From positions 1 through 4,330 of IMG/VR virus record IMGVR_UViG_2706794667_000008: a DNA stretch of 4,330 nucleotides. One strand, 5' to 3'. Positions 1 through 4,330 of this stretch are shown here, piece after piece. Each line of letters opens with the position of its first letter. Within the stretch, counting starts at the first letter, position 1. The stretch comes from a virus (taxonomy: Duplodnaviria > Heunggongvirae > Uroviricota > Caudoviricetes). The notes beneath the pieces are model-generated. The model did no database searches. It had not been told where the DNA came from and worked only from the letters and a program-made list of their open reading frames with translations. Both the position numbers and the translations under genes were made by a program.

Positions 1-23
1 CCCCCCGACAGACCTGTGCTATC

Positions 24-60
24 GGAAAGAAAAAAGGCCATCAGCAAAACTCTGATGGCC
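24..60 (-). terminator. Intrinsic terminator on minus strand (copy 1 of the terminator upstream of the holin in copy 2)
   Basis: Inverted repeat GGCCATCAG (36..44) / CTGATGGCC (52..60) with 7-nt loop; on the minus strand the stem is followed directly by TTTTTTCTTTCC (complement of 24..35). No T-run on the plus side. Confidence 0.6.
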
Positions 61-105
61 TGAATCACCTTTACCAATATTGTATGAAAAAACACGCACG
101 ACTAA

Positions 106-134
106 TTGACAATAATTTTCATTTCCATTAAAAA
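106..134 (+). promoter_or_regulatory. Candidate sigma70 promoter, plus strand (antisense to phage late transcription)
   Basis: TTGACA (106..111), 17-bp spacer, TAAAAA (129..134); AT-rich context. Sequence pattern only, no expression evidence. Confidence 0.25.
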
Positions 135-538
135 AGATCGCGTAGCATTCTTAATTCATGAGGAACTTTACCCGCCAGCAATCTGAGTAGCGAAAGCTGT
201 TCATCCCCAATGTTTTTGCTGGCGGGTCCTTTTTTCTACGGTCCTCCTCCCCGGAGGGGGGCATTTCATTATTTTTCTAATCGTTACTGGTGAGAAGGCG
301 GAAGAAAAAGCCAGTTCTTCGCCCCTAAATAACAGCATGATTCCAGTCCATGCAAAATCTGATTTCCAGCTCACACATACCGAGCGCTGTACAAAAAACC
401 GCCAGCCAAGGCAGTTAAGAGTGTGTTCCCGGGGTTTGCTTAGAATATTTTGTAAGTTGTCCGAAGAGATATTTACAACACCAGAATGATGCATTATCAG
501 TCCCCTGCCAGAGGTTCACTACGTAACCTGACCGACAA

Positions 539-851
539 TGAAGTGGCACACTGAATTTGGCCACCTGAACAGAGGTGATATGCTCACCTCAGAACAACAC
601 AGGTGCTCCAATGAAAAAAAGAAATTTTAGCGCAGAGTTTAAACGCGAATCCGCTCAACTGGTTGTTGACCAGAAATACACGGTGGCAGATGCCGCCAAA
701 GCTATGGATGTTGGCCTTTCCACAATGACAAGATGGGTCAAACAACTGCGTGATGAGCGTCAGGGCAAAACACCAAAAGCCTCTCCGATAACACCAGAAC
801 AAATCGAAATACGTAAGCTGAGGAAAAAGCTACAACGCATTGAAATGGAGA
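539..851 (+). mobile_element. IS911 (IS3 family) left-end fragment, about 313 bp, truncated internally
   Basis: Begins TGAAGTGGCACACTGAATTTGGCCACC, recognised as the IS911 left inverted repeat, followed by the orfA reading frame; similarity stops at 851/852 where the sequence becomes phage endolysin on the opposite strand. No right end present. Confidence 0.85.
611..850 (+). pseudogene. IS911 orfA (transposase OrfA, HTH) truncated after codon 80
   Basis: Translation [80 protein letters not shown] matches IS911 OrfA from memory; lacks the C-terminus, the frameshift window and orfB. The 575 start in the ORF track is an upstream in-frame extension. Confidence 0.85.
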
Positions 852-1059
852 CTGCTTCGGTATACGTTTTACCGAGCATGATGTCTTTTCCGGTGTGTCC
901 GTGACATACAGTCCATACACCAATGATATCTTTGTATGGTATGTAGCTGACACCTTCCAGACCATCGTTACCACCTGGGCCAGTGATTAACACAGATGCT
1001 ATAGCAACAGCCCCACCACCAATAGCAGCTGCAACAGCCTTGCGTAATGATGGCGACAT
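852..1059 (-). pseudogene. SAR endolysin (phage 21 R / RrrD-like lysozyme), N-terminal 69 codons only, fused to IS911 antisense sequence
   Basis: [69 protein letters not shown] resembles the N-terminus of lambdoid SAR endolysins; after codon 69 the frame reads into IS911 antisense (VSISMRCS...) until a stop at 760. Start overlaps the holin stop (TAATG). Confidence 0.8.
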
Positions 1060-1274
1060 TATTCACCTCTCGCAGCCTTACGCTTGTCTTCTCTTATTTT
1101 GAAATACAGATTTGTCAGATAAGTCAGAAGCCCCAGAAGCAGACTTCCCAGCACACCAATCGCAGCCCACTGTGATGGACTGACCTGATCCAACCACTGC
1201 AAAAACCAGTAGCCGGCACTGCCGGCGGAGGTGCCGTAGGCAATGCCTGTTGATATTTTTTCCATCTGATACAT
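1059..1274 (-). CDS. Class II holin (pinholin), phage 21 S / EssD-like, 71 aa
   Basis: [71 protein letters not shown]; two predicted TM segments, charged C-terminus, Met1/Met4 dual-start motif; sits immediately upstream of and overlapping the endolysin start. Confidence 0.9.
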
Positions 1275-1303
1275 ATCCCGCCCCCCGACAGACCTGTGCT
1301 ATC

Positions 1304-1340
1304 GGAAAGAAAAAAGGCCATCAGCAAAACTCTGATGGCC
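1304..1340 (-). terminator. Intrinsic terminator on minus strand, 30 bp upstream of the holin start
   Basis: Same GGCCATCAG / CTGATGGCC hairpin as 24..60, followed on the minus strand by TTTTTTCTTTCC. Confidence 0.6.
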
Positions 1341-1385
1341 TGAATCACCTTTACCAATATTGTATGAAAAAACACGCACGACTAA

Positions 1386-1414
1386 TTGACAATAATTTTC
1401 ATTTCCATTAAAAA
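1386..1414 (+). promoter_or_regulatory. Candidate sigma70 promoter, plus strand (repeat copy 2)
   Basis: Same TTGACA-17-TAAAAA motif as 106..134. Confidence 0.25.
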
Positions 1415-1954
1415 AGATCGCGTAGCATTCTTAATTCATGAGGAACTTTACCCGCCAGCAATCTGAGTAGCGAAAGCTGTTCATCCCCAATGTTTTTGCT
1501 GGCGGGTCCTTTTTTCTACGGTCCTCCTCCCCGGAGGGGGGCATTTCATTATTTTTCTAATCGTTACTGGTGAGAAGGCGGAAGAAAAAGCCAGTTCTTC
1601 GCCCCTAAATAACAGCATGATTCCAGTCCATGCAAAATCTGATTTCCAGCTCACACATACCGAGCGCTGTACAAAAAACCGCCAGCCAAGGCAGTTAAGA
1701 GTGTGTTCCCGGGGTTTGCTTAGAATATTTTGTAAGTTGTCCGAAGAGATATTTACAACACCAGAATGATGAATCATCAGTCCCCTGCCAGAGGTTCACT
1801 ACGTAACCTGACCGACAATGCACCATTCTGGTGCTGAAAAAAGAGCACTGGAACTGCAACAAAACAACATCACAGAACAGGAGATGGTAAGGAGTCAGAC
1901 ATTCCCACACAATATTGTGTCAGTGCAAATAACAACCTTCGTCTCAAATCTCGC

Positions 1955-2029
<75 letters not shown>

Positions 2030-2032
2030 ATA

Positions 2033-2108
<76 letters not shown>

Positions 2109-2110
2109 GC

Positions 2111-2187
2111 TGGCCCACCACCGAGGACTCGAACCTCGCACCGTCAACTTAGAAGGTTGATGCTCTATCCGGATGAGCTAGTGGTGG
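2111..2187 (-). tRNA. tRNA-Arg (anticodon UCU)
   Basis: CCACCACTAGCTCATCCGGATAGAGCATCAACCTTCTAAGTTGACGGTGCGAGGTTCGAGTCCTCGGTGGTGGGCCA: anticodon stem TCAAC/GTTGA, loop CTTCTAA, T-loop TTCGAGT, 7-bp acceptor with an unusual C1-G72 pair. Confidence 0.7.
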
Positions 2188-2188
2188 T

Positions 2189-2265
2189 TGGTGGCCCTTG
2201 CTGGACTTGAACCAGCGACCTGGCGATTATGAGTCGCTCGCTCTGACCAACTGAGCTAAAGGGCC
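2189..2265 (-). tRNA. tRNA-Ile2 (anticodon CAU, ileX/ileZ-like); elongator Met not excluded on anticodon alone
   Basis: GGCCCTTTAGCTCAGTTGGTCAGAGCGAGCGACTCATAATCGCCAGGTCGCTGGTTCAAGTCCAGCAAGGGCCACCA: loop CTCATAA; acceptor and T-arm closely resemble E. coli ileX as recalled. Confidence 0.75.
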
Positions 2266-2361
2266 GGAGGCAGAATAATAACCATATGTCATCACATCTG
2301 CAAACTCATCTGACCACCAGCACGTTTAACGTCCTGTGCCGTTTTTCAGGTATAAAAAAAC

Positions 2362-2387
2362 CCGCATAAAGCGGGCTCTTTCAAATG
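2362..2387 (-). terminator. Intrinsic terminator directly downstream of the Q-like gene (tR'-like late terminator)
   Basis: On the minus strand: GCCCGC, loop TTTAT, GCGGGT, then a 7-T run; 68 bp downstream of the Q stop, upstream of the tRNA array. Confidence 0.8.
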
Positions 2388-2454
2388 TCCATGTCTGCTA
2401 TTCGCCTCGCGGTACAGCTTTGCGAAGCGTACAAGAATTGAAGCAGTTTTTACG

Positions 2455-3009
2455 TCAAAAAGCAATAACTTTTTTCTCTATACCAAAAGCCATAACCATT
2501 GGTTTGTACAAAATAAATTCTGCCACCTTTAGCCAATGCTCAATGCGTCTTTCACAGGTTCTTAAACTCCATTTCGGGTGTGCATCATTCAGCAGTTCAG
2601 CCATTTTGCGTTTGGTCATCCCCCGCCCCTCATACCGTTGCCGAAGGACGCTAATCAATCCTGGATGCTCTGCCAGCACCTCACTTATGACCCGATCAAT
2701 ACATAACGCCTCTGCATCAGTACAATGCGCCAGCCAGCTCTTTTGCTTACCGTTAATCATATCCCGCAAAAAAGCCTCAAGTTCAGACTTGTTCAGACCT
2801 GCTTTTTTCATCCTCCGGAGCGCCTCGTTAATTGCCGTTTTTGTCAGCTTTTTAGAGGTCAACATCAGGTTAAACATATTCCCCGTCTTACCGCCACCAA
2901 TATACGACCAGCGCCCCCACATACGTAGTTTTCCCTGAATCCAGACACTTTCCAGCGTGGTGAGACGAAGGTGTTCTCCGCTTTTTCCTGTATTCGTTGG
3001 GTAAATCAT
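2455..3009 (-). CDS. Putative late-gene antiterminator Q-like protein, 184 aa
   Basis: Starts MIYPTNTGKSGEHLRL... at ATG 3009 preceded by AGGAGGG; the 3129 start in the ORF track is an unsupported extension overlapping the upstream gene. Position between the nin-region genes and the tR'-like terminator matches lambdoid Q; family assignment is from context and recollection, not alignment. Confidence 0.6.
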   Translation of the reverse strand: MIYPTNTGKSGEHLRLTTLESVWIQGKLRMWGRWSYIGGGKTGNMFNLMLTSKKLTKTAINEALRRMKKAGLNKSELEAFLRDMINGKQKSWLAHCTDAEALCIDRVISEVLAEHPGLISVLRQRYEGRGMTKRKMAELLNDAHPKWSLRTCERRIEHWLKVAEFILYKPMVMAFGIEKKVIAF

Positions 3010-3296
3010 AAATATCCCTCCTTTCTCCAGATTTCTTGTGTGCGAAAAACACCTTCTGCATGCATCAGGCGTAATTCTTCTTTGGTGTAATCGCTGGTTT
3101 TTACCCGCCCGTCGATTAAATCGTGGCACGAGCTACAGGCAATCGCTGCCTGCATATCGTGTGGCTTTATCGCTGTTCCGCACGTTCCCGCCAGTCGGTA
3201 ATGCGCCAGCACAGACGTTTCCGGATCGTGATTGCAGTAGCCAGGAATTCTGACGGTGCACATCTGCCCCCGCGCCGCTTTACGTAAATCCACCAT
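3006..3296 (-). CDS. YbcO-like lambdoid nin-region protein (DUF1364 family, Cys-rich), 96 aa
   Basis: MVDLRKAARGQMCTVRIPGYCNHDPETSVLAHYRLAGTCGTAIKPHDMQAAIACSSCHDLIDGR... shares the DLRKAARG / VRIPG-CN / PETSVLAH / CGT / IACS-CHD pattern recalled for DLP12 YbcO. Stop overlaps the Q start (ATGA). Confidence 0.75.
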   Translation of the reverse strand: MVDLRKAARGQMCTVRIPGYCNHDPETSVLAHYRLAGTCGTAIKPHDMQAAIACSSCHDLIDGRVKTSDYTKEELRLMHAEGVFRTQEIWRKEGYL

Positions 3297-3895
3297 TACG
3301 CAAACTCCAGCAGCTGCGCGGCCACATTTTCGACTTGTTCCGGAGAGGAAAATTTACGGAACAGAATCCAGTTCCACAGCACATTCAGAACAGATTTATA
3401 AACCTGCTGAAACTCGGTTTCGTCCATATTCGCAAAAGCGATGGATTTTGCCCGACGCCCGCGGCTACCGTCCGGATAAAAATGTTCGGTGTAAAATCCA
3501 GCCTGAATGGTTACCCACTCGCGAAAAGCCTCAAACGACTTTAGCAATGCCGTATCCCGGGTTCTGCGTGTCGCAACTGTATTCAGATATTGCTCTGCGG
3601 CTTCGCTCAGAGCTGGCGTATGTTCCCGACCTACTGATTCGCACAGGTAATCAACGAAACCAGACAGCAGTTCTCGTTCGCGAGGCGTGATCGCCCCACC
3701 GACCGGAGTCCAGTAATCGAATCCCAGTTGCAGGAGTTTGAAAAAACGCTTGTGGAATGCGTAGTTACGCACACGCTTAAAGTCTGCGTGTATCCACTCA
3801 CCTGTTTTGATTTGATGCAGAAAATCGCAACTCTCCGGCGTCGCCGGGAGAAGTAATCCGGAAGAGGTTTGTTTGATCAGTTGTATATGCGCCAT
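3296..3895 (-). CDS. Lambdoid nin-region protein, probably DUF1367 family, 199 aa
   Basis: ORF MAHIQLIKQTSSGLLLPATPESCDFLHQIKTGEWIHADFKRV... with GGAGAA upstream of ATG 3895; stop overlaps the next start (TAATG). Real-gene call is firm; the family name is from memory of prophage annotations and needs a profile search. Confidence 0.55.
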   Translation of the reverse strand: MAHIQLIKQTSSGLLLPATPESCDFLHQIKTGEWIHADFKRVRNYAFHKRFFKLLQLGFDYWTPVGGAITPRERELLSGFVDYLCESVGREHTPALSEAAEQYLNTVATRRTRDTALLKSFEAFREWVTIQAGFYTEHFYPDGSRGRRAKSIAFANMDETEFQQVYKSVLNVLWNWILFRKFSSPEQVENVAAQLLEFA

Positions 3896-3966
3896 CGTAG
3901 TTCTCCGCTGGCGCAGTAGAATGGGTGTTCAGCCCGTTATGTAGTATACCAGAATTAATGCCAATA

Positions 3967-4179
3967 CTAACAGGATGCTCTGACTCGCAATTCATCCAGC
4001 AGTTTATCATTTCCCATAATGTCACTTACCCTCATCGGTAAAAAAATTGCCTTTCGACCATTACGATACATCATTGATTTTTTGGTTTCAGGGAAGTAAT
4101 CCATTTCGACTATAACTGACAGGTCATCACGACGTATGACTGCGTATTTACTACTAAATAGTTTCTTTATTTTTTCCAC
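3967..4179 (-). CDS. Hypothetical small protein (70 aa), AT-rich orphan; GTG start
   Basis: GTG at 4179 preceded by GGAGG with a 4-nt spacer; AT-rich codons (AAA, ATA, CTA). No homolog recognised. The frame stays open upstream to a stop inside IS1 (4246..4248) with no other start codon, so it may be either a small moron gene or the tail of a gene cut by IS1. Confidence 0.4.
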   Translation of the reverse strand: MEKIKKLFSSKYAVIRRDDLSVIVEMDYFPETKKSMMYRNGRKAIFLPMRVSDIMGNDKLLDELRVRASC

Positions 4180-4230
4180 GATGCCTCCAGGTTTATAAGT
4201 ACAAACGGTTATATCAACATAGAGACAAAA

Positions 4231-4330
4231 GGTGATGCTGCCAACTTACTGATTTAGTGTATGATCGTGTTTTTGAGGTGCTCCAGTGGCTTCTGTTTCT
4301 ATCAGCTGTCCCTCCTGTTCAGCTACTGAC
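4231..4330 (+). mobile_element. IS1 left end (inverted repeat plus start of insA), runs off the window
   Basis: GGTGATGCTGCCAACTTACTGATTTAGTGTATGAT... recognised as the IS1 terminal inverted repeat and leader; one difference from the form I recall (tgatCgtg versus tgatGgtg). Confidence 0.85.
4286..4330 (+). CDS. insA: IS1 InsA, N-terminal 15 codons (partial, continues beyond window)
   Basis: GTG GCT TCT GTT TCT ATC AGC TGT CCC TCC TGT TCA GCT ACT GAC translates VASVSISCPSCSATD, the recalled InsA N-terminus. Confidence 0.8.
   Translation, partial: MASVSISCPSCSATD

What the first reader, a model, noticed from the sequence alone, without database searches (positions are those of the whole stretch)
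1..1820. Rearrangement joint: the region-plus-lysis-cassette unit is duplicated, with an internally truncated IS911 fused to the endolysin interior
Reading the phage strand, copy 2 of the 540-bp region, the holin and endolysin codons 1 to 69 are followed abruptly at 851/852 by the interior of IS911 (its first ~313 bp, inverted). The IS911 left end at 539 then leads into copy 1 of the 540-bp region. This cannot come from a simple insertion; it implies either two related prophages joined by illegitimate recombination or a tandem duplication with deletion. The copies differ at only two positions, so the event is recent or the parents are near-identical.
Basis: seen in the sequence. Interest (0 to 1): 0.5.

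Follow-up and report, generated by a model that had tools for sequence, protein, structure and literature searches.

The report
Prophage rearrangement scar with truncated IS911
This is a dead-end rearrangement scar in a decaying Shigella-type prophage: the front of a phage lysis cassette is joined, with no shared sequence, to the middle of an IS911 insertion sequence that sat in a sister prophage. It is an ordinary by-product of insertion-sequence-driven genome decay, not a new system.

Summary
Positions 1-540 and 1281-1820 are one 540-bp segment that differs only at 492/1772 and 495/1775. Positions 539-851 are IS911 nt 1-313. Position 852 falls just after codon 69 of a SAR-endolysin gene on the minus strand, which follows an intact class II holin gene.

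The two copies are different natural alleles from different prophages, not a fresh duplication. Copy 1 plus the IS911 end matches a prophage type that carries a full-length IS911 at exactly this site in at least five other genomes. Copy 2 plus holin plus the endolysin fragment (852-2365) is 100% identical to a second prophage type. Positions 1954-4330, including an IS1 joint, are 100% identical to the ttcA-site prophage of Shigella sonnei.

The 851/852 joint is blunt, with no microhomology and no IS end. I did not find it in any collection I could search. Shigella chromosomes could not be scanned at the DNA level.

Best reading: one homology-free join between two related prophages, with no function. 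An assembly chimera cannot be excluded. Only the 540-bp segment is shown to be duplicated; a second lysis cassette left of position 1 is inferred from relatives. Interest is low.

The parts
1..540 (.). Copy 1 of the 540-bp late-region spacer (the segment between the tRNA array and the holin gene). It carries the allele ...GATGCATTATC...
   Evidence: Identical to 1281-1820 except at 492 and 495. 100% identical to IMG/VR locus L013 and 1 nt different from L006/L009, where it sits next to IS911.
539..851 (+). IS911 nt 1-313: the left terminal inverted repeat plus orfA codons 1-80. The frameshift site, orfB and the right end are absent.
   Evidence: 100% identical to annotated IS911 in L001. Pfam HTH_Tnp_1, E = 2.8e-14. 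The break lies 11 nt upstream of the A6G slippery heptamer (sequence; my count).
538..541 (.). Junction A: the IS911 left end abuts the tRNA-proximal edge of the 540-bp segment. This is an ordinary IS insertion joint.
   Evidence: The same joint occurs next to a full-length or longer IS911 in L006, L009, L013, L014 and L015.
851..852 (.). Junction B: a blunt, homology-free joint between IS911 nt 313 and the endolysin gene just after codon 69.
   Evidence: Three-way comparison of window, IS911 and intact endolysin. Not found in any searched collection.
611..904 (+). Fusion ORF: OrfA residues 1-80 followed by 17 residues read antisense through the endolysin fragment. Probably a pseudogene product.
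   Evidence: No identical or full-length-similar protein on record.
852..1059 (-). 5' fragment of a SAR-type (RrrD/R21-like) endolysin gene, codons 1-69. The open frame runs on to 760 through IS911 antisense sequence.
   Evidence: Pfam Phage_lysozyme matches only profile positions 3-38 of 125. Aligned with the full 165-aa RrrD of VL40. 100% identical to L018, L021, L022, L025 and L026.
1059..1274 (-). Intact class II (phage 21 S-type) holin gene, 71 aa.
   Evidence: Pfam Phage_holin_2_1, E = 1.5e-35. Identical to the annotated holin of VL40.
1281..1820 (.). Copy 2 of the 540-bp segment, allele ...GATGAATCATC..., continuous with the tRNA spacer as in intact prophages.
   Evidence: 0 differences from VL40 (L002). 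Lies within the 852-2365 block that is 100% identical to L018-type prophages.
1955..2265 (-). Phage tRNA array: Gly(TCC), Thr(TGT), Arg(TCT) and a CAT-anticodon tRNA.
   Evidence: ARAGORN, Rfam. The same array is annotated in L001 and L002.
2455..3009 (-). Q-like late antiterminator gene (DUF1133).
   Evidence: Pfam DUF1133 E = 2e-107 and Phage_antitermQ E = 8e-7. Homologues in induced phages are annotated 'antitermination protein Q'.
3006..4179 (-). nin-region genes: YbcO nuclease (3006-3296), DUF1367 (3296-3895) and a 70-aa hypothetical protein (3967-4179).
   Evidence: Pfam. Same gene order in L002-L012.
4231..4330 (+). First 100 nt of an IS1 copy. The window ends inside it.
   Evidence: Matches IS1 copies next to InsA/DDE_Tnp_IS1 genes in L003-L011. 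The same IS1/phage joint is present in those genomes, and L011 is S. sonnei FDAARGOS_90.

Best explanation
The window is the late region of a degraded lambdoid prophage in a Shigella sonnei-like, IS-rich genome. Two near-identical late-region modules from different prophages have been placed next to each other by one homology-free join.

Parent A reads on the phage (minus) strand as IS1, nin genes, Q-like gene, four tRNAs, 540-bp segment, holin, endolysin. It is intact up to endolysin codon 69. Parent B is a sister prophage in which a complete IS911 had earlier inserted exactly at the tRNA-side edge of its own 540-bp segment.

A break inside the endolysin gene of A was joined to a break at nt 313 of that IS911 in B. 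This left tRNAs, segment copy 2, holin, endolysin codons 1-69, IS911 nt 313 to 1, segment copy 1, and then (inferred) B's own holin and endolysin.

Shown: the anatomy, the separate parentage of the two halves, the earlier IS911 insertion, and the blunt joint with no IS end. Inferred: the join is a real illegitimate-recombination event (end-joining or template-switch type); it created an inversion or other large rearrangement between two prophage loci; and the product has no function. The endolysin of cassette 2 and the IS911 copy are both inactivated.
For: - Repeat and joints verified.
- The two differences between the copies are alleles already present elsewhere. CATTATC occurs in L006, L009, L010, L012 and L013. 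AATCATC occurs in L001, L002 and L018-L022.
- Window 852-2365 is 100% identical to the L018, L021, L022, L025 and L026 prophages. It carries eight SNPs that distinguish it from the B-type locus L009.
- Window 1-851 is 100% identical to L013 and differs by 1 nt from L009 up to the break.
- Junction A occurs next to a complete IS911 in L006 and L009, and also in L013-L015. A full IS911 was therefore the ancestral state at this site.
- The order Q(DUF1133), tRNAs, segment, holin, endolysin is a natural contiguous architecture in L002, L010, L012 and L023.
- Window 1954-4330, including the IS1 joint, is 100% identical to S. sonnei genomes.
- A prophage matching window 1954-4330 (IS1 joint included) and a B-type prophage co-reside in one chromosome, CP061367.1. 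They are about 1.09 Mb apart and in opposite orientation.
- IS911 and IS1 are among the five IS expanded in all Shigella and in EIEC (PMC7373316).
- Truncated and fused RrrD-type endolysins are common in public data.
Against: - Junction B was found in no other sequence. Searched: 5,426 complete E. coli genomes, GTDB species representatives, JGI metagenomes, IMG/VR, phage and plasmid records, and 5.8 billion protein clusters queried with both fusion ORFs. There is therefore no independent confirmation that it exists in a real chromosome.
- A 0-nt microhomology join is unusual for E. coli-type illegitimate recombination, which normally uses a few shared bases (my knowledge).
- The window ends 100 nt into IS1 and begins inside a repeat. 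That would also fit a draft contig.
- The predicted reciprocal joint was not found, although Shigella chromosomes could not be searched.
Confidence: 0.6

Rival explanations
1. Assembly or scaffolding chimera. The source genome holds separate prophages that share the tRNA array, the 540-bp segment, the holin gene and the endolysin gene. The assembler or a chimeric read joined pieces that are not contiguous in the chromosome.
For: - Both sides of junction B are multi-copy sequences in these genomes (IS911 and prophage endolysin genes).
- The window is a patchwork of segments that are each 100% identical to three different loci. The switch between two of them falls inside a shared 412-bp tRNA block, 1954-2365.
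- The window ends 100 nt into IS1, as draft contigs do. Thousands of public contigs break at about 1952-1964 and in IS1.
- The closest public relative, L013, is itself a scaffold with single-N pseudo-joints in this very region.
- The joint is seen nowhere else.
Against: - Repeat-induced misassembly switches copies inside shared sequence. It does not create a blunt joint between unrelated sequences.
- Junction B has no shared k-mer, so reads containing it must have existed.
- The sequence is of high quality, 100% identical to complete genomes over 2.4 kb.
- The window contains no N.
- The Q-tRNA-segment-holin-endolysin order is a natural architecture, so only one joint is abnormal.
Confidence: 0.22
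2. Tandem duplication within a single prophage that already carried IS911, followed by deletion and/or gene conversion.
For: The two 540-bp copies are direct repeats 1,280 bp apart and 99.6% identical. Unequal sister-strand exchange is a common source of such repeats (my knowledge).
Against: - A tandem duplication with the novel joint endolysin-69 to IS911-313 would leave the rest of IS911 upstream of the first unit. Instead, copy 2 is seamlessly continuous with the tRNA spacer, as in IS-free prophages.
- The two differences between the copies coincide exactly with two alleles that circulate independently.
- The holin and endolysin fragment next to copy 2 carry six further SNPs that distinguish them from the holin and endolysin of the IS911-bearing prophage type.
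Confidence: 0.1
3. A transposase-mediated IS911 event (one-ended transposition, use of a pseudo-end, or an adjacent deletion) produced the joint.
For: IS911 is active and expanded in Shigella and EIEC (PMC7373316). IS911 has hit this late region repeatedly at different sites (L001, L008, L009, L020).
Against: - Transposase-made joints lie at an IS terminus (5'-TG...CA-3' for IS3-family elements; my knowledge).
- Here the break is internal, at nt 313, and ends ...GGAGA. There is no CA, no IR-like sequence and no target duplication.
- Adjacent deletions leave the IS intact, but this copy has lost nt 314-1250.
Confidence: 0.04

Closest known systems
IS911 (IS3 family) insertion at the same prophage site in other Shigella-type genomes (loci L006, L009, L013-L015)
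   Same: Junction A is identical: the IS911 left end lies against ...CCTGACCGACAA, with the same orientation and the same allele of the 540-bp segment.
   Different: In L006 and L009 the IS911 is full length, and in L013 it reaches at least nt 832. Its right end abuts the tRNA array at window-equivalent 2195. In the window it stops at nt 313 and is fused to an endolysin fragment.
Phage 21 / DLP12-type lysis cassette (class II holin S21/EssD, SAR endolysin R21/RrrD, Rz/Rz1) downstream of Q and a tRNA array
   Same: Same gene order and families. The holin is intact. The endolysin N-terminus keeps the hydrophobic SAR segment and residues E35, D44 and T50. The window matches K-12 essD-rrrD at 86% nucleotide identity.
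   Different: The endolysin is cut after codon 69 and no Rz/Rz1 follows. The 540-bp segment has no similarity to the DLP12 nmpC-essD spacer.
Truncated IS911 remnants such as insN of E. coli K-12 CP4-6 (a database hit is named 'CP4-6 prophage; partial regulator of insertion element IS911A')
   Same: A prophage-embedded IS911 that keeps only an orfA-type reading frame (P0201).
   Different: From my knowledge, the K-12 copy is split by insertion of another IS. Here no other IS is present at the break, and the partner sequence is a phage gene interior.
Mosaic joints between lambdoid phages, and inter-prophage rearrangements in IS-rich Shigella/EIEC genomes
   Same: Modules from different prophages sit side by side. 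The IS-rich background is documented in PMC7373316.
   Different: From my knowledge, most documented inter-prophage rearrangements arise by homologous recombination within shared modules or IS copies. This joint is homology-free and destroys both partners.

Membership tests
IS911 (IS3 family insertion sequence) | Left terminal inverted repeat starting 5'-TG, with IS911 sequence identity | tested here: met
   Window 539-851 is 100% identical to nt 1-313 of an annotated IS911.
IS911 (IS3 family insertion sequence) | orfA encoding an HTH protein (100 aa in IS911) | tested here: inconclusive
   Only codons 1-80 are present. Pfam HTH_Tnp_1 E = 2.8e-14 over residues 1-74. The C-terminal 20 residues are replaced by 17 unrelated ones.
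IS911 (IS3 family insertion sequence) | A6G -1 frameshift site and orfB (DDE transposase) | tested here: not met
   The IS911 sequence stops at nt 313, 11 nt before the slippery heptamer. No rve-domain ORF is present in the window.
IS911 (IS3 family insertion sequence) | Right terminal inverted repeat and short direct target duplication | tested here: not met
   No second IS911 segment is present in the window. In relatives the right end abuts window-equivalent 2195, so no duplication can be read.
Phage 21-type lysis cassette | Class II holin | tested here: met
   Pfam Phage_holin_2_1 E = 1.5e-35, full length.
Phage 21-type lysis cassette | Complete lysozyme-fold endolysin | tested here: not met
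   Only 69 of 165 codons remain. Pfam covers profile positions 3-38 of 125.
Phage 21-type lysis cassette | Rz/Rz1 spanin genes downstream of the endolysin | tested here: not met
   The IS911 fragment and copy 1 follow instead. A cassette left of position 1 is not visible.
Simple tandem duplication | Two units of one origin, with a single novel joint between the end and the start of the unit and ancestral flanks on both sides | tested here: not met
   The unit boundaries differ: copy 2 is flanked by the tRNA spacer and copy 1 by IS911. The copies carry distinct pre-existing alleles.
Lambdoid prophage late region | Q-type antiterminator followed by a lysis cassette on the same strand, with nin-region genes upstream | tested here: met
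   DUF1367, YbcO, DUF1133/antitermQ, tRNAs, holin and endolysin fragment all lie on the minus strand. The order is collinear with intact prophages and induced phages.

The most novel reading that the evidence does not exclude
The joint is a genuine, very recent, homology-free (0-nt) fusion between two co-resident prophages in a bacterium that lacks classical Ku/LigD end-joining. It would be a preserved raw product of the illegitimate recombination thought to generate lambdoid mosaic joints, kept only because a defective prophage in a decaying Shigella genome is under no selection. If the parents lay inverted as in CP061367.1, it would also mark one end of a chromosomal inversion of about 1 Mb whose breakpoints lie in neither an IS end nor a shared module.
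Probability: 0.35. Interest if true: 0.3.

Novelty: new member of a known kind. Interest (0 to 1): 0.12.

Why it matters
It matters little beyond bookkeeping. It is one more example of how IS-laden Shigella and EIEC genomes shuffle and destroy prophage modules. If real, the joint is a strain-specific structural marker and may flag a larger rearrangement between two prophage loci.

In practical terms, an annotator should call the endolysin and the IS911 orfA here as pseudogenes. An assembler or curator should treat this region as high risk for misjoins, because it combines the tRNA array, the 540-bp segment, the holin and endolysin genes, IS1 and IS911, all of which are multi-copy.

Tried and rejected
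- **Looking for junction B elsewhere.** All of these were negative:
  - 100- and 200-bp queries against complete E. coli genomes, phage records and plasmid records.
  - An exact 29-mer in GTDB representatives, JGI metagenomes and IMG/VR.
  - A 20-mer, which gave only chance 21-22-nt matches in Flavobacteria and similar taxa.
  - Exact look-ups of three versions of the fusion ORFs.
  - Homology searches with both fusion ORFs.
  - None of these tools scans Shigella chromosomes at the DNA level. PGAP pseudogenes have no protein on record, so absence is not proof.
- **The predicted reciprocal joint** (endolysin codon 70 onward fused to IS911 nt 314 onward) was not found in IMG/VR or in E. coli genomes.
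- **A recurrent breakpoint at endolysin codon 69.** Rejected. Other truncated endolysins break at various codons, several of them at what I read (from memory of the IS2 end) as IS2 termini at codons 73-77. The one protein that breaks at codon 69 (P0012) is DLP12 in an ENA contig whose neighbouring genes are also split, so I take the truncation to be an assembly or frameshift error.
- **L013 as a second example of a truncated IS911 joint.** Rejected. Its IS911(832)/segment joint is a single-N scaffold join.
- **The 540-bp segment as the IpeX/nmpC-essD spacer of DLP12.** Rejected. There is no similarity, and Rfam finds only the tRNAs.
- **IS911 pseudo-end or one-ended transposition.** Rejected on the sequence of the break.
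- **Finding the source genome through its proteins.** The DUF1133 and holin look-ups gave the parents but not the source.

Full report
**Observation**

The window holds a direct repeat, 1-540 and 1281-1820. It differs only at 492/1772 (C/A) and 495/1775 (T/C), and similarity ends sharply after 540/1820 (the repeat tool reports the first 300 nt as family D1).

Positions 539-851 are 100% identical to nt 1-313 of an element annotated as IS911 in E. coli VL7S7. This stretch contains the left terminal repeat and orfA codons 1-80, which match Pfam HTH_Tnp_1 at E = 2.8e-14.

From 852 the minus strand carries the first 69 codons plus 1 nt of an RrrD-type SAR-endolysin gene. An intact 71-aa class II holin gene precedes it at 1059-1274.

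**Wider anatomy**

On the minus (phage) strand the window reads as follows:
- an IS1 end (4231-4330);
- a 70-aa ORF, then DUF1367, then YbcO;
- a DUF1133/Q-like antiterminator;
- four tRNAs: Gly, Thr, Arg and a CAT-anticodon tRNA;
- a 134-nt spacer;
- segment copy 2, the holin gene and the endolysin fragment;
- IS911 nt 313 to 1;
- segment copy 1.

The order Q-like gene, tRNAs, 540-bp segment, holin, full endolysin, Rz is a normal contiguous architecture in intact prophages of EIEC strain VL40 and of other strains (L002, L010, L012, L023). Related induced phages annotate the DUF1133 gene as antiterminator Q.

**Parentage**

Three blocks can be traced.

- *Window 1954-4330, including the IS1/phage joint.* It is 100% identical to a prophage next to dbpA-ttcA (I recognise this as the Rac attachment region, from memory) in five IS-rich genomes of about 4.8 Mb. 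One of them, CP014099, is Shigella sonnei FDAARGOS_90. Those genomes diverge from the window left of 1954: about 181 bp of other sequence and then an IS.
- *Window 852-2365.* It is 100% identical to a second prophage type with the gene order DnaB, RusA, Q, ORF6N, tRNAs, segment, holin, endolysin, Rz, HNH, terminase (L018, L021, L022, L025, L026). It carries SNPs at 874, 875, 1015, 1028, 1086, 1113, 1772 and 1775 that separate it from the third type.
- *Window 1-851.* It is 100% identical to IMG/VR locus L013. Up to the break it differs by one base from L006 and L009. Those are prophages beside modABC in which a full-length IS911 sits at exactly junction A, with its right end against the tRNA array at window-equivalent 2195.

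The two differences between the copies are therefore not new mutations. CATTATC is the allele of L006, L009, L010, L012 and L013. AATCATC is the allele of L001, L002 and the L018 group.

The 'duplication' is thus a juxtaposition of two allelic modules from different prophages. The first and third prophage types are seen together in one chromosome, CP061367.1, about 1.09 Mb apart and in opposite orientation.

**The two joints**

Junction A is an ordinary, older IS911 insertion joint shared with at least five other genomes.

Junction B (851/852) is the only abnormal joint. The three sequences around it are:
- IS911 continues ...GGAGA|ATGAAATATT;
- the intact endolysin gene reads ...GCATT|CTGCTTCGG;
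- the window reads ...GGAGA|CTGCTTCGG.

So the join is blunt with no microhomology. It is not at an IS terminus, has no IR-like sequence and has no target duplication. This argues against a transposase-made joint. The break lies 11 nt upstream of the A6G frameshift heptamer, so this IS911 copy cannot make transposase.

Two convergent fusion ORFs overlap the joint: 611-904 on the plus strand and 760-1059 on the minus strand.

**Is junction B seen anywhere else?**

No, in everything I could search.
- It is absent from 5,426 complete E. coli genomes.
- It is absent from phage and plasmid records.
- It is absent from GTDB representatives, JGI metagenomes and IMG/VR.
- A 20-mer across the joint gave only chance hits.
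- Neither fusion ORF is on record exactly.
- Neither fusion ORF has a full-length relative among 5.8 billion protein clusters.
- The predicted reciprocal joint was not found either.

The caveat is that no tool scans Shigella chromosomes at the DNA level, and pseudogenes have no protein record.

**Mechanism and rivals**

*Best reading (confidence about 0.6).* One illegitimate, homology-free join took place between a break in the endolysin gene of one prophage and a break inside the IS911 copy of a sister prophage. It has persisted because these prophages are defective. If the parents were inverted relative to each other, as in CP061367.1, the event would be an inversion with a reciprocal joint elsewhere in the genome.

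*Assembly chimera (about 0.22).*
- For: multi-copy sequences lie on both sides of the joint. The window ends 100 nt into IS1, as draft contigs do. The block switch falls within the shared tRNA array. The closest public relative, L013, is itself a scaffold with single-N pseudo-joints here.
- Against: repeat-driven misassembly does not produce a blunt joint between unrelated sequences.

*Tandem duplication plus deletion (about 0.1).* This is disfavoured by the allele data, and because copy 2 joins the tRNA spacer with no IS911.

*A transposase-mediated origin (about 0.04).* This is disfavoured by the sequence at the break.

**Consequences (inferred)**

Cassette 2 has a holin but no working endolysin or spanin. 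The IS911 fragment is immobile. It may still express an 80-residue OrfA fragment from its own promoter. If a complete cassette follows copy 1, as in the relatives, late transcription antiterminated by Q could still reach it through the fragment. None of this was tested.

**Comparison with known elements, and novelty**

All components are known families: IS911/IS3, IS1, a phage 21/DLP12-type lysis cassette and a lambdoid nin-Q-tRNA region. IS1 and IS911 are among the five IS expanded in all Shigella and in EIEC, with 229-348 IS copies per reference chromosome (PMC7373316). Truncated and fused RrrD-type endolysins and truncated IS911 orfA remnants are common in public data.

The specific joint is new to the databases I searched, but the kind of feature is ordinary. 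I rate it a new member of a known kind, with low interest (0.12).

Noticed in passing
window 4231-4330: The window ends 100 nt into an IS1 copy, reaching the start of insA. The same IS1/phage joint is present, 100% identical, in S. sonnei genomes including FDAARGOS_90. This places the source in or near the S. sonnei lineage. It is also the kind of place where draft contigs stop.
   Followed up: partly
window 136-240 (+), and the same sequence at 1416-1520 (+): On the strand antisense to the phage late genes, a 12-bp G+C-rich stem with a long loop is followed by a U-run. It folds at -33 kcal/mol with z = -3.9 against shuffles. Read by eye, a TTGACA...TAAAAA promoter-like pair lies at about 107-135; the promoter scan did not list it. 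It could be a small antisense RNA or simply a terminator. There is no Rfam match.
   Followed up: partly
window 61-35 (-) and 1341-1315 (-): A strong intrinsic-terminator-like hairpin on the phage strand (AGGCCATCAGAGTTTTGCTGATGGCCT followed by a T-run) lies about 35 nt upstream of the holin start. This fits a late operon that needs Q antitermination. Terminator-like sites are about six times enriched in 1-2000 relative to shuffles, partly because the segment is present twice.
   Followed up: no
window 472-502 / 1752-1782 versus 1810-1840: An imperfect 31-nt inverted repeat brackets the tRNA-side edge of the 540-bp segment (I1 and I2). The two polymorphic positions (492/495) lie in its left arm, and the CATTATC allele pairs better (84% versus 77%). 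IS911 inserted inside the right arm, at 1820/1821.
   Followed up: no
window 2189-2265 (-): ARAGORN calls the CAT-anticodon tRNA Met. RefSeq annotates the equivalent gene in VL40 and VL7S7 as tRNA-Ile. It is probably a lysidine-modified Ile2-type tRNA, which is typical of phage tRNA arrays downstream of Q.
   Followed up: no
L013 (IMGVR_UViG_2671180430_000009), rc coordinates 1539 and 1965: This public viral contig is a scaffold whose pieces are joined by single N characters: IS911 nt 832|N|segment position 216, and spacer|N|IS. Its apparent duplicated-segment structure is therefore not contiguous sequence and could mislead comparisons.
   Followed up: yes
L001, L008, L009, L020 (late regions of related prophages): IS911 has landed in this late region at several different sites. 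In L001 (VL7S7) its left end abuts a truncated YdfR-family gene and its right end abuts the holin gene's stop. In L008 and L005 it sits inside another IS. In L009 it lies at the segment edge. In L020 it is at the Q 3' end and again after Rz.
   Followed up: partly
window 2266-2454: Only about 190 bp separate the Q-like gene from the tRNA array. VL40 and the L018-type prophages carry an ORF6N-domain gene at this position. It appears to be a mosaic boundary at about 2365-2475.
   Followed up: no
proteins P0011, P0028, P0035: Several truncated RrrD-type endolysins in public data run into sequence that I recognise, from memory of the IS2 left end, as a translated IS2 terminus. They do so at codons 73-77 in different frames. 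This suggests repeated independent IS2 hits a few codons downstream of the break seen here.
   Followed up: partly

Follow-up and report, generated by a model that had tools for sequence, protein, structure and literature searches.

A conserved plus-strand hairpin upstream of the holin gene of a lambdoid prophage, a candidate small-RNA gene of the moron slot

Organization of the locus

The DNA analysed here, 4330 bp long and referred to below as 'the window', covers the part of a lambdoid prophage that is concerned with late regulation and lysis, and its late genes lie on the minus strand. The first, in order of late transcription, is a DUF1367/NinB gene (3895..3296). This is followed by a DUF1364 gene (3296..3006), and then by the gene for a DUF1133 protein (~3009..2455), which occupies the position of Q and is termed here the 'Q-like gene'. 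A short, hairpin-terminated leader comes after it (2440..2355), then four tRNA genes (2265..1955), a non-coding stretch and, finally, the lysis cassette. The first gene of the cassette encodes a class II holin of 71 amino acids (1059..1274, minus strand; assigned from its open reading frame and from the RefSeq annotation of a collinear locus). Only the 5' part of the lysozyme gene is present (852-1059, minus strand); it is interrupted at ~850 by a fragment of IS911, comprising the left end and part of orfA (539 to ~850), which adjoins a duplicated copy of the element that is the subject of this report. The end of an IS1 element (from ~4230 to 4330) forms the right end of the window. Read along the minus strand, the order is Q-like gene, tR'-like hairpin, tRNAs, candidate element, holin.

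The leader at 2355-2440 (minus strand, ~90 nt) lies directly downstream of the Q-position gene, folds strongly (z = -4.4), and terminates in GAAAGAGCCCGC-TTTAT-GCGGGTTTTTTT. It matches the Rfam family isrK weakly and below threshold (19.9 bits versus a gathering threshold of 50), and looks like the short pR'-tR' transcript of this prophage, of the 6S, StxS or IsrK type. The tRNA genes (1955-2304 region) have the anticodons CAT, TCT (Arg), TGT (Thr) and TCC (Gly); the one with CAT is Met according to ARAGORN and Ile according to RefSeq. A promoter-like site (2304..2275, minus strand) lies immediately upstream of these genes, and a minus-strand terminator (1670-1696; AACTGCC-TTGGCT-GGCGGTT TTTTTG) lies ~260 nt downstream of them; the 260-nt trailer is unannotated.

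The non-coding stretch occurs a second time, to the left of the IS911 fragment: positions 1-538 correspond to 1281-1818, and 1-300 and 1281-1580 are 100% identical. Positions 1-540 are also >99% identical to the locus of other strains, where the stretch is found singly. E. coli FDAARGOS_944, for example, is collinear with 852-3912 and has one copy. Since other strains are collinear and have only one, we regard the duplication as a local, IS-associated rearrangement. The holin gene belonging to copy 1 of the element (106-236) lies outside the window, and only copy 2 (1386-1517) adjoins a holin gene here. To judge from its load of IS elements (IS911, IS1) and from the closest matches, the genome looks Shigella-like. 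At the right edge of the repeated unit there is a 31-nt imperfect inverted repeat (1752-1782 and 1810-1840; 77% complementary, 27 nt apart), and in copy 1 (472-502) the IS911 junction, 538/539, falls inside its loop.

The candidate element

The first-pass annotation, made from the sequence alone, proposed that the repeated stretch contains an antisense small RNA, comprising a promoter-like motif with a 17-bp spacer, a perfect 11-bp stem and a T-rich tail, all on the plus strand and convergent with late transcription, and that the unit recurs at 1386..1516. Inspection finds each of these features in its place. The unit recurs as an exact copy (1386-1517), and the minus-strand orientation of the late genes does make the element convergent with them. 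The promoter-like site consists of TTGACA (106-111), a 17-nt spacer (112-128) and TAAAAA (129-134), and is identical in the two copies (106..134 and 1386..1414, plus strand). Compared with the sigma-70 hexamers, the -35 matches at six of six positions and the -10 at four of six. A promoter scan of the window did not call the site at 106..134, because its -10 lacks a T at position 6 of the hexamer.

The candidate RNA would be ~95-97 nt long, with both of its predicted ends on the plus strand at 141..237 in copy 1 and at 1421..1517 in copy 2, the copy that adjoins the holin gene. It would comprise a single-stranded 5' part of 29 nt, an outer stem of 12 bp, an inner hairpin of 8 bp and a U-tract (230-235). 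The outer stem is perfect over 11 bp (171-181 with 216-226), or over 12 bp if A170-U227 is counted. The base of the stem is rich in G+C (CCCGCC/GGCGGG), and a U-tract of at least six begins 0-2 nt after it. The tail that follows the stem reads TCCTTTTTTCT: C228 and C229, then T230-T235, C236 and T237. The inner hairpin, formed by 184-191 (TGAGTAGC) and 196-203 (GCTGTTCA), includes a G.U and a U.G pair among its 8 bp, and is capped by GAAA (192-195). A mini-hairpin of the form AGC-GAAA-GCT had been suspected in the loop; a hairpin is indeed present there, but it is larger than that.

Perfect inverted repeats of at least 11 bp, with loops of up to 40 nt, appear in 2.2% of 1000 dinucleotide shuffles of the 3050-nt non-duplicated part of the window; stems of this kind that are followed, in addition, by a T-rich tail appear in none of the 1000. 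Folding in silico (RNAfold) gives a stable structure for 141-237 on the plus strand (-31.6 kcal/mol, z = -4.1), equalled by none of 200 shuffles. A terminator scan does not list the hairpin at 170-237, because it has a 34-nt interior in place of the usual loop of 3-8 nt. A second plus-strand hairpin (241..262), followed by ATTTCATTATTTTT, is confined to the window-type lineage and contains a variable poly-G run; its pairing is gone in relatives that are 87% identical, and it is not conserved in the other lineages. The G-run itself (251-260; 1531-1540) has from four to six G among near-identical window-type copies, and reflects either homopolymer slippage or sequencing noise.

The first-pass annotation noted only frames of 10 to 28 codons without an RBS within the element, and the short open reading frames are indeed non-coding. 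The 10-codon frame has no Shine-Dalgarno sequence, and all four of the substitutions that it has undergone in the 87% relative are non-synonymous. A coding reading of the longer frames on the minus strand was rejected; these are broken by insertions and deletions that are not multiples of three.

Which strand

Being a perfect palindrome, the outer 12-bp stem can form in RNA of either strand. The conserved structure might, then, belong to the minus strand, as part of the leader of the late mRNA: an RNase III or RNase E site, perhaps, or an antitermination or stability element, preceding the terminator ahead of the holin gene. Three independent points favour the plus strand for the hairpin. First, only on the plus strand does the stem run into a T-rich tail; its minus-strand counterpart leads into TAAAGTTCC, and what was the conserved T-tract is there a run of A upstream of the stem, for which no role is evident. 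Second, the adjacent G.U and U.G pairs of the inner helix on the plus strand become A.C and C.A on the minus, and the helix is interrupted there by two adjacent mismatches. Third, the minus strand folds less stably (-28.3 kcal/mol, z -2.7) than the plus strand does, although this z value also lends something to a minus-strand structure.

Two natural single-base changes in the outer stem cancel one another as evidence of strand. The G-to-A change of the plasmid lineage produces a G.U pair on the minus strand versus an A.C mismatch on the plus, as a minus-strand function would predict. The stem change in an IMG/VR prophage (L125), in contrast, produces a G.U that pairs on the plus strand only. 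A neighbouring hairpin at 353..335 does look specific to the minus strand; the element is retained, however, where the late operon is gone. We consider a function on the minus strand improbable.

Distribution and conservation

Matches to positions 95-275 turn up at 912 chromosomal and 643 plasmid places, spread over 1427 of the 5426 complete E. coli genomes, and these places are almost never annotated. Carriers include ColV/IncF virulence plasmids (next to iss), pathogenicity islands of the ST131, ST73 and CFT073-like kinds, and Shigella prophages. INPHARED, with 50,697 phage records, has no copy of the unit among its phage isolates. The limits of homology define a conserved, exchangeable module of ~350 bp that carries the candidate (26-378 in copy 1, 1306..1658 in copy 2). 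Some of the prophages that carry it are intact; elsewhere it survives in remnants that have lost the holin gene, beside iss on ColV plasmids or within UPEC islands. Copies of the window type (98-100% identity) occur in Shigella flexneri and in some E. coli prophages. A different prophage, in which a DNA methyltransferase gene takes the place of the tRNAs upstream, has an 87% relative ahead of its class II holin gene.

In two remnant lineages (~85% identity) the module abuts a fragment of Rz, and holin and lysozyme are absent. On ColV-type plasmids these remnants adjoin iss and iroBCDEN, and in UPEC islands their neighbours are IS elements near papI. Rz-fused remnants in pMS7163A (locus L002, 3318-4344) and ATCC 25922 (locus L003, 3743-4344), for example, lie beside iss and iroBCDEN or ~2 kb from papI. 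The deletion junction is identical in plasmid and island contexts, pointing to what was probably a single ancestral remnant that spread later. Searches for more divergent relatives, which covered 62 holin loci of species representatives, IMG/VR (with two anchor patterns) and metagenomes (with a loop pattern), yielded only four or five closely related lineages; the 14-mer anchor search of IMG/VR returned mostly chance matches.

Four lineages, all found by BLAST of the whole unit, were compared. They differ from one another at 2.9-7.4 of every 100 positions in the hairpin and tail (170-237), and at 7.5-30 of every 100 in the flanks (26-105 and 238-330). The disparity is significant in five of the six lineage pairs, which are not independent of each other (Fisher p 2e-5 to 2e-4). 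The hairpin and U-tract are under stronger constraint than the flanks, and are the best-conserved part of the module. The arms of the outer stem, which lay outside every search pattern, are 97-100% conserved. The 34-nt interior is 94% conserved, a figure biased in part by the search patterns, and its conservation is seen in the BLAST-derived set as well. The predicted single-stranded 5' part (141-169), at 7-17 differences per 100, fares no better than the flanks.

The promoter-like site is conserved unevenly. All but one of the 22 variants (21) retain TTGACA at an unchanged distance from the T-A of the -10; the -10 itself varies by lineage, and reads TAAAAA, TAAAAG or TAAAGG. The exception (L278, metagenome contig OJWO01000210.1) has had its upstream region replaced. 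Unrelated DNA lies upstream of 8808-8828 in that locus, equivalent to upstream of ~145, the predicted start, and this DNA, too, has TTGACA, ~13 nt before the junction. Compensatory changes in the stems of homologues, proposed originally as a check on the structure, did not appear. The stem is essentially invariant, with one G.U and one A.C change, and a covariation test has no power for that reason.

These comparisons bear on the simplest alternative of all, that there is no functional RNA, and that the hairpin marks a DNA-level site or a slow-evolving stretch that hitch-hikes with the holin gene and iss. The lineages are few and related, and most copies are clonal remnants, as such an explanation would have it. 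Divergence within the hairpin is three- to ten-fold below that of the immediately adjacent DNA in the same lineages, however, and arms 34 bp apart are atypical of a protein operator. We think it very improbable that the conservation arose in this way.

Neighbouring terminators

The module also carries terminator-like hairpins on the late, or 'sense', strand. The first is an intrinsic terminator of 10 bp, six of them G-C, with a TTTTTTCTTTC tail (35..61 in copy 1, minus strand); in copy 2 (1315..1341, minus strand) it lies ~30 nt upstream of the start codon of the holin. In a crude scan of 51 Enterobacteriaceae prophage loci (L005-L066), a sense terminator was found 40-50 nt before the start of the class II holin gene in 28. 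By the same crude measure, such holin-proximal terminators are common whatever the sequence upstream of them. Among antisense terminators upstream of the 51 holin genes only the PasA type was clear, a lower bound, for the scan also missed the hairpin of the window.

A second peak of conservation occurs at 331-378 (1611-1658 in copy 2), where the two remnant lineages differ at one position in 48 nt. It contains another minus-strand hairpin, GCATGGACTGGAATCATGC (335..353 in copy 1). The 87% relative has two substitutions in this hairpin (C-G to U.G, and G.U to G-C), with which pairing survives on the minus strand alone. This hairpin may be the 3' end of a sense-strand RNA that converges on the candidate, resembling the 'convergent sRNA pairs' of Tree et al.

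With terminator-like hairpins pointing in both directions (61..35 and 353..335 on the minus strand, 170-237 on the plus), the element might be an insulator and nothing else. The hairpin would then be an intrinsic terminator that blocks plus-strand, antisense transcription into the tRNA/Q region, and any RNA that ended there would be a by-product. The transcription so blocked would originate in iss, bor or dedA, beyond the lysis cassette, or at spurious promoters; together with the two minus-strand terminators, the hairpin would make up a two-way cassette in front of the lysis genes. Genes oriented in this way, dedA and iss, are found beyond the lysis cassette in related prophages, and the conservation of hairpin and tail, while the -10 and the 5' part vary, also fits. 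A plain terminator would have no need, however, of a conserved interior with a GAAA-capped 8-bp hairpin, nor of a perfect -35 that is lost from L278 alone, where it was replaced along with the surrounding DNA. The equivalent slot in E. coli E2348/69, moreover, carries a genuine small RNA. This is the main rival to the interpretation we prefer, and we judge it unlikely.

Position relative to the lysis genes

Among the 103 loci with enough flanking sequence, a holin gene is present in 36 and absent from 67. A separation of 185-189 nt between holin start and inner hairpin is found in 35 of these 36; in the other, where the match to holin is partial, the distance is 200 nt. The element lies ~150-245 nt upstream of the holin start, and points away from it.

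The first-pass annotation described the RNA as antisense to the leader of the lysis genes, and regulation in cis is one way to account for so constant a distance. Over its whole length, at 147-243 nt upstream of the holin start, the RNA would be complementary to the late leader. By pairing or colliding with leaky sense transcripts it could guard against premature lysis, or tune the timing of it, and the sense terminator that lies between the RNA and the holin gene would suit a 'lysis guard' module of this kind. We find this part of the proposal doubtful. The RNA overlaps neither the ribosome-binding site nor the start codon of the holin, and in more than 1400 genomes the element survives intact as a remnant that has lost holin and lysozyme; a purely cis-antisense role is less likely for both of these reasons. 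In lambda, Q-modified polymerase reads through terminators during lytic growth, and it would be expected to pass through here as well. PasA and PasC, furthermore, which occupy the equivalent slot, act in trans. Action in cis strikes us, on the whole, as rather improbable. Duplexes predicted between the candidate and the initiation regions of holin, lysozyme, the Q-like gene and iss are no better than those of shuffled sequences.

A small-RNA gene in the moron slot

The interpretation that we prefer, and to which we assign a probability of roughly 0.5, is by analogy with other prophages. On this view the element would be a gene for a small RNA, located in the moron slot of the lambdoid prophage and transcribed in the opposite direction to the late operon; its product would be bound by Hfq and would act in trans. 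The slot in question would be the interval between the Q/tRNA region and the holin gene. A promoter of the sigma-70 type, with a perfect -35 (TTGACA) and a weak -10, would start the RNA near 141 (1421 in copy 2), and transcription would end after ~95 nt at an intrinsic terminator, consisting of the G+C-rich 12-bp stem with the U-tract (230-237). We propose that the RNA is made in the lysogen, since it would have no need of Q-dependent late transcription. Hfq would bind by way of the 3' hairpin and U-tail, by analogy with PasA/PasC and AsxR/AgvB, and by the same analogy the RNA would act in trans, on host or island mRNAs or small RNAs. As the interior of the hairpin is strongly conserved and the 5' part is not, a surface for pairing or for protein binding likely lies inside the hairpin, as has been proposed for PasA. 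The intact element in holin-less remnants is compatible with a role that is independent of the lysis genes.

Certain observations count against a small RNA. The -10 is weak, drifts between lineages, and has no T at position 6, and the 5' part (141-169), where a seed would be expected, is not specially conserved. The 34-nt interior is atypical of an intrinsic terminator, and there is no covariation. Retention in the remnants could be due to hitch-hiking with iss, and no phage isolate carries the unit. The more ambitious form of the proposal, in which the element gives rise to an expressed, Hfq-binding regulatory RNA that is unannotated in about a quarter of complete E. coli genomes and is kept, once the lysis genes have been lost, for trans regulation of host or virulence genes, is one that we put forward tentatively and with considerable reserve.

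In pathogenic E. coli, host regulation is rewired by small RNAs of prophages (AsxR, AgvB and PasA-D, for example), the genes for which are clustered in the moron slot by the lysis genes. If the candidate proves to be a small RNA, the slot next to the holin gene of lambdoid prophages would become an 'sRNA cassette' position of general use, in which unrelated RNAs (PasA/PasC and the candidate) can replace one another, and the concept would widen from a few homologous families to a positional class. The candidate would also be a potential regulator on Shigella prophages, on ExPEC islands and, beside iss, on the ColV plasmids of avian and human ExPEC. Should it turn out to be no more than a terminator, a conserved, two-way insulator will have been described in front of the lysis genes, which is still useful.

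Comparison with known systems

Rfam 15 has no match to the candidate in searches with the window (E up to 1) or with 1-540 and 100-280 (E up to 10). The only matches on 1-540 are generic and weak, and fall on the minus-strand terminator (26-113). AsxR and AgvB, both of them Rfam families, have a conserved 3' region of ~42 nt, and membership of the candidate among them was rejected when 100-280 gave no match at E up to 10. Nothing relevant came from full-text searching of the literature, whether with the stem and loop sequences or for small RNAs of ColV, iss or Shigella. The candidate lacks annotation, and no description of it came to light in the searchable literature.

The hairpin resembles a canonical intrinsic terminator in its G+C-rich stem and in the U-tract that directly follows it, on the plus strand only. 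It differs in its interior, which is 34 nt long and contains the inner 8-bp hairpin, whereas the loop of a canonical terminator is 3-8 nt. PapR (RipA) of UPEC is an island-encoded, Hfq-dependent small RNA that has been reported from ExPEC, EHEC and Shigella strains (Khandige et al. 2015, PMC4546395), and was compared with the candidate because one remnant copy of the latter sits ~2 kb from papI. The two are not the same; PapR has a different sequence, which begins CGGGCTGAAGTCCGGAAGTT and finishes TCTCCCAGCGCGGGCTTTTTTT (ends defined by primers).

The moron site downstream of pR' in EHEC prophages contains genes for Hfq-bound small RNAs that are often convergent, among them AsxR and AgvB, which are antisense 'anti-sRNAs' (Tree et al. 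2014, PMC4104026). Antisense and convergent Hfq-bound small RNAs are typical of this slot (PMC4104026). A 2025 study identified AsxR and AgvB in hlyF-positive STEC genomes. The candidate is like AsxR/AgvB (EcOnc01-03) in its location in the moron slot downstream of pR', in its orientation antisense to the late or moron transcript, and in its Rho-independent terminator. Its arrangement recalls the convergent pairs, too, in that the minus-strand hairpin at 353..335 faces the plus-strand terminator at 170-237. AsxR and AgvB are shorter, at 51-60 nt, the conserved 3' region accounting for 42 nt, versus ~95 nt for the candidate.

The closest parallels are PasA and PasC (EcOnc51/52), Hfq-dependent small RNAs of EPEC and EHEC lambdoid prophages (PMC8550237; bioRxiv 10.64898/2026.05.13.724894). 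Pearl Mizrahi et al. (2021, PMC8550237) validated both in EPEC E2348/69, using Northern blots and RIL-seq, and Zhu, Shabalina and Storz (2026, bioRxiv 10.64898/2026.05.13.724894) deal with them as well. Each has its gene between an upstream moron gene and the holin gene. The gene for PasA (743499 to 743415, minus strand) lies between sialate esterase and holin, in the orientation '> < >' (PMC8550237, table S6). Like the candidate, PasA and PasC lie directly upstream of a class II holin-lysozyme cassette, antisense to the late genes. They are of similar size (79-85 nt versus ~95 nt), lie at a similar distance from the holin gene, and share with it a 3' stem-loop with a U-tract, and an upstream TTGACA. 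Both PasA and the candidate read away from the holin gene, the 5' end of the former being 214 nt from the holin start and that of the latter ~147 nt. A sense-strand terminator lies between RNA and holin at the PasA locus, just as in the window (61..35 and 1341..1315). The sequence GCCAGCA is present in both, in the 5' arm of the terminator, which is where the seed of PasA has been placed, a likeness that we offer as a lead only. The candidate departs from PasA and PasC in its hairpin, which is much longer (58 nt, with an inner hairpin), and in its distribution: it is found in Shigella, ExPEC islands and ColV plasmids, whereas PasA and PasC are found mainly in EPEC and EHEC.

Homology between the candidate and PasA/PasC was looked for in several ways, and rejected in each. 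Smith-Waterman and global alignments, run with the window sequence and with its 87% relative, gave z values against shuffled controls of at most 2.5, inconsistent between the two variants; PasA and PasC aligned with one another, for reference, at z = 17.8. A covariance model of the candidate (R1), which scores 122.4 bits on both copies in the window, has no match in the PasA/PasC loci (L067, L068, L029) at E up to 10. Membership of the Pas family is defined by blastn to the E2348/69 genes, and blastn at a word size of 7 found nothing outside the holin-lysozyme DNA.

Across that DNA, the window and the PasA locus of E2348/69 share 86% identity, and the homology ends 18 nt upstream of the holin start. 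Because it stops there, before either RNA is reached, we regard the candidate and PasA as alternative, non-homologous modules of one slot. Alternative modules at a single insertion point are the usual form that mosaicism takes in lambdoid phages. The candidate is probably a new member, unrelated in sequence, of the known class of prophage moron-site small RNAs to which PasA, PasC, AsxR and AgvB belong.

Follow-up and report, generated by a model that had tools for sequence, protein, structure and literature searches.

The region between the Q gene and the holin gene sets the time at which a prophage kills its host and carries toxins such as Stx, LT-II, and AB5. In the window analyzed here, a 4,330-nt stretch of a Caudoviricetes genome (IMG/VR record IMGVR_UViG_2706794667_000008), positions 1275-1954 lie between four tRNA genes and an S21-type holin gene, and a first-pass annotation placed there a conserved 540-bp element instead of a gene. 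What, then, does this interval consist of? We consider it probable that it is an empty junction at which two non-coding modules of lambdoid prophages meet, each mobile independently of the other.

Coding content of the interval

All four tRNAs (CAU, Arg-UCU, Thr-UGU, and Gly-UCC) are oriented with the late operon (Table 1); the CAU tRNA is called Met by ARAGORN and Ile by PGAP. A short, terminator-containing leader follows just after the Q-like gene, at 2352-2440. In all nine complete genomes that have positions 1275-1954 at 99-100% identity, the interval is without annotation. Its longest frame in the ORF list is the one singled out in the first-pass annotation, 1481-1777 on the minus strand, with 98 aa; further frames encode 71 aa (1695-1910, minus) and 61 aa (1818-2003, plus). 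The interval frames matched nothing in Pfam or PHROG and, by tblastn, none of 50,697 phage records. The first-pass annotation had named a conserved protein frame in homologues as the case against its non-coding reading; we looked for one across the interval homologues and found none, the frames being disrupted by indels between clades. The interval has neither a ribosome-binding site with a frame kept in homologues nor a protein-family match, either of which would mark a protein-coding moron or cargo gene. Two small ORFs of 37 and 17 aa were rejected because indels or moving stops break both frames. A basic 20-22-aa frame ending at 1481-1483 was also discarded: it is open in all five clades, but its starts differ, it lacks a Shine-Dalgarno sequence, and its differences are mostly non-synonymous. 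Judged by these sequence comparisons, the interval is non-coding, as the first-pass annotation had held.

The covariance models of Rfam 15, those of AgvB, AsxR, Esr41, IsrK, tRNA, and YrlA included, gave no match above chance in 1275-1954; the chance-level matches, all far under gathering scores, were miRNA-precursor-like on P2 and sRNA-terminator-like on 1306-1400. A search of the published literature with sequence strings of the locus matched no paper. The several hairpins seen in the first pass are well founded: the window has 15 terminator-like hairpins where shuffles have 4.0 ± 1.5, and four distinct sites fall within the interval. A G+C-rich stem-loop followed by a U-run, the form of an intrinsic terminator, occurs at 1341-1308 and 1696-1669 on the minus strand and at 1450-1515 and 1521-1545 on the plus strand, each a predicted terminator. 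The promoter-like motifs listed beside the hairpins did not hold up: a consensus scan found six in the window, with 6.0 expected from shuffles, and their count was dropped as evidence for want of enrichment.

Table 1. Features of the window, ordered by position
Feature	Position	Strand	Basis
Copy 1 of 1281-1820	1-540	.	Right end truncated by IS911, left end off the window
IS911 left end and first 80 orfA codons	539-851	+	ORF translation; annotation of matching stretch
S21-type class II holin, 71 aa, starts MYQMEK	1059-1274	-	ORF list; class II holin family protein in identical copies
Holin ribosome-binding region GGGGGGCGGGAU ahead of the start codon, and holin gene	1059-1304	-	
Late-strand intrinsic terminator (predicted)	1308-1341	-	10-bp stem GGCCAUCAG... 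then UUUUUU; ~35 nt upstream of holin start codon
Promoter-like motif	1386-1414	+	TTGACA 1386-1391, 17-nt spacer, TAAAAA 1409-1414; read from sequence
Predicted anti-late small RNA, ~95 nt	1421-1515	+	5' segment, 12-bp stem, U-run 1510-1515
Second plus-strand hairpin GUCCUCCUCCCCGGAGGGGGGC and U-rich tail	1519-1545	+	Terminator scan; fold
Mosaic junction, the actual cargo slot	1655-1656	.	Homology breakpoints of both flanks
tRNA-Gly(UCC) 3' trailer, structured RNA	1954-1670	-	P1 multibranch, P2 ~34-bp hairpin, then terminator
Trailer tail with predicted intrinsic terminator	1669-1751	-	Stem 1696-1677 then UUUUUUGU; terminator scan
P2, long imperfect hairpin, ~34 bp	1752-1840	-	Arms 1840-1811 and 1781-1752, apical hairpin 1810-1790
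P1 domain	1844-1927	-	Closing helix 1927-1919 with 1854-1844 around smaller hairpins; RNAalifold, 18 diverse copies
tRNA array, four phage tRNAs	1955-2265	-	ARAGORN; Rfam tRNA 56-70 bits; PGAP on identical copies

Origin of the 540-bp repeat

A near-identical second copy is indeed present: positions 1-540 equal 1281-1820 at 538 of 540 positions, the mismatches being 492/1772 and 495/1775. The right edge of the repeat is the left end of IS911, which reads TGAAGTGGCAC... from 539. This IS3-family element is recognized by its left terminal inverted repeat (TGAAGTGGCACAC... at 539) and an orfA frame from 611, and the matching stretch in E. coli genomes is annotated "IS3-like element IS911 family transposase". 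The left edge is the window start, a point at which another IS is found in related genomes. The junction of copy 1 with IS911 (equivalent to 1820/1821) falls inside the 5' arm of P2, and copy 1 lacks P1 and most of that arm; an identical junction was found in three loci (L021, L027, and L035). On its other side, orfA joins the 5' part of an rrrD lysozyme gene (852-1059, minus) at 851/852, a junction found in none of the loci compared.

The 540-bp stretch is not a unit with biological edges. Because the duplication is bounded by IS elements and lies between paralogous prophage segments, the second copy is not evidence of conservation, and what the first pass took for such a signal is an IS911-associated rearrangement with edges at IS sites. 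The repeat would exist because this IS-ridden genome of Shigella/EIEC type has two paralogous copies of the region, one of which was cut by IS911.

Two flanks meeting at an empty slot

Homology to holin leaders begins exactly at 1655/1656, and homology to tRNA trailers stops just upstream. The breakpoint is constant, as all copies of the 85-88% identity class start at 1655. On the holin side, 1275-1655 is found at 85-88% identity beside S21-type holins in ~1400 of 5426 E. coli genomes, with further homologues in plasmid iss remnants. On the tRNA side, ~1670-1938 recurs at roughly 70-80% identity downstream of tRNA-Gly in prophages with other holins, and the trailer is found in 399 of the 5426 genomes (~7%). 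Relatives have cargo between these flanks, namely an AB5 toxin (L010), a methylase (L002), or iraM/terB (L011). Read from these homologies, the interval is two independent flanks, one linked to the tRNAs and one to the holin, joined at 1655/1656 with the slot empty here; one 540-bp element does not fill it. The search for that element as a module of Q-S junctions, which the first-pass annotation had proposed, ends in the same place, with two sides that differ in number of genomes and in partners. Position 1655/1656 thereby gives a concrete map of the cargo insertion point at this locus, and the "empty" slot would be framed by two portable RNA modules.

A structured RNA behind tRNA-Gly

The first module (1954 to ~1670) would be the 3' trailer of the tRNA array, co-transcribed with tRNA-Gly(UCC). 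Among 134 trailer copies, 127 follow tRNA-Gly-UCC on its own strand at a distance of 20-30 nt, and in the phi80 prophage the trailer comes immediately behind the genes for tRNA-Thr and tRNA-Gly. In an alignment of 18 diverse copies, gathered with a pattern that fixes one P1 arm and part of one P2 arm and so inflates invariance in those columns, 96.5% of the cells of 50 pairs are paired, a level reached by none of 500 shuffles; slid alignments gave only 30-54%, and both sides changed in 10 pairs. In P1, pairing amounts to 97.5% in helix 1, where G-C pairs covary to A-U, and inner helix 3 is changed on both sides at all four of its pairs; in P2, which has a conserved 3' bulge, pairing amounts to 97% in helix 4 and 96% in helix 5. 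The pairing belongs to the late strand, with 152 G·U cells vs 10 A·C cells, 80.7% of cells paired on the complement, and a P2 fold of -40.4 kcal/mol (z -5.7) on the minus strand vs -23.2 kcal/mol (z -2.9) on the plus strand. The trailer has the compensatory and G·U changes above controls, and the strand asymmetry, by which a conserved structured RNA is generally recognized. The structure analysis on homologues that had been suggested in the first pass thus came out in favor of an RNA for this part of the interval.

The terminator of the trailer is weak in the window (-10.7 kcal/mol, z -1.8). In homologues its stem is kept and its loop varies (e.g., AACCGCC...GGCGGTTTTTTTT), and the phi80 trailer has an equivalent. 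It probably forms the 3' end of a transcription unit of tRNAs plus trailer, and since the trailer ends in a terminator of its own, the tRNA unit should stop there in a lysogen. Excision of the tRNAs would leave a stable structured RNA of ~280 nt. Alternatively, or additionally, the trailer would give the lysis mRNA a structured 5' end, nuclease-resistant or nuclease-processed, upon read-through by Q-modified polymerase. That the trailer RNA (~180-280 nt) is an uncatalogued class of conserved phage RNA, released by RNase P/E/III and acting itself, is a real possibility that falls short of probable. If true, it could govern the downstream lysis mRNA in stability or timing, or titrate a host RNA-binding protein, instead of being a passive spacer.

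The holin-linked leader

The second module (1655-1275) would be a leader that travels together with the S21-type holin. Identity among clades is 90-93% in the promoter-like motif, 88-90% in the hairpin, 90-91% in the holin CDS, and 70-86% in the spacers; taken as a whole, the leader roughly matches the adjacent holin gene in conservation, and some of this may therefore be hitch-hiking from recent shared ancestry. Upstream of 62 S21-type holins from other species in GTDB, the leader was seen only in Shigella/E. coli entries and is therefore not a general feature of this holin family.

The late-strand terminator at 1308-1341 (-18.5 kcal/mol, z -3.9), also returned by the terminator scan, is identical at 40 of 40 positions among clades otherwise 85-88% identical, and unrelated holin leaders, including that of phi80, each have a terminator of their own just 5' of the holin. 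It would bar transcription from tRNA or cargo promoters from reaching the lysis genes unless the polymerase is Q-modified, which suggests a way in which the lysis genes are insulated from these promoters in lysogens.

On the plus strand, TTGACA and the length of the following spacer are invariant across five clades. The -10 is weak because TAAAAA lacks the final T, and it was missed by the consensus promoter scan. The predicted small RNA downstream has a stem of 1450-1461 with 1496-1507 around a GAAA-capped inner hairpin and folds at -30.9 kcal/mol (z -3.5). Its hairpin and A/T run are conserved near the level of the holin CDS, the A-run being invariant and the 33-nt hairpin loop nearly so; the hairpin varies too little across clades for covariation or strand assignment. 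The hairpin at 1519-1545, with 70-81% identity to other clades, would be the weaker member of a tandem pair of anti-late terminators. Two further ideas were dropped. A sigma-E promoter (GGAACTT 1443-1449 and TCTGA 1463-1467, plus) has its elements 13 nt apart and is not conserved in other clades, and repression of the holin start region in trans by the predicted RNA has a duplex energy like that of shuffles (231 of 500 as good). By analogy of layout, the plus-strand unit most likely makes a ~95-nt small RNA of the PasA/PasC kind. Its minimal role would be to stop antisense transcription arriving through the lysis cassette.

The first-pass view that the interval is a regulatory element or RNA and not junk thus survives for a covariation-backed structured RNA and for conserved terminator- and sRNA-like units, and falls for a single 540-bp unit. 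The trailer and the plus-strand unit add two candidates to the list of prophage sRNAs, neither of them annotated or in Rfam.

Alternative explanations

We give next to no credence to one conserved 540-bp regulatory element in the cargo slot, its two copies kept as a functional unit. It would account for the near-identity of the copies and for the lack of ORFs, but it has an IS911 end cutting the P2 hairpin as its right edge and the window start, an IS insertion point in relatives, as its left, and it spans the recombination junction at 1655, whose sides occur in ~1400 vs ~400 genomes with different partners. Decayed cargo is very improbable as well. Here the interval would be the remnant of a pseudogenized moron or toxin and its hairpins leftover terminators without present function, which would agree with the genes that fill the slot in relatives, with a 63-aa hypothetical protein called by PGAP in one leader clade, and with the basic frame stopping at 1481-1483 in five clades. 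Against this, none of the frames matched anything in Pfam, in PHROG, or by tblastn, indels of lengths not divisible by three lie within the conserved cores, the 98-aa frame crosses the mosaic junction, and it is the hairpins, not the frames, that are most conserved. Nor would a gene in decay be expected to show strand-specific pairing that is rich in G·U and has compensatory changes. The same asymmetry bears on the idea that the P2 palindrome acts as DNA, for example as a target of recombination or transposition or as a repeat of the MITE type. IS911 did insert inside P2, and long inverted repeats can serve as DNA sites, but a cruciform would be symmetric in its G·U and A·C counts and in the fold energy of its strands, and P2 occurs as a single copy per locus at a fixed distance from tRNA-Gly, unlike a dispersed MITE. 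We regard a DNA-level role as very improbable.

A contender, though an unlikely one, is that the leader is purely an insulator, with hairpins that are terminators facing each way and no plus-strand sRNA. Such terminators would shield the lysis cassette from the promoters of the tRNAs and the cargo, and would keep antisense transcription starting at opposite-strand morons beyond Rz (dedA, bor/iss) out of the tRNAs and cargo. Opposite-strand genes do lie past the lysis cassette in relatives (dedA in L003, iss in L002), a terminator just before the holin recurs in unrelated leaders, the plus strand has only a weak -10, and promoter-like motifs are no more frequent than by chance. A bare terminator, however, has no need of a nearly invariant 33-nt hairpin loop, nor would an insulator explain TTGACA with a fixed 17-nt spacer, invariant among clades and conserved like the holin CDS; the same layout from TTGACA to terminator yields the experimentally detected PasA and PasC. 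We thus retain the reading of an empty junction between a tRNA-linked and a holin-linked module, the latter with a putative small RNA gene.

Comparison with known phage and bacterial RNAs

The lambda late operon has the promoter pR', the terminator tR', and Q-dependent read-through of terminators. The predicted design of the window is alike in having terminators between the Q gene and the holin gene that only Q-modified polymerase should pass, and unlike it in having at least two further ones (~1670 and ~1308) beyond an embedded tRNA operon.

In lambdoid prophages, the sRNA genes PasA, PasC, and PasD/STnc100 reside in the Q-to-S region (PMC8550237; bioRxiv 10.64898/2026.05.13.724894). PasA and PasC are Hfq-bound, Northern-validated sRNAs (PMC8550237) of the prophages of EPEC E2348/69, known in EHEC as EcOnc51/52 (PMC8550237, Pearl Mizrahi et al. 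2021; bioRxiv 10.64898/2026.05.13.724894). They are 85 and 79 nt long, with coordinates and strands given in Table S6 (PMC8550237), against ~95 nt predicted for the window unit; one criterion for membership of their family is a detectable, Hfq-dependent transcript of 80-240 nt. Like PasA and PasC (loci L225 and L226), the window unit lies in a leader without ORFs, immediately ahead of a class II holin-lysozyme operon, and runs against the late operon, in a "> < >" arrangement with 1386-1515 on the plus strand and the holin gene on the minus strand. TTGACA stands ~30 nt before the 5' end in each, the mapped 5' end of PasA being 30 nt past the equivalent of the TTGACA of the window and that of the window unit being predicted. 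All have a 3' stem-loop of GCCAGC.../...GCUGGC type followed by a U-run, which in the window is a 12-bp stem and then U6. Both the PasA/PasC pair and the window unit are restricted to Escherichia and Shigella. The upstream neighbor differs, a nanS-p esterase for PasA/PasC and a tRNA trailer here. Zhu, Shabalina and Storz required blastn matches covering >75% of the query (bioRxiv 10.64898/2026.05.13.724894). Blastn of the interval at word size 7 against E2348/69 PP2/PP6 (L225, L224) matched the holin gene alone, local pairwise alignment to the PP5 PasC region scored weakly, and five nhmmer rounds from the unit never reached L225, L226, or L227. As BLAST and nhmmer find no sequence similarity, the resemblance is architectural only.

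PasD/STnc100 (RF02076) is, like the trailer, a late-strand, terminator-ended RNA upstream of the holin in the Q-to-S interval. The phi80-type trailer tail gave a weak full-length match to STnc100, which shares the block CGGGAGGCACCCG, at 24.4 bits (E 0.002), below the gathering score of 47 bits. The window tail (1751-1669) is of a different sequence type from the phi80-type tail, and the STnc100 model had no match in window positions 1260-1960 at E <= 10. Two sRNAs of UPEC, PapR and C271, came into consideration through homologous remnants in the vicinity of pap genes and through the strain distribution of PapR, which is similar; the cloning-primer sequences of PapR are unrelated to the window, and PapR was rejected. 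So was the IpeX/nmpC region of DLP12, in which nmpC is divergent from essD and the intergenic stretch has no similarity to the window.

The placement of the trailer has parallels among tRNA operons. 3'ETS-leuZ is a sponge sRNA of E. coli that comes from a tRNA-operon trailer, and the tRNA cluster of phage T4 ends with the stable "species 1/2" RNAs. In each case the transcript of a tRNA cluster includes, at its 3' end, an RNA other than a tRNA, as the position of the window trailer would imply, and this RNA is released by tRNA processing with an operon-terminator end, as predicted here. The trailer has no sequence relation to these RNAs and differs from them in being larger and dominated by a 34-bp hairpin. 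A further parallel may be phi80-induced M3 RNA, which papers citing the original work (Bothwell, Stark and Altman 1976, cited in PMC5499578, PMC10731613, PMC11143913) describe as an RNase P substrate that is hairpin-like and not a tRNA. An RCCA-like tail was looked for after P1 and P2 and was not found. A trailer of this type sits directly after tRNA-Thr and tRNA-Gly of phi80, the phage that induces M3, and where M3 is a hairpin-like substrate, the trailer has a long hairpin resembling 4.5S RNA at a site of RNase P action. By this analogy, the trailer may encode M3, the classical phi80 RNA that serves as a textbook substrate of RNase P.

Organization of the late region

On its minus strand, the window carries the late-regulatory region of a lambdoid prophage, and the IS1 terminus and IS911 within it indicate a defective, IS-filled prophage of the type typical of Shigella and enteroinvasive E. 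coli (EIEC). The nearest complete genomes are EIEC, and Shigella flexneri entries match too. At 851/852, the rrrD lysozyme gene breaks off at codon ~70 and joins IS911 internally, at codon ~80 of orfA. This junction is absent from all compared loci and from the top genome matches; either IS911 mediated a deletion in this strain alone, or the join was made in assembly. The best-supported reading of the interval between the tRNAs and the holin is an empty cargo joint between a tRNA-linked structured RNA (the trailer) and a holin leader in which an invariant terminator is combined with a Pas-like antisense unit.

Features of the window; identities are those of the window to two leader clades
Feature	Position	Strand	Remark
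IS1 terminus	4231-4330		window end; GGTGATGCTGCCAACTTACTGATTTAGTGTATGA...
DUF1367/NinB-like gene	3296-3895	minus	
DUF1364 gene	3006-3296	minus	
DUF1133 Q-like antiterminator	~2455-3009	minus	
Short leader with strong terminator	~2352-2440	minus	
Four tRNAs	2265-1955	minus	
Interval under study	1954-1275	minus	
P1 closing helix	1927-1919 with 1854-1844	minus	RNAalifold; encloses smaller hairpins
P2 long imperfect hairpin	1840-1811 with 1781-1752	minus	RNAalifold
Apical hairpin	1810-1790	minus	RNAalifold
Trailer-end terminator	stem 1696-1677, then U-run	minus	
Second, weaker hairpin	1521-1545	plus	
Large hairpin with A/T run	1447-1518		88-90% identity
TTGACA-17-TAAAAA motif	1386-1414	plus	90-93% identity
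Late-strand terminator	1344-1305	minus	40/40 identical
Leader spacers			70-86% identity
S21-type class II holin	1274-1059	minus	coding sequence 90-91% identity
RrrD lysozyme, first ~70 codons	1059-852	minus	
IS911 left end	starts 539		copy 1 of interval (1-540) upstream

A structured leader of ~90 nt (2340-2460, minus strand) separates the Q-like gene from the tRNAs and ends in a strong terminator, GAGCCCGC-UUUAU-GCGGGUUUUUUU (-35.5 kcal/mol, z -3.3). It is probably the pR'-tR' short transcript, an analogue of lambda 6S RNA; its Rfam matches to Trp_leader and the Gifsy-1 sRNA IsrK are weak (E 0.2-0.4) and far below gathering scores. The tRNAs read AUA (CAU anticodon, Ile by PGAP), AGA, ACA and GGA, which are rare codons in E. 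coli. Given a promoter-like site just upstream (TTTGCA-18-TATTAT, 2275-2304, minus strand), the array may be expressed independently in lysogens.

Two flanks of an empty cargo slot

The first-pass annotation had seen in the interval a conserved, ORF-free 540-bp element with a near-identical second copy. That copy is real, as positions 1-540 and 1281-1820 differ by two mismatches, but the repeated unit lacks natural edges. On the right it ends at the IS911 inverted repeat, a junction seen again in three independent contigs with a longer IS911, and its left edge coincides with the site of another IS insertion in the relatives sharing that junction. Related EIEC genomes mostly carry two copies of the region as well. 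The second copy is thus IS-driven paralogy and not the sign of conservation it had been taken for.

The lack of a convincing ORF was confirmed. None of the nine complete genomes having the interval at 99-100% identity annotates anything in it, and its longest frames (98, 71 and 61 aa) match nothing in Pfam or PHROG, nor any translated sequence of 50,697 phage records. Terminator-like hairpins are in excess in the window (15 against 4.0 +/- 1.5 expected), with four distinct sites within the interval, whereas the promoter-like motifs also remarked upon are not enriched (6 found, 6.0 expected).

The 540-bp element is an artefact as a unit. In 5,426 complete E. coli genomes, the interval breaks at 1655/1656 into two differently distributed parts. 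The holin-proximal 381 bp (1275-1655) occur at 85-88% identity in ~1,400 genomes, always adjoining an S21-type holin, and every match of this class begins exactly at 1655; decayed phage remnants near pap islands carry them too, as do those beside iss on ColV-type plasmids. The tRNA-proximal part (~1670-1938) is found at ~70-80% identity, always after tRNA-Gly, in a different set of prophages with unrelated holins, including SerU-LTIIb and the phi80 prophage of DH5alpha. Relatives carry genes between the two parts, namely an AB5 toxin (locus L010), a DNA methylase (L002) or terB/DUF3927/iraM (L011); the cargo slot is therefore where the two flanks meet, and nothing occupies it in the window.

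Phage SerU-LTIIb, an LT-IIb toxin phage, has two diverged copies of tRNA-Gly plus trailer (3440-3720 and 5340-5625 of locus L009) and a duplicated holin fragment, another instance of region duplication. In L006 (plasmid pECAZ147_1, 3195-3844) and L007 (3243-3844), the leader is joined to Rz/Rz1 fragments, holin and lysozyme having been deleted; one kind of remnant adjoins iss on ColV-type plasmids, the other lies near papI on a chromosomal island. Their late-strand terminator stem has mismatches, which fits a constraint lost with the holin.

A structured RNA downstream of tRNA-Gly

Trailer copies were gathered with a degenerate pattern and reduced to 23 representatives of <96% identity, of which 18 were aligned. 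The pattern fixed one P1 arm and part of one P2 arm, so invariance there is partly imposed; covariation falls mainly in columns left free. Standard pairs were present in 96.5% of 896 pair cells, and none of 500 shuffles matched the observed pairing or covariation score. Pairing falls to 30-54% when partners are slid by 1-3 columns, both partners change in ten pairs, and G·U cells outnumber A·C cells (152 vs 10). The pairing is strand-specific (80.7% on the complement), and P2 of the window has a folding energy of -40.4 kcal/mol (z -5.7) on the minus strand vs -23.2 on the plus strand. Indels in the conserved core are not multiples of three, which excludes coding. The structure and the distributions are shown by these comparisons, and the earlier idea of a regulatory element or RNA rather than junk was right in spirit, though not for a 540-bp unit.

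Across all compared loci, tRNA-Gly(UCC) lies 20-30 nt upstream on the same strand in 127 of 134 trailer copies, and five of the remainder are at locus edges. Homologues keep the stem of the trailer terminator with a variable loop, and phi80 has an equivalent. Rfam assigned no family to the trailer, P2 drawing only chance miRNA-precursor-like matches.

In phi80, the trailer directly follows tRNA-Thr and tRNA-Gly genes. That phi80 induces M3 RNA, a small RNA of hairpin-like form that RNase P processes, has long been established (cited in PMC5499578, PMC10731613 and PMC11143913). The phi80 trailer is a natural candidate for the M3 gene, as a lead only; no RCCA-like tail was seen after P1 or P2. 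The trailer tail in the phi80 prophage (L125, 3363-3559, minus strand) gives a full-length, sub-threshold Rfam match to STnc100 (24.4 bits, E 0.002) that includes the exact block CGGGAGGCACCCG. The 5' end of the model aligns within the P2 3' arm, hinting that the trailer may be processed within P2. Two hairpins at ~3240-3340 (minus strand) in the same prophage are each followed by GGGACAAAGTCC, which looks like a putative protein- or RNA-binding site, and a further phi80 terminator, GGGCCGCTGGTGGCCCTTTTTT, precedes the holin start by 25 nt.

The holin leader and a comparison with known sRNAs

The leader, 85-88% identical overall between the window and two clades, is unevenly conserved. A check of 62 S21-type holins from other species located it in Shigella/E. 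coli entries only. Its late-strand terminator (-18.5 kcal/mol, z -3.9) lies ~35 nt ahead of the holin start. Terminators at the equivalent spot in unrelated leaders (other S21-type holins, the different holin of phi80, and E2348/69 PP4) support a general insulator, which would be overridden by Q-modified polymerase as in established lambda biology.

A 22-aa basic frame, MKCPPPGRRTVEKRTRQQKHWG, lies on the minus strand at 1481-1549. Frames of 20-33 aa ending at its stop (1481-1483) are open in all five leader clades, with start codons that differ after 1-2-nt indels and no Shine-Dalgarno sequence. This conservation is probably a by-product of that of the hairpin; a micropeptide is possible.

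Only on the plus strand does a U-run follow the large hairpin, which there also gains a GAAA-capped inner hairpin (-30.9 kcal/mol, z -3.5). The weak STnc100 match, a family reported as related to PasD, led to the Pas sRNAs. PasA (NC_011601 743499-743415, 85 nt) and PasC (1290909-1290832, 79 nt), both on the minus strand, are abundant, Hfq-bound, Northern blot-validated sRNAs of EPEC E2348/69 (Table S6, PMC8550237). In the compared loci, both lie between a nanS-p esterase and a class II holin, antisense to both neighbours ("> < >"), with TTGACA 30 nt ahead of the 5' end and a GCCAGC.../...GCUGGC terminator followed by a U-run. The plus-strand unit of the window shares their place, orientation and promoter box, and its predicted ~95-nt product (1421-1515) has a stem of their type (CCCGCCAGCAA with UUGCUGGCGGG). 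A plain two-way insulator yielding no sRNA is a serious rival because the plus-strand -10 is weak.

The Pas-like antisense unit is our preferred reading, and we infer that trailer and leader are transcribed, processed and functional. As blastn and iterated nhmmer detected no sequence similarity to PasA or PasC, the unit is likened to them in its presumed working and not assigned to their family. The E2348/69 PP4 leader has its parts ordered as in the window, with an identical ATTATTGTCAAT block and a GGCCATCAG terminator. The particular trailer and leader of the window are unannotated, and no description of them was found in the literature; their kinds are known, as prophage late-region sRNAs, tRNA-operon trailer RNAs and Q-overridden terminators.

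Follow-up and report, generated by a model that had tools for sequence, protein, structure and literature searches.

A comparable layout is known from the nin region of phage lambda, in which a terminator is followed by a series of small genes, the last of which is the antiterminator gene Q. In lambda, Q expression becomes independent of N either through the nin5 deletion or through byp mutations, which create a promoter. Other prophages also have a small ORF of ~70–85 aa with a hok or dinI cassette on one side and the genes that lead to Q on the other, namely Rem in the Qin prophage of K-12 and STM2621.1n in Gifsy-1. The small-protein family PHROG 1813 (WP_000411312 / WP_000411315) is encoded upstream of a series of DUF1367, YbcO and Q genes. 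Two properties of the insertion sequence IS1 are relevant as well. Adjacent deletions made by IS1 or Tn9 leave the element without direct repeats (PMC9330008). According to PMC8764528, which refers to Prentki et al. 1986, the inverted repeat of IS1 contains an outward -35 box that forms hybrid promoters, and the same source gives such a promoter for the afaA gene of E. coli ST131.

The window, by which we mean the whole stretch of 4,330 nt that was analysed, stems from a locus that follows the lambda layout in that a terminator precedes a block of small genes ending in Q. However, we identified neither N nor a nut system and the genes are not homologues of those of lambda, except for the NinB-like assignment by PHROGs. 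In comparison to the described PHROG 1813 loci, the protein and its position upstream of DUF1367, YbcO and Q are the same, whereas the native spacer in front of the gene has been replaced by IS1. Overall we consider it quite likely that the 70-codon ORF at this junction is a complete gene, that IS1 was inserted with an adjacent deletion in a prophage of the Shigella sonnei type, and that the gene is natively expressed in an early transcript. Table 1 gives the coordinates of the features. The limits of the Q gene were mapped from the gene calls in one of the matching loci (L010).

Table 1. Features of the window with position, strand and the evidence on which each entry is based.
Feature	Position	Strand	Basis
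IS911-type orfA fragment with IS end	~539-851	+	bracketed by 540-bp repeat
Lysozyme gene truncated at IS911-type IS	~852-1059	-	bracketed by 540-bp repeat
Class II holin gene, intact	1059-1274	-	bracketed by 540-bp repeat
tRNA cluster, four genes (CAU, Arg-UCU, Thr-UGU, Gly-UCC)	1955-2265	-	
Q-type antiterminator (DUF1133) gene	2455..3009	-	Pfam PF06576 E=2.4e-107, PF06530, phrog_753
YbcO/DUF1364 putative nuclease gene	3006..3296	-	Pfam PF07102 E=7.7e-45
DUF1367 gene (NinB/Orf-like family per PHROGs)	3296..3895	-	Pfam PF07105 E=2.9e-96, phrog_319
70-aa gene, PHROG 1813 small-protein family	3967..4179	-	ORF list, phrog_1813 match, annotated in uninterrupted prophages
Remaining native spacer, 51 bp	4180..4230	-	L010 vs L007 comparison
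Shine-Dalgarno GGAGG	4184..4188	-	sequence; 4 nt upstream of GTG
-10-like TATGTT in native flank	4216..4221	-	promoter scan; 17 bp from TTGGCA
IS1 first 100 bp (IRL end)	4231..4330	+	100% identical to end of complete 768-bp IS1 in L005, L010
Outward -35-like TTGGCA in IS1 left inverted repeat	4239..4244	-	promoter scan; 8 bp from IS1 tip
TAA closing extended frame	4246..4248	-	translation; 15 nt inside IS1

An exact look-up of the 70-aa protein led to chromosomal loci that were recovered from public assemblies. Positions 1954–4330 of the window are 100% identical to two of these loci (L005 and L010) in the sequence comparison, and there is one mismatch to S. sonnei 53G (L009, HE616528) and one differing base in a further S. 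sonnei chromosome (L013, CP060117). The identities to L005, L010 and 53G identify the window, as judged from sequence, as an IS-riddled remnant of a lambdoid prophage of the S. sonnei type. This prophage is strongly degraded: it contains an IS911-type fragment and a truncated lysozyme gene, and several IS elements are present in L005, L009 and L010. The exact-protein look-up was also the route by which the junction between IS1 and its flank was located; an exact-match search for this junction in one-genome-per-species contigs gave no match. The 335-bp stretch without IS1 was found in 175 complete E. coli genomes. In L013 the stretch that begins at the IS1 end and includes the ORF, DUF1367, YbcO, Q and the tRNA genes occurs twice within 10 kb (439–2815 and 9850–12226), a double copy that presumably goes back to an IS-mediated duplication.

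The 70-codon ORF starts with a GTG at 4179–4177 and ends with a TAG. Its GC content is 37%, compared to 45–52% for the three downstream genes, and exactly 51 bp (4180–4230) separate its start from IS1. The anatomy given in the first-pass annotation (IS1 from 4231, a distance of 51 bp, GTG start, GGAGG, an AT-rich 70-aa ORF and a frame that is open into IS1) holds in every point. That annotation had also proposed a profile search with the translation, and this search placed the protein in a family: it matched phrog_1813 with E=1.6e-32, residues 2–70 aligning with profile positions 13–81 of 91. The family is small. A profile search of 1.84 billion representative proteins returned only 27 representatives, which range from 28 to 114 aa. 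According to the alignments, D19, F29, P30 and R39 are invariant or nearly invariant, and G41 is common to the close E. coli/Shigella set. The 70-aa protein shows the core motif (D19, F29-P30 and MYR-x-G at 37–41) as well as the typical length of ~65–85 aa, and an identical protein is found in many E. coli and Shigella genomes. By this match the ORF is a member of a known but uncharacterised family.

Between divergent members of the family dN/dS lies at 0.15–0.27, a range which indicates that PHROG 1813 is under purifying selection. Together with the profile match and the distant homologues of the same length, these values place the ORF beyond chance. In uninterrupted E. coli prophages the NCBI pipeline annotates the same 213-nt CDS as a hypothetical protein (WP_000411312 / WP_000411315; regions inspected), and the CDS is also annotated in a deposited genome of an isolated phage. 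The two differences between the ORF and its nearest E. coli copies are both synonymous. On these comparisons the ORF is a real, complete and conserved small prophage gene. In annotation it should be kept as an intact gene and does not call for a pseudogene flag.

We also compared the starts of the family members. At DNA level, a GTG start with a purine-rich Shine-Dalgarno sequence was read in seven out of eight members. GTG rather than ATG is thus used (L015, L016, L017, L019, L020, L022 and window 4177–4179) even though identity between the proteins is only ~30%, which suggests that weak initiation of translation has been conserved in PHROG 1813.

The structure of the 70-aa protein was predicted with confidence as four beta strands and a C-terminal helix. 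A fold comparison of the predicted model gave no match, searches of Pfam and PADLOC gave no hits and a sequence search of the PDB gave no significant match. The sole match in NCBIfam was to the small alarmone synthetase YjbM, with E=0.0023 and 17.7 bits against a cut-off of 320. We rejected this candidate, as it appeared in the PDB only at E ~1 and vanished when the family profile was used. The position of the gene is the sole clue to its function. Based on it, our low-confidence guess is that the product may be a small binding or adaptor protein that acts, together with the recombination genes and Q, early in lytic development. As a conserved protein of the lambdoid early region with a predicted fold without known relatives, PHROG 1813 is a reasonable small target for functional work. 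Some 45-aa versions of the family which begin at an internal Met26 (MDYFPE...; P0014 and P0016) are labelled "bacteriocin" in NCBI records, and no support for this label was found in our analyses. A further record, PP818812.1 ('Actinobacillus phage vB_Apl-pPE4', L023), was deposited as a phage of Actinobacillus pleuropneumoniae and carries a block of hok, small gene, DUF1367, YbcO and Q. The identity between the small protein encoded there and the one of E. coli and Shigella is 96%, which is unexpectedly close for a Pasteurellaceae phage.

The gene context is as conserved as the protein. DUF1367 is the next co-oriented gene, 71 bp downstream of the ORF, and Q is the last gene of the co-oriented block. 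In all loci examined the small gene lies just upstream of NinB, DUF1367 or RusA, and the block leads to Q wherever Q is annotated. Often the small gene lies directly behind dinI; in distant phages the distance to dinI is 37–55 bp. Judged from this gene order, the 70-aa ORF is the first gene of a nin-type block that consists of the small gene, DUF1367, YbcO and Q. The four tRNA genes follow directly downstream of Q, and the identity of L005 and L010 to the window stops exactly at the end of tRNA-Gly (1954). The CAU tRNA was classified as Met by ARAGORN but is annotated as tRNA-Ile in an E. coli relative (L001). Similar tRNA clusters are located downstream of Q in other lambdoid prophages.

At the right end of the window we find the terminal inverted repeat of IS1, GGTGATGCTGCCAACTTACTGAT, followed by the insA frame. 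Read from the sequence, this frame starts with a GTG at 4286 and runs away from the ORF and off the end of the window. The promoter scan also reported an inward promoter-like site in the IS1 end at 4238–4265. In L005 and L010, where the element is complete, the called genes match the Pfam families of InsA (PF03811, PF12759) and of DDE_Tnp_IS1 (PF03400). The element of L010 covers 9182–9949 (768 bp). To its left lies the T-tract of an intrinsic terminator, AACCCGTTTCGGCGGTTTTTTT, and to its right the sequence continues with TTTTGTCTCTATGTT... toward the ORF. The junction of element and flank reads GGCAGCATCACC/TTTTGTCTCTATGT, followed by T in the IS1-bearing copies. Just beyond IS1 the terminator is preceded by a hok gene and a bona fide sok RNA (118 bits).

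The comparison with uninterrupted loci accounts for the short distance between IS1 and the ORF. In intact relatives a native spacer of ~185 bp, which is conserved among E. coli prophages, separates the hok/sok terminator from the ORF. The complete IS1 of the S. sonnei lineage is placed exactly at the T-tract of this terminator, and 134 bp of the spacer with a GC content of 28% are deleted. There is no target-site duplication of 8–9 bp at the IS1 of L010, as the 9-bp flanks GGTTTTTTT and TTTTGTCTC differ. The missing duplication fits an adjacent deletion or a recombination between IS1 elements and is no argument against the identity of the element. The locus agrees with the known IS1-mediated adjacent deletions in that IS1 has its full length, the duplication is missing and a contiguous 134 bp are gone on one side. 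In our case the deletion is deduced from the comparison with relatives. IS1 would thus have been inserted at the T-tract of the terminator, and an adjacent deletion would then have removed the 134 bp together with the native stop codon of the extended frame. Recombination between two IS1 copies would be a different order of events with an identical picture. The rearrangement itself is a textbook IS1 insertion with adjacent deletion and as such an ordinary event.

The first-pass annotation had taken IS1 as the boundary of the nin region and the early and replication genes as absent on this side. This does not apply to the junction, as in the matching S. sonnei genomes hok/sok and further prophage genes follow directly beyond IS1 and strain 53G retains replication and immunity genes. 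L005 and L010 have lost the latter at other IS elements, which lie further upstream. As placed by these loci, IS1 is internal to the prophage, with the hok/sok cassette on one side and the nin-type block on the other. An annotation should therefore describe it as an insertion inside the prophage that is accompanied by a deletion of 134 bp next to it, and not as a boundary.

Two other origins of the ORF have to be weighed against an intact first gene of the block. The earlier annotation had left open whether the ORF is a small gene which has lost its upstream context or what remains of the C-terminal part of a larger gene. The former is borne out, since 134 bp of the native spacer are gone. The latter, a truncated pseudogene of a larger gene interrupted by IS1, seems at first sight to agree with the reading frame, which continues open for 22 codons upstream into IS1, so that the extended frame has 92 codons plus stop. 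The PHROG profile also aligns with 10 further residues of this extension, and an 83-aa version that starts at an upstream GTG is present in the databases (P0006). Yet in the uninterrupted copies an in-frame TAA is located 21 codons upstream of the GTG and 83 aa is the longest conceivable product; the frame is open into IS1 because the deletion associated with IS1 took out this native stop. Even the alternative GTG is located downstream of the junction with IS1. Divergent homologues (23–37% identity) start within a few residues of the 70-aa start and do not have the extension; they have their own GTG and an SD-like purine run at the equivalent place. Within the 13-codon extension three out of four observed substitutions are non-synonymous while GGAGG is kept. 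As the uninterrupted prophages have the 70-aa CDS and no representative is longer than 114 aa, the remnant reading is refuted and we regard it as extremely improbable. The other origin, also suggested earlier, is that of an independent moron with a promoter of its own in the deleted AT-rich 134 bp. In its favour are the low GC content of the ORF (37%) compared to its neighbours, its place behind a terminator, the conservation of the spacer among E. coli prophages and a weak 8/12 candidate in the deleted part, GTGAAA-17-AATATT, that was found by eye. Against it, no sigma-70-like site in the native 185-bp spacer passed the simple consensus scan for the ORF strand, and the terminator scan found no terminator between the ORF and DUF1367. 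A moron is expected to bring its own promoter upstream and its own terminator downstream; that neither was found is a weak negative, as both scans look for simple consensus matches. For the same reason a weak native promoter in the deleted spacer is possible. In the distant phages with the gene 37–55 bp behind dinI, neither a promoter nor a terminator was found between dinI and the small gene in the two phages scanned. Finally, the gene is syntenic, co-oriented with its neighbours and holds a conserved place in the nin-type block, unlike a moron. The moron claim is thus unsupported and we consider it unlikely.

As the first gene of the block, the ORF would by analogy with lambda normally be read as part of the early-right transcript, through antiterminated read-through of the hok/sok terminator. 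A near-identical terminator, AACCCGCTTCGGCGGGTTTT, is located downstream of hok in E. coli and upstream of a dinI cassette with a LexA box in Citrobacter phage Chris1 and Salmonella phage SPN3UB (L016 1631–1650, L014 ~2560–2580 and L007 ~9793–9815). Its distribution suggests that these phages and prophages share a mosaic boundary in front of the small gene. We also considered a LexA-regulated promoter of the dinI type in the E. coli spacer. This was rejected, as the shared terminator is present but the spacer lacks a LexA box and is not homologous to the upstream regions of dinI.

In the window the native route of transcription would be cut off by the terminator and IS1. The first-pass annotation had suggested that outward transcription from the IS1 end could drive the ORF. 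This is plausible in the form of a specific candidate, TTGGCA-17-TATGTT, in which the -35 lies in the IS end, the -10 in the flank, the spacing is within 16–18 bp and the promoter faces the gene. The layout is the same as at afaA, where the -35 in the inverted repeat is followed after 17 bp by a -10 in the flank and a co-oriented gene (PMC8764528). Here, however, the -10 matches at only 4/6 positions, its last T was apparently gained by a point change and there is no known selected phenotype. According to the table of variable columns, the hexamer is TATGTT in all four IS1-bearing loci and TATGTG in all eight uninterrupted loci that were read, and none of 131 uninterrupted E. coli copies was identical to the T version of the flank. 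The change from G to T at 4216 is one of two lineage-specific changes in 335 bp, the other being synonymous. It makes the highly conserved last T of the -10 and at the same time destroys the alternative upstream in-frame GTG. We regard the link between this change and the promoter as suggestive but post hoc. The IS1 -35, the 17-bp spacer and the altered flank hexamer would together make up a new promoter for the block, which would otherwise be silent. Placed behind the terminator, such a promoter would free Q expression from antitermination. That the candidate is a functional hybrid promoter for the small gene, and possibly for the three genes behind it, is a tentative reading to which we give somewhat less than an even chance. 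In a remnant which still has a holin gene, constitutive expression of Q might do harm, and this speaks against a strong promoter.

The same anatomy is compatible with a gene that is now silent, where IS1 is polar, the terminator stands upstream, the promoter match is a coincidence and the relic is too young to have decayed. We put this at close to an even chance. The overall match of the candidate is 9/12, and the scanner yields ~1.6 such sites per shuffle of the region; by our own estimate the chance of such a match per IS1 insertion into AT-rich DNA is roughly one in eight. The promoter-like match is thus within chance expectation. The prophage is also heavily degraded, and the intact ORF is a poor guide to present selection in a recent clone such as S. 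sonnei. What speaks against silence is that the IS1 end has a -35 box documented as a component of hybrid promoters, that the spacing is at the optimal 17 bp and that the lineage-specific G to T change creates the last T of the -10. Should the promoter work, it would be a possible new instance of a known mechanism and a natural case in which the antiterminator operon of a prophage has been rewired by an IS element, found in Shigella, whose genome decay is driven by IS expansion. In its strongest form, IS1 and the point change would have left a dead S. sonnei prophage which constitutively expresses the small gene, DUF1367, YbcO and Q and, via Q, the tRNA cluster. This we consider unlikely. If true, it would be a natural analogue of the byp and nin mutations of lambda and part of the prophage would have been domesticated.

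Several look-alikes were compared with the small gene and rejected. Rem occupies the same slot after hokD and is also a small ORF, but shows no similarity (BLASTP E=9.4). STM2621.1n of Gifsy-1, a small ORF between dinI and DUF1367, is not homologous (hhalign probability 0.1%). Both are positional counterparts only. The lead to IsrK/orf45 of Gifsy-1 arose from a sub-threshold isrK hit by hok and from the 45-aa PHROG 1813 database fragments. The Rfam hit reached 30.5 bits in L007 (E=1.8e-4) and 16.5 bits in L010 compared to a gathering score of 50. It covers 9734–9815 in L007 and 9100–9181 in L010, between the hok stop codon and the terminator, and probably just reflects the hairpins with which the hok mRNA ends. 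In Gifsy-1 itself orf45 is found downstream of Q, where it starts at ~nt 107 of the isrK transcript and overlaps anrP; this place differs from that of the small gene.

The left 1.9 kb of the window are arranged differently from L005, L010, L009 and L013. None of the S. sonnei loci with a match to the right half of the window shows its layout of repeat, IS911-type fragment, lysozyme gene and holin gene. The repeat is a direct repeat of 540 bp at positions 1–540 and 1281–1820, for which the repeat tool reported 300 nt as exact; the rest was compared by eye, with ~3 mismatches near 491–496.
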